NCBI GenBank assembly: GCA_963713975.1
Contig: OY970218.1
Span: 3,488,001 to 3,552,000 of the forward strand
DNA from: an uncultured Chloroflexia bacterium
GTDB lineage: Bacteria; Chloroflexota; Limnocylindria; Limnocylindrales; CSP1-4
DNA length: 64,000 nt
Direction: 5' to 3'
In this document: piece after piece, positions 1 to 64,000 of the stretch
Layout: every line of letters starts with the position of its first letter
How positions within the stretch are numbered: position 1 is the stretch's first letter
The notes under the pieces: generated by a model
Told to the model about the DNA's origin: nothing
Database searches by the model: none
The model's input: the letters and a program-made list of their open reading frames with translations, nothing else
Made by a program: the position numbers and the translations under genes

Positions 1-1137
1 GCGGCCCTCTACGCGGCGGCCGACGTCGCCTGGGTCGCATCGCTGCGGGACGGCATGAACCTCGTCGCCAAGGAGTTCGTGGCGTGCCAGCAGGACGGCA
101 AGGGCGTCCTGCTGCTGAGCGAGTTCGCCGGTGCGGCGGGCGAGATGGGCGAGGCGGTCCGGGTCAACCCGTACGACGAGACGGGATCGGCCGCCGCCCT
201 GGAGCGTGCCCTCACGATGGCCGAGGACGAGCGCCGGGAGCGGCAGGCAGCGCTGCTCCACCGGATCACGACGAATACGGCCGTCGCCTGGGCGGAGCGT
301 TCCGTGGAGGATCTGCGGCGCACGGTCGGCGGACGGGCGCTGGGCTCCGGGCCGATCCCGGAACCGCCGCTGCGGGATGTCCGACACGCATTCGCCTCGG
401 CGAGCCATCGCATCTGCTACCTGGACTACGACGGCACGTTGGTCCCTCTTGCCGCCCGCCCGGCAGATGCTGCACCCGGCCCGGCCATCGCCGAGATCCT
501 GGGAGCCCTCGCGCGGAAGCGTGGGACGACGATCGTGATCGTCTCGGGCCGACCGGCAGGCGACCTGTCCTGCTGGTTCGGCCACCTGGACGGCATCTGG
601 CTCGCGGCCGAGCATGGCGCCCTGCTCCGGGCCCCGGGCGATCCCGAGTGGCGGTCGCTCCGACCGGGCGCCGACGGGGAATGGAAGGCCCGCGTTCGAC
701 CGGTGCTCGACCAGTTCGCCGCCCGCGCCCCGGGCAGCACCGTCGAGGAGAAGGAATACGCCCTCGCCTGGCACTTCCGGCTTGTCGAGCCCGAGTTCGG
801 GGACTGGCTGGCCAACGAGCTCGCGATGACGCTCGACCAGTTGCTGGCCGGCACCGAGCTCGCGGTGCTCCGAGGGAACAAGGTGGTCGAGGTCCGGTTC
901 GCGTGGGCGAACAAGGGCGAGGTGGCGGCCCACGTCCGTGCGTCGGCTCCCCCGCCGGAGTTCGAGCTGGCGATCGGGGACGACCGGACCGACGAGGACC
1001 TCTTCGAACGCCTGCCGGATGACGCCTGGACGATCCACGTGGGACCCGGCCAGACACGGGCCCGGTTCCGCCTGGCCACCCCGGCACCCGCGGTGGCCTT
1101 GCTTGCCAGCCTCGCCGGCAGGAGCGCCCGGAGATGA
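1..1137 (+). CDS. otsAB: Bifunctional trehalose-6-phosphate synthase/phosphatase, 5'-truncated by the window edge
   Basis: Frame is open from base 1 ([32 protein letters not shown] = GT20 C-terminus), followed by a HAD phosphatase domain ([27 protein letters not shown]). Confidence 0.93.
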
Positions 1138-1138
1138 A

Positions 1139-1179
1139 GAAGCCGGCCCCGGGAGCCCGAAGGCTCCGGGACCGGCTTC
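1139..1179. terminator. GC-rich hairpin between convergent genes
   Basis: GAAGCCGG...CCGGCTTC inverted repeat immediately after the otsAB stop and 12 bp from the iolA stop. Confidence 0.6.
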
Positions 1180-1191
1180 GACCGCGAAGTT

Positions 1192-2718
1192 CTAGCTGTT
1201 GCCGGGGAAGACGAGGCTCAGCGGCCCCTGCTTGCCGGGCTCCGGCCAGCGCTCGGTGACCATCTTCTGCTGGGTGAAGAAGCGGACGCCGTCCTCACCG
1301 CGCATGGCGAGGTCGCCGATCGCGGACTCCTTGGAGCCCGAGAAGCTCATGTAGCCCGCGGGCACCGGGATCGGCACGTTGACGCCGATCATCGGGACCT
1401 CGACCTCGAGCTTGAAGCGCCGCGCGGCGCCGCCGTCGGTCGTGAACACCGCCGTGCCGTTGGCGTACTTGTGGTCGTTGATGAGCTTCAGGCCCTCGTC
1501 GAAGGTGTCCGTGTGCACGATGCCGAAGACGGGGCCGAAGATCTCCTCCTGGTAGATCTTCATGTCCGGGGTGACGTTGTCGAACAGCGTGACGCCCAGG
1601 AAGAACCCGTCCGGGTTGGGCCCGACGAACGTACGGCCGTCCACGAGGAGCTCGGCGCCCTCGGCCTCGCCGACGTTGATCCAGTTGATCACCGACTGGC
1701 GGTGCTCATCCGTGTAGATGGGGCCCATGTCGACGCCCGGCTCCATGCCGTCGCCGATCTTGAGCCGTGCGATCCGCTCCATGATCTTGGGCTTGAGGCG
1801 CTCGGCGGTGTCACCCACCGCGACCATCAGCGTCTGGGCCATGCAGCGCTCGCCGGCCGAGCCGAAGCCCGCCGCGACCGCCGCGTCCGCGACCAGGTCC
1901 ATGTCCGCGTCGGGCAGGACGAGCATCGCATTCTTGGCGCTGGTGTAGGACCCGACGCGCTTGCCGCGCTTGGTGCCCTCCTCGTAGACGTAGCGGCCGA
2001 CGGCCGTCGAGCCCACGAACTGGATCGCCTTGATGCCCTTGTGCTCGACGATCGCCTTGACCGCCTCGCGGCCGCCGTAGACGACGTTGAACGTGCCGTC
2101 GGGTCCGCCCGCCTGCGTCCACAGCTCGGCCTGGAGCTGCGTCGCACCCGGCGTGTGGGAGGACGGCTTGAGGATCACCGTATTGCCGCACATCAGTGCG
2201 ATCGGGTAGATCCACGTGGGGACCATGACCGGGAAGTTGAAGGGCGCGATCGCCGCGACGACGCCAAGCGGCTGACGCAGCGTGAACGCGTCGACCTTGG
2301 TCGACACGTTGGGCGTCATCATGCCGGAGAGGTGAACCGGCAGGCCGCACGCGAAGTCGATCGTCTCAATGCCGCGGAGGACCTCGGCGAGGGCATCCGG
2401 GAAGGTCTTGCCGTGGTCGCGCGTGATGAGCGCGGCGAGGTCCTCGCGGTGCTGGTACATCAGGTTGCGGAACTGGAAGAAGATGTTCGAGCGCGCGATC
2501 AACGGCATGTCGCGCCAGGCGGGGAATGCAGCCTGGGCCGCCTCGACCGCGGCGTCAACCTCGGCCACTCCGCCGCGCGGGACCCGGGCGAACACCTGGC
2601 CCGTCGCCGGGTTGGTGATGGGGCCTGTGTTCTCGGCCAAGACCTCGACGGCCGTGCCGTTGATGTAGTGGGACAGGATCGGCAAGACCGCCGTCTGCTC
2701 CCGGGTCTCGATCGCCAT
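1192..2718 (-). CDS. iolA: CoA-acylating (methyl)malonate-semialdehyde dehydrogenase
   Basis: ALDH fold: PFNFP, LKPS, FVGST, GSAGERCMA catalytic Cys, EEIFGPV, YANGTAVFT, VNVPIPVP; lies near iolB. Confidence 0.9.
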   Translation of the reverse strand: MAIETREQTAVLPILSHYINGTAVEVLAENTGPITNPATGQVFARVPRGGVAEVDAAVEAAQAAFPAWRDMPLIARSNIFFQFRNLMYQHREDLAALITRDHGKTFPDALAEVLRGIETIDFACGLPVHLSGMMTPNVSTKVDAFTLRQPLGVVAAIAPFNFPVMVPTWIYPIALMCGNTVILKPSSHTPGATQLQAELWTQAGGPDGTFNVVYGGREAVKAIVEHKGIKAIQFVGSTAVGRYVYEEGTKRGKRVGSYTSAKNAMLVLPDADMDLVADAAVAAGFGSAGERCMAQTLMVAVGDTAERLKPKIMERIARLKIGDGMEPGVDMGPIYTDEHRQSVINWINVGEAEGAELLVDGRTFVGPNPDGFFLGVTLFDNVTPDMKIYQEEIFGPVFGIVHTDTFDEGLKLINDHKYANGTAVFTTDGGAARRFKLEVEVPMIGVNVPIPVPAGYMSFSGSKESAIGDLAMRGEDGVRFFTQQKMVTERWPEPGKQGPLSLVFPGNS

Positions 2719-2765
2719 GTGTGCTACTCCTCCGCGGAAACTGGTGCTGGACGCCGTGGTTGATC

Positions 2766-3866
2766 TCAGGCGGACTTGAGGTCCGGATTGGGCATCATGA
2801 TGTCGCGCACGACGCCCTGTAGATCGTGGTACGACTGTACAAAGCCGCGCAAGGTCCGCGCGGTCGCGCCGAAGCCCGCGAAGTCATCTGGTGACAGGCC
2901 GTCCGGCTCATATGCGCGGCGGAAGTCCGGCACCCGGGCCAGCAGGTCATCGACCAGGTGCTGGTCCACAGGCACGTCGATCCGCGACACAGGGTCGATG
3001 CCCGAGTTGTTGAAGCGGACCTGCCACGGGTACGGCATCGTGAGCACGACGTCGCCACCCACGAGTTCGGTCCAGTGCAGCCGGTGGCGGTAGGCCGCCA
3101 CGAGCAACCGGGTCCGGTAGCCGCGCTCCTGGAAGATCCCGTACGCACGCTTGAAGGCGGCGATGCCGGCCCAGTTTGCGGCGGCCGGGTCGAGCGCGAT
3201 GTCGTCCTTCTCGACCAGGACCTTGATCCAGTCGTCGAGTCGGCCGATCATCATCGAGCAGACCGGGCTGAACTTGCTGCTGTCGCCACCGGCAGCCTCG
3301 AAGCGCTTGATCCCGCGCTCCACCGCCTCGGCGGCGGCGATGGACTGGGCGACCGTGAACACCACCGTGATGTTGGCGACAACGCCCCGGGCCGTCGCGT
3401 CCTCGACCGCCTGCAGGCCGGCGGCCGTGCACGGGAACTTGACCTGGATGTTGGGGGCGAGGGTGTTGAAGTGCACCGCCTGGTCGGCCATTCGCGCCGG
3501 GTCCCGGTAGTTCGCGGGGTTGGTCTGGAGCGACAGTCGTCCCTTCATGCCGTCGTGCGCGTCGAAGACCGGCTCGAGGATCCCGGCACCACGGGCGCCC
3601 ATCTCCTCGATCAGCGCCCAAGTGAGCTCGACCTCGGACCAGGTCGGGTTGGTCGCGATCATCTCGCGGACCCGCGGGACCCAGTGGTCCTTCTCCTTCT
3701 TCATCACCTCCCCCACGATGACGGGGTTGGAGGTGGCGCCGGTACCGCCGCGCTCGACTGCGTAGGCGAGCTCGACGACCGCGCAGGAGTCATTCCAGAA
3801 GTCGGTCGGAGTGGACTCGACCATCCGCAGGAGCGGGCTGTCGATTCCGGCGGTAGTGGTCGTCAT
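2766..3866 (-). CDS. Transaldolase/FSA-family class I aldolase with atypical active-site residues
   Basis: FWNDS, ATSNP, Schiff-base Lys in IQVKFP, NITVVF, IGRLDD. Start reassigned to ATG 3866, which has a GGAGA RBS. Confidence 0.85.
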   Translation of the reverse strand: MTTTTAGIDSPLLRMVESTPTDFWNDSCAVVELAYAVERGGTGATSNPVIVGEVMKKEKDHWVPRVREMIATNPTWSEVELTWALIEEMGARGAGILEPVFDAHDGMKGRLSLQTNPANYRDPARMADQAVHFNTLAPNIQVKFPCTAAGLQAVEDATARGVVANITVVFTVAQSIAAAEAVERGIKRFEAAGGDSSKFSPVCSMMIGRLDDWIKVLVEKDDIALDPAAANWAGIAAFKRAYGIFQERGYRTRLLVAAYRHRLHWTELVGGDVVLTMPYPWQVRFNNSGIDPVSRIDVPVDQHLVDDLLARVPDFRRAYEPDGLSPDDFAGFGATARTLRGFVQSYHDLQGVVRDIMMPNPDLKSA

Positions 3867-3991
3867 AGGTTCTCCGTTGCCTGGGAGTGGGCGGGCGCAC
3901 CGACCGTCACTATAATCGATGATCGTTGATCTTTTCGCAAGGAGCGCCGCGTCCCGGCCACGCAGGTCGCGGCGCACCGCACGCCCGCATC

Positions 3992-4879
3992 CTAGTCGGA
4001 CACCTTGGGCGCCTCGGGACTCCAGTTCATGAGCCACGCGTGGTCCGGGTCGATGGTGAAGTGCCAGGCCCGGTTGGGCCCGGCCATGATGTTGAGGAAG
4101 TAGCAGTCGTAGCCTGCGGGCACGCCCACGGGGTGGTAGCCCTCGGGCACCAGCACGAGGTCCCCGTCCATCGGCGTCATCGACTCGTCGAGGGACCGAT
4201 CAGGGGTGTAGACGCGGGCGAACGCGAACCCCTGCGGCTTGGCGAACTTGTAGTAGTAGAGCTCCTCCAGGCGCGCCTCAACCGGCGGATCCTCCGTGTC
4301 GTGCTTGTGGGGTGGGTAGCTGGACCAGTTGCCACCCGGGGTGTATGCCTCGAACGAGATGAGGCGACCGGCCTCGGCGCCCGGCGGGAGCAGGTGGTGG
4401 ATCCGCCGGGTCGTGTTCCCCTCACCACGTGTCTCCACCAGGATGTCCCCGGATTCGATGAGCGCGGTGCGCTGGACCGGACCGCCGGGGGCGGCGGCAA
4501 TGCCGACCAGGGCCTCGGTGTCCGCGGTGACCAAGATCTCCTGACCGGGCGCCACGAGCACCACGGGGGCGGGCGGGCCGTCGAACACCGTCATCCGCGA
4601 GCCCGCCACCCCGAAATCGCGGTCCCCGGCCTGTACTCGGGCGTAGCCCTCGAGCAGCAGGACGAGGCGCTCCTGATCGTCGGGCTCGCGGGTCACCACC
4701 TGCCCCGGGGCCAGGCGGTAGACGTGGAAGGAGACGTAGTCCCATCCGGCCGAGGCGGGATCGATCCCACACACGAGGCCGTCGGGCCCCGCGTCGGCCG
4801 CGCGGCGGAGGAGGCGCCGCGCGGCCGACGAATAGGCGGAGCCCGGACCGCCATTCCCTGTGGTCAAGGGCAAAGTCAT
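3992..4879 (-). CDS. iolB: 5-deoxy-glucuronate isomerase
   Basis: GNWSSYPPHKHD, LEELYYY, VPEGYHPV, YFLNIMAGP. ATG 4879 has a GGAGG RBS. Confidence 0.95.
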   Translation of the reverse strand: MTLPLTTGNGGPGSAYSSAARRLLRRAADAGPDGLVCGIDPASAGWDYVSFHVYRLAPGQVVTREPDDQERLVLLLEGYARVQAGDRDFGVAGSRMTVFDGPPAPVVLVAPGQEILVTADTEALVGIAAAPGGPVQRTALIESGDILVETRGEGNTTRRIHHLLPPGAEAGRLISFEAYTPGGNWSSYPPHKHDTEDPPVEARLEELYYYKFAKPQGFAFARVYTPDRSLDESMTPMDGDLVLVPEGYHPVGVPAGYDCYFLNIMAGPNRAWHFTIDPDHAWLMNWSPEAPKVSD

Positions 4880-5035
4880 GGCTGGTGGTCCTCCGCTGTC
4901 CGGGCCGGTCGCCGGTCCCCGGCGGATGGGCCGTCCGCCAGCCTGCTCCCGATGTGGCTCGGCCGATGGTCGGTCGCGCCGGACCATCGTTCCGGCACGG
5001 TCGCCCCGTGAAGGCCACACCCGGTCGGCCCTCCC

Positions 5036-5049
5036 GGCAATCGATTACA
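5036..5049. promoter_or_regulatory. Candidate LacI-family operator upstream of iolB
   Basis: AT-rich near-palindrome GGCAATCGATTACA with a central CG; a related TATAATCGATGAT lies at 3911-3923 upstream of the aldolase gene. Confidence 0.4.
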
Positions 5050-5128
5050 TGGTGCAATCTTGGCCTACCGGGACGGCATCGTCAAGCACCTCCGGCGGGG
5101 AACGGCGCGGCTGGGGCGGGGGGCACGC

Positions 5129-5191
5129 GGCGGCATCGGGCGGCCGCCGGGCGGCATCGGGCGGCCGCCGGGCGGCATCGGGCGGCCGCCG
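5129..5191. repeat. 21-bp tandem repeat, 3 copies
   Basis: GGCGGCATCGGGCGGCCGCCG three times with no spacers. Confidence 0.9.
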
Positions 5192-5564
5192 GGGGCCCGA
5201 GTCTCGCTCACAACCGCTGGACTGCCCGCTGATGGCGAGCAGCGTCCCCGCTGAAGGGGCTCCGCGCCTCGTTTCGCTCGCTGATGGCGAGCGAAACAGG
5301 GATCTGCGTGGATGGGTGGGCCGTCAGGCGAGCGGCGGAGGTCAGAGAACGACGAGTCCGTTCGCCCCTGGCAGGCACCCGCCTCACACGATCGGACCAG
5401 CCGACCCCCGGCTGCCGCGGGCAGAGCATTCGCCGAGGACGAACGCTCCGCTTCGAACGGGCGGGTGTAGAGCGAGCAGCACAGCCGCCCGCGGGGCCAC
5501 GCAGTGGGCCGCCCGCGGGGCGACCCGAAGGGCCGCCCCGCTCGAGCGGGACCGGAGTCGCGGA

Positions 5565-6878
5565 TCAGGCCTTGCGGGACTTGCCGTCCTCGGTCCGCAT
5601 ACGGCAGGCGTTGCTGGACCGGAAGTAGCGCTCCTTGCGGGCCATCTCGGGCATCGGGGCCGCGTACTGGTACTGCTCCGCGGAGAGCTCCGAGACGAGG
5701 CCATTGAGCTCCGTGTCCGAGCCGGCGTAGGCGCGGACTCGCTTGCGGACGCCCTCGAGCACGCCACGCGCGTCCTCGTAGCGACCCTGGCGGTTCAGGT
5801 GCACCGCGTCCTGGCGGGCTCGCTCGGCGAACACCCGGGCGACGACGCGATCCACCTCGACATCGCGTGGCTGGGCGTCGTTGGCGCCGTGGCCCGCATA
5901 GGCCCAGGCCACCGAGACCGGCTCGAGCGCCGGCCGGGCCGCGTCGAACGCGCCGTCGCGGTCCCCCACTCGGACATGCACGCCCACCTCGCGGTCCACC
6001 TCGCCGAAGTCGAAGACGAGGTGCAGCACGAGGGAGAGCAGCTGACCCGAGACCATGTCACCGAGGAAAACCCGGGCCCGGCCCGCGGTCTGCTCGACAC
6101 GGAACGGCGAGAGCGAGTCAACCCGGACGGACTCCGGCAGGACCAGCTCCAGGACGACGTCGCGGGCCACGACGTCCAGGGTCTCGCCCACCTCGGACGT
6201 GATGTGGTCGCGCATCTGGGCCACGTCACCCGCGAAGTAGAAGTGGCCGCCCCCGTTGTCGGCCATTGCCTGGAGCAGCGACTCGTCGAAGTCCGTGCCC
6301 ACGCCGAAGGTGCTGGTGGCAACCCCCCGCCGGCGCAGCTCGAGCGCCAGTCGGGCCAGCTCGCCGTGGTCGGTGACACCCTGGTTGGCAAGGCCGTCCG
6401 TGAGCAGCAGGACGCGGTTGACGCCCTCGGGTGCCAGCCCGGCCGCGGCCTGCTCGCAACCGGTCAGCCATCCTGCGTGCAGGTTGGTGCTGCCGCGGGG
6501 CTCGACACCGGCGAGTCGCCCGGCCGCCTCGCTGCGGGCCTGTGGGCTGGCCATCATCCCTGCGACTGCCACGTCCACGCGGTCGTCGTAGGTCACGACG
6601 GAGAACCGGTCCTCGGGCTCCAGGCGATGGATGGCCTCCAGGGTCGCCTGCTTGGCGAGGGACAGCTTGTCGCGTCCGCCCATAGAGCCCGACCGGTCGA
6701 GCACGAAGGCGAGGTTGACGGGTGGCCGACGTCGCGCCGGATCCGGTGCGACGGTGGGTGCGGTGACGTCGACGAGCAGGTAGCGCACGCTCCGGCCATG
6801 CGCACGGATCAGGCGGCGGTCCGGCCGGACCACGAGTCCGGGGTCGACCAGGCGGTCGGTGTTGTTGTGCTGGGTCAC
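5565..6878 (-). CDS. vWA domain protein (YfbK/CLCA-like)
   Basis: MIDAS motif VLDRSGSM, GSTNL, LLLTDGLAN, FGVG.DFDE.LL; no signal peptide. Confidence 0.9.
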   Translation of the reverse strand: MTQHNNTDRLVDPGLVVRPDRRLIRAHGRSVRYLLVDVTAPTVAPDPARRRPPVNLAFVLDRSGSMGGRDKLSLAKQATLEAIHRLEPEDRFSVVTYDDRVDVAVAGMMASPQARSEAAGRLAGVEPRGSTNLHAGWLTGCEQAAAGLAPEGVNRVLLLTDGLANQGVTDHGELARLALELRRRGVATSTFGVGTDFDESLLQAMADNGGGHFYFAGDVAQMRDHITSEVGETLDVVARDVVLELVLPESVRVDSLSPFRVEQTAGRARVFLGDMVSGQLLSLVLHLVFDFGEVDREVGVHVRVGDRDGAFDAARPALEPVSVAWAYAGHGANDAQPRDVEVDRVVARVFAERARQDAVHLNRQGRYEDARGVLEGVRKRVRAYAGSDTELNGLVSELSAEQYQYAAPMPEMARKERYFRSSNACRMRTEDGKSRKA

Positions 6879-7016
6879 GATGGGCCTCCTTCTCGATGGC
6901 TGGTCGAGGCCCGGATGGGGCGGGTCTCACGGTCCGGCGTGGCTCGTACGAGCGGGCTCGCCGGATGCGGTTGGGTTGTCCTGGGGGGCGGGGTGGCAGC
7001 CGATGCCGACGGGCGG

Positions 7017-7673
7017 TCAGTGCTCCTCTTCGAACAGCTCGCGCGCAATCCGCTCAAGCTGGTCGATGCGCTTGTTGCTGCGGCGGTCCAGCGGGCGCCT
7101 GACGTGGATCTCGACATCCGACGTGATGGTCAGCCGCTCCCACGTGGAGCGATCGGGTTGCGTGTGATGGTCCGGCGCCGGGCCACTTGCCGGCGGTTCG
7201 GGCGACGACCGCTGGGCAGCCATCGCGGGTGGGGCTGGGGCAGCCGATCGGGCGGATGGCGGAACCGTATCCAGCGTCATCGTCCGCCGCAGCAGCGCGG
7301 TCTGACGGCCGGGTTGCTGCTCGATGGTCGAGGCCACGCCCGACTGGTCCATGAGCGATCGGATGAACGCCAGCGTGTCGTCCGGATCCCGCGACGGTGC
7401 CATCGCTGGTGAGCCCAGCAGCTCGGCGGCGTCCACGACCTCCTGGTCCCCCATCCGGTCCAGGCGCGACCGGATCTCGGCCAGCGGCAGGTGGTCCCGC
7501 TGCAGGCGCTTGATGATCCTCAGGCGGGCGAGGTGGCCCTCGCCGTAGCGCGTGGACGGACCGGCCGCTTCGGGCGACGGCAGCAGTCCCTGGGCGACGT
7601 AGTAGCGCACCGTGCGCGGCGTCACGTCCGCGAGACGGGCCAGGTCGCTGAGGGTGTACGGGTCGTCCGGCAT
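7017..7673 (-). CDS. MerR-family HTH transcriptional regulator
   Basis: YTLSDLARLADVTPRTVRYYVAQGLLP...Y...HLARLRIIKRLQ. Confidence 0.88.
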   Translation of the reverse strand: MPDDPYTLSDLARLADVTPRTVRYYVAQGLLPSPEAAGPSTRYGEGHLARLRIIKRLQRDHLPLAEIRSRLDRMGDQEVVDAAELLGSPAMAPSRDPDDTLAFIRSLMDQSGVASTIEQQPGRQTALLRRTMTLDTVPPSARSAAPAPPAMAAQRSSPEPPASGPAPDHHTQPDRSTWERLTITSDVEIHVRRPLDRRSNKRIDQLERIARELFEEEH

Positions 7674-7679
7674 GGGCCG

Positions 7680-7708
7680 ATTGTGACACCATCACCGTCT
7701 GCTGTCAA
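7680..7708 (-). promoter_or_regulatory. Sigma70-type promoter for a leaderless merR-vWA transcript
   Basis: Minus strand: TTGACA-17 bp-CACAAT with extended TG, 6 nt before the ATG; a TGACA...TGTCA inverted repeat overlaps it. Confidence 0.65.
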
Positions 7709-7812
7709 GACCTTCTTCATGGAACGGTATCCGGGCGCGAGGACCATCGGCTGGCGACCCGGCGGCCGATTTCCGGGTTCCACGCCACCCCCGCGTCTGG
7801 CACCCTGCGCTC

Positions 7813-9468
7813 ATGCGTGCCGCGCTGCTCCTCCCCGCCCAGCTCGTGACCGCCCTCGCGCTCGCGGTGTTGCTTGCCGTCCCGGCCGTCCTCGCCTCGC
7901 CGGCGGGGCCGGTGTCCGCGGCCGAGCCGGACTGGCCCGCATCCAACAGCGGGTACCACAACTGGCCCGAGCTGGTGGCCGAGATCAAGCAGGCCGCCGC
8001 GGACTATCCGGAGATCGTGAAGGTCTTCTCGATCGGCAAGAGCTACCAGGGCCGTGACATCTGGATGGCCAAGGTCAGCGACAACGTGGACACGGACGAG
8101 GACGAGCCGGAGGTGCTGATCGACGCCCTCCACCACGCGCGCGAGCACATGACCACGGAGCAGGCGCTGGCCGTGCTTGGCTGGCTCACCCGTGACTACG
8201 GCGCGGACGAGGCCGTCACGCGCCTGGTGGACCATCGCGAGATCTTCATCATCTTCGCGCTCAACCCGGACGGCATGCGGTACGACCTGACCGGGGACCC
8301 GTACCACGCCTGGCGCAAGAACCGCCAGAAGACCGCGTCGGGCAGCACGCTGTACACGGACCTGAACCGCAACTACGGGTACCGCTGGGGCTGCTGCGGC
8401 GGCTCGTCGGGCAAGAAGACCTCGAACATGTACCGGGGTCCCAGTCCGTTCTCCGCCCCGGAGACGCGGGCGCTGCGCGACTTCGTGAACAGCCGGGTCG
8501 TCGGTGGTGTCCAGCAGATCGGGACCCACGTGACGCTGCACACCAACGGCGAGCTGATCCTGTGGCCGTATGGCTACACCAAGGTCAACATCCCGTCGGA
8601 CATGACGAAGCTGGACCACTCGACCTTCGTCTCGCTCGGCAGGGCCATGGCGGCGCTCAACGGCTACGCGGCCAAGCAGTCGTCCGACCTCTACGTCACC
8701 GACGGTGACCAGATCGACTGGCTGTACGGCCGCCACCGGATCTTCTCGTACACCTTCGAGCTGTCCCCCACCGAGAAGAAGACGGTCTGGGGGGACCACT
8801 ACCCGGATGATTCGAAGATCGCGGCACAGACGGCCCGGAACCGGTCCGCCATCCTGCTGCTGATCGACCGGGCCTCGTGTGCCTACGCCGCGCTTGGCGC
8901 TTCGTCCAAGCAGGCCAACTGCGGTCCCCTGTTCGATGACCTGGAGATCAACCGTGGCTGGGTGCGCAATGCGGCGGGGACCGACACGGCACGGTTGGGA
9001 CTCTGGCAGGTGGCCAATCCGTCCGCCACGAGCAAGAGGGGCCCGAAGCAGCTGGGCACAACGGTCTCCGGCTCCTCCGCGCTCGTGACCGGCGCCGCCG
9101 CCGGATCGTCGGCAGCGGCCAACGACGTCGACGGGGGACGGACGACGATCCGGAGCCGTGCCATCCGGCTGCCGGACGATCCCGCCGCGTACGGATCACT
9201 GACGTTCCGCTACTCGTTCGCGCATGCCGCGAGCGCCACATCGGCCGACCGGTTCCGGGTCATGGTCGAGGACGAGACCGGCTCGGTCAGCACGGTGTTC
9301 GAGCAGCTCGGCGCAGCGCGTGATCGGGACGCCACGTGGGCCACGGCCAGCGTCTCACTGGCGCCGTGGGCAGGCCAGTCGGTCCGGCTGGTGGTCGAGG
9401 CGAGGGACGGCGGGCACGGCAACCTGGTCGAGGCCGCCGTGGACGACATCAGGATCCGCCGGCCCTAG
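7813..9468 (+). CDS. Secreted M14 zinc carboxypeptidase (carboxypeptidase T-like) with C-terminal beta-sandwich
   Basis: Signal peptide; HHAREH, NPDG, WRKNR, DLNRNY, FSAPET, TLHT, TFEL. Confidence 0.9.
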   Translation: MRAALLLPAQLVTALALAVLLAVPAVLASPAGPVSAAEPDWPASNSGYHNWPELVAEIKQAAADYPEIVKVFSIGKSYQGRDIWMAKVSDNVDTDEDEPEVLIDALHHAREHMTTEQALAVLGWLTRDYGADEAVTRLVDHREIFIIFALNPDGMRYDLTGDPYHAWRKNRQKTASGSTLYTDLNRNYGYRWGCCGGSSGKKTSNMYRGPSPFSAPETRALRDFVNSRVVGGVQQIGTHVTLHTNGELILWPYGYTKVNIPSDMTKLDHSTFVSLGRAMAALNGYAAKQSSDLYVTDGDQIDWLYGRHRIFSYTFELSPTEKKTVWGDHYPDDSKIAAQTARNRSAILLLIDRASCAYAALGASSKQANCGPLFDDLEINRGWVRNAAGTDTARLGLWQVANPSATSKRGPKQLGTTVSGSSALVTGAAAGSSAAANDVDGGRTTIRSRAIRLPDDPAAYGSLTFRYSFAHAASATSADRFRVMVEDETGSVSTVFEQLGAARDRDATWATASVSLAPWAGQSVRLVVEARDGGHGNLVEAAVDDIRIRRP

Positions 9469-9591
9469 CTCCGGGTGCGGGCCCGGGCCGCGGACCCGGG
9501 CCGCGGACCCGAGCCGCCAGCCCCAGTGCAGGCCCGGTCCGGCCGCGCATCCGGTAGCCTCGTGGTACAGGCATCGGACAGCGGAGGCGGC

Positions 9592-10533
9592 ATGGGCGGC
9601 ATCGAGGCACTGCGCGGGGTCTGGAACATCGTGCCCACGCCGTTCACGCCCGACGGCGGCGTGGACGCCGGCTCGATCCCGGGGCTGGTGGCGTTCGTGC
9701 GGGCGGCGGGCGTCGACGGGATGACGATCCTGGGCGTGCTCGGTGAGGCCGGTCGCCTGGGCGACGCCGAGCGGACGGTGGTGCTGGAGGCGGTGATGGG
9801 CACGGCCGCGGGCTCCATCCCCGTGTGCGTGGGCATCTCGCACGCCTCCACGGACCGCGCGATCGCATTCGCCCGCGAGGCGGCCGCCGCCGGCGCCCAC
9901 TCGGTCATGCTCGCCCCGCCGCCGCTGGCCCGCCCCACCGACGCGGCCCTGCGCCGGCACTACCTGGCGGTCGCGGCCGCCGTGGACGTTCCGATCGTCG
10001 TCCAGGACCATCCCGCCAGCTCCGGGGTGCCGATGACGTCCGACTTCCTCCTGGCCCTCGCTGCGGAAGCGCCGCAGTGCGGCGTGATCAAGCTCGAGGA
10101 GGAGCCCACGCCACCCAAGGTGGGACGTCTCGTCGAGGGTTCGCCGGACCTGATCGTGCTGGGCGGACTGGGCGGGCAGATGCTGCTGGAGGAGCTGCGC
10201 CGTGGCAGCCACGGGACGATGACCGGCTTCGGGTTCCCGGAGGTGCTGGTGGCCATCGTGCGACGGTGGCGTGCGGGCGACCGGGACGGCGCGGCGGCCC
10301 TGTTCGACCGCTACGCGACGCTCATGCGCTTCGAGAACCAGGCGCTGCTCAACCTGCCGATCCGGAAGCACCTCTACCAGCGCCGCGGTGCGATCGCCCA
10401 CGCCACGGTCCGGGCGCCCGGGGTTCCGGCCGACCCGGGCACGATCGCGGACCTGGACGACCTGCTGCGGCGCACGGGCCTCGATCGGCATCTTGCGGCC
10501 GGTTCGGTGCTGCCCGAGCTGCTGGACGGCTGA
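9592..10533 (+). CDS. Dihydrodipicolinate synthase (DapA)-family aldolase/lyase
   Basis: PTPF..DG.VD, GVLGEA, Schiff-base Lys in VIKLEE. GGAGG RBS before ATG 9592. Confidence 0.85.
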   Translation: MGGIEALRGVWNIVPTPFTPDGGVDAGSIPGLVAFVRAAGVDGMTILGVLGEAGRLGDAERTVVLEAVMGTAAGSIPVCVGISHASTDRAIAFAREAAAAGAHSVMLAPPPLARPTDAALRRHYLAVAAAVDVPIVVQDHPASSGVPMTSDFLLALAAEAPQCGVIKLEEEPTPPKVGRLVEGSPDLIVLGGLGGQMLLEELRRGSHGTMTGFGFPEVLVAIVRRWRAGDRDGAAALFDRYATLMRFENQALLNLPIRKHLYQRRGAIAHATVRAPGVPADPGTIADLDDLLRRTGLDRHLAAGSVLPELLDG

Positions 10534-10599
10534 CGACGAGGCTGCCCTCACCCCGGACCGCCGTAAGGGCAGCCGAGGTCCCTGGTGCCATACTGGCCC

Positions 10600-11283
10600 A
10601 TGCCTGTCCGTACCGTCATCGAACGTGGACCCAAGGGGAAGCGGGCCGTGGCCTTCAGCCTCGACTGGCCGGGGTGGAGCCGGGGTGCGAAGACCCCGGA
10701 GCTCGCGCTGGAGACGCTCGAGGCCTACCGGGGGCGTTATCGTCCGGTCGCGGCCTTAGCCGGATTGGCGCCCGACTTCGACGCCGCCGCGGACCTTGAG
10801 ATCGTGGAGGACCGGGTCGGCACGGGCTCGACCGACTTCTGGGGCATCTCCTTCTCGCCCTCCGCCGCCGAGCAGGGGCCGATGAGCGAGACGGATCTCG
10901 AGCGCGGGATCACCCTCCTGCAGGCCTGCTGGGCGTTCTTCGATGGCGTCGCCGCGCGGGTCTCGCCGGTGATGCGCAAGGGCCCGCGCGGCGGTGGGCG
11001 CGATCGCGACCGGATCATCCGCCACACGATCCGCACCGAGAGCGAGGACTTCGCGAAGCAGGTGGGGTTGCGAAACCCGGAGGAGGCGGCGCTGACCACG
11101 GATGGACTGGTGCACCATCGGGAGACCTACGTGGCGGCGATGCGCGCCTACAACGCCGGGGAGGTCAAGCGGCGCATGCGGTCGTGGACGTTGCCGTACC
11201 TCATCCGCCACTCCGCCTTCCACACGCTCGACCACGCGTGGGAGATGGAGGACAAGGACCTCTCCGCCGAGCAGGGTGTCTGA
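10600..11283 (+). CDS. Conserved hypothetical protein (HicB-like N-terminus, DinB-like C-terminus)
   Basis: LDWPGWSRGAKTPELAL and IRHSAFHTLDHAWEMED; CATACT 5 nt before the ATG suggests a leaderless transcript. Confidence 0.7.
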   Translation: MPVRTVIERGPKGKRAVAFSLDWPGWSRGAKTPELALETLEAYRGRYRPVAALAGLAPDFDAAADLEIVEDRVGTGSTDFWGISFSPSAAEQGPMSETDLERGITLLQACWAFFDGVAARVSPVMRKGPRGGGRDRDRIIRHTIRTESEDFAKQVGLRNPEEAALTTDGLVHHRETYVAAMRAYNAGEVKRRMRSWTLPYLIRHSAFHTLDHAWEMEDKDLSAEQGV

Positions 11284-11313
11284 CACGCCACACAAAGGCG
11301 ACCCGGTGAGCCG

Positions 11314-12081
11314 TCAGGGCAGCGCGCGGATCATCCCGCCGTCCACCGGCACGATCGCGCCGGTCACGAAGGACGCGGCCGGCGAGAGCAGGAACGCCCC
11401 GACCCGGCCGATCTCGGCCACGTCCCCGTAACGGCCCAACGGGATCGTCGTCCGGGTGCGGCGCTCGATCTCCTCCGGTTCGACGCCGGCTGCCTCGGCG
11501 CGACGGCCGTCCAGGAACCGGATCCGATCAGTGGCGATCCGGCCCGGCGCGACCCCGTTGATCCGGATGGGCGCCAGCTCGGCCGTGAGCGTCTTGACGA
11601 GACCCGCGAGGCCGGGGCGCAGCACGTTGGACGTGGTGAGCGCCGGGATGGGCTCGCGTACGGACGACGAGAGGACCACCAGGATCGACGGCTCCTGCCC
11701 GGCGCGCAGGTGCGGCAGGGCCGCCCGGATGAGGCGCAGGGTGGACTGGAGCGTCCCCGAGATCGCGGCGTCCCAATCCGCCTCGGAGAGCGTGTCGAAG
11801 GTGCCGCCGGGCGGCCCACCGGTGTTGACGACGAGGAGGTCGAGACCGCCGAGGGAGGCGATCGCCTGGGCAACCGCGTCGGCCGGGCCGTCCGGGGTGG
11901 CCAGGTCCGCGACCACCGCCCTGCCGCCAAGCCGCTCGGCCTCCGCCTCGATGCGTTCACGGGTGCGTCCGACGAGCGCGACGTGGACACCCTCGCCCGC
12001 CAGCGCCGTCGCGATCCCGCCACCGATCCCCGAGCCCCCACCGCCGACGATCGCCCGCCGGCCCTCCAACCCCAGATCCAT
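11314..12081 (-). CDS. SDR family oxidoreductase
   Basis: MDLGLEGRRAIVGGGGSGIG, VNTGGPP, SNVLR, NGVAPG.IAT, VDGG. Confidence 0.9.
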   Translation of the reverse strand: MDLGLEGRRAIVGGGGSGIGGGIATALAGEGVHVALVGRTRERIEAEAERLGGRAVVADLATPDGPADAVAQAIASLGGLDLLVVNTGGPPGGTFDTLSEADWDAAISGTLQSTLRLIRAALPHLRAGQEPSILVVLSSSVREPIPALTTSNVLRPGLAGLVKTLTAELAPIRINGVAPGRIATDRIRFLDGRRAEAAGVEPEEIERRTRTTIPLGRYGDVAEIGRVGAFLLSPAASFVTGAIVPVDGGMIRALP

Positions 12082-12128
12082 TCCTGCCTCCCAAATCCTG
12101 TGCTCCAAGCGTAGCCGCTGGCGCCGGG

Positions 12129-13400
12129 TCAGGCGAGGTAGCGGACCCAGAGATAGGCGGTCGAGATCAGCATCGAGGCGAGGACCACCACCGACCCGTA
12201 CCGGAGGAACTCGACGAAGCGGATCGGGTGACCTGCCTGCTTGGCCAGGTTCGCGACCACGACGTTGGCCGAAGCGCCGACGATGGTCAGATTGCCGCCG
12301 AGACACGCACCGAGCGCGAGTGCCCACCACAACGGGTCCGGGGGCATGCCACCCTCGATCAGGCGGTGGACGACCGGGATAGCAGTCGCCGTGTAGGGGA
12401 TGTTGTCCACGATTGCCGACGCTCCCGCCGAGAACCACAGGATGGCGATCGTCGCGGCGGCGTCGTTTCCGCCCGTGGCCTCGGCCAGGCGCTCCGCGAT
12501 CCCGCCGACGATCCCGACGCTGACGACCGCCTCCACGAGGATGAACAGGCCGACGAAGAAGAAGATCGTGGACCACTCGACATCGCGCAGGACGCGGTGG
12601 GGATCCGACCGCGACACCAGCATCAGGACCGCCGCCCCCAGGAGGGCCACGGTCGCCGGCTCGACGCCCAGGGCGCCATGGACCAGGAACCCGAAGATGG
12701 TCAGGCCGGTGACCACCAGCGACTTCACCAGCAGCGCCGGATCCGTGATCGCGCGCCCCTCGGTCTCCTCGAGTGCGGCCGCCCGCCGCTCGTCGGGGAC
12801 CTTGAGCGCATGGCGGAACGACACCCGGACGATCAGGACGAAGGCCAGGAAGATCAGCACGACCACCGGGGCCAGGTTGACCAGGAAGGCGCCGAAGCCC
12901 AGCCCCGCCGCCGATCCGATCAGGATGTTCGGCGGGTCCCCGATCAGCGTCGCCGTGCCCCCGATGTTCGAGGCCAGGATCTGCGTGATCAGGTAGGGCA
13001 TGGGCGAGATGCCCAGACGCCGGGACACGGAGAGCGTGATCGGGGTCATCAGGACAACCGTGGTCACGTTGTCCAGGAACGCGGAGACGACCGCGGTGAT
13101 CGCCGCGAGGATCAGCAACAGCCGGATGGGATGCCCGGCAGACAACGTGACGGACCGGACGGCGAGCCACTCGAAGAAGCCCGTCCGCGACAGGATCGAG
13201 GCCAGCACCATCATCCCGACGAGCAGGAAGATGACGTTGAGGTCGATGGCCGCGAACGCCTCCTCCTGATCGAGGACCCCGAGGGCGACCATGGTGAGGC
13301 CCGCCAGCAGCGCGACCAGCGTCCGGTCCAGCCACTCGGTGGCGATGAAGATGTAGGCCACCACGAAGACGACGGCCGCGACGATCGTGTCGACGGCCAT
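12129..13400 (-). CDS. ArsB/NhaD (IT superfamily) ion transporter
   Basis: SAFLDNVTT, ASNIGGTATLIGDPPN, SAIVDNIP, LGGNLTIVGASAN; many TM helices. Confidence 0.9.
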   Translation of the reverse strand: MAVDTIVAAVVFVVAYIFIATEWLDRTLVALLAGLTMVALGVLDQEEAFAAIDLNVIFLLVGMMVLASILSRTGFFEWLAVRSVTLSAGHPIRLLLILAAITAVVSAFLDNVTTVVLMTPITLSVSRRLGISPMPYLITQILASNIGGTATLIGDPPNILIGSAAGLGFGAFLVNLAPVVVLIFLAFVLIVRVSFRHALKVPDERRAAALEETEGRAITDPALLVKSLVVTGLTIFGFLVHGALGVEPATVALLGAAVLMLVSRSDPHRVLRDVEWSTIFFFVGLFILVEAVVSVGIVGGIAERLAEATGGNDAAATIAILWFSAGASAIVDNIPYTATAIPVVHRLIEGGMPPDPLWWALALGACLGGNLTIVGASANVVVANLAKQAGHPIRFVEFLRYGSVVVLASMLISTAYLWVRYLA

Positions 13401-13664
13401 CAGGGGTCCACCGCGCGCCAAGGCGCCGGGCGCGGGCCGCGGGCGGCCGACCGCGTGGATTCCATCGCGGGAGCATACGCGGCGCGGACGGCGCCGGACC
13501 GGGTCCTGCGCAACCGCACGGCAACCGCACGGTCACCCGAATCGGCTCCCCTCCGCACCGATGGGAGGGACTGACCGCGGGACGCAACCGGGCCACGCTG
13601 CCCGCCAGAACGCCGAGCGGGACTGGCCCGGCCCCGACGGCGTGACCAGGAGGTCGGACGAGAG

Positions 13665-14984
13665 ATGCACATCGCACGACGGATGCTGTTCGGAAGCCTT
13701 GCGGCAGCAGGCCTGCTCGCGGGCCTGCCCGCCGTCGCCGCCGCCGCGGACGGTGGGACCATCGACACGGGCGACACCGCCTGGCTTCTCATGTCGACCG
13801 CCCTGGTCATGGTGATGCTGCCCGGCCTCGCGCTGTTCTACGGCGGCCTGGTGCGTCGCAAGAACGTCCTGTCGACCATCATGCACAGCTTCTTCGGGCT
13901 CGCCCTGGTCAGCGTGGTCTGGGTCGTCGTCGGCTTCTCGCTGGCGTTCGGGTCGGATGTCGGCGGCTTCGGATTGATCGGCAACCCGTTCGAGTACATC
14001 GGCTTCATCAGCGTCGGTCTCGATCCCAACCCGACCTACGGCCCCACCATCCCGTTCATCCTGTTCGCCGCCTTCCAGCTCATGTTCGCGGCAATCACCC
14101 CGGCCCTGATCACGGGGGCCTTCGCCGAGCGCAAGCGGTTCGGCGCCTTCGTCATGTTCACCATCCTGTGGTCCCTGTTCGTCTACTCCCCAGTCGCGCA
14201 CTGGGTCTGGTCCGTCGACGGCTGGCTGTACCAGCTCGGCGCGCTCGACTTCGCGGGAGGCACCGTCGTCCATGCGACCTCGGGCGTGTCGGCCCTCCTC
14301 GTCGCGATCCTGATCGGGCGCCGCGTGCTCAACGGGTCCGGGGTGGAGCCCCACGACATCCCCATGACAGTCCTGGGCGCGGGCCTCCTGTGGTTCGGAT
14401 GGTTCGGCTTCAATGCCGGCTCCGCCCTGAGCGCCAACGGTCTCGCCGCCAACGCGCTCCTGGTCACCAACGTCGCGGCAGCTGCGGCGACGATCACGTG
14501 GGTCATGGCCAGCTACCTCCACAAGAAGAAGGTCAGCGTCGTCGGGGCGGCGGCGGGTGCCGTGGCCGGCCTGGTGGCGGTCACCCCGGCATCGGGCTTC
14601 GTGACCGCGGGTGGCGCCCTCGCCATCGGCCTCTTCGCGGGCGGCCTGTGCTACAGCGCCACCCTGCTCCGTGAGCGCGTCCGGGTCGATGACGCGCTCG
14701 ACGTGTTCGCGGTCCACGGGGTCGGTGGCATGTTCGGGGCCGTGGCCACCGGCATCTTCGCCACGACGGCGATCAACGCGGCCGGGGCCGGCCTGATCGA
14801 CGGCAACCCAGCCCAGGTCGTCATCCAGCTCGTGGCCGTGGGTGCGACGGTTGCCTACGCGGTGGGTGCCACCTTCCTGATCGTCAAGGTGGTCGACGTG
14901 GTGCTCGGCATGCGCGTCGGAGCCCACGAGGAGGAGCTGGGCCTCGACCTGTCCGTCCACGGCGAGGTCGCCTACCAGGCCTGA
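13665..14984 (+). CDS. amtB: Ammonium transporter
   Basis: PGLALFYGG, FQLMFA, DFAGGTVVH, WFGWFGFNAGS, DDALDVFAVHG. Confidence 0.96.
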   Translation: MHIARRMLFGSLAAAGLLAGLPAVAAAADGGTIDTGDTAWLLMSTALVMVMLPGLALFYGGLVRRKNVLSTIMHSFFGLALVSVVWVVVGFSLAFGSDVGGFGLIGNPFEYIGFISVGLDPNPTYGPTIPFILFAAFQLMFAAITPALITGAFAERKRFGAFVMFTILWSLFVYSPVAHWVWSVDGWLYQLGALDFAGGTVVHATSGVSALLVAILIGRRVLNGSGVEPHDIPMTVLGAGLLWFGWFGFNAGSALSANGLAANALLVTNVAAAAATITWVMASYLHKKKVSVVGAAAGAVAGLVAVTPASGFVTAGGALAIGLFAGGLCYSATLLRERVRVDDALDVFAVHGVGGMFGAVATGIFATTAINAAGAGLIDGNPAQVVIQLVAVGATVAYAVGATFLIVKVVDVVLGMRVGAHEEELGLDLSVHGEVAYQA

Positions 14985-15032
14985 TCACACGGCACCAGGC
15001 GCCGGTCCCGGCCGGCGCGAAGGGGGGCGACC

Positions 15033-15078
15033 GCGACCCCGGTCCGGATCCGCACGACGCGGAGTCTGCCGGGGTCGC
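15033..15078. terminator. Hairpin between convergent amtB and S8 peptidase genes
   Basis: GCGACCCCGG...CCGGGGTCGC inverted repeat. Confidence 0.55.
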
Positions 15079-15096
15079 TCCGCGTCCGGCCCGGGC

Positions 15097-16953
15097 TCAG
15101 CGACCGGTGACGAAGGTCCACGACTCCTTGCGCACGTGGTTCCCACCCTGGTCAACGACTCGCGTCGTCACCTCGACGCGATAGCGGGTACGCGGGTACA
15201 TGCGCAGCGCTGGGTCGAGGACCAGCGTGTTCGACTCCGCGAGCCACGTGGAGCGGGTGCGCACGATGCGGCCCGACCTCGTGTTCCTCACGCGTACGGC
15301 GATCCCAGGTGCAGAGACCGGCTCCGAGAACCGGACGCGGATGTTCTTCGACCTGGGCACACGGGTCGCGCCGGGGCCGGGCGACCTGCGGATGATCCGC
15401 GGCACCACGGCGTCGGCCACCGTGATCGTCGGTGACAGCGCCTCCGCGTAGTTGCCATCCTCATCCACGGCGGCCACGGCCACCTCGTAGCAGCGACCGT
15501 TCCGGAGCCCGGTGAGCGGGATCGCCAGCCCGAAGTCCAGCTCCCTGGTCACGTAACGTGCGTCGTAGTTGCACCGGCCCCACGAGAGCGGCCACGAGGC
15601 CTGGATGGCGTATCCCTCCGTGACGTCGTGGTTGACCTCCAGCCGGACCGAATAGGTCGAGGCGGTCAGTCGCACCGCCCGGGCGGGGTCGACGACCGAG
15701 ATCGACAGCGGCGGCAGCGGCGTGGGCGGGTCCAGGTCCGGCAGCGGGTCCGGCACGGGCGCCGTGAGCGCCGCCGCGGCATCGATGCGGCCGTCCCCGA
15801 ACACGATGTCCCGACCCACCGGGCCCAGATCGACGGCACTCGACCGGAGCACGGCCTCCAGCTCCGCAACGCCCAGGTCGGGCCTCGCGGCCCACACCAG
15901 CGCCGCGACGCCGCTGACATGCGGGACGGCCATGCTCGTGCCCGACTCGGACTCGTAGTGGTGCCCTGGCGTGGAGGACGTGATCCCCACCCCCGGCGCA
16001 GCGATATCCACCGCGCGGCCGGAGCTCGAGAACGGCGCGATGACGTCCGATCCGTCCACCGCGCTGACGGAGACCACCCCGGGGAACGACGCCGGGTACG
16101 AACGCTCTGTCACCCCGTCGTTGCCGGCGGCGGCAACCATGAGGATCCCGGCGTCGCGTGCGGCGGTGAAGGTCGGCAGGCCCAGGGCGACCTGCTCCGG
16201 CGAGAGGAGGCCCCCGAAGCTCATGCTGATGATGTCGGCGCCGCGCTCACGAGCCCAGTCCACGCCGTCGAGCGCATCGGACAGCGCGATGCTCGACCCG
16301 GAGTCGGTCACCTTCACGGGCATCAGCGTCGACAGCGGCGCGATCCCGGCAATCCCTTCCCCGTTGTCGGTCGCGGCGAGGATGGTCCCGGTCACGTGGG
16401 TGCCGTGCCCGTAGTCGTCGCTGATGTCCTCCGAGTTCCAGACGACGTTGTGCGGCGCCACCACGGCCACCTCAGCGAGGTCGGGGTGCCCCAGGTCCAC
16501 GCCGGAGTCGAGGACGGCCACCACCACGGACGGGTCGCCGCGAGTGGTCCGCCAGGCGGTCGGGACGCCGATCTGGTCCAGGTCCGGCTGGGCTCCGAAT
16601 AGCGGGTCCGAGGGCGTCCCATCCGCGGGCCACGCCGTCAGCTCGAGGGTCGCATCCGGGACCACCGCGAGAACCCGGGGATCGGCCCGGAGCGCGGCGG
16701 CCACCTGGGCGGCTCTGCCCGGTCGGGCTTTGACCACTGTGCGCATCGGGCGTGCGGTCCGCTCGATGGCCTGGACCCCGAGCTGGGACAGGGCAACCGG
16801 CGGCACGGTCTTCCAGATGACGATGAGGCGGTCCGCGTATGCCGCGGCGTCGGCGGTCTGGCGAGCGGAGGGGCTGGCGGCCGCTGCCGGGATGACCGAC
16901 CCCAGCAGGAACGCGAAAGCCATCAGGAATGCGGCGCGGTGGCGTGCAGACAT
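15097..16953 (-). CDS. Secreted S8 subtilisin-like serine peptidase with C-terminal Ig-like (Big_5-type) domain
   Basis: VAVLDSG, HGTHVTG, AAAGN, SGTSMAVPHV; signal peptide; C-terminal P.PGATRVP...VRFSEPV. Confidence 0.92.
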   Translation of the reverse strand: MSARHRAAFLMAFAFLLGSVIPAAAASPSARQTADAAAYADRLIVIWKTVPPVALSQLGVQAIERTARPMRTVVKARPGRAAQVAAALRADPRVLAVVPDATLELTAWPADGTPSDPLFGAQPDLDQIGVPTAWRTTRGDPSVVVAVLDSGVDLGHPDLAEVAVVAPHNVVWNSEDISDDYGHGTHVTGTILAATDNGEGIAGIAPLSTLMPVKVTDSGSSIALSDALDGVDWARERGADIISMSFGGLLSPEQVALGLPTFTAARDAGILMVAAAGNDGVTERSYPASFPGVVSVSAVDGSDVIAPFSSSGRAVDIAAPGVGITSSTPGHHYESESGTSMAVPHVSGVAALVWAARPDLGVAELEAVLRSSAVDLGPVGRDIVFGDGRIDAAAALTAPVPDPLPDLDPPTPLPPLSISVVDPARAVRLTASTYSVRLEVNHDVTEGYAIQASWPLSWGRCNYDARYVTRELDFGLAIPLTGLRNGRCYEVAVAAVDEDGNYAEALSPTITVADAVVPRIIRRSPGPGATRVPRSKNIRVRFSEPVSAPGIAVRVRNTRSGRIVRTRSTWLAESNTLVLDPALRMYPRTRYRVEVTTRVVDQGGNHVRKESWTFVTGR

Positions 16954-17259
16954 GGCCGGAGCCCCCTTGGCCCCGATCTTCTACGCCTGGATCAGGACCC
17001 GGCGTGAGTGTAGTGCCCCGGCGCAAGTCGCCCGAGCCCGTTCAGCACGGGCGACCCGGCCAGTCCCGAACTTGTGCCTCCCACCCCGACGGCGGCAGCC
17101 CGACGTTCGATGCAACCCAACCGCAACCGCCGCGTCGCCGGTTGGGCCATCGTGCGGCGTTGTCGTGGCGCGCAGTATCCAAATCCTCACGGATCTGGTC
17201 CCGGTCCGTCAGCCCGACCCGGCACCAGTGCCGCGACGCCCGACAGGGAGGATTCCACC

Positions 17260-17478
17260 ATGACATTCCCGGCCTACAGCACCGAGTCCGCCTCGAGTGC
17301 CTCGCAGACGGCGGGCGGTCCGGTGACCTGCTCGAACTGCGGCTGCCGCCTGCAGCACGCCGCCGACCTCAACGGCTGGCTCCACTTCTCGCCGATGGCC
17401 GGCCGCGACGCACGCGGCTGTCGGGTCAGCTGCGCCGACGAGCTGCACGACTCGCGGGGTCACGCTCTCTCCCGCTGA
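17260..17478 (+). CDS. 72-aa Cys/His-rich small protein, putative Zn-binding
   Basis: GGAGG RBS, ATG 17260; CSNC...H...C...C...H; followed by a hairpin. Confidence 0.7.
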   Translation: MTFPAYSTESASSASQTAGGPVTCSNCGCRLQHAADLNGWLHFSPMAGRDARGCRVSCADELHDSRGHALSR

Positions 17479-17515
17479 CGAGGGCGCGGGGCGACAAGCC
17501 CCCACCACAACGACG

Positions 17516-17545
17516 CGACCCCGGGCCCGCCCCCGGGGTCGTTTC
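17516..17545 (+). terminator. Intrinsic terminator-like hairpin
   Basis: CGACCCCGGG-loop-CCCGGGGTCG followed by TTT. Confidence 0.55.
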
Positions 17546-17582
17546 GATTCCGGGGAGGCCCATGACGGATGGCGCCTGGGTA

Positions 17583-18305
17583 TCAGGCCTGCTCGTCCGC
17601 CTCGATCCGGTAGCCCACCGACCTGACGGCCACGATCCGTGGGCCACCGACGGCCTCGAGCTTCGAGCGCAATCGGGCCAGGTGCGGCTTGAGCCAGAGC
17701 AGGTCCGGATCGGGTTCCGCCGGCCACCCGGCCCGGGCCAGGCGGTGGTGGGCGACGAGGTCCCCGCCGGCCCGGACCAGGGCCTCGAGCAGGCGGAACT
17801 CGGTCGGCGTCAGTCCAAGCGAGTAGGCTCCGACCCTTGCCTCGTGGCGTGCCGGCTCCACGGTCAGCGATCCCGCGGTCAGCACTCCGGGCGGGCCATC
17901 CCCCGAGGAGGCCCGCCCCGTCCCGGCGAGGTCCACCCGGCGCATGACGGCGGAGATGCGCGCCAGGAGCTCCTGCTTGCCGAACGGCTTGACCAGGTAG
18001 TCGTCTGCGCCGATCCCCAGGGCCTTCACCTTGGCCGCCTCGGCGCTCTCGCCCGAAACGACCAGGACCGGGACGTTGCCGGACGACCGCAGCTGGCCGA
18101 TGACCGTGAACCCGTCCGGGCCGGGCATGGCAAGGTCCAGGAGTACGAGGTCGGGTCGCTCTTCCCGGAATCGCTTCACGGCGGTCAGGCCGTCATAGGC
18201 AGTGATGACCTGGTGGCCCTCGGTGCCGACCAGGGCCGTGATCGCCCCGACCATGGCCGGGTCGTCATCCACCACCAGGATGCGCAGGGGTCTCGTTCCG
18301 ATCAC
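17583..18305 (-). CDS. OmpR-family response regulator
   Basis: ILVVDDD, LLDLAMPGPDG, ADDYLVKPF, LTPTEFRLL, VRSVGYR; start set at GTG 18305. Confidence 0.92.
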   Translation of the reverse strand: MIGTRPLRILVVDDDPAMVGAITALVGTEGHQVITAYDGLTAVKRFREERPDLVLLDLAMPGPDGFTVIGQLRSSGNVPVLVVSGESAEAAKVKALGIGADDYLVKPFGKQELLARISAVMRRVDLAGTGRASSGDGPPGVLTAGSLTVEPARHEARVGAYSLGLTPTEFRLLEALVRAGGDLVAHHRLARAGWPAEPDPDLLWLKPHLARLRSKLEAVGGPRIVAVRSVGYRIEADEQA

Positions 18306-18325
18306 TCGGGTTGCCTCACTTTCGA

Positions 18326-19753
18326 TCAGACGGCGACAGACGCGGGCAGGGCGAGCACGAAGCGCGCACCACCAGCGGAGGCGGGCTCGCACCACAGGCG
18401 ACCCCGCATCAATTCGGCAAGGCGGCGCGCCGCATAGAGCCCGATACCGGACCCTCGTGCGGTCAGCGTCTCGCGCCGGGAATAGGGTTCGAAGATCCGC
18501 TCCCGCCATTCGGGCGGGATACCGGGTCCCTCGTCGGAGATCGCGATCCTCACCACGCCCTCCACGAGCGACCACTCGAGCTCCACCCGTGTGTCGGGCG
18601 GTGCGTACTTCACGGCGTTCTCCAGCAGGTGCTCGAGCACCTGGCGGAGGCGGGCCGGATCCGCCAGGACGTGGAGCCGCCACGACCGCGCGATCTCCGT
18701 CCTGTGGCGTTGCAGCAGGGGCGCCACGTCCTCAAGCAGCGGCTCGATGAAGGCGTGGAGGTCGATGGAATGGAGCTCCGGTGGCTGCTCCGGGACCACC
18801 CGGATGGACTCGAGGATCGAGTCCACGAGCCTGTCGAGCCGCTCGATCTGCTCAAGTGTTCCCAGGTGCCAGGCTGCTCGGGTCGTGCGGCGCTTCGTGT
18901 CCCGCGACTGGCGGCCGTTCAGCAGCGGCTCCTCCGCCAGCAGGTCCGTGTAGGCGCGCACGACGGCGAGCGGTGTCCTGAGCTCGTGGGTTACCAGCGC
19001 GATGAGCTCGTTCCGCGCCTGGTCCAGGGCCTGCAGCTGGGCGACCTGGGCTTCGGCCTCACGCTGGAGCCGACCCTTCTCCAGGATCCCCGCCAGGAGA
19101 TCCGCGATGGCGGACAGCTGGGCGACATCCTCGGCCGTGAAGGCCCTGCGTTCCTCGGTCTGGATGTTGAGCACGCCGATGAGCTGGTCGTGCCAGGTCA
19201 GGGGAACGGAGAGCATGGACGCGATGAACCGGCGCTGGTCCAGTCCGCGGACCCACAGGAATCGCGGGTCGTCGGCGATGTCGGGCACGATGATCGGGCA
19301 CCGCGTGGCCGCCGCGGATCCCGTGATCCCCTCCCCGAACGGCACCGAGACTCGACCGATGTGATGCCGGTCGAGGCCGTTCGTGGCAGCGAGGGTGAGC
19401 GACACCTGGTCGCGGTCCATCAGGTACAGCGACGACACCGTGGCCCGCAGGGCGTTGCGGGTCCCATCGACGACCGTCTCGAGGAGCTCCTCCCACGTCT
19501 GGGCGGTGGTCGCCAGGCGAAGGAGCTCATGCAGGAACTGGAGCTGGGCGACCGGATCGTGGGCGGGCGGAGGCGCCGGCAGGTGCGGCTCCCCGAGCGG
19601 CTGGCCGATGATGGGCGATGGGTCGGCAGTGGGCGCCGGGTCCGTGGCGGGCGAGGTCGACGCGACCGGATCCGGGACCTTCGGGGCGGCGTCGACCGAC
19701 GGCCCGTCGGCGGGCCGCTTGGCCATGAACTGGCCGTCCTCGAGTCGTGCCAT
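18326..19753 (-). CDS. Cytoplasmic GAF-domain sensor histidine kinase
   Basis: GAF domain (GEGITG, SMLSVPL), THELRTPL, LLENAVKY, DEGPGIP, GSGIGL. Confidence 0.92.
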   Translation of the reverse strand: MARLEDGQFMAKRPADGPSVDAAPKVPDPVASTSPATDPAPTADPSPIIGQPLGEPHLPAPPPAHDPVAQLQFLHELLRLATTAQTWEELLETVVDGTRNALRATVSSLYLMDRDQVSLTLAATNGLDRHHIGRVSVPFGEGITGSAAATRCPIIVPDIADDPRFLWVRGLDQRRFIASMLSVPLTWHDQLIGVLNIQTEERRAFTAEDVAQLSAIADLLAGILEKGRLQREAEAQVAQLQALDQARNELIALVTHELRTPLAVVRAYTDLLAEEPLLNGRQSRDTKRRTTRAAWHLGTLEQIERLDRLVDSILESIRVVPEQPPELHSIDLHAFIEPLLEDVAPLLQRHRTEIARSWRLHVLADPARLRQVLEHLLENAVKYAPPDTRVELEWSLVEGVVRIAISDEGPGIPPEWRERIFEPYSRRETLTARGSGIGLYAARRLAELMRGRLWCEPASAGGARFVLALPASVAV

Positions 19754-19888
19754 CGCGATCATTCTCCCAGCCTAGGCCCCTTCGCCACCTTCGTCGGTTG
19801 CGGCGTGGTAGCGGGACGGTGCCCATGCAGTCAAACCGTAACTCTCGAGCGCCTGACACGCGAGCCCTCCACCGTCATCCTTAGGCCG

Positions 19889-22789
19889 ATGGCACCCCGT
19901 AACGAGCGCCCGACGCCGGCGCGGCCGGCGAAACCCCGGACCGCGCGCTTTGCAGCGGTCGTCGCCGAGCCGTCCGGGCCGGGCCTTGCGCCAGGGCGCG
20001 ACCCGCTGCGGCGCGACGTGAAGCTCCTTGGCTCGCTGCTTGGCCAGGTGATCGCCGAGCAGGGCGGCCGCGAGCTGTTCAGCCTCGTCGAGCGCACCCG
20101 GCGATGGGCGATCGCGCTGCGACGCGGCGCTCTCTCGACCCCTGCCGAGGCCCCTGCGGATCATGGCCGGCTGACGGCCGAGGTCGCGACGCTCGATCTC
20201 GAGACCCTGGCGTCGGTGGGCAAGGCATTCACGCTGTACTTTCAGCTCATCAACCTCGCCGAGGAGCGGCAGCGGATCCGGATGCTGCGCACGAGGGCGC
20301 GCAGGGCGCGAGGAAGGGCGATCGACGATTCCATCGCCGAGGCCGTGACCATGCTGGGCGCCATCCACGGGCGCGATGATGTCGCGGCGATGTTGGCCCG
20401 GGCCAACGTCCACCCGGTGCTGACCGCCCATCCAACCGAGGCGCGCCGGAGGACGCTCCTGGTCGCCCAGCGCCGGATCCGTCGCCTGCTGGACTCGCTG
20501 GATGATCCCCTCACGACGCCGGACGAGGACGCCGACGTGCGGCGGCGGATCCGGGAGGAGATCTCGCTCCTGTGGCACACCGGCGATGTCCGCTCGATCG
20601 CGCCGACGCCCCTCGACGAGATCCGCTCCGAGCTGGCGATCTTCGACGAGACGCTGTTCATCGCGGTGCCCAGGTTCCAGCGGGCCGTCGACCGGGCGCT
20701 GGACGCGGTGGCCCCACCCCCGGGGCCCGGGGCCGTGGCCGGCGACACGGGCCTCACCGGTACGCGGCCCGTCGGCGCGCCGGCGCTGCTCCGCTTTGGC
20801 TCGTGGATCGGGGCTGATCGGGACGGCCACCCCGGCGTGACGTCCGATGTCACCCTTCAGGCGGCCCGCCTCCAGGCCGACCACCTGCTCCGGGGCTACC
20901 AGGCCGTGTGCTCCCGCCTGATGCAGACCGTGGCGGCGCGCGTCCCGGCCGACCGCCTGGACCGGGCGCTGGACACCGCCCTCGTCCGTGACGCGGAGGA
21001 GCTGCCGGACACGCACCGCCAGCTGCGCCGGCGCTTTCCGGACGAGCCGTATCGACAGCGCCTCGGCGTGATCGCCGAGCGACTCCGCCGGACCCGTGCG
21101 GCGCTGACCGGGGAGACGGCACCCCGCAGCGGCGGCTACCGCGACGCCTCCGTCCTCGACGCCGAGCTCGCGGTGCTCCAGGAGGCGCTGGTCGCCGACG
21201 GGCTGGCACGTGTCGCCTGGGGCGAGCTCGCGGATCTCCGCTGGCAGGTCGGAACGTTCGGGTTCCACCTGGCCTCGCTCGAGGTCCGCCAGCACGCCGC
21301 CGTCCATCGGGCCACGCTCGCCGCGCTCCAGGACGGCAGCGACCCGGAGACCGAGGTCACCGGTGGGGTCACGGCCGCCGAGGTCCTCGCCACGTTCCGC
21401 TCGATCGCGCGCATCCAGGCGCGCTTCGGCATCGAGGCCTGTCACCGCTATGTGATCAGCTTCACCACGTCCGCACGTGACGTCGCCGCCGTCCTGGAGC
21501 TCGCCCACGCCGCCGCGGGGCCCGAGCCGTTCGGGCGGCCGTCGCCCACGCTTGCCGACCTGGCCCCGGCGATACCCGTCCTGGACGTGGTGCCCCTGCT
21601 GGAATCTGCCGATGCCCTGACCGACGCAGGTGCGCTCCTCGATGAGCTGCTCGCCGATCCCGCCTACCGCGCGCACCTGCGTTCGCGGGGCGATGCCCAG
21701 GAGGTGATGCTGGGGTACTCCGACTCGTCCAAGGAGAGCGGGTTCCTGGCCGCCAACTGGCAGCTCTACCTGGCGCAGGAGGCGCTGGTGGGGACCGCCC
21801 GCCGGCACGGCGTGACCCTCACCCTGTTCCACGGCCGGGGTGGGGCCATCGGGCGGGGTGGTGGGCCGGCCACCCGGGCGATCCTCGCCCAGGCCCCGGG
21901 ATCCGTGGACGGCCGCCTCAAGTTCACCGAGCAGGGCGAGGTGATCTCGGCGCACTACGCGGACGTGACGATCGCCCAACGGCACCTCGAGCAGGTCACC
22001 GCCGCGACGCTGCTCGCCTCGACGCCGGAACACGAGCGCGAGACGGCCTCCGCGGCGGCCTCGGGCCGGCCCACGATGACCGAGCTGACCTCGATCTCGC
22101 GGAAGGCCTACCGGGCACTGGTGGAGCACGAGGGCTTCGCCGAGTTCTTCGAGGCCGCGACGCCGATCGACCTCATCGCCGGCCTGGGCCTCGGGTCGCG
22201 GCCGTCATCCCGCCCGCGAGGCGCACGGGGCGCCAAGGGCGGCACGCTGGACCTCAACTCGCTGCGGGCGATCCCGTGGGTGTTCGCCTGGTCGCAGTCG
22301 CGCGGCAACATCCCCGGCTGGTATGGCCTTGGCTCGGCCCTCGAGACCGTGACCAGGCAAGGCGGGCAGGCGATGGTCGATCACCTGCACGAGCTGTACC
22401 GGACATGGCCCTTTTTCGCTTCCGTGATCGACAACGCCGAGCTGTCCCTTGCCAAGGCGGATCTCGCGACCTTCCGGCGCTACGCCGGCCTGGCCGCCGG
22501 ACCCGACGCGGTCGCCATCCGGGACCTGGTCGCCGCCGAGTTCGCCCGTTCGGTCAGGCTCCTCCTCCTCGTCACCGGCCACGCCCGACTGCTCGAGGGC
22601 CACGCGACCCTCGCCCTGTCGATCGACCTGCGCAACCCGTACGTGGATGCACTGTCGGCGATCCAGGTGGAGCTCCTTGGCAGGCTCCGGGATGCGGAGG
22701 GAAGCGATCGGAGCGACGCGACGGCCATCCGGGGGGTCGTCGGCGCCACCATCAACGGGATCGCGGCCGGGCTCCAGAACACCGGGTAG
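19889..22789 (+). CDS. ppc: Phosphoenolpyruvate carboxylase
   Basis: VLTAHPTE, GSWIGADRDG, QEVMLGYSDSSK, FHGRGGAIGRGGGP, LRAIPWVFAWSQ, terminal LQNTG. Confidence 0.96.
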   Translation: MAPRNERPTPARPAKPRTARFAAVVAEPSGPGLAPGRDPLRRDVKLLGSLLGQVIAEQGGRELFSLVERTRRWAIALRRGALSTPAEAPADHGRLTAEVATLDLETLASVGKAFTLYFQLINLAEERQRIRMLRTRARRARGRAIDDSIAEAVTMLGAIHGRDDVAAMLARANVHPVLTAHPTEARRRTLLVAQRRIRRLLDSLDDPLTTPDEDADVRRRIREEISLLWHTGDVRSIAPTPLDEIRSELAIFDETLFIAVPRFQRAVDRALDAVAPPPGPGAVAGDTGLTGTRPVGAPALLRFGSWIGADRDGHPGVTSDVTLQAARLQADHLLRGYQAVCSRLMQTVAARVPADRLDRALDTALVRDAEELPDTHRQLRRRFPDEPYRQRLGVIAERLRRTRAALTGETAPRSGGYRDASVLDAELAVLQEALVADGLARVAWGELADLRWQVGTFGFHLASLEVRQHAAVHRATLAALQDGSDPETEVTGGVTAAEVLATFRSIARIQARFGIEACHRYVISFTTSARDVAAVLELAHAAAGPEPFGRPSPTLADLAPAIPVLDVVPLLESADALTDAGALLDELLADPAYRAHLRSRGDAQEVMLGYSDSSKESGFLAANWQLYLAQEALVGTARRHGVTLTLFHGRGGAIGRGGGPATRAILAQAPGSVDGRLKFTEQGEVISAHYADVTIAQRHLEQVTAATLLASTPEHERETASAAASGRPTMTELTSISRKAYRALVEHEGFAEFFEAATPIDLIAGLGLGSRPSSRPRGARGAKGGTLDLNSLRAIPWVFAWSQSRGNIPGWYGLGSALETVTRQGGQAMVDHLHELYRTWPFFASVIDNAELSLAKADLATFRRYAGLAAGPDAVAIRDLVAAEFARSVRLLLLVTGHARLLEGHATLALSIDLRNPYVDALSAIQVELLGRLRDAEGSDRSDATAIRGVVGATINGIAAGLQNTG

Positions 22790-22864
22790 CCCAGCGCCGC
22801 GGACCCGCACGCGGCACCATGGTCGCAACGCGCCGGCACGGCGCACGCACGAGGAGACGGCGCG

Positions 22865-23983
22865 GTGCGCGAGATCCGGGCGGCGGTCATCAACGCGGCG
22901 GGCCAGCGGACCGCCATCGAGACGCTGCGCCTCGACGACCCGGGGCCGGGCGAGGTCCTGGTGCGCATGACCGCGGCGGGCGTCTGCCACTCCGATCTCC
23001 ACGTCCGCGACGGGCACTGGAAGCGCCCCGGGCCGATCGTGATGGGCCACGAAGGCGCATGCGTGGTCGAGGCCGTCGGGCCGGGCGTCGATCCCGATCT
23101 CGTCGGACGGCCGGCGGCCCTGTCCTGGTACGCGCCGTGCCTGCGCTGCCGCGAGTGCCAGCGGGGCCGCCAGTGGCTCTGCTCCGGATCGCCGTCCCTG
23201 CGCCACTCGCAGGCAGACGGGACGACACGCCTGTCCCGCGCGGATGGATCGCCGGTCCTCGTCTACCTCTCGATCGGGACGATGAGCACGCGGCAGGTCG
23301 TGCCGGCGACCGCGGTCGTGCCGATGCCCGACGGCGTACCACCCGAGGTGGCCGCCCTGATCGGCTGTGGGGTCTCGACCGGCGTGGGAGCGGTGGTCAA
23401 GACCGCCGACGTGGAGTCCGGTTCGACAGTTGCGGTCATCGGCCTCGGTGGCGTCGGCCTCTCGTGCGTCATGGGCGCGGTGCTCGCGGGCGCGCGCCGG
23501 ATCGTCGCGGTGGATGTCAACCGGGCCAAGATCGATCTCGCCATCGGGCTCGGTGCCACGCACGGGGTCCTGTCGGATCCGGCCGATCCGCCTGGAGCCG
23601 TCGAGGCCATGCGGGCAGCCGCGGGCGATGGTGGACCGGACTACGTGTTCGAGGCCATCGGACGTCCCCAGACCATCGCCCAGGCGATCGCGGCCCTGCC
23701 ACCCGGCGGAACGGCGGTGCTCGTTGGCCTCACCCGGTTCGGCGAGGAGGCATCGTTCGAGGCGTTCCCGTTCGTCGACGGCGGGCGGCGGATCCTGGGC
23801 TCCAACTACGGGTCCGCTGTTGCCTCAATGGACTTCCCGCGCTATGCGGATGCCTACCTCGCGGGGCGGCTGCCCGTGGACCGGCTGATCGACCGCCACC
23901 TGCCACTGGGCGATCTGGAGGACGCCTTCGACCGTCTCCGGGCCGGCGAGGCCGCCCGCCAGATCGTGATGTTCGAGAGCTGA
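22865..23983 (+). CDS. Zn-dependent alcohol dehydrogenase (class III-like)
   Basis: GVCHSD, GHEGA, C..C..C.......C, GCGVSTG, GLGGVG. Confidence 0.92.
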   Translation: MREIRAAVINAAGQRTAIETLRLDDPGPGEVLVRMTAAGVCHSDLHVRDGHWKRPGPIVMGHEGACVVEAVGPGVDPDLVGRPAALSWYAPCLRCRECQRGRQWLCSGSPSLRHSQADGTTRLSRADGSPVLVYLSIGTMSTRQVVPATAVVPMPDGVPPEVAALIGCGVSTGVGAVVKTADVESGSTVAVIGLGGVGLSCVMGAVLAGARRIVAVDVNRAKIDLAIGLGATHGVLSDPADPPGAVEAMRAAAGDGGPDYVFEAIGRPQTIAQAIAALPPGGTAVLVGLTRFGEEASFEAFPFVDGGRRILGSNYGSAVASMDFPRYADAYLAGRLPVDRLIDRHLPLGDLEDAFDRLRAGEAARQIVMFES

Positions 23984-23989
23984 GCGGCT

Positions 23990-25960
23990 CTACGGAACGT
24001 CCACCTGCCGCACGGCCAGTACGCCACGGTCGTCACCGATGCCATCCAGCACGACCTGGTAGCGCATGCCGGAGGCGAGGCACCCGACCCGCACCGAGCC
24101 GGCTCCTGCCGGGCCCGTGGCCTCCAGCACCCCATCCAGCGTGAGGCCGCCGCCGGGCATCAAGCCGGCCGAGGCCGGGAAGGCCCGGACCGCCACGCTC
24201 TCGGCATCGATCCCGGACAGATCGTAGGCCACATCGACGCTGGTGCAGGCACCGGCGACCGGCGCGAGAGCGACCTGGTCGAGGCAGAAGTCGACCCCGC
24301 CGAAGACCGCGGACTCCCCGCACGAGGCGCCGCCCAAGGCGTCGAGCCTGGTCATCGGCCGTGCGAACGAGCCCTCGGCGAGATGTGCGTACGGCGACAG
24401 ACTGGTCCCGAGCTTGAACACGGGCGACGCGACCTCGGACAGCGCGACCGTGAACCCCGCCACGCCGCTGCCGGTCGTGAAGGTGCCGACCGGGCTGGCT
24501 CCCGCCGTGAGCCCACTCCCGGCCACCGCCTGGAAGGCGTACGTCGTGGCGGCCTTCACATCGAGCCGGGCGAGGGTGACGATCGTGCCGAGCAGGTTCA
24601 TCGAGGACATCGACGATGCCTGCAGCACGCTCGCCGGGCTCTCGCCCTGGACCCAGAACTTGACGTCCGCGGTGGCCGGTGGGTCCACGGTGAACCCGAC
24701 GATGGCCACGTTGGCGCGGTCGGAGTCGACGAACACCACGTTCACCTCGGGGCCGCTCGGAAGCTGGAGGAGCGGTTGGTCACCCGCGCTGAAGACGGCC
24801 TCGAGCCCGACCGGACACGATGCGAGCCCCGGGTTGATCAGGCAGATGTCGAACAGGGGCACGAGGTCGATGCCGGTCCGCACCGGGCCGACCACTGGTG
24901 GCTCCACGGGCAACGGCAGGACGAGGTCCAGGTCTCCGGGCTCGACGGGCATGAAGCCCGACGGGACCGGCACGGGTGTCACGCCCGGATCGAGGGACGC
25001 CGGCGCGTCGGTCGCGTCGGGATCGGGCGTGCTGGAGGCGCCGCCGGCGTCCGGCGGGATCGGGAGAACGTCCGGACCCACCACGTCGGGCGCGACGCCG
25101 CCCGGCGGGAAGGCCCACATCGCCGGGATGCGGCCGCCACCGAACGCCATCGCGAACGCGTCGACGACCGAGGCCGGCCACCAGTCGCCCTGATAGCCCC
25201 CGCCGGGGCGGCCGAGGGGGTCGATGACGTAGTAGGCCTCGGGGATGCCCCGCTTGGCATTCCCCGGGTAATAGCCGTCGAGGTAGATCGCGTGCCCGCC
25301 GGTGAAGCTGGGCTGGAGACGCAGGCCCGCCGGGATCTCGCCGTAGACGCCCTGCACGACGGCGCCGTACCCCGAGGCGAGGAGGTCCTTGAGCTGCTGG
25401 GGACGGAGCAGGCCGGATGGCGCCGAGACACCGTAGCCGCGCCACAGCGCCTGGGCCAGGTCGTTGAGGCCCGTGCCGCCGTCCTGGTCGTCCTGGAGCG
25501 TCCGCAGCACGGATCCATTGGTGACGATCCCGAACGCCAGCCGCGCGAGCATGGACCCCGAGGCAAGCGTGCAGTTGGCGCCCTGGAACGGACCCCCATC
25601 GAACTGGGTGATCGGCCTGATCCGCGGGAACCCCGTCGGGTCCACAAAGGACGCAGGGGCCGCGGCAGCCGGCTGCTCGCCGTCTCCGAGGAGGGCCGCG
25701 GCGGCGGCGCTCAGGTCCTCAGGTGCGAGGCCCCCTGTGGCCACCAGGTCCGCGGCGATGTTCTCGTCGAACGCCACGACGGGCCCCGGCCCGGACGGCG
25801 TGTCGGCGCCGGCGAGCATGTACTCCGGGGCCGCCCCGGCCGACGAGACGGGCGAGCGGTCCTGCATCGCGGCGACCACGACGCTGGCGATCACCGCCCC
25901 GATGAGCGCGCTTATCCCGAACACGAGGATCCTGGGCAGGAGCGCCATCACGCGGCTCAT
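23990..25960 (-). CDS. Membrane-anchored/exported protein with a papain-like (C39-like) peptidase domain and C-terminal beta-rich domains
   Basis: N-terminal TM; QFDG....ANCTLASGSM, GGHAIYLDGY, YYVIDPL give the Gln/Cys/His/Asp order; Pro-rich linker. Confidence 0.65.
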   Translation of the reverse strand: MSRVMALLPRILVFGISALIGAVIASVVVAAMQDRSPVSSAGAAPEYMLAGADTPSGPGPVVAFDENIAADLVATGGLAPEDLSAAAAALLGDGEQPAAAAPASFVDPTGFPRIRPITQFDGGPFQGANCTLASGSMLARLAFGIVTNGSVLRTLQDDQDGGTGLNDLAQALWRGYGVSAPSGLLRPQQLKDLLASGYGAVVQGVYGEIPAGLRLQPSFTGGHAIYLDGYYPGNAKRGIPEAYYVIDPLGRPGGGYQGDWWPASVVDAFAMAFGGGRIPAMWAFPPGGVAPDVVGPDVLPIPPDAGGASSTPDPDATDAPASLDPGVTPVPVPSGFMPVEPGDLDLVLPLPVEPPVVGPVRTGIDLVPLFDICLINPGLASCPVGLEAVFSAGDQPLLQLPSGPEVNVVFVDSDRANVAIVGFTVDPPATADVKFWVQGESPASVLQASSMSSMNLLGTIVTLARLDVKAATTYAFQAVAGSGLTAGASPVGTFTTGSGVAGFTVALSEVASPVFKLGTSLSPYAHLAEGSFARPMTRLDALGGASCGESAVFGGVDFCLDQVALAPVAGACTSVDVAYDLSGIDAESVAVRAFPASAGLMPGGGLTLDGVLEATGPAGAGSVRVGCLASGMRYQVVLDGIGDDRGVLAVRQVDVP

Positions 25961-25961
25961 G

Positions 25962-27536
25962 TCACCGGCACGCCATGGGGTACGGTCCGTCCGTCGGGCT
26001 CCGCGTCTTCCCGCCGTACTTGTCGGTGGTCACGGCGTAGAGGGTGAGCTGGCTGCCCTTCGAGAAGGTATTGCCGTTGAACGTGGCGGTCGTGCCCACG
26101 TAATTGTTGAAGTTCCCGTTGCGCTTTGCTGTGACCGTACCCGAGATCGACACGGCACCTGTCGGGTTGGTGAGTTTCCAGTGGAAGACCACCCTGAGCC
26201 CGTATTCCGGCTGGTCACGGTCATCCGCGTAGGTGCCGATTGGGATCCTCGCCGCGGCCGTGCACGGGTAGACCTCGCTCGTCGGGAACACGTTATCGAA
26301 CTGGGCCTCGGTGTCACAGCGCTTGATCGTGATCGACTTCGTGCTCGTCTGGCTGGCCTTGTTCGTGTCGTCGACCGCCTTGATGTACCACTTGAGGCTG
26401 CCCGTGGGCGGATTGGGGATCGTGATCTTGTCGCCCAGGGTGTCCAGGTTGGCGTACCACTTGCCGGCGAGCGTCTGGTTGTCCATCGGCTTCGACGACC
26501 AGCTCGTGCTGCCCGGACGGCGGTAGAACAGCGTGACCGACTTGACCCCGTCACCGTCCTTCACGGCGGCCGTGATGTCGGTGGCCGTCTGGCAGTTGCC
26601 GGGTGCCCCCAGCGGGTCCCAGGACAGCGACGAACCCGAGGAGGACTTGACCGCGGTGATCGTCGGGCCCTCGTTGACGCAGACGGCGACCGTGATCGAG
26701 TCGGAACCACCCGAAGGGAGCCGCCTGGTCTCCCCCGCCGTGTCCGTGGCGACCGCGTAGTAGGCGAGCTTGCCGGCCTTGGTGATCCCGTCCGAGGTCG
26801 TGTCCAGCGTGGCCTGCCACGTCCCGCTCTTCGCGGTTCCGGCCGTCCGGGTCATCGTCGCCTGGGCATAGCCCGTGGCCCCCGGCTTGCGCCAGAACAG
26901 CGTGACCCGGTCGAGGCCCGTGCCGTCCTCGGCCTGGATCCTGAACGTGACCTTCTTGACCGCCGTCCTGCAGTAGGCGCCCGTGTCGTAGCTGATCTTG
27001 CCGGTGGACGCCGTGAGGGCCGTCAGCGACGGCCTCGCGTTGGGCGTTGCCGACGGCGCGCTCGTCGGCGTCGCGGTCGGCGCCGTAGAGGGCGGCGCGG
27101 AGGGCGGGTTGGCGGCGACGGCGGTGAACGACTCCGTGGGTCCCAGCGCCACCAGCGGCGCGCCTGGCTCCGGCGCACACTCTGCCACGGGGAGGCTCGC
27201 CACGGCCCCATCCACCGTCAGCGGCGACCGCTCGACCCAGCCCTCGGACCGCCCGGGCAGTGGTACGTGGATCCGCAGCCACGCGCCGTCCTCGGTCCGG
27301 CCGGTGGCCAGCACCTTCTGGCCCGCCTGGACCATGACCAGCGCGGGGCCCGTCTCGGGGCACGGGTAGACGGCCAGGCGGCCGGTGGCACTCCCTTGCT
27401 GGGAGCCGGTGGCGCCGGCCGCGAGCCCGCCCCCGAGGGTGCCGACCACGATCCCCCCGACGACCAGCGCGGCCGCAGTCCCAGGCCCGCCCAGGCTCGC
27501 GACGGCGCGACCCAACGCCACCCCGATCGCGCTCAT
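25962..27536 (-). CDS. Exported protein with an SH3-like domain, Pro/Thr linker and repeated Ig-like domains
   Basis: Hydrophobic N-terminus; GRTEDGAWLRI...GWV (SH3b-like); two similar D.DG...VTLF(W/Y)R.PG...W.A.LDT..D.IT units. Confidence 0.6.
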   Translation of the reverse strand: MSAIGVALGRAVASLGGPGTAAALVVGGIVVGTLGGGLAAGATGSQQGSATGRLAVYPCPETGPALVMVQAGQKVLATGRTEDGAWLRIHVPLPGRSEGWVERSPLTVDGAVASLPVAECAPEPGAPLVALGPTESFTAVAANPPSAPPSTAPTATPTSAPSATPNARPSLTALTASTGKISYDTGAYCRTAVKKVTFRIQAEDGTGLDRVTLFWRKPGATGYAQATMTRTAGTAKSGTWQATLDTTSDGITKAGKLAYYAVATDTAGETRRLPSGGSDSITVAVCVNEGPTITAVKSSSGSSLSWDPLGAPGNCQTATDITAAVKDGDGVKSVTLFYRRPGSTSWSSKPMDNQTLAGKWYANLDTLGDKITIPNPPTGSLKWYIKAVDDTNKASQTSTKSITIKRCDTEAQFDNVFPTSEVYPCTAAARIPIGTYADDRDQPEYGLRVVFHWKLTNPTGAVSISGTVTAKRNGNFNNYVGTTATFNGNTFSKGSQLTLYAVTTDKYGGKTRSPTDGPYPMACR

Positions 27537-27603
27537 ATTGTGGCCCGAGGACGCATAGCCGTGTGTCTCCTGCGGCAGGATAGGCACAGCGCGGGGTGAT
27601 CGG

Positions 27604-28740
27604 TCAAGACCCCGGTACTCCCAGGACCACGATCTCGCTCAGTGCAGCATCGTCGAACGGCGTCCCCGACACGGACGTCTTGGCGGCCGCGTAAGTGGAG
27701 ACGATCGTGATCCGCAGGGTGGTGGCCGCGTCCGTCGCGGGCAGCTTGATCCGCTGAGGCTCGGGCGTATCGTCGAGGCGGACCTCGACGGGGGCGCCGC
27801 CGTTCACCGAGATCCTTACGTCCTTGAGGCGCCGGTTCCCGCGGTAGAGCGCCTTCGACGCGTTGTAGCCATTCGACAGGATCACCGCGGTCACCCGCGC
27901 GGGCTCGAACGCCACCTCGATCCACTGGCCCTTCTCGACCGTGTCGCCCTCCTGCCAGGCGGTCGCGGGGTCGCCGTCGATGGCGCTGGCCGGCTGGAAG
28001 CGGGCGAGGTCGCCCACGACCGACGAGGCGGTGGCGCCGCTCAGTACGAGCGCAACAGGCTTGGCCGGCGCTCCGGATGCCGGGGCCGATGGAGCGCCGG
28101 ACGCCGCGCTGGAACCGGGCGCGCCCGACGGAGCCTCCCCGGATGCGGTGGCGACGCCGGGCACGCTCGGCCCGCTGGTCGCCTCCGATGCCGGCCCCTC
28201 GCCCTGGAGCAGGAAGCTCGCTCCGACCACGGATGCCCCGATCAGCAGTCCGGCGAACGCCACCAGCACGATCCACCTGCCGAGCCCGCGCGAGGACGGT
28301 TCCTCCGGCTGGGTGCGCACCGTCCGCACGGCGGCGGTCGTGGCAGCGGGCGGCCCGCCGGATGCGGCAACCGCCGCCGCGATCTGCGCCGCGGAGGGCT
28401 GGGCGACGCGCTGTGCATCCGCGAGCTTCGTGCCGCAGGCCTGGCAGAACGTGCGCGACGCCGCGTTCGCGATGCCACAGGCCGGGCACCGGATCAGCCC
28501 GGGATCCTCGACCGGCGCGGGCGCCTCAGCCCGCGGCGGGGCGGGCGCCGCGGGCCCAGGTCCGGGGGCGGCGGTGACGACCGGGACGTCCGGATCGCGG
28601 GGTGATGCAGGCACCAGGACCGCGTCCGTCTCCGGCTCGCCCTCCCACTCGAGGAACGCCCCACAGGAACCGCAGAACTGGTCGCCCGGGACGTTGTGGA
28701 AGCCGCAGCGGCGGCAGATCAGGCGGCTGTCGGCGGTCAC
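27604..28740 (-). CDS. Double zinc-ribbon + TM + discoidin/F5-8-like protein (CisA-like paralog)
   Basis: CRRCG...FCGSCGAFLEW, CPACG...FCQACG, one TM, ATASS...AIDGDPATAW...ALSEIVV. Confidence 0.75.
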   Translation of the reverse strand: MTADSRLICRRCGFHNVPGDQFCGSCGAFLEWEGEPETDAVLVPASPRDPDVPVVTAAPGPGPAAPAPPRAEAPAPVEDPGLIRCPACGIANAASRTFCQACGTKLADAQRVAQPSAAQIAAAVAASGGPPAATTAAVRTVRTQPEEPSSRGLGRWIVLVAFAGLLIGASVVGASFLLQGEGPASEATSGPSVPGVATASGEAPSGAPGSSAASGAPSAPASGAPAKPVALVLSGATASSVVGDLARFQPASAIDGDPATAWQEGDTVEKGQWIEVAFEPARVTAVILSNGYNASKALYRGNRRLKDVRISVNGGAPVEVRLDDTPEPQRIKLPATDAATTLRITIVSTYAAAKTSVSGTPFDDAALSEIVVLGVPGS

Positions 28741-28747
28741 GGTCGGG

Positions 28748-30802
28748 TCACCCCCGGATCACGAGCACGAGCGGGAGATCGACGATGCGGATGATGTCGA
28801 ACCGGGGCGGGACCACCGATCCGCGCGTCACCAGCATCGGCGCGGTCACGGGCGGGGACACGGTCCCGGTCACCGGTTGCGCGATGAGGTCGCGGGGGCC
28901 CGTCCTGTCGTTGTGGAACACCAGCACCGGGACGCGGAACCGGCCGTCGGCGTCCGCCGTCACGTCGCGCAGCCGCGGCGTGATGCCCAGGCTCCAGGAC
29001 AGGCGGACCACCGTGCCGGGCGCGAACCCGCGTCCCTCGGCGATGGTCACGATGCCCGGTGGCCCGATCGGTGGATCGAGCTCCAGCTTCGCCACGAGAG
29101 GCTGGGTCGCACGGCCCCGGAGGCGGACGGTCCGCGGTGAACCCGCGTAGGCGTCGGCGACGGCCAGCGTCCCGGTCCGGGTCCCCTTCGCGGTCGGCTT
29201 GAACACCACGCTCACGCTGCAGGCCTCGTTGCGGGCGAGCCGGCGGCCGGCGCACCCGTCTACGACGATCCGGAAGTCTCCCTTGTCGGCACCCGCCAGG
29301 GACGCCCCGGTGACCGCGAGCGGCGACCAGCCCCCGTTGGCGAGCGTCGCGGCCAGCGGTGTGCTCTCGGTTCCGACGGTCACTGGGCCGAGCTCCAGCA
29401 CCGCCGGGTTGATCACCGGCGACGGTGGCAGGTCCCGCAGGAAGACGTCGAACGCCTGGTTCTCGTCGCCCTTGACCAGGATCGTCGATTCCGAGCCGAA
29501 TGCCGTGTACCGGCCGCCACCGCCGACGCTGAGCCCGTAGGTACGTCCACCTGCCCCCCGCCCTTGCAGGCTGACCGAGACGAGCACGGTCTCGCCGGCG
29601 TCGATGTCACGGATGAAGACCTCCGTTGCGAGGCGCGACAGGGCTGCGGGTGCGATCCGGCCGGCCGTCTCGGGCACGAGATCCGTGGCCGTCGAGGCGA
29701 AGGCGATCATCCGGCCGTCGGGCGTTATCGACGGCTGGCTGCTGGCGCCGCCTGCCGCCCCGCCATCGGGCCGGATGGAGACCATGATCGTGACCCCTGC
29801 CTGCCGATCGCGACGGAACAGCCCTGCGGCGCCCGCCGCCGGCCCATCCACGAGGTTGGTGGAGCCGGACTGGAACGCGACATACCGGCCATCGGCGGCG
29901 ATCGCCGGGTCACGGGCGATCCCGTCCGGCCGGCCACCGCCCACGGCCATCGAGACCTGATCCGTGCGGGCGGCCTCCACGTCGCGCACGTAGACCTGCT
30001 GCCCCGAGCCCGTGTCCGCGTTGACGACGGAGTCGCCCCCATCCGAGACGAACGCGACCAGGTTGCCGTTGCCGGAGATCGACGGCGAGTCGGCGCCGCC
30101 CGCAATGGGCTCGTTGTTGAAGCCCACCGACAGCTGCACGGTGGACCCGCTGCGCCGGTCAAAGCGCAGCACGTCCGCGGCCCCGTCGTCGGTATCGCCC
30201 GGCCAGGAGAACGTGGTCGTGTAGGCGACGTAGCGGCCGTCGGACGATACGGACGCCTGGCCCGCGCCGGCCTGCGGCGTTCCCCGCGAGTTCCGGGACA
30301 CGATCTCCACGTCCCCCGTCTGCCGATCCCAGGCTACGACGAATGCGCCGGGCTTGACCGCCGCGATGGTGGCCGAGGAGGTCACCTGGAACGTGTAGGC
30401 CACGATCCGCCCGTCACCCGAGATGGATGGCTCCGTGGCCGTGCCCTGGAGCTGCACGGACCCGAGAACCGGCCGCGGTGCCCGCGTGGTCTTGCCGCTC
30501 CGCCGGTCGACCACGAAGACGTCGATCGACTGCGCGTCGTCGCCGGCCACGAGATCGGACGCAACCGAGGTGAAGGCGACAAACCTGCCGCTCGTGGACA
30601 TGGACGGCTCGATCGAGCCACCGTTGGGGAAGCCGCCATCCCGGGACCGGGAGAGGAGCGTGGTCGTGCCCGGCGGCGCCGGCAGGGGCGCGGAAGGCGG
30701 CTGGGCACCGACCCGGGCCGGGGTCGGCCGGACGGCCGCGGATGCGCTCGCGGGTGCGGCGGCCACGAGGGCCAGCAGCAGGCCGGCGACCAGAGCTCGC
30801 AT
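28748..30802 (-). CDS. Secreted TolB-like (PD40) beta-propeller protein with an ASPM/Hydin-like Ig domain
   Basis: Signal peptide; repeated PSIS.DGR.VAF.S motifs; DF.IV.DGC.G..L...CSVSVVFKP. Confidence 0.8.
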   Translation of the reverse strand: MRALVAGLLLALVAAAPASASAAVRPTPARVGAQPPSAPLPAPPGTTTLLSRSRDGGFPNGGSIEPSMSTSGRFVAFTSVASDLVAGDDAQSIDVFVVDRRSGKTTRAPRPVLGSVQLQGTATEPSISGDGRIVAYTFQVTSSATIAAVKPGAFVVAWDRQTGDVEIVSRNSRGTPQAGAGQASVSSDGRYVAYTTTFSWPGDTDDGAADVLRFDRRSGSTVQLSVGFNNEPIAGGADSPSISGNGNLVAFVSDGGDSVVNADTGSGQQVYVRDVEAARTDQVSMAVGGGRPDGIARDPAIAADGRYVAFQSGSTNLVDGPAAGAAGLFRRDRQAGVTIMVSIRPDGGAAGGASSQPSITPDGRMIAFASTATDLVPETAGRIAPAALSRLATEVFIRDIDAGETVLVSVSLQGRGAGGRTYGLSVGGGGRYTAFGSESTILVKGDENQAFDVFLRDLPPSPVINPAVLELGPVTVGTESTPLAATLANGGWSPLAVTGASLAGADKGDFRIVVDGCAGRRLARNEACSVSVVFKPTAKGTRTGTLAVADAYAGSPRTVRLRGRATQPLVAKLELDPPIGPPGIVTIAEGRGFAPGTVVRLSWSLGITPRLRDVTADADGRFRVPVLVFHNDRTGPRDLIAQPVTGTVSPPVTAPMLVTRGSVVPPRFDIIRIVDLPLVLVIRG

Positions 30803-30813
30803 CGGGCGTGCCC

Positions 30814-32079
30814 TCAGGGCCGCAGGTACCCGGAATAGAGCACCGCCGGATCGCAGGGCTCCGTGGCGATCTCGCAGGCGACCGACAGGTTGAGGCTGTC
30901 ACCCGGTCCCACGACGATCGGGGTGACGAAGTGGAGGTCCCAGTCGCGGAAGTTCTCCAGACGCAGGCGGAAGAGCGGGACGTCATTGCGCAGCACGACG
31001 ATGGCCCCTTCCTGGCCGCGCGGATTGGAGAACACGAAGTCCGTCAGGAAGGCCGTCCCCTTCGGGGCGAAGGTGGGCTGCGAGCCGTTCAGCGTGCCGT
31101 CGACCGGCGAGCCGAGGCCGGGGATCACGACACCGGGATCCGGGGTGGGGCTGGGCGTCACGACCGGGCCCGCGGTCTCTCCGGGCGCCGGTGTGGAGGT
31201 GGGCTCGCCCGGGGGGTCGGTCGCCGCGCCACCGCCATCAGGCCCCATCGTCGGCAGGCCGGCGTTGCCCAGGGCCTCGTTGACGTCGTCCTTGAGGCTG
31301 GCCAGCGGCGAGGCCACGGCCTCGGACGCCGCACTCTCGATCGACGGCTTGAGCAGGAACAGCCAGGCGATCACGAGCAGCACGATCAGCGCCAGCAGCG
31401 CGAGCACGGCCTTGAGGAACCAGGACGGAAGGATCGATTCCTGGAGCAGCGTGCCATCAAGGGTGATCGGCAGCCCGCCCTCGGGCTTGATGAACAGCTG
31501 GAACGGGCGCGTCTTGGGCTGGCCGCGCCAGAAACGCTTGACCGGGCGGACCTTAACCTTCGCGAAGCCGGCCATGCCGGGATCGACGACCACGGCGGGC
31601 GGGTTGACGTCGAACTTCAGCTGGCGGTCCGCGTCGGCGGCCTCGATCTCCGCGGACAGGCGGGTGTTGCCGCGGTTGTCCACAGCGACGTCGTGTGAGC
31701 CGGAACCCGAGCCCCGCGACGTCCGCGGGACCAGCTCCGCGTACGGCTCCGCGAAGGCGCCGACCTCCACCGAGCCCTCCTCCACGGCCGAGCCCGCCGG
31801 GTCCTCGCGCGAGCGCGCCCGCAGTCCGAACGCGACCATGCCGGCCGGCGTGGAGGCGGAGCGCGGCGGCCGGAAGACGGCCTTGGCCTCGCCATCGGCG
31901 CCGGGGAACAGGTTGATGGTCGGCGGCTCGACACTCGCCCAGGCGGCCGCATCCCCCAGCACGTCGAGCGCGAACTCGTCGACGACGCTGCCAGTGTTGC
32001 GGATCTTGACGGTGATGGAGACGGATTGGCCCGGCTCGACCGCGACGGCCGGCGTGACCAGCGTGACGGAGGCTCCCAC
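30814..32079 (-). CDS. Bitopic membrane protein with tandem Ig-like (COG1470-type) domains, of the kind found in actinobacterial CIS loci
   Basis: V.PG......IRNTGSVVDEF.L.VLG, V.NRGNT, one TM (VLALLALIVLLVIAWLFLL); GTG start 7 nt after TACACT. Confidence 0.7.
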   Translation of the reverse strand: MGASVTLVTPAVAVEPGQSVSITVKIRNTGSVVDEFALDVLGDAAAWASVEPPTINLFPGADGEAKAVFRPPRSASTPAGMVAFGLRARSREDPAGSAVEEGSVEVGAFAEPYAELVPRTSRGSGSGSHDVAVDNRGNTRLSAEIEAADADRQLKFDVNPPAVVVDPGMAGFAKVKVRPVKRFWRGQPKTRPFQLFIKPEGGLPITLDGTLLQESILPSWFLKAVLALLALIVLLVIAWLFLLKPSIESAASEAVASPLASLKDDVNEALGNAGLPTMGPDGGGAATDPPGEPTSTPAPGETAGPVVTPSPTPDPGVVIPGLGSPVDGTLNGSQPTFAPKGTAFLTDFVFSNPRGQEGAIVVLRNDVPLFRLRLENFRDWDLHFVTPIVVGPGDSLNLSVACEIATEPCDPAVLYSGYLRP

Positions 32080-32390
32080 GGCCGGAAGTGTAGCGAGGCG
32101 GCCGTGCTGCGGATAGGGGGCAGAAGGGGTCCGTTCGGGGTGTGATCGTGTCCGTTGAGGCAGGTCGGGTCTGCCCGTTCGTCCCGGATCCAGCCGAACC
32201 CGGACGACGGCCAGACCGCAGTGCACGATCGCCGCCAGTTGCCCGGCGCTACGAGGGGCTGGGACTTTAGTCCGCCGCGGCGCGTCCATACGGATGAGTG
32301 CGCCGGGCGCGCCGAGGATCGAAGATGGGTCGGTGCCGTCCCGCACCATGCCGGTGCTCGTGGTGCGACCGCAACCGACTGAGCCTGCCG

Positions 32391-35240
32391 ATGACCCCAT
32401 CCAAGCCGCCGATCGCCGACCGACGCCTGCGAGGCCGAGACGCCACGCGGCCGCCCCGCGCGGCGAGGCGAGCAGGAGACCTCCAGGACCCCCGTGACGA
32501 GCTCACCCTCGATGGCGTCGAGTCGGTGGCCGAGATCGGCTCGTACTCGCTCGACATCGTCGGCGACCGGTGGACGAGCTCACGAGGGCTCGATGGGATC
32601 CTCGGCATCGACAGGAGATTCGAGCGCTCATTCGCGGCTTGGGCATCCCTCGTGCATGCGGCGGACCGGGACGCGATGGTCGAGTATTTCGCGAGTGACG
32701 TGCTCGGGAAGGGACGGCCGTTCGATCGTGAGTACCGGGTCGTCCGTCATGACACCGGCGAGACCCGCTGGGTCCACGGGCGCGGAACGCTCACCTTCGG
32801 TCACGGTGGGCAACCCGTAAGGATGCTGGGCACGATCGCCGACGTGACAGAGCGTCACGCGCTGCTGACCAGGAACCACAGGCTTGCCGAGGCGGTCGCC
32901 CACACGGCGGAGGCCATCCTCGTGACCAGCCCGACGGGCGAGGTCGAGTTCTCGAACCCGGCCTTCGACCGCCTCGGCGTGGTCGCGCCCGACGAAACCC
33001 TCCAGGACGCGCTCGGCCGCATCACCCATGACCTGCCGCCCGATGTGCTGCAGGACCTGACGGAGGCCCTGTCCACTGGACGCCCGTGGACCGGACTGGT
33101 CGGCTTTCGCGACACCGACGGTGCGGACAGGGTCACGGATATGTCCATCGCGCCGATCCTTGGTGCCGACGGCGTTCCACTGGGCCATATCATCATCGGG
33201 CGTGACATCACGGAGGAGGTCGATGCGCGGCGCGCGCTCGAGTCCTCGGAAGCGCGGCTGCGGAACGTGCTCGACGCGATTCTCGAGGGCGTCACCTTCC
33301 AGACGGCGATCCGGGACGATACCGGCCGGATCGTGGACTTCCGGATCGACTATGCCAACGCGCGCATCGGCAGCGTGTCCCGGGTCCCAGCCGGGGACCA
33401 GGTGGCCCGTGGGCTCCTCGAGCTGTTTCCCGCCCACCGCACCAACGGCCTGTTCGACGCCTACGTGGACGTCGTAGAGACCGGGATCCCGTTCGAATCA
33501 GACGCCTTCCACTACCGCGACCCGCATGCGGCGGGCGGGCCGCTGGACCAGGTGGTCGAGCACCGGGCCTCCAGGATGGGCGATGGCTACGTGCTGTCGG
33601 TCCGCGACATCTCCGAGCACCACCGCTCACGTGTCGAGATGGGCCGCCTGGCCACTGCGATCGAGCAGACGTCCGATGCGGTGGTCATCACGGACGCGAC
33701 CGGCACCATTGAATACGTGAATCCGGCATTCGAGCAGGTGAGCGGGTACACCCGCGACGAGGTCATCGGCCAGAACCCGCGGATCCTCAAGAGCGGCGTG
33801 CAGAGCGCCGCGTTCTATGCCGCCATGTGGGCGACGCTGGCGGGCGGCACCTCCTTCGTCGCGGACCTGACGAACCGGCGAAAGGACGGCAGCCTGTTCG
33901 AGGAGGAGGCCGTCATCTCGCCGATCCGTGACGAGTCGGGCGCAATCACGAGCTACGTCGCGGTCAAGCGTGACGTGACCCGCGAGCGCTCCATGGAGGC
34001 AAGACAGGCGCGTATGGCTCGCGAGCGCAGCCTGATCGCCGGGATGATCGCGGACCTGGTGATGCTGCCGACGCCGGCGGCGACCGCCGAGGCGATCTGC
34101 CGCAAGATCGTGACCGCGACGGGCCTCGCAAGCGCCAGCCTCTCGTACTTCAGCGCCGAGGGGCACGCGATCCAGCTGGCGTTCGTGCGAGCCGACGGGG
34201 GTCGGGTGCCGCTGCGCCGCATCCCCGCCCAACGGAGCCGACAGCTTTCGGAGCGGGCGGGAGAAGGACCGTGGGTGGAGGCCTGGGTCCCGCGTGCCTC
34301 GCATCCCTACGACAAGCTGCACTCGGAGATGGGCACCGTGGCCCTCGCCTTCGGCCCGATCCGCCACGGGACCAGGCTGATCGGCCATCTGACCGTCGCG
34401 TCGTCCAGGGTGGACGCCGTCGCGAGCCTGACAGAGGTCCTGCCCGGCCTGCTGGAGTTCGCGATGGCCAGCGGCGCCCTGGTTGGACCCGGCATCGAGT
34501 CGCTCCTCAGGGTCGACCTCCTGCGCTCGCGCATCCGCAAGGTGCTCAGGCAGTCGGCCTTCCAGCCGGTCTTCCAGCCAGTCGTCGACCTCGTGACGGG
34601 AATGCGCGTCGGGTACGAGGCCCTCTCCCGGTTCTCCGATGGGACTGCTCCCGATCTCGTCTTTGCAGACGCCCGGACCGCGGGCCTCGAGGCAGAGCTG
34701 GAGCTGGCGACGATGAGCGCGGCGATCGAGGCCGCCCGGCTGCTGCCGCGCGACGCGTGGCTCAGCCTCAACGTCTCACCGGCGCTGCTTGTGGGGAGCC
34801 GGAGGCTTGCCGCCGTGCTGCGGAAGGCAGACCGACCCATCGTGCTCGAAGTGACCGAGCACGTCGCTGTGGAGGACTACGCGATGCTCCGCGCCGCCGT
34901 CGGGCGGCTCCGGCCACCGGTGCGGGTAGCGGTCGATGACGCGGGCGCCGGAGTGGCCAACTTCGGCCACATCGTGGAGCTTCGGCCGGCGTTCGTGAAG
35001 CCCGACGTGGGGCTCGTGCGCGGGATCGATCAGGACCTGACGCGTCAGGCCCTGATCATGGGGCTCCTCCACTTCGCGAGCGAGTCGGCCAGCCAGACGA
35101 TCGCCGAGGGCGTGGAGACGGAAGCCGAGCTCGCGACGCTACGGCAGCTTGGCGTGCCCTTCGCCCAGGGGTATCTCCTCGCGCGTCCGGCACCCGCACA
35201 GACGTGGAGTCCGAAGGCGCGCCGCCTGCCTGGAGCATGA
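32391..35240 (+). CDS. Multi-PAS + GAF-like + EAL c-di-GMP phosphodiesterase (no GGDEF)
   Basis: PAS motifs (YVNPAFEQVSGY...GQNPRILKSG); FQPVVDL..GYEALSRF, LEVTE, VDDAGAG, AEGVET, QGYL. Start uncertain. Confidence 0.88.
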   Translation: MTPSKPPIADRRLRGRDATRPPRAARRAGDLQDPRDELTLDGVESVAEIGSYSLDIVGDRWTSSRGLDGILGIDRRFERSFAAWASLVHAADRDAMVEYFASDVLGKGRPFDREYRVVRHDTGETRWVHGRGTLTFGHGGQPVRMLGTIADVTERHALLTRNHRLAEAVAHTAEAILVTSPTGEVEFSNPAFDRLGVVAPDETLQDALGRITHDLPPDVLQDLTEALSTGRPWTGLVGFRDTDGADRVTDMSIAPILGADGVPLGHIIIGRDITEEVDARRALESSEARLRNVLDAILEGVTFQTAIRDDTGRIVDFRIDYANARIGSVSRVPAGDQVARGLLELFPAHRTNGLFDAYVDVVETGIPFESDAFHYRDPHAAGGPLDQVVEHRASRMGDGYVLSVRDISEHHRSRVEMGRLATAIEQTSDAVVITDATGTIEYVNPAFEQVSGYTRDEVIGQNPRILKSGVQSAAFYAAMWATLAGGTSFVADLTNRRKDGSLFEEEAVISPIRDESGAITSYVAVKRDVTRERSMEARQARMARERSLIAGMIADLVMLPTPAATAEAICRKIVTATGLASASLSYFSAEGHAIQLAFVRADGGRVPLRRIPAQRSRQLSERAGEGPWVEAWVPRASHPYDKLHSEMGTVALAFGPIRHGTRLIGHLTVASSRVDAVASLTEVLPGLLEFAMASGALVGPGIESLLRVDLLRSRIRKVLRQSAFQPVFQPVVDLVTGMRVGYEALSRFSDGTAPDLVFADARTAGLEAELELATMSAAIEAARLLPRDAWLSLNVSPALLVGSRRLAAVLRKADRPIVLEVTEHVAVEDYAMLRAAVGRLRPPVRVAVDDAGAGVANFGHIVELRPAFVKPDVGLVRGIDQDLTRQALIMGLLHFASESASQTIAEGVETEAELATLRQLGVPFAQGYLLARPAPAQTWSPKARRLPGA

Positions 35241-35393
35241 CGTCGGGTCGGCGCGCGACGCGGGCCCGTCGAGTCCGGGGTTAAGCCCACGTTGACTGGC
35301 CGGGAAGGTCCACTGCCTAGGCTTGGGGGGCGTCCCCGGGGTATGCACGAGCATCGCGTCCAGCCCGGGTCGACGCTAAGGGAGAGTCGATCG

Positions 35394-36041
35394 ATGGTCG
35401 CGGAACCCGTTCCCTTCAAGGCCCGGATCCCGGTGGTGGTCGTCGCCGCTGACCCCCTGTCCCGGGCCGGGATCGTCAGCCAGCTGCGCAAGGTCCAGGG
35501 CTTCGGCGTGGCCGGAGACGGCGAGCTGCCCGAGGACGTCGTGGGTCTCGTGGTCGGCGAAGAGCTGGATGCCGAGGTCCTGGGGTCGATGCGGGCGCTG
35601 CGTGGGCGGGGCGTTCGCCGGGTTGTGCTCCTGGTCTCACGCGTCGACGACCGGAGCCTGATGGCCGCGGCCGAGGCCGGCGTGACCGGCGTGCTGCGCC
35701 GAAGCGAGGCAACCGCGGGCAATCTTGCCGCAGCGCTGCGCTCGGCTGCCGCCGGTGAGGGCTCCCTGCCACCCGACCTGCTGGGTCGGCTGCTGCGCCA
35801 GGTGGGCCAGCTCCAACGCCAGGTGCTCTCGCCGCGCGGCCTGACGTTCTCGGGCCTGACGGAGCGCGAGGCCGCGGTCGTGCGGCTGCTCGCCGACGGG
35901 CTGGACACCAGTGAGATCGCCCACCAGTTGTTCTACTCCGAGCGGACCGTGAAGAACATCATCCACGACATCACGTCGCGGCTCGAGCTCCGCAACCGGA
36001 CCCACGCCGTCGCCTACGCGATCCGCGAGGGGCTGATCTGA
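35394..36041 (+). CDS. LuxR-family regulator with a degenerate receiver domain
   Basis: LTEREAAVVRLLADGLDTSEIAHQLFYSERTVKN...LRNRTHAVAYA; receiver acidic pocket not evident. Confidence 0.9.
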   Translation: MVAEPVPFKARIPVVVVAADPLSRAGIVSQLRKVQGFGVAGDGELPEDVVGLVVGEELDAEVLGSMRALRGRGVRRVVLLVSRVDDRSLMAAAEAGVTGVLRRSEATAGNLAAALRSAAAGEGSLPPDLLGRLLRQVGQLQRQVLSPRGLTFSGLTEREAAVVRLLADGLDTSEIAHQLFYSERTVKNIIHDITSRLELRNRTHAVAYAIREGLI

Positions 36042-36114
36042 CACGGCCCTCGGGGCGAGACCTCCGGGATCGCGTGGTCCCACATCGCCCGTGTCGCGGG
36101 CGCTCGACGCCCGG

Positions 36115-36816
36115 TCAGCCTCCGCTCAGCGCGACGAACAGCCGCCCGCGGCGTGCCGCATCCGTCCGCAACGTCACCATCACCCGCACCTGGAGCCATT
36201 CGCCGGGTCCTGGGTCCAGCCCCTGATCGAGCGGCAGCGCCAGGGGCCAGCCGGCCCCCGCCTGCACCCACCGTGGCTGCCCGGTGGCGGCATCGCCGGC
36301 CGTGGTCCCCCACCGATCCACGGGCACGCCCGACGCGTCGATCCGGACGAGGCTGCACTCGATGGTCGAGACGTCCACCGCGAACGGCTCGCTGCCCACC
36401 GCGACCAGGCTCGCCCGGCCCGGATCGGCCACCAGCTCCAGCGCCGCGACGGGACACTCGGTCGCGCTGTCCACGAGCGCACGCAGGTGGTCGACCAGCA
36501 CGCCCCACGGACCACCCGGCGTGGCGTTGGAGCCCATCGATGCGACGACCTCGCCCTCGTCACCGATCGCGATGGTCTCGGTGGCCCCGTCGCGGGGTGT
36601 CTCGAGCCAGGGGCCGTCGCCCCGGCCGCACGCCGTGGCCTCGCCCCGGACGGCCTCCATGACGTCCTCGGGCAGGCTGCCCGCGAAGGAGCCGATCCGC
36701 GCCCCGGCCACGGTCCGGCGCGCCCGGAAGGAGCCGTCGGCGCGCAGCTCGAGGAGCTCGTCGTCCGCGGGTGGCCGGCCCCCGGAGCGCGAGTAGGTCA
36801 GAAGGATCGCGCTCAC
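36115..36816 (-). CDS. Hypothetical protein, effector partner A (paralog of 41503-42165)
   Basis: GTGA overlap with the upstream effector stop; shares TY.R....PP...ELLEL..DGS and GPW..LV motifs with partner B. Confidence 0.75.
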   Translation of the reverse strand: MSAILLTYSRSGGRPPADDELLELRADGSFRARRTVAGARIGSFAGSLPEDVMEAVRGEATACGRGDGPWLETPRDGATETIAIGDEGEVVASMGSNATPGGPWGVLVDHLRALVDSATECPVAALELVADPGRASLVAVGSEPFAVDVSTIECSLVRIDASGVPVDRWGTTAGDAATGQPRWVQAGAGWPLALPLDQGLDPGPGEWLQVRVMVTLRTDAARRGRLFVALSGG

Positions 36817-39107
36817 GCTGATCCCTTCACGATCCGCCAGGCACCCGGCCGGTTCCGCCCGACCAGCTCCGCGAAATGCCGGACATGTCGCTCCGCGATC
36901 GGGTGGTCATGGGGGTTCACGGGTGCGTTGAAGCTCTGCATCTCACCCATCAGGGACCGGTTGCTGTAGCCGAATGGCGCGGTGGCCGCCGTCTCGGGCG
37001 CGTTGCGCCCCGGGATGCGGGCCGCGATGTCGTCCTCGATGTGGGCAGCGGGATCGTTCACCACCACGGGCCCACTGGGGCCATTGTCCTCGCGCTGGAG
37101 GTTACCGGCATTGGCGCGCTCGTAGGCGATGCCGACCCTCTGGGCGAACGCGCCCTGCGCCAGCGAGTACTTGGTGGCGACCACGGCCTGGGCCTTGATC
37201 CCCCGCTGGTTGGCCGGGCTGCTGGTGACGGCCGTCCGGATCTCGGCGGCGATCGTGTCGGGGGCGATGGGGGCACCGCTCGCATCGGTGGGGGCGTCGG
37301 TGGCACCCGTGAAGGGCTGCTCGCCGGTGATGATCGTGTACTGCTCGGGTCCCGTGTTGTACTCGTCCTGGAGGCCCAGGAGGTGGCCGAACTCGTGTGG
37401 CGCGAGCGCCGCGTCCGTGTCGCCCGTGTGGTACTCCCCGGCGTTCGAGCGGCCCGGCGTCCCGCCCGGCGGCGTCACGATGACGCGGACGGTCGCGTCG
37501 GCCGGCGACCCGCTGCCGACCACGAACCGGATCGGCAGCTCTGTGCCCGGGTGATCGTCATCGACCACCTTGAAGGTGTTCCAGGCGTTCATCATCTGCT
37601 GGCGCCAGGTCGCCACCATCGGGTGGCCGGGCGCGCCGGTGAACCGGATGTTGACCGAGATCTCGAGCCGGTCGGGGTGCAGCCTCCAGGTGAACCGCGT
37701 GGGGCCCCCGTACTGGGAGCCCTCCACGCGCTCGTTCGACTCGAACTCCTCCCGGCCGACCGTCACCGGACCGGCCACGGCGTCGAGGGCGGTCCAGGTT
37801 GCCGCATTGGCGACCCCGGTGATCGGCAGGGGTGGCGTGCGCGAGCCCTGGAACTCGCGGACGGCGCTCCGGGTCGGCTGGTCGAACCGACCGTTCGCCG
37901 TTGGCCGGGTCGGGACCTGCGCCGCGTCCATCGTCAGCAGCTTCTGCTGGAGCTCTTCCACCGCGGCGCCCCGGTTGTTGAGGCGCACGGTTGGGTGGAT
38001 CGTGCCGCCGGTCGGCACGCCGCGTGCCTCCGCCGGCACGGGACCCTCGATGACGGCACGCCCGTGTCGGAAGACCCTCGGGGCCAGCTGGTCCAGCTTG
38101 AGCCAGGTCTCGAGCGTGGCGATCCCGTTCGCCGCGAGGGGCGGGTGGGCGGCCTGGAACGCCGACACGGCTGCCGTGGTCTCGGGCCCGAACATCGCGG
38201 TGATCCGCAACGGCGGCGCGGCCCCCGTGGCGTTGAGCGCCTGCTGCATCACGCCGATCTCAGGGTTGGGCCCGTCCCCCTCGGCGTAGACCGCCCGGAG
38301 CAGCCCCAGGGCCTGGTCGAGGTCGTCGCCCGAGAGCTCATCGCGGACCTCGTCCACGAGGACCTTGCCCGTCAGATCGTGGTACTCCCGGGCGACCTCC
38401 ATGATCTCGTAGGGACTCCGTCCGGTGAGGGCGTTGATCAGCTGGCTCTCGTCGGTCCCGAGGTCCCGCATCGCCTCGTCCGCCTGGCGGGCCACATCCC
38501 GGGCGCGAACCGCCCGTTGCTCCAGCGCTTCCTCGGCATTGGCCACCGCGTCGTCCGCGACAGCGGTGGCCATCAGCTGGCGCGCTCGTGCCAGCTCGGA
38601 CGCGGTCAGCTCGTCCTCGAGGTCCGCATCGAGGCTCCCGTTCATGGCCATTGGCTGGTACGCCGCGACGATCGCGTCGAGGTCGGCCCGCCGTCGACCC
38701 GACAGCGCGCCGTAGATCGCCTCCTCGTCGGTCCCCCAGCGGTCCATCGCCGTGAGCAGCTGGCGGGCGACGCGGCCCGCCTGGTCGGCCGACATCGCGC
38801 GCTGGATGGTCGGGCGGGCCGGTCCCGCGCCTGTGGCGCCGCGGTCGGGAGCCGTGCGCCGCACGAGCCCGTCCACGGCCGCGTTCCCGGCCGTTCGCTG
38901 CAGCCCCATCACCATGCGGGGCAGCACACCGGGCGGCAGCGCACCGCCCGGCCCCAGGATCTCCGAAGACGCGGGCCCGAAGGTGGCTCCGTGAACGCCG
39001 TCACCGTCGGCGGGAACCAGCACGTCCGCGGCCGGGCGTGCCGGGCTCGGCCGGGGGCCGCGGAGGGCATCCGGAGAAGCCTGCCGGGGAACTGTGGAGT
39101 CCGACAT
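36813..39107 (-). CDS. Candidate CIS effector A: LQRxAGN leader + 2 annexin repeats + 2 peptidoglycan-binding domains + HExxHxxGxxD metalloprotease
   Basis: AMDRWGTDEEAIYGALSGR and AMRDLGTDESQLINALTGR; FGPETTAAVSAFQ and FDQPTRSAVREFQ; HEFGHLLGLQDEY; SLMG Met-turn. Confidence 0.8.
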   Translation of the reverse strand: MSDSTVPRQASPDALRGPRPSPARPAADVLVPADGDGVHGATFGPASSEILGPGGALPPGVLPRMVMGLQRTAGNAAVDGLVRRTAPDRGATGAGPARPTIQRAMSADQAGRVARQLLTAMDRWGTDEEAIYGALSGRRRADLDAIVAAYQPMAMNGSLDADLEDELTASELARARQLMATAVADDAVANAEEALEQRAVRARDVARQADEAMRDLGTDESQLINALTGRSPYEIMEVAREYHDLTGKVLVDEVRDELSGDDLDQALGLLRAVYAEGDGPNPEIGVMQQALNATGAAPPLRITAMFGPETTAAVSAFQAAHPPLAANGIATLETWLKLDQLAPRVFRHGRAVIEGPVPAEARGVPTGGTIHPTVRLNNRGAAVEELQQKLLTMDAAQVPTRPTANGRFDQPTRSAVREFQGSRTPPLPITGVANAATWTALDAVAGPVTVGREEFESNERVEGSQYGGPTRFTWRLHPDRLEISVNIRFTGAPGHPMVATWRQQMMNAWNTFKVVDDDHPGTELPIRFVVGSGSPADATVRVIVTPPGGTPGRSNAGEYHTGDTDAALAPHEFGHLLGLQDEYNTGPEQYTIITGEQPFTGATDAPTDASGAPIAPDTIAAEIRTAVTSSPANQRGIKAQAVVATKYSLAQGAFAQRVGIAYERANAGNLQREDNGPSGPVVVNDPAAHIEDDIAARIPGRNAPETAATAPFGYSNRSLMGEMQSFNAPVNPHDHPIAERHVRHFAELVGRNRPGAWRIVKGSA

Positions 39108-39155
39108 GATGGATGGTCGAGGCTGGTGGCGGCTCGGCGCAAGAGGGTCGCCGGC

Positions 39156-39794
39156 TCACATCTGCAGCTCTTCTTCTTCCTCCTCACCCGATTCCTGGCG
39201 CTGGACGGACGTCATGACCTCGTCGGCCGTCTGCTCGGCCGCGTGCTCGAAGCGATCCGACGGGCTCGACACCCGGATGCCGCCCGCCGCGTCGCTGCCG
39301 TCCACGGGGCCCTGGGACTGCTGGACGACATGGGCCAGCTCGTGAGCCAGCGTGCGCTGGCCAGTCGGGGTGGCCGGGTTGAACTGGCCGCCCCGGAAGA
39401 CCACATCGTTGCCGACGGTGTAGGCATTGGCACCGACGGCCTCGGCGGACTTCGACGCCCGGTCATCGGTATGGACGCGCACTCCCCCGAAGCTGGCGCC
39501 AAACGCGGACTCCATGTTCGTCCGGAGGCCCTCGTCTAGGGGCGACCCACCCCCGGAACCGATGACATCGTGCACCGGGGAGCGATCCTCCTTGTCACCG
39601 GCCAGCATCTGGACGACGCCCTGGTTCCCGGCCGTCCGCTGGAGGTGCATCACGGACGCCGCGTCCATGGCCGGCGAGCGGACGAGCGCGGGCGGGGCGC
39701 CGACCGCCCCGGCTGCCCGGGACTCGGGCGTCGGGCTCCCGGTTGTCCGGTGTGACGCCCGGCGTGCGGGCGGGTCCAGCTCGAAGTCATGCAT
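39156..39794 (-). CDS. Stand-alone DUF4157 (eCIS core domain) protein
   Basis: LQRTAGN, GGSPL....R..MESAFGASFGGVRVHTD, ANAYTVGNDVVF, LAHELAHVVQQ, FEHAAEQTA; GGAGG RBS. Confidence 0.92.
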   Translation of the reverse strand: MHDFELDPPARRASHRTTGSPTPESRAAGAVGAPPALVRSPAMDAASVMHLQRTAGNQGVVQMLAGDKEDRSPVHDVIGSGGGSPLDEGLRTNMESAFGASFGGVRVHTDDRASKSAEAVGANAYTVGNDVVFRGGQFNPATPTGQRTLAHELAHVVQQSQGPVDGSDAAGGIRVSSPSDRFEHAAEQTADEVMTSVQRQESGEEEEEELQM

Positions 39795-39876
39795 CTGCCT
39801 GTCCTCCTGTGGCAACCGACAGCATCCGCCACCGACCGGGCCATCGCAATGGCGTCGAGCTGGACCGCCCGGAAGT

Positions 39877-39892
39877 CTGCCCGTATGGGCAG
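39877..39892. promoter_or_regulatory. Palindromic operator CTGCCC-N4-GGGCAG, copy 1
   Basis: Lies in the divergent DUF4157/effector-B intergenic region, centred 42.5 bp upstream of ATG 39927; -10 TAGCAT at 39914-39919. Confidence 0.6.
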
Positions 39893-39926
39893 CCCGGCAG
39901 CCTTGCCGACGCGTAGCATCCGGGCC

Positions 39927-41486
39927 ATGCGGACACATGCCACGAGGTCCCAGCCCGCTCCGCAGCGCCCCGCCGGCCACACGACTCCGGCCCGGCTCCA
40001 GGACACAGACGTCCGGAACGTCGCACCGGACCGGATCACCCCGGGCGTCGTGGCCCAGCTGCAGACGGCGGCTGGCAACCGTGCGGTCGGCCCCGTCGTC
40101 CAGCGTGCCATCAGCTGGGACCATGCGGTCAGCCTCGCCCGCCGGCTCGAGGACGCGATGTCGGGGCTCGGCACAGACGAGGAGGCGATCTACGGAGCCC
40201 TGGCGGGCCGCACCGCCGACGACATGGTGAACGTGCGCGACGCTTACCGCCAGATGTACTCCGAGAGCCTTGACGCGGCCATCCGGGACGAGCTGACCGA
40301 AGACGAGTACGAGCGAGTCCGCGCCACCCTGGAGGCACCGGCCGAGGCGGCAATGACCGCGGCCGAGCGCCGGACGGCCACGGCGGATGCGGCCGCCGCG
40401 ATCGCCGGCCAGCTGCACGATGCGATGGAAGGCCTCGGCACGGAGGAGGACCAGATCTTCAACGCCCTCACGGGCCGGACCCCGTCCGAGATCGAGGCGA
40501 TCAGCCGGGCCTATACCGCCCGCTTCGGGGCCCTGCTCGCCGACGACCTGCGCGACGATCTCAGCGGCGACGATCTCGTCCGGGCCCTGCGCCTGATCGG
40601 GCTCGAGGACACGGGCTCGTTCGAGAACGCGCTCCAGCAGCGCATGACCGAGGGGGCGACGACCGTCGTCCGGGGCCGCTTCACCTACACCCTCACCGAG
40701 GACTCGCTGGACGTGGACGTCGCGGCGAAGTTCGCGCCGTCCGAGGGCGTTGAGGTTCCCCTCGACACGTGGAACTCGCAGATCGCGGACACGTGGAACC
40801 GGTTCTGGATCAGCGAGCCCGGGGGCCGCTCGATCGACCTCCAGATGCACCTGCGGGACGATCCCGGCGAGACACGGCGGATCCGGGTCGTGGAGAACGC
40901 GCGGCCCAACGTGTACGGATATCCCGACCGCGCCAACGCCGGGATGTGGTACCCGGTCATGCCGGCGAGCACGGCCCCGCACGAGTTCGGGCACCTGGTC
41001 GGCCTGCCCGACGAGTACCAGCGGACCGCCGCCGACTTCGAGGCCATCACCGGCGCGGGCAGGAGCGGTCCCGAGAACGAGTCAGGCAAGACCGAGGCCG
41101 AGATCGCGACGGAGCTCCACGCGGCCCTGACGGTCGCCGACGCGGCGCAGCGCGCACCGGGCGCGACGACCATCCTGCGCGCCTGCGGCCTGATCTCCGA
41201 CGGGCGTCCCCAGCAGGGCGACTTCGCCCAGGCGGTGATGACCGCCTACAACGACGCCTATGGTGACGAGACCGCCGACCAGCTGCTGCCGGTGCTTCAG
41301 CACCTCCCGGACGGGACGAACTGGACCCTGATGACCGTGTTCTCGTTTGCCAGTGGGACGATCATGGGCAATCCCGAGGAGGTCGGGGTCGCCGAACACG
41401 AGCACCCGGTGGAACCACGCCACCTCTCGGAGTTCAAGTCCATCGTCAGGAACCGCTGGCCGGACCTCGACTGGGCGGTCGAATGA
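39927..41486 (+). CDS. Candidate CIS effector B: LQxAAGN leader + 2 annexin repeats + HExxHxxGxxD metalloprotease
   Basis: AMSGLGTDEEAIYGALAGR, AMEGLGTEEDQIFNALTGR; HEFGHLVGLPDEY; TIMG Met-turn. Confidence 0.8.
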   Translation: MRTHATRSQPAPQRPAGHTTPARLQDTDVRNVAPDRITPGVVAQLQTAAGNRAVGPVVQRAISWDHAVSLARRLEDAMSGLGTDEEAIYGALAGRTADDMVNVRDAYRQMYSESLDAAIRDELTEDEYERVRATLEAPAEAAMTAAERRTATADAAAAIAGQLHDAMEGLGTEEDQIFNALTGRTPSEIEAISRAYTARFGALLADDLRDDLSGDDLVRALRLIGLEDTGSFENALQQRMTEGATTVVRGRFTYTLTEDSLDVDVAAKFAPSEGVEVPLDTWNSQIADTWNRFWISEPGGRSIDLQMHLRDDPGETRRIRVVENARPNVYGYPDRANAGMWYPVMPASTAPHEFGHLVGLPDEYQRTAADFEAITGAGRSGPENESGKTEAEIATELHAALTVADAAQRAPGATTILRACGLISDGRPQQGDFAQAVMTAYNDAYGDETADQLLPVLQHLPDGTNWTLMTVFSFASGTIMGNPEEVGVAEHEHPVEPRHLSEFKSIVRNRWPDLDWAVE

Positions 41487-41502
41487 ACGGGAGCCCGGAC
41501 CG

Positions 41503-42165
41503 ATGACCCTGGTGACGTATCGCCGCCTGGCGGATGCCCCACCTCCCGAACGCGAGCTCCTGGAGCTGGATCCGGATGGCAGCGCCCGCGTGTGGCGCTC
41601 CAATGGGCCGGCGATAGGACGTTTCGGTGGCACGCTCGACGATGTCGCCGCGCTCCGGGCCGCAGTCGCCTCAGCGGCAGCGGCCGATCCGCCGGCGGTC
41701 GGGTCGCTCCCGTCGGGCGCCGCCGTGGAGGTCGTGGACGCCGCCGGACGGACGGCCCGCCTCGAGGCGCGGGCGCCCGTCGAGGGCCCGTGGGCGCCGC
41801 TCGTGGAGCGCTGCCGCCGCGTGCTCGATGCCCAGGTCGAAGCACCGCTCGCGGCGATCGCGGGCGTGCTGGACGTGGATGGCGGCCTCCGGCTCGAGCA
41901 CCGGGGGACTGCGGTGCTGCCGGTGGAGCTCGGGGCGCTCGCCGTCGACTTCACGCTCTGGCGGGACGGTGCGGAGGCCGCACGCGGCCGGATCACGGGT
42001 AGCCCGCTCGGGCATGCCGAGGCTGGTCCAGGCTGGGCCACGACTATCCCCTCGCCCGAGCCGGACCTCGCCGGGAGCGGAACCCTGGTCGTGGTCGCGT
42101 CCTTCGTCGCGGACGATGCCGGGATCGACGTGCCCGTGGCGATCACGGTCGTCCGGGAGCCTTGA
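41503..42165 (+). CDS. Hypothetical protein, effector partner B (paralog of 36115-36816)
   Basis: Starts 16 bp after effector B; end-to-end motif similarity to partner A. Confidence 0.75.
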   Translation: MTLVTYRRLADAPPPERELLELDPDGSARVWRSNGPAIGRFGGTLDDVAALRAAVASAAAADPPAVGSLPSGAAVEVVDAAGRTARLEARAPVEGPWAPLVERCRRVLDAQVEAPLAAIAGVLDVDGGLRLEHRGTAVLPVELGALAVDFTLWRDGAEAARGRITGSPLGHAEAGPGWATTIPSPEPDLAGSGTLVVVASFVADDAGIDVPVAITVVREP

Positions 42166-42217
42166 GGCAAGGCAGCGCGGTCCTCGTGCCGGGCGTGGCC
42201 AGGCCCGCCCGACGGGA

Positions 42218-44326
42218 TCAGCCGCCGGCAAGCTCCAGGTACTCGCCGAACTCCGCCTCCACCATCAGCCGACCGAGCTTGCGGTACTCGCGCTCGGTGG
42301 CCCGGACCAGGTCCGTCATCCCCACCGGGCGCCCGTCGGCCGCGGCGAGGTAGGCGGCGGTCACGCAGACGTTGCGGATGTTCCCGCCAGAGATCTTGAA
42401 CCGGCCGGCCAGGAAGTCGATGTCGATGTCGCCGGCGACCGGCAGCTCCGGCGAGAGGTTGCGGGCCCACAGGCGGAGCCGGTGCTCCACCTCGGGCATC
42501 GGGAAGTCCACGATGGCATCCAGCCGCCGGACGAATGCCTCGTCCACGTTGGAGCGCAGATTCGTGGTCAGGATGGCCAGGCCGTCGAAGCGCTCCATCC
42601 GCTGGAGCAGGTAGGCGACCTCGACGTTGGCGTAGCGGTCACGGGCGTCCTTGACCTCGGACCGCTTGCCGAACAGGGCGTCCGCCTCGTCGAACAGGAG
42701 GATGCCGTTGACCCGGTCCGCCTCGGTGAAGATGCGGTCCAGGTTCTTCTCGGTCTCGCCGATGTACTTGTCCACCACGGTGGAGAGGTCGATGACGTAG
42801 ACGTCGAAGCCGAGGTCGGCGGCCAGGACCTCGGCCGACATCGTCTTGCCGGTGCCTGAGTCGCCGGCGAAGAGCGCCGTGATGCCGAGCCCTCGCGCGC
42901 CCTTGGTGCCCATCCGCCACTCGCCGACCACACGCTCCCGGTGGCGCGCCCGGGCGAGCAGCTCGCGCAGCTGCTGCTCGACGACCGCGGGCAGCACGAG
43001 GTCCTCCCAGCCGACGGACGGCACGATCCGCCGGGCGAGGCGCTCCAGTCCGGCCGTGTTCTGGGCACGGGCCCCGGCCGAGACGTCGTCCACGGTCATC
43101 GGCCGGCCGGCGGCGAGCGCGGTCCGGCGGGCGGCCCGGGCGGCCCGGTCGATCTGCTCGGGGGCAAGGCGGAACGCGATGGTGGCCACGGCCGGGTCGA
43201 AGCCGTCAGGGGCGTCACCATTGAGGCTGCGGATCCACAGGTCGTGGCGGGCCTCGACGTCGGGCACAGGGACCTCGAGGACGAGCGGCGGCTCGCGGGA
43301 CCACACGGGATCCCAGGCACGGCCGCCCACCAGGATCACGGGGCCGGGGAGCTCGGCGAACGCCCGGACCGCGGCCGCGCCGCGCTCTCCGAGCGCCTCC
43401 ACGGGACCCACCACCAGGCCCGCGCCGCGGAGGCGCGCCTCGCGCGAGGAGGCGGCGGCGATCGCCGCCGGGTCGGCCGCGGCAGCGAGGCGGGTGAGGT
43501 CAAGGGCGATGGCGGTCCGCCCCCAGCGAGCCAGGGCCGTGCAGGCGAGCGACCGCCCCGAGGCGCCCGCCCGCTCCTCGAGGTAGACGAGCTCGAGGCC
43601 GGCCTCGAGGCCCCGGACCACGGCGTCCACCTCCGGCCCCTCGACGGCGATCGTCGTGGTCAGCAGGGAGCTCACGACGGGGTCCGGTGCGTCATCACCC
43701 AGGAGGTGGGCCGTCACCCGGTCCGGAACCCGAAGCGGCCTCGTGAGCGAGGGGCGGTCGGGCTCCTCGACCAGCAGCAGGTGGCCGACGAGGAGCGGCG
43801 CGAGCGGCCCCAGTCGGTCCCGGCCGAGGACCCCGCCGGATCCGAGGCCACAGAGCTCCAGGGCCAGGCCGACGCTCGCGCGTCGGCGGGAGACGTCATC
43901 GTGGAGGTAGCCGTAGAGCCGCTCGAAGCGCGGGTCCAGGTCCGGGGCAAGGGCGACCAGGAGCAGTTCCACGTCGGCGGGCACCAGCCCGAAGGTGCGG
44001 GAGAGCTCGAGCAGCCGGATCCGCGTCCCGTCCGCCTCCGCGGAGGCAGCGTGGGCATCGAGGTCGGCCAGCAGGCCGGCGGCGGCGCCCTCCGCCACGG
44101 ACGGCACGAGCGGGCCCGGCGTGCCGGCCAGGAGCGCATCCACCTGGTGTTCCGAGATGTAGAGGCCGCGGAACTGGTCCTCCGGATCCGGGTCGGCCGC
44201 ACGCCGGCGGTCCACGGCGGCGCGGACGCGGGCCTCGAGGAGACGGAGACGGGCCAGGAGATAGGCAACCGAGGGATCCTCGGCACGCGCGACCAGCGTG
44301 CCGTCCCGCGCGCGGACCTCGTTCAC
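42218..44326 (-). CDS. CIS AAA+ ATPase (Afp15/Pvc15-like)
   Basis: GDSGTGKT, VVDKYIGETEKNL, LLFDEADALFGKRSEVKDARDRYAN, LLQRME; N-terminal winged-helix region YLHDDVSRRR. Confidence 0.93.
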   Translation of the reverse strand: MNEVRARDGTLVARAEDPSVAYLLARLRLLEARVRAAVDRRRAADPDPEDQFRGLYISEHQVDALLAGTPGPLVPSVAEGAAAGLLADLDAHAASAEADGTRIRLLELSRTFGLVPADVELLLVALAPDLDPRFERLYGYLHDDVSRRRASVGLALELCGLGSGGVLGRDRLGPLAPLLVGHLLLVEEPDRPSLTRPLRVPDRVTAHLLGDDAPDPVVSSLLTTTIAVEGPEVDAVVRGLEAGLELVYLEERAGASGRSLACTALARWGRTAIALDLTRLAAAADPAAIAAASSREARLRGAGLVVGPVEALGERGAAAVRAFAELPGPVILVGGRAWDPVWSREPPLVLEVPVPDVEARHDLWIRSLNGDAPDGFDPAVATIAFRLAPEQIDRAARAARRTALAAGRPMTVDDVSAGARAQNTAGLERLARRIVPSVGWEDLVLPAVVEQQLRELLARARHRERVVGEWRMGTKGARGLGITALFAGDSGTGKTMSAEVLAADLGFDVYVIDLSTVVDKYIGETEKNLDRIFTEADRVNGILLFDEADALFGKRSEVKDARDRYANVEVAYLLQRMERFDGLAILTTNLRSNVDEAFVRRLDAIVDFPMPEVEHRLRLWARNLSPELPVAGDIDIDFLAGRFKISGGNIRNVCVTAAYLAAADGRPVGMTDLVRATEREYRKLGRLMVEAEFGEYLELAGG

Positions 44327-45039
44327 GTCCTGCGGCCGCGCACCCGGAGCGTGACACCGGACCTGCCCTGCTCGGGGCCGGCCGGCACGGTCTCCTCCGG
44401 CAGCGGCACCTCCGCCCCCGGAGCGCCGCCACGCCGCCCGCCGGCGCCCGTCGCGGACTCCGACGTGCCCGCGGCGCTGAGCCCGATCGTGGGGCCCTCG
44501 AGCACGGGCGGCCCGAAGTAGGTGTCCTGGGTGACGACCACCGGCGCCGTGACCACCACGTCCAGTGAGGGCTTCATCTCGCCTCCCAGCGCCGACCAGA
44601 TGTCGGCCAGGGACCGCTCCTGGGTCTCCGGCTGGCCCACCTCGATGTAGACCGGGAGGCCCGACTCATCCAGCGAGCCTCCCAGGTCTCCGGGCTTGAG
44701 CATCGGGTTGCGCAGCATGCAGATCAGCAGCGACGACAGGAGCCGGTGCTCGTCCTCGGGCCGCTGGGTCCAGGCCGTGACGAGGTACGCGAGCCGGAAC
44801 CGCCGCGGCGGCTGCGCGCGCCCGACGACCCGGCCGTCGACGCCACGCGCGTCCTCCCAGGCGGGCACCCGCCGCTGGAGGTCCTCGCGGATGTCGTACA
44901 GGTAGAGGTTGACGGCCGGTCCGCTGCGGCGGGCGACCCAGTCCTTGGTCGGCGCGTCGAAGACGAGGTCCACCGACGATCCGTTGAGGGCGTCGCGGCG
45001 GACCAGCCGCTCGAGCAGCTGATCGACATCGTGGATCAC
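44323..45039 (-). CDS. DUF4255 protein (Afp16/Pvc16-like tail terminator)
   Basis: MIHDVD, FDAPTKDW, VNLYLYDIRED, YLVTAW...EDEHRLL, WSALGGEMKPSL. Confidence 0.9.
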   Translation of the reverse strand: MIHDVDQLLERLVRRDALNGSSVDLVFDAPTKDWVARRSGPAVNLYLYDIREDLQRRVPAWEDARGVDGRVVGRAQPPRRFRLAYLVTAWTQRPEDEHRLLSSLLICMLRNPMLKPGDLGGSLDESGLPVYIEVGQPETQERSLADIWSALGGEMKPSLDVVVTAPVVVTQDTYFGPPVLEGPTIGLSAAGTSESATGAGGRRGGAPGAEVPLPEETVPAGPEQGRSGVTLRVRGRRT

Positions 45040-45107
45040 CCAGCGATCGTCCGCCTCGCGCGCGCGCCCTGCCACCCGTCGACGGGCATGCGAGGGGGCA
45101 CCTGTGG

Positions 45108-45123
45108 CTGCCCCATCGGGCAG
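45108..45123. promoter_or_regulatory. Palindromic operator CTGCCC-N4-GGGCAG, copy 2
   Basis: Lies in the divergent DUF4255/sheath intergenic region; same arms and 3' CCC as copy 1. Confidence 0.6.
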
Positions 45124-45224
45124 CCCCGCTCGCCCTACCGCGCGCCCCGTCGCACCTTGTTCCCGCCACCAGGCGGTGGGACCGTCCACTCGTCGGGATC
45201 CCAACCATCGGGAGAGGGCCACGC

Positions 45225-46736
45225 ATGCCGAACTATCTGTCACCCGGCGTCTACGTCGAGGAGGTGGAAGCCGGGTCGCGTCCCATCGAGGGCGTCGGCA
45301 CGGCTGTCGCCGCATTCGTCGGACTCGCCGCCCGCGGACCCGCGAACACCCCCACGCTGGTCACGAACTGGAACCAGTTCACGGCCACCTTCGGGGAGTT
45401 CGTGGAGAGCTCCTACCTCGCACACGCGGTGTACGGCTACTTCCTCAACGGAGGGGGGGCCGCCTACGTCGTACGGGTTGGCGCCGACGGCGTCATGCCC
45501 ACCGCGTCGGCCGAGCTGCCCAGCGCCACCGAGAAGGGCAAGCCGGCATTCCGGGTGGCCGCCCTGGAGGCGGGTGCCGAGGGCAATGACCTGAGCGTCG
45601 AGGTGGAGGCCCCGGGCGACGGCGCCGAGGGCAACTTCAAGCTCGTCGTCAAGCAGGGCGGCAAGCCGGTCGAGACGTTCGACAACGTCACCACCGGCAG
45701 GGGCAAGACCAACGTCGCGACCGTGGTCAAGTCGCAGTCGAAAACCATCACGATCGAGGAGGTTGGCGCCCTGACCGCCCCGTCGACCGGATCCGTCTCC
45801 CTTGCGGGCGGCGGCGCCGCGGTGCCGGCCCGGGTAACGCCCACGGATTATGTGGGCAGCTCGGCCGATCGCACCGGCTTCGCCGGTCTCGAGGCCGTGG
45901 ACGAGGTCACCATGCTGTCCGTGCCGGACCTCATGGCCGTCTACGAGCAGGGCATCATCGACCTCGAGGGCCTCCAGGCCGTCCAGCTTGCGATGCTCGC
46001 CCACTGCGAGCTGATGGGCGATCGCGTCGCCATCCTGGACTCGCCGCCCGGGCTCAACGCCCAGCAGGTGAAGGAGTGGCGGGTCGACAAGGCGGGCTAC
46101 GACAGCAAGTACGCGACCCTCTACTGGCCGTGGATCAAGGTCTTCGACCCCCTCGCCGGCCAGGCCCGGTTCGTGCCCCCGTCCGGCCACGTCGCCGGGA
46201 TCTGGGCTCGTAACGACGACACCCGCGGCGTCCACAAGGCGCCGGCCAACGAGGTGGTCCGGGGCGCCATCAGCCTGGCGCTGAACCTGACCAAGGCCGA
46301 GCACGACCAGCTGAACCCCAACGGGATCAACTGCATCCGCGCGTTCCCCGGTCGCGGCATCCGGATCTGGGGAGCCCGCACCATCTCGAGCGATCCGTCG
46401 TGGCGCTACCTGAACGTCCGGCGGCTGTTCAACTACGTCGAGGAGTCGATCTTCGAGGGCACCCAGTGGGTGGTCTTCGAGCCCAACGACGTCCGGCTCT
46501 GGGGCCGGGTCAAGCGGACGATCAACTCGTTCCTGCTCCGGGTATGGCGCGATGGCGCCCTGTTCGGGGCGACACCGGACCAGGCGTTCTTCGTCAAGTG
46601 CGACGAGGAGAACAACCCGCCGGAGGTCCGCGACGCGGGCCAGCTGATCGTCGATATCGGGATTGCGCCGGTCAAGCCGGCCGAGTTCGTCGTGTTCCGG
46701 ATCGCTCAGTTCTCCGGATCCCCGGACGCCGAGTAG
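45225..46736 (+). CDS. Contractile tail sheath protein
   Basis: MPNYLSPGVYVEE, YWPWI, PPSGHVAGIWAR.D..RGVHKAPAN, WGART, YLNVRRL, IAPVKPAEFV. Confidence 0.97.
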   Translation: MPNYLSPGVYVEEVEAGSRPIEGVGTAVAAFVGLAARGPANTPTLVTNWNQFTATFGEFVESSYLAHAVYGYFLNGGGAAYVVRVGADGVMPTASAELPSATEKGKPAFRVAALEAGAEGNDLSVEVEAPGDGAEGNFKLVVKQGGKPVETFDNVTTGRGKTNVATVVKSQSKTITIEEVGALTAPSTGSVSLAGGGAAVPARVTPTDYVGSSADRTGFAGLEAVDEVTMLSVPDLMAVYEQGIIDLEGLQAVQLAMLAHCELMGDRVAILDSPPGLNAQQVKEWRVDKAGYDSKYATLYWPWIKVFDPLAGQARFVPPSGHVAGIWARNDDTRGVHKAPANEVVRGAISLALNLTKAEHDQLNPNGINCIRAFPGRGIRIWGARTISSDPSWRYLNVRRLFNYVEESIFEGTQWVVFEPNDVRLWGRVKRTINSFLLRVWRDGALFGATPDQAFFVKCDEENNPPEVRDAGQLIVDIGIAPVKPAEFVVFRIAQFSGSPDAE

Positions 46737-46774
46737 CCACCAACGCCTGACCAGGACACGTCACGGAGGCACGA

Positions 46775-47209
46775 ATGCCGACCACTGATCCCCTTCTGCA
46801 AGGGAACGTACTGCTCGACATCGACGGCGTGGGCGTCGTCGCGAACTTCAGCTCGGTCTCGGGTGTCTCGAGCGAGGTGGAGATCGTCGACAACCCGTAC
46901 GTCACAGAACAGGGCAAGGTCTACATCGGGAAGCTGCCAGGCAAGCCCAAGACCCCCACCGTCACCCTCAAGCGCGGCCTCACCGGGGCAACCGAGCTCT
47001 GGGAGTGGCACACCGCGGTGATGCAGGGGACGCCGGACCGCCGCAACGGCTCGGTCATCCTCATGAACACCGTCGGCGAGGAGGTCCTCCGCTACAACTT
47101 CACGAACGCGATGGTCTCCAAGATCAGCCTGTCCGAGGGCGGCGCCACGACCAGCGGCGTCCAGATCGAAGAGGCCACGCTGTCCTGTGAAACGCTGATC
47201 AAGGGCTAG
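46775..47209 (+). CDS. Tail tube protein (T4 gp19-like)
   Basis: FSSVSGVSSEVE, KLPG, VTLKRG, WEW, RRNGSV.L, YNF.NA. Confidence 0.92.
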   Translation: MPTTDPLLQGNVLLDIDGVGVVANFSSVSGVSSEVEIVDNPYVTEQGKVYIGKLPGKPKTPTVTLKRGLTGATELWEWHTAVMQGTPDRRNGSVILMNTVGEEVLRYNFTNAMVSKISLSEGGATTSGVQIEEATLSCETLIKG

Positions 47210-47264
47210 CCCCTTGACCGCCGCGACCCTGCCCGAGATCCCGGTCGAGCGCGGGAGCACGAAC

Positions 47265-47648
47265 GTGTCCGAGGACCTCCGCACCGAATATGCGTTCGTG
47301 CTCCCCCGCGGCTACGTGGACGGGGCCGGGACGGTCCACCGCGACGGCGTCATGCGCCTCGCGACGGCCCGCGACGAGATCATCCCCCAGCGCGATCCAC
47401 GGGTCCGGGAGAACGAGGCCTACCTCACCGTCCTCCTGCTCTCGCGCGTGATCACCAGGCTGGGCACGCTGGCGCAGGTCCATACCGGCGTGATCGAGGG
47501 GCTGTTCGCCTCCGACCTCGCCTTTCTCCAGGATCTCTACCGGCGGATCAACCAGGAGGGACACACGCAGGCCTCGGTGACGTGTCCCGCCTGCAATCAC
47601 GCCTTCACCGTCGACGTGGCGGGTGAGCAGCGCCTGGGGGAATCGTGA
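47265..47648 (+). CDS. Tail assembly chaperone-like protein
   Basis: TEYAFVLPRGYVD..G.VHRDGVMRLATARDE, DLAFLQDLY, CPAC; GGAG RBS; position after the tube gene. Confidence 0.85.
   Translation: MSEDLRTEYAFVLPRGYVDGAGTVHRDGVMRLATARDEIIPQRDPRVRENEAYLTVLLLSRVITRLGTLAQVHTGVIEGLFASDLAFLQDLYRRINQEGHTQASVTCPACNHAFTVDVAGEQRLGES
47636..47642 (+). other. Candidate programmed -1 frameshift slippery site G GGG GAA
   Basis: In-frame G-GGG-GAA just before the chaperone stop; the -1 frame is open into the next small ORF. Confidence 0.6.
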
Positions 47649-47803
47649 CGTACGCGACCGACCGACTGTTCGAAGAGGTCGCGTACGTCGCCTATCACTT
47701 CCACTGGCCGATGGACACGATCCTCGACCTCGAGCACCCCCTGCGGCTGCAATTCGTCGAAGAGATCGGCCGGATCAACAAGCGCCTGTCCGAGGAGGAG
47801 TGA
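47645..47803 (+). CDS. DUF6760-like small protein (absent from the ORF track), probable -1 frame extension of the chaperone
   Basis: MTYATDRLFEEVAYVAYHFHWPMDTILDLEHPLRLQFVEEIGRINKRLSEEE. Confidence 0.85.
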   Translation: MTYATDRLFEEVAYVAYHFHWPMDTILDLEHPLRLQFVEEIGRINKRLSEEE

Positions 47804-47808
47804 GCCCC

Positions 47809-49851
47809 GTGCGCCTGCCCTGGCCGTTCGGCCGCAGGACGCCGCCGGAAGGGCCCTCCCCGGTCATGCCGGAGGGGCCCGCCGCGAGCGAGCCGGCGGC
47901 CGCCGCACCCGCGAACGCCGCCGTCGCGCCGCCGACTGGCGCGTGGGCCACGCTGCCCCCGATCCAGCGAACCGTCGAGGCACCACCCGTCGTTGCCCCG
48001 GCGGCGCCGTTCCTGGCCGCCGTGCCCGGCCATCGCCCGCTGCCCCCGATCGTCGGGCAGCTGGGTCACGACACGGGTCCCGGTGCACCCCCGGGGCTGG
48101 TCGTCGCGCGATCGTCGACCGTGCCCAGCCTGACGTCGCAGGCGGCGATGCCGACGCGGCCGATGCCGCGCCCGCCCGGAGACGCCGCCGATCACGGTTC
48201 TGCGCTCGACTCAGGTGCCGGCCCGGGCGCAGAGCACGCTCCCGCCGCGGCGACCGTGCCCGTCAGGCAGCTGGCGTCCGTGCCACCCGCCGCAACTGTG
48301 ATGCCCGCACCCCGGCCCTTGACCCTGGCTGCGAATCCCGTGCCCGTGGCCAGGCGTTCGAGCGGGCCGGCGCACGCCCCGGCAGCATCGGTGCAGGCGT
48401 CCCGAAGCGCGCCGGCGTCGACGTCGTTGACACCGGCCACCGGGCCGGCTGCCGGCGGTCCCCTGCCACCCCTCCATGGCACCGCTCCGGCCCGCGTCCG
48501 CAGCCGCTGGTCGGAGACCCCGACGTCGGCCGACGGCGGGCGGCCCGCCGGCCTCGGTGCTCCCCTGAACGTGGCCACCGACGGCGCCCGGTCCGGGTCG
48601 GCAAGCATGCCTGCCGAGGCCGCCCCGACACGGTCCGCGGGCGCCCAGCCCGCGCCTGCCTCCGTCTCACGACGGGCGGGCCTCGGTCTCCCGTTGTCGT
48701 TCCCGCCGCCCACGGCCGTGGCCCAGCGGCTGCCCGATGGCGGCTCCAGGCCGGCTGGGACCGGGTCGCCGCTTGCGACCGCCACAGGGCCGGCCGGACC
48801 TGCCTCCGCGTCCCGGGCCTCAGCCGGCGCCCCTGGTGTCGCGGCGGGGCTCGGCCAACCGTCGATCGGATCGCAGGGCTCCCAGCTGCCGGCTCGGTCC
48901 CTGCCCGTCCTTGCCGTCGCACGCCACCGGTCCGGGGAGCCCCCGTCACCCGGCCCCATCGCCATGTGGCCCAGCCCCGTGGCCACGCCGCCCACCCCGG
49001 GCGCAGGCCAGGCATCAGCCGGCCCGACGCCTCCGTCCGCGCTGCGTGCCGGGGCCGTCCTGCCAACCCTCGGAGCGCGGCCGCTGCGGGCCGCGACGGC
49101 TGTCCAGCGCGAGCCCGCGACGGCGGGGCCGGCCGCGGGACAGCCAACCGCCCGACAGCCGGCCCAGGTGGCCGCCAAGTGGACGGCCGGGGCCGATCTC
49201 CCGGCCACGGTCCGGAGCGTGGCGCCAGTGACCGTCACCACCCCGGGTTCGGGACCCGTGTTGCTGCAGCGGCTGACCGACCAGGTCGCCGAACCGGCCG
49301 CCACGATCCCCGGCCTCGGCCTCTCCAGCGAGATCGTGTTCCCCGCGCGCACTGGCGCAACGGGTGATCATGCGGTTGGCTCGCACGGCGTCGCAACGGC
49401 CGCGGTGCCCGGGATCGCCGGGATCCAGCGCGTTGCGGCGGCCGGCATCCCCTCGTGGGCTCCCCAGATGACGAGCCCTGGCAACCGGCCGGAGCACGCA
49501 AGCTCACATTCGTCGACGCCCGCCCGCGGGCTCCTGGCCCTCGCCCGCCCGCAGGTCGGGACCACCCAGGCGGCCGTGGCGCGGCTCGCGGCGTCGGCCC
49601 CATCACCGGCCGCGACGCCCTCAGTGCAGGCCATCGCCACCCAGGGTCCGGCCGATGTCGGCGGCGTGACCGCCACGCCCATGGTCCAGCGCGTGGACGG
49701 CGCGGCTCCGGCGGCCCCGTCCGAGCAGGGCCGCTCCGAGTCGGAGCTGGACGAGCTCGCCCGCGCGCTGTTCGGCCGCATCCGCACCCACCTCCGCACG
49801 GAGGTCATCCACGAGCGTGAGGCCAAGGGCCTCACCTTCGACGCTTTCTAA
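47809..49851 (+). CDS. 680-aa Pro/Ala-rich protein with repeated xQR/xAR motifs, in the tape-measure position
   Basis: GTG after GGAGGAG; low complexity; helical C-terminus ELDELARALFGRIRTHLRTEVIHERE. Confidence 0.7.
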   Translation: MRLPWPFGRRTPPEGPSPVMPEGPAASEPAAAAPANAAVAPPTGAWATLPPIQRTVEAPPVVAPAAPFLAAVPGHRPLPPIVGQLGHDTGPGAPPGLVVARSSTVPSLTSQAAMPTRPMPRPPGDAADHGSALDSGAGPGAEHAPAAATVPVRQLASVPPAATVMPAPRPLTLAANPVPVARRSSGPAHAPAASVQASRSAPASTSLTPATGPAAGGPLPPLHGTAPARVRSRWSETPTSADGGRPAGLGAPLNVATDGARSGSASMPAEAAPTRSAGAQPAPASVSRRAGLGLPLSFPPPTAVAQRLPDGGSRPAGTGSPLATATGPAGPASASRASAGAPGVAAGLGQPSIGSQGSQLPARSLPVLAVARHRSGEPPSPGPIAMWPSPVATPPTPGAGQASAGPTPPSALRAGAVLPTLGARPLRAATAVQREPATAGPAAGQPTARQPAQVAAKWTAGADLPATVRSVAPVTVTTPGSGPVLLQRLTDQVAEPAATIPGLGLSSEIVFPARTGATGDHAVGSHGVATAAVPGIAGIQRVAAAGIPSWAPQMTSPGNRPEHASSHSSTPARGLLALARPQVGTTQAAVARLAASAPSPAATPSVQAIATQGPADVGGVTATPMVQRVDGAAPAAPSEQGRSESELDELARALFGRIRTHLRTEVIHEREAKGLTFDAF

Positions 49852-49860
49852 GGAGCAGCG

Positions 49861-50346
49861 ATGGGCGATCCCGCCATCAGCGTCGCCTACAAGTGCACGA
49901 TCGACGGCCTCATCCCGCTGGGGATCTGGACCAAGATCGAGGGCCTGGGCTTCGAGTACCAGGTGACGGAGTACCGCGAGGGCGGGGTCAACGGGTACAC
50001 CCACAAGATCCTGGGACCCTGCAAGTACACGAACCTGCGCCTGAGCCGGCCCGTGGACTCCACCTCCGAGTTCCTCATGCTGTGGCTCCAGTCGCAGATG
50101 ATCGCCGTGCTGCCCATGACGATGTCGATCACGGCCTGCACGGCGAGCGGCGAGGACATCACCACCTGGAACCTGGCCGGCGTGGTGCCGGTCAAGTGGG
50201 GCGGACCCAGCCTCGACGTCATGAGCAACAACGTGGCCACGGAGACGCTCGAGATCTCCTACCAGGAGATCATCGGGCTTGGGGCCCTGGGGGCCGCCCT
50301 GACCGGCGCCCTGTCCGTCTCCGCCTCCGCGTCCGTGTCGTTCTGA
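49861..50346 (+). CDS. Second tail tube protein (gp19-like, Afp5-type)
   Basis: EGLG.E.....YREGGVNG, LRLSRP, W.L..V.PVKW.GP.LD, VATETLEI. Confidence 0.9.
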   Translation: MGDPAISVAYKCTIDGLIPLGIWTKIEGLGFEYQVTEYREGGVNGYTHKILGPCKYTNLRLSRPVDSTSEFLMLWLQSQMIAVLPMTMSITACTASGEDITTWNLAGVVPVKWGGPSLDVMSNNVATETLEISYQEIIGLGALGAALTGALSVSASASVSF

Positions 50347-50356
50347 GGCCGCCGCA

Positions 50357-51094
50357 ATGGTGATGGAAGCAGCCGGATCGGCCGTCAGCGCGGTCGGCGA
50401 GGCGCTCGGCCTGCTCAAGCCCGACAAGGCCAAGATCGTCTGCGTCGGCGACAACATGCCCTCGGGCAAGCCCGAGATCGAGTGCATGTTCAACCCGACC
50501 GAGTACCGCCTCACCCAGACGCTCAACGTCACCCGCAACCAGACCCCGGCCAAGGACGGCGGCACGCCCGAATTCTCGGGCACCAACGCGATGACCCTGA
50601 CGACCCAGCTGTTCTTCGATGACTTCGGGTCGATGGAGGGCGACGTCACCCCCAAGATCACGACGCTGCTGGGCTGGACACACCCGACCTCGGCCTCGCT
50701 GGGCAAGAAGAAGCCCTGTCCGCCGCTGGTGTCATTCCGCTGGGGCGGCAACCCGCAGCTGGACGACTTCTCGGGGTTCCTCAAGAGCGTCGTCGTCAAC
50801 TACACGATCTTCCGCAAGGACGGGACCCCGGTCCAGGCCAAGGTGGACATCACCATCGAGGGCCAGCCCGAGTCGATCGGCGGGCAGAACCCGACCTCGC
50901 ACTCGATCAACAGCCGGCGCACCCACACGGTGATCGACGGCGACACGCTCCAGTCCGTGGCCTACGCGGAGCTGGGCAGGCCCGCCTACTGGCGCGCAAT
51001 CGCCGAGCTCAACGGGATCGACGACCCGCAGCGCGTGACGGCCGGCACAGTGCTCCTGATCCCGAGCCTCGCCGACGCGGCGCGCGGCGCCTGA
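50357..51094 (+). CDS. CIS tube initiator with C-terminal LysM (Afp7-like)
   Basis: FNPTEY, PPLVSFRWG, YTIFRKDGTP, GDTLQSVAY..LG....WRAIAELNGIDDP. Confidence 0.9.
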   Translation: MVMEAAGSAVSAVGEALGLLKPDKAKIVCVGDNMPSGKPEIECMFNPTEYRLTQTLNVTRNQTPAKDGGTPEFSGTNAMTLTTQLFFDDFGSMEGDVTPKITTLLGWTHPTSASLGKKKPCPPLVSFRWGGNPQLDDFSGFLKSVVVNYTIFRKDGTPVQAKVDITIEGQPESIGGQNPTSHSINSRRTHTVIDGDTLQSVAYAELGRPAYWRAIAELNGIDDPQRVTAGTVLLIPSLADAARGA

Positions 51095-51103
51095 GCCACG
51101 ACG

Positions 51104-52789
51104 ATGCCCACCAGCACGGCCTCCATCCAGCGGATCGTCGAGATCGACGGCACGGAGCTGGCTCCGGACCTCGAGGGCCAGCTCGAGAGCGCCCTGGTGG
51201 TGGACCGCCTGGCCATGCCCGACATGTTCGCCCTCGTGTTCCGGGACCCCACCCGGGACATCCTGGGCAGGGCGGGCCTCGAGATCGGCAAGGTCGTGCG
51301 GATCTCCACGACGTCGCTCACGGGTGACAGCCCCGAGCCGCTCATCACCGGTGAGGTGACGTCCATCGAGGCCGAGTACGACACGCTGGGGACCCGGGCC
51401 GTGGTCCGCGGCTACGACAAGTCACACCGCCTGGCGGCGGGCCGCCGGACCGCCACCTATCAGAACACGAAGTACTCGGACATCGCCCAGCAGATCGCCG
51501 GGGACGCAGGCCTCCAGGCCGAGGTCGATACGTCGGACGGCACGTACGAGCACGTGTTCCAGGTGAACCAGTCCGACCTGGACTTCCTGTACGGGCTCGC
51601 CCGCGAGATCGGCTTCGACTGTCACGTGGACGACGAGACGCTCAAGTTCAAGAAGCCGATCGAGTCCACTGGGGCGCCCGGAGAGGGCGACTTCGAGAGT
51701 GCGGATCCGGTCCAGCTGGTGTGGGGCAGCAACCTGCTCGAGTTCCGGGCACGGATGAGCGCCGTGGCCCAGGTCGCGAGCGTTGAGGTCCGGGGCTGGG
51801 ATCCCGCCGCCAAGCAGGAGGTCATCGGGACGGCCGATGCCACCGCGACCAACGCCGAGCTGTCGACCACCGCCGCGGACCTGGCCGAGCTGGTCGGCGG
51901 CCAGACCCTCGTCGTGGTCAACCACGGGGTCCAGAGCCAGCAGGCCGCCGACCAGCTGGCCCAGGCGAGGGCGGAGCAGATCGGCAGCGCCGGGTTCGAG
52001 GCCACGGCCGTCGCCGTCGGCTCGCCGGCGCTCCGGGCGGGCACACCCGTCAGCGTGTCGGGCATCGACCCGGCCCTCGCGGGCAAGTGGGTGATCTCCG
52101 GCTCCCGCCACGAGTTCGGTGCCGGTGCCTATCGGACGGCGCTCGAGTTCACCGGGCGCCAGGACCGCTCGATCCTGGGGCTGGTCAGCCAGGGGTCGGC
52201 CGGAACCCCCGATCGGCTGCCGGGGGTCGTGATCGCGCTGGTCGACGACAACGATGATCCCGAGGCGATGGGTCGCGTGCGGCTCCGCTTCCCGTGGATG
52301 GGCGAGGACGCCGTCTCCTTCTGGGCGCGCGTGGCGATGCCGGGCGCCGGCAAGGACTACGGCGTGGTCTGGATGCCCCAGGTCGGCGACGAGGTGCTGG
52401 TGGCCTTCGAGCACGGCGATCCGTCGCGGCCCTTCGTCCTGGGCGGGCTATGGAACGGCACGGACACGCCGCCACTGGGCGATTCGCTGTTCGACGCCGG
52501 CAAGGTGACCCGTTCGGGGTTCGTCTCGCGAGCCGGGCACAAGCTGGTGTTCTTCGACGACCCAGGCGAATCCGGGATCGCGCTGATCAGCGCCGACAAC
52601 AAGTTCCGGGTCTCGCTCAACGAGACCAAGGGGCAGGTCCACGTCTACTTCGACGGCAAGCTCCTGCTCGAGGGGACCGGCGACGTGGAGGTGAAGACGC
52701 AGGGCAGCTTCAAGGTCGACGCCTCGGGTGTCGAGATCAAGGCATCGGGCCAGACGGCCATCAAGGGCGCCACCGTGGCGCTCAACTAG
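51104..52789 (+). CDS. vgrG: VgrG-like spike/hub protein (Afp8-like)
   Basis: Q.NQSDLDFL..LA, DPEAMGRVRLRFPW, WARVA, PQVGDEVLVAFEHGD, beta-helix C-terminus. Confidence 0.92.
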   Translation: MPTSTASIQRIVEIDGTELAPDLEGQLESALVVDRLAMPDMFALVFRDPTRDILGRAGLEIGKVVRISTTSLTGDSPEPLITGEVTSIEAEYDTLGTRAVVRGYDKSHRLAAGRRTATYQNTKYSDIAQQIAGDAGLQAEVDTSDGTYEHVFQVNQSDLDFLYGLAREIGFDCHVDDETLKFKKPIESTGAPGEGDFESADPVQLVWGSNLLEFRARMSAVAQVASVEVRGWDPAAKQEVIGTADATATNAELSTTAADLAELVGGQTLVVVNHGVQSQQAADQLAQARAEQIGSAGFEATAVAVGSPALRAGTPVSVSGIDPALAGKWVISGSRHEFGAGAYRTALEFTGRQDRSILGLVSQGSAGTPDRLPGVVIALVDDNDDPEAMGRVRLRFPWMGEDAVSFWARVAMPGAGKDYGVVWMPQVGDEVLVAFEHGDPSRPFVLGGLWNGTDTPPLGDSLFDAGKVTRSGFVSRAGHKLVFFDDPGESGIALISADNKFRVSLNETKGQVHVYFDGKLLLEGTGDVEVKTQGSFKVDASGVEIKASGQTAIKGATVALN

Positions 52790-52801
52790 GCGGAGCGGGA
52801 G

Positions 52802-53191
52802 ATGGCGCAGCCGCTCGTCATGGGCGACAAGATCCAGGGCCAGTGCGCGGTCCACCAGGTGCCGAACCCGGCATCGGGGGCGCCGCAGCCCTCCCCTGCC
52901 CCGATGCCCTTCTCGGCACCCCTCCTGACCGGGCTCGAGCCGACGGTCACGATCGGCGGCAAGGCGGTTGCTGTCATGGGCTCGTCCGGCTACAACACGC
53001 CGCCCCACGTGGGCCTCCACCCGTCGGACCCGTTCATGGTCCCCACGATGCAGCAGGGCATGGTCCTGTCCGGCAGCCCCACCGTGATGGCCGGTGGCAA
53101 GCCCATCGCGACGACCGACTCGCAGACCGCCATGTGCGCCCAGGTGCCGGGCCAGCCCGTGTCCACCGTCGGCGACGTGACGGTGGCGTGA
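52802..53191 (+). CDS. PAAR-like spike tip protein
   Basis: Cys/His motif C..H, TVTIGGKAVA, GSPTVMAGGKPIA; directly after vgrG. Confidence 0.85.
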   Translation: MAQPLVMGDKIQGQCAVHQVPNPASGAPQPSPAPMPFSAPLLTGLEPTVTIGGKAVAVMGSSGYNTPPHVGLHPSDPFMVPTMQQGMVLSGSPTVMAGGKPIATTDSQTAMCAQVPGQPVSTVGDVTVA

Positions 53192-53201
53192 GGAGGGTGA
53201 T

Positions 53202-53600
53202 GTGAGCGACGAGTTCATCGGACGCGGCTGGGCCTTCCCGCTGCGCACGGACGCCACCGGCAGCATCGCCCTGGTCTCACGCGAGCGCGAGATCGAGGAG
53301 GCGATTCGCCTGATCCTCGGCACGTCGCCGGGCGAGCGGCCGATGCGTCCCGAGTTCGGCTGCCGGATCCACGAGCACGTGTTCGCCTCGGCGGACGGCG
53401 GCACGGCGTCGGCGATGGCCGCCGAGGTCAAGGCCGCGCTCCGTCGCTGGGAGCCGCGGATCGAGGTCGAGGACGTGGTCGTCACGTTCGACAGCCGCGA
53501 GGCCACGACCCTCTACATCGACATCCGCTACGCCATCCGGCCGACCAACGACCGCCGCAACCTCGTGTTCCCCTTCTACGTGATCCCGGGAGGAGACTGA
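53202..53600 (+). CDS. gp25/GPW baseplate wedge protein (Afp9-like)
   Basis: GRGWAFP, ILGTSPGERPMRPEFGC, WEPRI, NLVFPFY. Confidence 0.95.
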   Translation: MSDEFIGRGWAFPLRTDATGSIALVSREREIEEAIRLILGTSPGERPMRPEFGCRIHEHVFASADGGTASAMAAEVKAALRRWEPRIEVEDVVVTFDSREATTLYIDIRYAIRPTNDRRNLVFPFYVIPGGD

Positions 53601-53602
53601 CC

Positions 53603-58135
<4,533 letters not shown>

Positions 58136-58180
58136 CGTCCCGCGGTCGTGGTCGCTTGCCGACCTGGTCCGCAAGCGGGG

Positions 58181-61177
58181 TCAGGGGGCGGCGACCGCCG
58201 GATCGACCGATACGCCCAGCGTCTCCAGGACGAGGGCGTACTCGCGGCGGTCGCGTGATGCCGCGCCTGCCTCGCCGCCGCGATCCCGGGCGCTGATCAG
58301 CATGCGCCACAGGGCATCCTGGTAGCGATCCAGCTCCAGGCCGAACCTGCAGGCCCGAACGACGGTGGACAGGTCTCCCGCCAGCAGACTCTCCTGGGCG
58401 AGCCGTTCCGCGGCCTCGATGGCCCGCGTCCGGTACTGGTCACGGCGCTCGGCCACCCAGTCGGCCGGGCCCTCCTCGGGGAGCAGGTCGCCGGTGTAGA
58501 GGTCCAGGATCGTGGCGAACGCAGCCGACGACGCCTCCCCGCGCGCCGTGGCGGCACGACCGGCGGAGAGGGCGCGATCGAAGCGGCCGATGTCGACGTC
58601 CTCCGGCGCGACCGCGAGCCGGTAGGCATCGCCGTCGCGGACGACGAGGTGGCTGCCGGGCGGGCACACCGCCTCGTCGAGAAGCCGGCGCAGGGCGGAC
58701 AGGGCGACATGGAGGCTGCGGGCGCCTGCGCCCGCATCGACATCGGGCCACAGCGCCTCCTGGATCACCTCGCGGTGGACCGGCGCCCCCGCGTGCATCG
58801 CAAGCAGGCGCAGCAGCGACCGGACCCGTGGCTTGACGCCATCGAGCTCGACACGGCGACCATCGACCTCCAGGACGCAACCGCCCAGCGTGCGTACCCG
58901 AATTGCGGGCCCTGCGCCTTCCTGCCGCTCGGGTGCCACATCCGGAGCGAGCACCGCGGGGGCCGCCGCCACACCCTCGTCCGGACCTTCCTCGGCGCCA
59001 TCGGACCTCCGCACCCACGGGGGCTCGTTGAGCCCCGTCTCCATGGCGGCCGCCTGGGCGACTTGGTGGTGATCGTCGCGCCGGCCGGGGTCCGCCTCGG
59101 CGAGGGCGAGGTGCGCCAGCATCCGCGCCGCCGGCGTCCCGGTCGCGCGCGCGAGGCCCTCGGCCGCGGCGGCCTGGTCTCGGGCGTCGGGCAGTCCAGA
59201 CCGGGCCGCGGCCAGTGCTCCAAGCGAGCGTGCCCACGACTCCAGGACGCCTGCCCCGAGCCGCCGGAAGGTGTCCGCCCCGGCGTCGGCCGCGTCGAGC
59301 ACATCGGCCGGATCCCCGTGACCGCACCAAGCTGCGGCCAGGTCGAGCAGGGCGGAGCCCCACGTCTCGTCGACGGTGAGCGTGGTCTGGCGGTCGCCGG
59401 CACCGGCTCCGGCGGCGGCGAGGCTCCCTCCCAGCGCCCGGCCGAGGCGCGCCAGCCACGCGACCCCTGCCCGCTCGGCATCCTCGACCGCCCGATCGAA
59501 GGCTCGCATGTCACATGGCTCACCGGCGAGCACCGCCGCAACGGTTGCGCCAAGGCGGGCCGCGGCAGCCGCGATCGGTCCGCCGGACCCGGCGTCAGCG
59601 GCATCCTCGAGGATGCCGTGAGCCGTGACGACCTCACCGGCAGCCAGCAGGAGCAGGCCCCGAGCGACCGGTGCCGACGGTTCCGGCCGACGGGCGAGGT
59701 CGCGAGCCGTGCGGCCCGGGTCACGAACCAGGCCCTGGCGGAGCACGCCGACAGGGTCATGCGGCGGGATTGCTCCCGGGTCCAGCCAGGCGGCCAGGGC
59801 CAGCCTCTCGGTGCGAGGGACCTCCGCGGCGCGGGCCGGACCCAGTCCCGCCTCCGCGTGCGCATACGCGGCCATGGCCGCAGGCCAGCGACCGTCGTTC
59901 CGGGCACGCCGCGCCGCCGCGAGCGCCACCCACGGATCGTGCCGTTCGATGGCCGGTGGGAGGGCATCGATCCATCGGCCCTCGTCGCTGGCGGCCAGGC
60001 GTTCGCCCTCCCCACCGAGCAGCGCGCGCACCGCATCCCAGTCCTCGGCCCGCGAAAAGGCACGCAGCGCCTCCGGAAACGCGCCGTCCTCCTCGAGCAG
60101 GCGACCTGCTCGACCGTGACGCTCGCGGGCCGTCGCCTCGCCGGCCTCCTCCACGAGCATCCGGTCGAGGTGCTGGCGGAGGACCTCGTGGTAGCGGTAG
60201 GCGTCCGTCCCGTCCTCGATAGGCACGGTGAACACCCCGCGTCGGGCCAGCTCGTCGAGCGTGGCCCGGCTGCCTCCGGCGTCGCGCACCCGATCGCACA
60301 GCGGCCCGGACAGCCGCCCAAGGACGCAGGTGTCGACGAGGAACCGCTGCAGGTCCGCGGGCAGGCCGGCCATCACGTTCTGGGCGAGGTACTCGCGCAG
60401 CAGACGGCCGCTGGAGCCCGGCCCGCCCAGCACCCGGCGCCGCTCCTCCGGCGAACGGCCCTGGGTGGCGAGATGGAACAGCTGCAGGCCCGCCGCCCAG
60501 CCCTCCGTGCGGCGCGCGAGGACCGCCAGGTCCGCCGGTGCCACCGGATCGTGGTACACGTCGCGGAAGAGCTGCTCGACCTCCCAGGCCCGGAACCGCA
60601 GGTCATCCGGGCCCACCTCGAGCAACTGGTCGGCGACGCGCAGCCGCGAGAGGTTGAGGCCCGGCGCAACGCGTGTGGCGAGCACGATCGTCAGCCACGA
60701 AGGCGCGTAGTCGACCAGGCGCCCGAACGCTGCCTCGGCTGGCGTGTCCTCCAGGCAATAGAAGTCGTCGATCATGAGCAGGACGGGCACCGGCGGCGAG
60801 CCCGCGGCGGCGTCGAGCGCCCTCGCCGCGTCCTCCACCCGGCGCCAGCCGGTCGCGAGCCCCGGAACCACCGCGGCGAGCGACGCCTCGACATGCCGCA
60901 CGAGGGAGGCCTCGTCGGCATCCCAGGACTCGGCGCGGTACCAGGCGACCGGTGCACCGGCCGTCGCCGCGAAGCGCGCAAGCAGCGTGGTCTTGCCGGA
61001 CCCGGCGGGGGCGACCACGAGCGTCAGACGCTTCCCGAAGGAAGCACCGAGGAGGGCCTCCAGGCGCTCTCTGGGAAGGGCGGCAAGCACCGGCACCCGG
61101 ACCTTCGCCGGTACCACCTGTTGCGCCCCGAGTGCGGCCGTATGGCCGAGTTCCGCGCCCCCGCGCGCGTCTCGCAA
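58181..61177 (-). CDS. MalT-like STAND NTPase regulator with C-terminal wHTH + BTAD (SARP-type) domain
   Basis: APAGSGKTT, LLMIDDF, RTEGWAAGL, YRYHEVLR; VRTLGG...LLRLL..REVI.EALWP, LYTGDLLPE, LDRYQD. Confidence 0.85.
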   Translation of the reverse strand: MRDARGGAELGHTAALGAQQVVPAKVRVPVLAALPRERLEALLGASFGKRLTLVVAPAGSGKTTLLARFAATAGAPVAWYRAESWDADEASLVRHVEASLAAVVPGLATGWRRVEDAARALDAAAGSPPVPVLLMIDDFYCLEDTPAEAAFGRLVDYAPSWLTIVLATRVAPGLNLSRLRVADQLLEVGPDDLRFRAWEVEQLFRDVYHDPVAPADLAVLARRTEGWAAGLQLFHLATQGRSPEERRRVLGGPGSSGRLLREYLAQNVMAGLPADLQRFLVDTCVLGRLSGPLCDRVRDAGGSRATLDELARRGVFTVPIEDGTDAYRYHEVLRQHLDRMLVEEAGEATARERHGRAGRLLEEDGAFPEALRAFSRAEDWDAVRALLGGEGERLAASDEGRWIDALPPAIERHDPWVALAAARRARNDGRWPAAMAAYAHAEAGLGPARAAEVPRTERLALAAWLDPGAIPPHDPVGVLRQGLVRDPGRTARDLARRPEPSAPVARGLLLLAAGEVVTAHGILEDAADAGSGGPIAAAAARLGATVAAVLAGEPCDMRAFDRAVEDAERAGVAWLARLGRALGGSLAAAGAGAGDRQTTLTVDETWGSALLDLAAAWCGHGDPADVLDAADAGADTFRRLGAGVLESWARSLGALAAARSGLPDARDQAAAAEGLARATGTPAARMLAHLALAEADPGRRDDHHQVAQAAAMETGLNEPPWVRRSDGAEEGPDEGVAAAPAVLAPDVAPERQEGAGPAIRVRTLGGCVLEVDGRRVELDGVKPRVRSLLRLLAMHAGAPVHREVIQEALWPDVDAGAGARSLHVALSALRRLLDEAVCPPGSHLVVRDGDAYRLAVAPEDVDIGRFDRALSAGRAATARGEASSAAFATILDLYTGDLLPEEGPADWVAERRDQYRTRAIEAAERLAQESLLAGDLSTVVRACRFGLELDRYQDALWRMLISARDRGGEAGAASRDRREYALVLETLGVSVDPAVAAP

Positions 61178-61309
61178 TGCTCCCTCCCTCGCCGTCGGGA
61201 CCCCACGGCGGCCCCGGGGACCCTATCGTGCCACCGCGAGCCATAGCCGGTCTAGGGGGAAGCCTGCCCTATGGGCCATGGCCAGTAGTGACGAGGCGCC
61301 CTACCAGTG

Positions 61310-61347
61310 ACGAAGCGCCCTCCCCGCAATCGGGGAGGGCGCTTCGT
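61310..61347. terminator. Perfect 17-bp-stem hairpin downstream of ppdK
   Basis: ACGAAGCGCCCTCCCCG-CAAT-CGGGGAGGGCGCTTCGT. Confidence 0.75.
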
Positions 61348-61390
61348 TCATGCGCGTGACGTTGCCGGGCCACGGGCCCGGCAGAAGGTG

Positions 61391-64000
61391 CTACTTGTCG
61401 TGCGAGGTCGCCAGCACGGCCTGGGCCGCCGCGAGGCGGGCCACCGGCACGCGGAACGGCGAGCAGGACACGTAGTTGAGGCCGATCTTCTCGCACTTGT
61501 GGATCGACGCCGGGTCGCCACCGTGCTCGCCGCAGATCCCGACCTTGAGGTTCGGGCGCGTCGATCGACCCTTGTCCACGGCCATCTGCATCTCGTCGGC
61601 GATCACGTCGTCCAGGGTCTGGAACGGGTTCTCGGCGAGGATCGGGTACGGCTTGTCCCCACCCGGGAGAGCGACGCCCTCGACGTACTTGAGGAGGAAG
61701 CCCCCCTCGGCGTCGTCACGGCTGTAGCCGAACGTCATCTGGGTGAGGTCGTTGGTGCCGAAGCTGAAGAACTCGGCATGCTCGGCGATCTTGTCCGCGA
61801 CCCAGACGGCCCGCGGGATCTCGATCATGGTTCCGAACTTGAAGTCGATCTCCTCGCCCGCGGCGGCGACGACGGCGTCGGCCTCGGCGTCGAGCAGGGC
61901 GCGGGTCGCGATCAGCTCGTTCACGTGACCCACGAGCGGGATCATGATCTCGGGCCGCGGATCCTTGCCTGCCTTCTTCACCGCCACCGCGGCGTTGAGG
62001 ATGGCGCGGGTCTGGATCTTCACGAAGTCCGGAATCATCAGGCCCAGGCGGCAGCCGCGCAGTCCGAGCATCGGGTTCTGCTCGTGCATCGACTTGATGG
62101 TGGCAAGGAGCTCCTTGTCTTCATCGGTCGCCGCATCGCCGGCCTTGGTCACCTTGACCAGCTGCTCCTCCAGGTTGGGGAGGAACTCGTGGAGCGGGGG
62201 GTCGATCAGGCGGACGACGACCGGCAGGCCGCTCATTGCCGCGAGAATCCCCTCGAAGTCGCCCTGCTGGAGCACCTCGAGCTTGGCCATGGCGTCGTCG
62301 AACGTGGTGAGGGCCTCGGTCTCGTCGGCCGAGAGCGCCTCGCCGGCGGCGACCTTCGCCTTGGCCCGGGTGGCGACGTTGGCGACGAGGATCGCGCCGC
62401 GCACGATCTCCAGCCGCTCGCCCTCGCGGAACATGTGCTCGGTCCGGCAGAGGCCGATGCCCTGGGCGCCGTAGCCGCGGGCCTGCTCAGCCTCCTCCGG
62501 CTTGTCGGCGTTGGTCCAGATCTGCATCCGGCGGATCTTGTCGGCCCAGCCGAGGATCTGCTGCAGCTCCGGCTGGTCCTCGAACCGGGCCTCGACCGTC
62601 GGCAGCGCGCCGACGAAGACCTCGCCCGTGGAGCCGTCCACGCTGATCCAGTCACCCTCGTTGAAGGTGACCTCGGACAGCGATGAGCGGGCGGAGTTGG
62701 TCCCGTAGTCCACGAGCAGCTCGGCGCAGCCCGCGACGCACGGCTTGCCGATCTGGCGTGCAACGACGGCCGCGTGCGACGTGGCGCCACCGCGGGCGGT
62801 CAGGATGCCCTGGGCAACGGCCATCCCGTGGAAGTCGTCGGGGCTGGTCTCGACGCGCACGAGGACGACCTTCTCGCCCCGCTCGACCCACTCGACGGCG
62901 GTGTCGGCGTTGAAGACCGCGCGCCCAACGGCCGCGCCGGGCGACGCGTTGAGGCCCTTGGCGATCTTGGCCGCGCCCTTGCGGGCGTTGGGGTCGAACT
63001 GCGCGCGCAGGAGCTGGTCAACCTGGGCGGGTTCGATGCGCTCGACGGCCTCCTGCTCGGAGATCACGCCTTCCTCGACCATCTGGACGGCGATCTTGAC
63101 GGCCGCCGCCGCGGTCCGCTTGGCGATGCGCGTCTGGAGCATGTACAGCTTGCCGCGCTCGATCGTGAACTCGAGGTCCTGGACGTCCCGGTAGTGGGCC
63201 TCCAGCTGGTTCCCGATCTTGAGGAACTCCTCGTACGCCGCGGGCATCTCGACCTTGAGGTGGCTGATGTCCTCGGGGGTGCGGATGCCGGCGACGACGT
63301 CCTCGCCCTGGGCGTTGACGAGGTACTCGCCGTAGAGCTCCTTGGTACCGTCGAACGTGTTGCGCGTGAACGCGACCCCAGTCCCGGAGTCGTCGCCCAT
63401 GTTGCCGAAGACCATGGTCACGATGTTCACGGCGGTGCCGAGATCGTGGGCGATCTTCTGGCTGTTGCGGTAGTCGTTGGCGCGCTTGCCGAACCAGGAG
63501 GCGAACACCGCCTTGATGGCGAGGTCCAGCTGCTCGTTGGGGTCGGTCGGGAAGTCGCGGCCGGTGTCCTCGCGGACGACCTGCTTGAACTCGGCGACGA
63601 GGGCCTTGAGATCTTCGACCGTCAGGTCGGTGTCCTTGGCGTCTGCGCCGTGGGCATGCTTGCGGAGCTCGAGCGGCTCGTCGAAGCGCGCGGCATCGAC
63701 GCCCATAACGATCCGGCCGAACATGCCGATGAACCGCCGGTAGGCGTCCCAGCCGAAGCGCTCGTTGCCCGACAGGTCGATGAGGCCCTGGAGGGTCTCC
63801 TCGTTGAGGCCCAGGTTGAGGACCGTGTCCATCATGCCCGGCATCGAGAACTTGGCGCCCGAGCGGACGGAGACGAGGAGCGGGTTGCCGGCGTCGCCGA
63901 AGCCCTTGCCGGAGCGCTCCTCGACCTGCTTCATCGCGGCGACCGTGTCATCCCACAGGCCGGCGGGGAGCTGCTTGCCGGCGTTGAAGTAGTCGTTGCA
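61391..64000 (-). CDS. ppdK: Pyruvate phosphate dikinase, 5'-truncated by the window edge
   Basis: LLVSVRSGA..SMPGMMDT, GEDVVAGIRTP, GGATSHAAVVAR, GLCRTEHMF, SFGTNDLTQ, GICGEHGGDP. Confidence 0.97.
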   Translation of the reverse strand, partial: CNDYFNAGKQLPAGLWDDTVAAMKQVEERSGKGFGDAGNPLLVSVRSGAKFSMPGMMDTVLNLGLNEETLQGLIDLSGNERFGWDAYRRFIGMFGRIVMGVDAARFDEPLELRKHAHGADAKDTDLTVEDLKALVAEFKQVVREDTGRDFPTDPNEQLDLAIKAVFASWFGKRANDYRNSQKIAHDLGTAVNIVTMVFGNMGDDSGTGVAFTRNTFDGTKELYGEYLVNAQGEDVVAGIRTPEDISHLKVEMPAAYEEFLKIGNQLEAHYRDVQDLEFTIERGKLYMLQTRIAKRTAAAAVKIAVQMVEEGVISEQEAVERIEPAQVDQLLRAQFDPNARKGAAKIAKGLNASPGAAVGRAVFNADTAVEWVERGEKVVLVRVETSPDDFHGMAVAQGILTARGGATSHAAVVARQIGKPCVAGCAELLVDYGTNSARSSLSEVTFNEGDWISVDGSTGEVFVGALPTVEARFEDQPELQQILGWADKIRRMQIWTNADKPEEAEQARGYGAQGIGLCRTEHMFREGERLEIVRGAILVANVATRAKAKVAAGEALSADETEALTTFDDAMAKLEVLQQGDFEGILAAMSGLPVVVRLIDPPLHEFLPNLEEQLVKVTKAGDAATDEDKELLATIKSMHEQNPMLGLRGCRLGLMIPDFVKIQTRAILNAAVAVKKAGKDPRPEIMIPLVGHVNELIATRALLDAEADAVVAAAGEEIDFKFGTMIEIPRAVWVADKIAEHAEFFSFGTNDLTQMTFGYSRDDAEGGFLLKYVEGVALPGGDKPYPILAENPFQTLDDVIADEMQMAVDKGRSTRPNLKVGICGEHGGDPASIHKCEKIGLNYVSCSPFRVPVARLAAAQAVLATSHDK

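Follow-up and report, generated by a model that had tools for sequence, protein, structure and literature searches.

Organization of the locus

The window, that is, the whole stretch of 64,000 nucleotides analysed, carries three co-directional genes on the minus strand, in an order, iolB-TalL-iolA, that is also the order of the reactions. The iolB gene (3992..4879) encodes a 5-deoxy-glucuronate isomerase that matches TIGR04378 with 295.1 bits (cut-off 205) and the Pfam KduI/IolB profile with 290.3 bits. With the ATG at 4879 as start, its product comprises 295 aa; the open frame extends to a GTG at 5020, and a profile search of the whole genome returned this copy as the sole iolB match. A spacer of 125 bases (3867..3991, minus strand, from the gene coordinates) separates it from a gene at 2766..3866 encoding a Gln/Met-type transaldolase-family protein of 366 aa, with a score of 116.3 bits against Pfam PF00923 (cut-off 27). 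TalL is the label given here to this divergent gene of the TAL/FSA family. After another 47 bases (2719..2765, minus strand, also from the gene coordinates) comes iolA/mmsA (1192..2718), whose product of 508 aa is a CoA-acylating (methyl)malonate-semialdehyde dehydrogenase (TIGR01722, 613.4 bits, cut-off 448.5; Pfam Aldedh, 454 bits). The iolB/TalL spacer measures 0-130 bases at most loci of relatives, and neither a promoter-like site nor a minus-strand terminator-like site was found between positions 900 and 5700. The placement of a transaldolase-fold gene between iolB and iolA, claimed from the letters of the window, is borne out by the coordinates and profile scores of all three genes.

Inositol genes in the source genome

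The source genome, from a Chloroflexota of soil or sediment, consists of one contig of 3.6 Mb and is 92% complete. Beyond the left edge of the window, 2-16 kb out, lie bona fide iolG (382.7 bits, cut-off 355) and iolD (886.4 bits, cut-off 715) genes together with two divergent iolE-like genes, whose TIM-barrel products score 189.9 and 141 bits against a cut-off of 290. The iolG, iolE-like, iolD, iolB and iolA genes are all clustered inside ~21 kb, and the upper-pathway genes are accompanied by a LacI regulator and an ABC sugar transporter. The same genome contains a paralogue, TalL2 (56% identity), directly after a second iolD copy at 774-777 kb, as well as three canonical transaldolases elsewhere.

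The survey PMC9430895 counts iolC as an essential core gene of iol clusters. The sequence-only reading had noticed that the window is devoid of iolC and iolJ; indeed, the genome's 14 weak IolC_N matches all fall outside it, and both class II aldolase matches (PF01116) lie elsewhere, at 1.48 and 2.78 Mb. The observation extends to the profile search of the whole genome, in which no iolC was found (best IolC_N match 124.9 bits, cut-off 300), nor any iol-linked IolJ or DUF2090. The single DUF2090 match (PF09863, 35.7 bits, cut-off 27), at 75.6 kb, is the only LacD-like/DUF2090-like aldolase, and its neighbours, at 68-78 kb, are a DeoR regulator, two PfkB kinases and an ABC transporter of their own.

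Fold and active site of TalL

The PF00923 match, which spans residues 23-287, is the only Pfam match of TalL. Nine NCBIfam models of the TAL/FSA family also match, all far below their cut-offs: the best is NF002881 (111.4 bits, cut-off 367), while TIGR00876 gives 70.7 (cut-off 233.75), TIGR00874 42.3 (cut-off 396.2) and the FSA equivalog TIGR00875 45.8 (cut-off 245.95), this last match being limited to residues 98-182. The AlphaFold2 model (mean pLDDT 96.1) is a transaldolase-type TIM barrel, with a Foldseek probability of 1.00 against 7bbx, 7oey, 3r5e and 3clm. Its best matches are the transaldolases of N. gonorrhoeae and C. glutamicum, at TM 0.79-0.83 and 20-23% identity. These long transaldolases (3r5e, 3clm) are also the closest in sequence (E 4.9e-21), belong to the same length class and appear to share Asn165 and Ser204 with TalL, which differs from them by Gln for Glu, Met for Phe and a genomic context other than pentose-phosphate metabolism. 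In the family tree, a very long and fully supported branch separates the TalL family from the genome's canonical transaldolases, and the iol-linked clades are scattered over the family.

The key residues are D26, T45, N47, S112, Q114, K143, N165, T167, S204, M206, R209 and R260. The Schiff-base K143 (strand 4), D26 (strand 1), N47 (strand 2) and T167 (strand 5) are invariant in 51/51 aligned sequences, and identical residues stand at these positions in 3r5e and in the genome's own transaldolases. The sequence-only reading had identified Gln where the catalytic Glu is expected and, at the Phe/Tyr switch, a Met; alignment to C. glutamicum 3r5e confirms both, with GRLSLQTNP falling on GRVSIEVDP and SMMIGR on SFFVSR, where the second Met meets the second Phe. 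Q114 occupies the transaldolase Glu position in all 51 family members and in 31/32 more distant relatives, and M206 the switch in all 51; the three canonical transaldolases of the genome have E, N, S and F in the corresponding columns. In the clean columns of the 51-sequence alignment, the donor-pocket residue N165 is conserved at 90% or more, position 204 is Ser or Thr and R209 is invariant. R260 is invariant too, and its match to TalB Arg228 comes from one pairwise alignment to 3r5e only. The TalB residues are numbered here as Glu96, Asn154, Ser176, Phe178, Arg181 and Arg228, in part after the titles of PDB entries. The distal-site residues Y259, R260, H261 and H264 are at least 90% conserved over all clades of the same alignment.

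The comparison with FSA is instructive at the level of single residues. FSA shares with TalL the Gln (Gln59 in FSA, Gln114 in TalL), the Schiff-base Lys, the Asp, the Asn and the Thr, and its donor has an unphosphorylated C1, as proposed for TalL. It differs in length (~220 residues against 366; phmmer E ~2e-4) and at position 204, which lines the donor pocket with Asn165 and where FSA Ala129 becomes Ser/Thr. In FSA, as described in PMC13259622, Gln59, Thr109 and Tyr131 form a water-binding triad in which the Tyr acts as proton shuttle; TalL possesses the Gln and the Thr of this triad, its Tyr being replaced by Met206. TalL thus lacks the usual acid-base residue, having no counterpart to the Glu of transaldolases or to the Tyr of FSA, and this counts against the role proposed below. 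The earlier statement that the enzyme fits neither classic TAL nor FSA has to be amended for Gln, which is the FSA state in the account cited above, so that TalL is FSA-like at that one site. As judged from the alignment, Lys, Asp, Asn and Thr, N165, Ser/Thr204 and two Arg at the putative anion site are all retained, an arrangement that would suit a ketose whose C1 hydroxyl is free and which carries a distal anion.

Conservation of the gene context and natural fusions

The subfamily is strongly enriched in iol clusters. In relatives, a TalL frame could be called at 78 loci, and iolB lies within 10 kb of TalL in 48 of them, across four named phyla; Chloroflexota, Actinomycetota and Acidobacteriota are among the phyla represented. 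The other neighbours are iolD (36 loci), IolE-like (33) and IolA-like genes (41, at least 38% identity, counted as following or near TalL), and 58 loci have at least one of iolB, iolD, iolA and iolE. The gene next after TalL is usually that of the malonate-semialdehyde dehydrogenase. In the remaining 20 loci, some of which are short contigs, none of these four genes is within reach, and nine of the 20 belong to a clade of 65-72% identity with other neighbours. Contigs from RNA libraries of relatives span both the iolB/TalL and the TalL/iolA junctions, which is weak evidence. No cultured carrier of TalL was found.

Gene fusions extend this association. A complete IolB (292 bits) is fused to a complete TalL in P0270, and less complete fusions of the order TalL-IolB are found in P0276 and P0275. 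The order IolE-TalL is seen in P0129 (IolE 341 bits, cut-off 290) and, with IolE-like domains, in P0272 and P0273. A kinase domain is absent from all eight fusion proteins found, most of which are metagenome-contig singletons where read-through errors are possible.

The distribution of TalL was compared with that of iolC in 401 Chloroflexota genomes, 34 with TalL and 367 without; in MAGs 80-100% complete, incompleteness can hide genes from such presence/absence counts. The iolB gene is present in 25/34 TalL genomes, and so missing from nine, against 66/367 of the others. Among the 46 genomes that combine iolB and iolD, 27 have iolC over the cut-off and one near it, 13 have TalL, none has both and five have neither; iolC is therefore not the sole alternative. 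The 13 TalL genomes fall into four families and the 27 iolC genomes into 12, none of which contains both. Since this complementary pattern follows taxonomic families, shared ancestry may be partly responsible for it. In a replicate with 14 iolD genomes of another class (that of G031), iolC was found in one of five genomes with TalL and, over the cut-off, in seven of nine without, a further genome of the latter group having an iolC match at 285.7 bits. TalL and iolC are almost mutually exclusive among genomes with the upper pathway. This exclusivity is not absolute: G455 carries TalL together with a canonical iolC cluster, G035 combines an iol cluster containing TalL with another, distinct iolB-iolC-iolD cluster, and in G040, G044 and G045, iolC is present and TalL stands without iol neighbours.

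Proposed function

We propose, with a probability of about 0.7, that TalL represents a new Gln/Met-type branch of the TAL/FSA family that replaces IolC plus IolJ or DUF2090 in myo-inositol catabolism. We infer, rather than observe, its substrate, its products and what becomes of the C3 unit. Its function is probably the cleavage of unphosphorylated 2-deoxy-5-keto-D-gluconate (DKG) into malonate semialdehyde and a dihydroxyacetone unit, and the kinase-independent route suggested by the sequence-only reading is supported by all the in silico checks that it called for. IolG, IolE and IolD, whose genes lie a short way beyond the left edge of the window, would yield 5-deoxy-glucuronate, which IolB would convert into DKG, a ketose that resembles fructose, its C1 hydroxyl being free and a carboxylate taking the place of the phosphate of fructose 6-phosphate. 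Lys143 of TalL would then form a Schiff base with the keto group and the C3-C4 bond of the ketose would be broken, releasing malonate semialdehyde for conversion to acetyl-CoA via IolA; no ATP would be used before cleavage. If cleavage takes place, transfer of the bound dihydroxyacetone unit to an acceptor aldose is slightly favoured, which with glyceraldehyde 3-phosphate, for example, would yield fructose 6-phosphate; hydrolysis of the unit to free dihydroxyacetone is nearly as probable.

A literature search found no paper describing TalL or a kinase-free transaldolase step in inositol breakdown. According to section 9 of PMC9007349, the place between IolB and IolA is occupied by IolC together with IolJ, a class II aldolase, or DUF2090, a LacD-like class I aldolase. 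The expected products are the same, malonate semialdehyde and a C3 unit; that route, however, requires two enzymes of unrelated folds and spends ATP first to end in dihydroxyacetone phosphate, whereas TalL is one enzyme of transaldolase fold. The same pathway logic is described for the 6-deoxy-6-sulfofructose transaldolase of the sulfo-TAL pathway of Bacillus aryabhattai/megaterium (PMC7491151; PDB 8bc2-8bc4). There too, an isomerase supplies a fructose analogue with a non-phosphate anion at C6, a transaldolase-family enzyme cleaves it without prior phosphorylation and the anionic C3 aldehyde passes to a dehydrogenase. That enzyme (SftT) has ~220 residues and a marginal similarity to TalL (28 bits, E ~1e-5, residues 111-188 only), and the anion of its substrate is a sulfonate, that of the proposed TalL substrate a carboxylate. 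Judging by sequence, TalL and SftT are analogous, not orthologous.

Alternative explanations

TalL could act in inositol-related catabolism on a substrate other than DKG, for example a ketose acid derived from another cyclitol or deoxy-sugar acid, or in a pathway side reaction, DKG being handled by an unrecognised enzyme. The clade of 65-72% identity would suit this explanation, with no iolB and, nearby, a PEP-utiliser-domain protein, a GntR regulator and a gluconate-5-dehydrogenase/KduD-like SDR; so would the nine TalL genomes without iolB, TalL2, which follows iolD2 without an iolB of its own, and some genomes where the ThDP enzyme accompanying TalL-IolB shares no more than 28-31% identity with IolD. 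In the clade of the window, however, TalL lies exactly between iolB and iolA and the genome has no other bridging enzyme, and a complete IolB is fused to TalL in P0270. The conservation of Y259, R260, H261 and H264 across clades argues for one kind of substrate, and in the odd clade itself, an IolA sharing 79-80% identity with that of the window often comes after TalL, a sign of the same aldehyde product. We consider this explanation unlikely. Chance residence of an ordinary pentose-phosphate transaldolase in an iol operon is the least credible of all: Pfam TAL_FSA membership, the fold and relatives named 'transaldolase' in their sources would agree with it, but the catalytic Glu is invariantly Gln, every equivalog model scores far below cut-off, the genome already has three canonical E/N/S/F transaldolases from which a very long, fully supported branch sets the TalL family apart, and linkage to iol genes is repeated in four phyla as well as in fusions.

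Two other explanations retain a kinase. TalL might replace IolJ only, cleaving DKG 6-phosphate made by an unrecognised kinase, for instance a PfkB. Candidates are provided by the 14 weak IolC_N-like PfkB matches of the genome, by PfkB genes of 190-235 bits in some TalL genomes (G423, G190, G217) and by a PfkB fragment ~3.5 kb upstream of TalL in Terriglobia loci. Yet reference-protein BLAST over the 78 loci gave PfkB-like matches at three Terriglobia loci only, at least 3.5 kb from TalL, and no fusion protein carries a kinase domain. No TAL/FSA member is known to accept a C1-phosphorylated donor, the known ones using donors whose C1 hydroxyl is free, and TalL retains the Asn and Ser/Thr of the donor pocket. 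The canonical inositol-pathway product is given as dihydroxyacetone phosphate in PMC6741124, and the phosphate added by IolC is therefore on C1 of the ketose. Such a hidden kinase appears quite improbable. It is still harder to accept that the PfkB kinases and the LacD-like class I aldolase at 75-78 kb form a distant IolC/IolJ pair to which TalL is accessory. The aldolase does exceed the DUF2090 cut-off, the best NCBIfam match of the adjacent kinase is IolC_N (124 bits), and in G040 the neighbour of a true iolC (385 bits) is an aldolase sharing 43% identity with the one here. The protein is nevertheless far better described as a tagatose-1,6-bisphosphate aldolase (242.5 bits, cut-off 184), the kinase obtains equal scores as a ribokinase or a tagatose kinase, and two kinases with DeoR and their own transporter follow the logic of a ketohexose bisphosphate route. 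This locus is moreover 0.7 Mb and 3.4 Mb away from the two iol clusters, and, as stated in section 9 of PMC9007349, the GapMind authors drop such LacD-like matches when calling DUF2090.

Significance for inositol catabolism

A wider reading, which is tentative and as a whole rather doubtful, would combine at least three interchangeable lower inositol routes, a TalL assisted by the carboxylate of its substrate and delivery of the dihydroxyacetone unit to glyceraldehyde 3-phosphate. The operon tkt-tkt-iolG-iolB-iolD-iolG-iolE of G329 is a possible split-transketolase example. If this reading is true, lower inositol catabolism would mirror sulfoglycolysis, with a kinase plus aldolase, a kinase-free transaldolase and possibly a split-transketolase variant. 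The carboxylate of DKG, beta to the hydroxyl to be deprotonated, would replace the missing Glu in a substrate-assisted retro-aldol reaction, and a large Gln-type clade in the transaldolase family would have TalL as its founding characterised member.

The iolB-TalL-iolA cluster in its genomic context

The minus-strand succession of iolB (3992-4879; TIGR04378, 295.1 bits against a cut-off of 205), TalL (2766-3866) and iolA/mmsA (1192-2718; TIGR01722, 613.4 bits, cut-off 448.5) is real, as described by the sequence-only reading. TalL, a TAL/FSA (transaldolase/fructose-6-phosphate aldolase) family gene of 366 aa (Pfam PF00923, 116.3 bits, cut-off 27), probably encodes an enzyme that cleaves unphosphorylated 2-deoxy-5-keto-D-gluconate (DKG) between IolB and IolA, a reading to which, judging from sequence, we give a probability of about 70%. 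All nine NCBIfam transaldolase/FSA models touched by TalL score far under their cut-offs (best 111.4 against 367), and an annotation pipeline can therefore only name it 'transaldolase family protein', the name carried by its relatives.

The source of the window is a single 3.62-Mb contig with a G+C content of about 71%, whose closest relatives are MAGs that carry the label Chloroflexia, Chloroflexota or Candidatus Limnocylindrales. The upper pathway is found directly left of the window (genome 3,471,980-3,486,721) and comprises iolG (382.7 bits, cut-off 355), iolD (886.4 bits, cut-off 715), two IolE-like TIM barrels (189.9 and 141, under the cut-off of 290, with IolE as sole match), a LacI regulator and an ABC sugar transporter. 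Between an iolE-like gene and the convergent iolA stands an OtsA-OtsB fusion gene, which encodes a bifunctional trehalose-phosphate synthase/phosphatase; the window opens, on the plus strand, within this gene and contains the portion for its C-terminal part (1-1137, continuing left; NF011071, 391.9 bits for the truncated piece; T6PP domain 119.2 against 68). Upstream, iolB is adjoined by minus-strand genes for a von Willebrand factor A-domain protein and a MerR-family regulator (5568-7691), with no evident iol link. A promoter and terminator scan of the 71% G+C DNA around iolB-TalL-iolA gave nothing usable. The third-position G+C of TalL is 0.81 as against 0.87-0.92 in its neighbours, and the bin 2001-4000 has the lowest G+C in the window (0.673), which might point to foreign ancestry or to a different codon usage.

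The lack of iolC, noticed for the window, extends to the whole genome (estimated from marker genes to be 92% complete): the IolC model gave 14 weak PfkB matches, of which the best reaches 124.9 bits (cut-off 300) and none is within the window. As for iolJ, likewise noted as absent from the window by the sequence-only reading, the class II aldolase genes are located at 1.48 and 2.78 Mb, and DUF2090 has a single match, of 35.7 bits, to a LacD-like aldolase whose score as a tagatose-1,6-bisphosphate aldolase is 242.5 bits. This gene lies at 68-78 kb, accompanied by a DeoR regulator, a pair of PfkB kinases and an ABC transporter of its own, and is part of a self-contained ketose locus. Three canonical transaldolases are encoded elsewhere in the genome, so that the pentose phosphate pathway does not need TalL.

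A second iol-like cluster, outside the window (G000:C1:771195-778289 in this genome; L017:7195-14289 as extracted locus), contains an IolG-like gene (335.9 bits, slightly under the cut-off of 355), an IclR regulator, a second iolD copy (iolD2, 850 bits), a TalL paralogue and a GFO/IDH/MocA oxidoreductase, and has no iolB of its own. The paralogue, TalL2, is 56% identical to TalL and immediately follows iolD2 (genome 774-777 kb). Further sugar loci outside the window combine a canonical transaldolase with a PfkB-like gene at a distance of ~1.2 kb (G000:C1:1293553-1296586), and a class II aldolase with one of the genome's three DhaK genes at ~1.5 kb (G000:C1:1480758-1484063).

Synteny and gene fusions among TalL relatives

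The search of species-representative genomes returned 108 relatives, from which 80 loci were kept and 78 had a TalL frame, ORF calling having given none in loci L046 and L073. Neighbours within 10 kb were counted by BLAST with 17 reference proteins of the window's genome, other gene families being uncounted. On this basis, and with many of the 78 loci being short contigs, iolB was found near TalL in 48, an IolA-like gene in 41, iolD in 36 and an IolE-like gene in 33; iolB or iolD was present in 51, and at least one of the four in 58. The gene order is iolB-TalL-iolA in Limnocylindria, TalL-lacI-iolB-iolD-iolA-iolE-iolG in Anaerolineae and lacI-iolB-TalL-iolE-iolG in Terriglobia. The orders being lineage-specific, the iol linkage of TalL is not a single inherited block. 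RNA-library contigs from relatives extend over the genes and across their junctions; such contigs may stem from DNA and cannot show a transcript. No sequencing run contained more than 0.10 of the sampled words, and no habitat is therefore named.

Nine of the 20 loci without iol neighbours belong to a clade at 65-72% identity (L053-L066, e.g. L053:6042-13685 and L057:6302-12808) that nests beside the window's clade in the tree and has neither iolB nor iolD nearby. Its conserved divergent neighbours are a PEP-utiliser swivel-domain protein (600-690 aa, swivel domain C-terminal, PigC/RedH/PpsA-like, all under cut-off), a GntR/FCD regulator and an uncharacterised 320-337 aa protein. On the downstream side follows an IolA with 79-80% identity to that of the window, or else a gluconate-5-dehydrogenase/KduD-like SDR together with a metallo-beta-lactamase-fold protein. 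This arrangement may supply a 5-keto-2-deoxy sugar acid by another route.

Eight fusions were found in a search limited to longer proteins. In P0270 (657 aa), a complete IolB (292.3 bits, cut-off 205) is followed by a complete TalL (56% identity, residues 1-364), and the reverse order, TalL then IolB, is seen in P0276 and P0275 (178.6 and 94.5 bits). TalL is preceded by an IolE over cut-off in P0129 (341.4 against 290), by an IolE-like domain in P0272 and P0273 (164-170 bits) and by an unknown N-terminus in P0271. Gln114 and Met206 are kept in P0270, P0271, P0272, P0273 and P0129; position 114 is Arg and Ala, by BLAST alignment, in P0275 and P0276. Nearly all fusions are singletons from metagenome contigs, so that each, taken singly, might be erroneous; two architectures are seen repeatedly, at differing identity levels. 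P0274, in which a TalL part is joined to the first 126 model positions of MMSDH, looks like a read-through or frameshift product of TalL into iolA, and P0149 also looks like a read-through or frameshift product. Both were set aside, as were P0271 and P0242, the latter a peptidase M24 combined with a TAL domain.

Distribution of TalL and iolC

In a sample of 401 Chloroflexota genomes, each at least 80% complete, iolB was detected in 91 and TalL (at least 49% identity) in 34, two borderline cases at 37-38% being left uncounted. The co-occurrence that the sequence-only reading had proposed to check is indeed observed: 25 of the 34 TalL genomes contain iolB, as against 66 of the 367 others. Requiring iolD as well leaves 46 genomes and drops ~33 with an IolB-like gene and no iolD. 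The latter probably do not represent inositol pathways, as the sampled loci argue: no iol core gene is found at any of five of them (L114, L115, L117, L120 and L121), L118 adjoins a KDG kinase, and L122 is a short contig that allows no call.

Of these 46 genomes, 27 have an iolC over cut-off, one has an iolC at 294.7 bits adjoining iolB, 13 have TalL, none has both and five have neither. TalL genomes are spread over four family codes and iolC genomes over 12, and no code is shared; the complementarity thus follows lineage, and its strength would be exaggerated by a simple test. In a second lineage, the class of a Gaiellaceae MAG (201 genomes), TalL occurs in nine genomes and iolD in 14. Five of the iolD genomes have TalL, accompanied by iolC in a single one (G455); of the nine others, seven have an iolC over cut-off, one a match at 285.7 bits, and two neither gene. 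When 50 of the 80 locus genomes, all phyla included, were examined, iolC exceeded the cut-off in four: in three of them TalL has no iol neighbours, and the fourth (G035) has an additional canonical iolB-iolC-iolD cluster.

TalL and iolB also occur together in 12 further Chloroflexota genomes without an iolD over cut-off. In the four that were opened (loci L125-L127 and L130, from G327, G375, G383 and G187), a ThDP enzyme 28-31% identical to IolD stands beside TalL and IolB, with IolA also present in L125, which suggests a parallel pathway for another cyclitol. At locus L104 (G040:C40:49797-53768), a true iolC (385.5 bits) adjoins a LacD-like aldolase that shares 43% identity with its counterpart at 75.1-76.5 kb in the genome of the window. 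In some Chloroflexota, the role of DKG 6-phosphate aldolase may fall to free-standing LacD-like aldolases.

One of the five genomes with neither gene, G329, has iolB and iolD in a minus-strand operon, tkt-tkt-iolG-iolB-iolD-iolG-iolE (L113:4049-11840, contig G329:C1), headed by a split transketolase with the N-terminal subunit first and the pyrimidine/C-terminal subunit second. This arrangement recalls the sulfo-TK pathway named in the title of PMC11659671, and the transketolase may be a third, transketolase-type means of DKG breakdown. The case of G329 suggests that pentose-phosphate-type enzymes were recruited to the DKG step more than once.

Active site and family of TalL

The AlphaFold2 model, built from an alignment of 51 sequences, has a mean pLDDT of 96.1, and its top Foldseek matches are long transaldolases of N. 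gonorrhoeae and C. glutamicum (TM 0.79-0.83, 20-23% identity). The aligned sequences, 52-94% identical to TalL, come from Chloroflexota, Actinomycetota, Acidobacteriota and Spirochaetota. D26, T45, N47, S112, Q114, K143, T167, M206, R209 and R260 are invariant, and N165, Y259, H261 and H264 are conserved in at least 90%. Alignment to the C. glutamicum transaldolase structure 3r5e and to the genome's own canonical transaldolases equates K143 with the Schiff-base lysine, Q114 with the catalytic glutamate and M206 with the Phe of the Phe/Tyr switch; the Gln and Met noticed by eye at the two latter positions are thus correctly placed. The passages on E. coli FSA in PMC13259622 give Gln59, Thr109, Ala129 and Tyr131 at the matching sites, Tyr131 being the proton shuttle. 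Site by site, TalL is therefore FSA-like, transaldolase-like or unlike both. The earlier statement that it fits neither enzyme holds at the switch, where Met differs from both, and fails at the Gln, which is FSA-like; the donor pocket (Asn165 and Ser/Thr204) is transaldolase-like.

A tree of 59 rows was built from the 51 sequences, three canonical outgroups and five further TalL whose genomes lack iolD. It gives full support to a single group of TalL and its relatives, which a very long branch separates from the canonical copies. A wider Gln-type clade comprises 320 representatives at E up to 1e-30, of which, to our knowledge, none is characterised. Among 32 full-length relatives at 31-47% identity, the Gln and Lys are kept in 31; positions 165, 204 and 206 are variable, the Met being kept in 18. 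Protein atlas matches were generic 'transaldolase' clusters only, and cluster look-ups found no cultured carrier.

Proposed reaction

IolB yields DKG. Read from its keto end, DKG is 5-deoxy-fructuronate, with C3 and C4 in the fructose configuration, and transaldolase-family enzymes hold donors with a free C1 hydroxyl via an Asn and a Ser and cut between C3 and C4 via a lysine Schiff base. Both donor-binding positions are retained in TalL. Acting on DKG, TalL would give malonate semialdehyde directly, together with an enzyme-bound dihydroxyacetone unit, and a kinase would be unnecessary; malonate semialdehyde would in turn be the substrate of the next gene's product. In the known route, as outlined in sections of PMC6741124 and PMC9007349, phosphorylation precedes cleavage to dihydroxyacetone phosphate and malonate semialdehyde, which places the phosphate on C1 of the ketose. 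In TalL, two conserved Arg could hold the carboxylate of DKG or of malonate semialdehyde instead of a phosphate. The replacement of Glu by Gln may reflect the repulsion that a Glu would exert on the substrate carboxylate; this carboxylate, beta to the C4 hydroxyl, could itself take the proton of that hydroxyl.

The C3 unit may be released or transferred. Since Met206 offers no proton for release, transfer, the mode of sulfofructose transaldolase, is slightly favoured; an acid would, however, then be missing from the acceptor half-reaction. DhaK is found in nine of the 13 TalL genomes as against 16 of the 27 iolC genomes, and the four DhaK-less TalL genomes all have a glycerol kinase (GlpK); these distributions do not discriminate between transfer and release.

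A full-text search of main texts in open-access journals found no paper on a transaldolase/FSA enzyme in the iol pathway. The papers on transaldolase-dependent catabolic pathways among the matches listed all concern sulfoquinovose, two further titles listed have no connection with inositol, and the sulfo-TAL pathway is the closest analogue of the proposed route, in line with the analogy first drawn. Cleavage of unphosphorylated DKG by TalL, as first interpreted, is the best-supported explanation of the cluster; the route would modify a known pathway by means of an enzyme from a novel branch of an established family.

Significance

Genome surveys and pathway tools count iolC as an essential core gene, in the relevant part of PMC9430895, and the aldolases known to them, in the part of PMC9007349 that treats them, are IolJ, the similar Phaeobacter protein PGA1_c07220 and DUF2090, with no others. 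Clusters of the TalL type, which make up 13 of the 46 upper-pathway genomes in the Chloroflexota sample, are consequently scored as incomplete. If the proposed reaction is true, the enzyme activity would be new, and so would this ATP-sparing form of a textbook pathway, with a possible biocatalytic route linking dihydroxyacetone donors and 3-oxo acids. It would also extend the transaldolase family to a sugar-acid substrate and define a large Gln-type clade. The carriers are uncultured Chloroflexota, Actinomycetota and Acidobacteriota of soil, sediment and wetland, and the use of inositol or phytate-derived carbon by these groups would then be underestimated.
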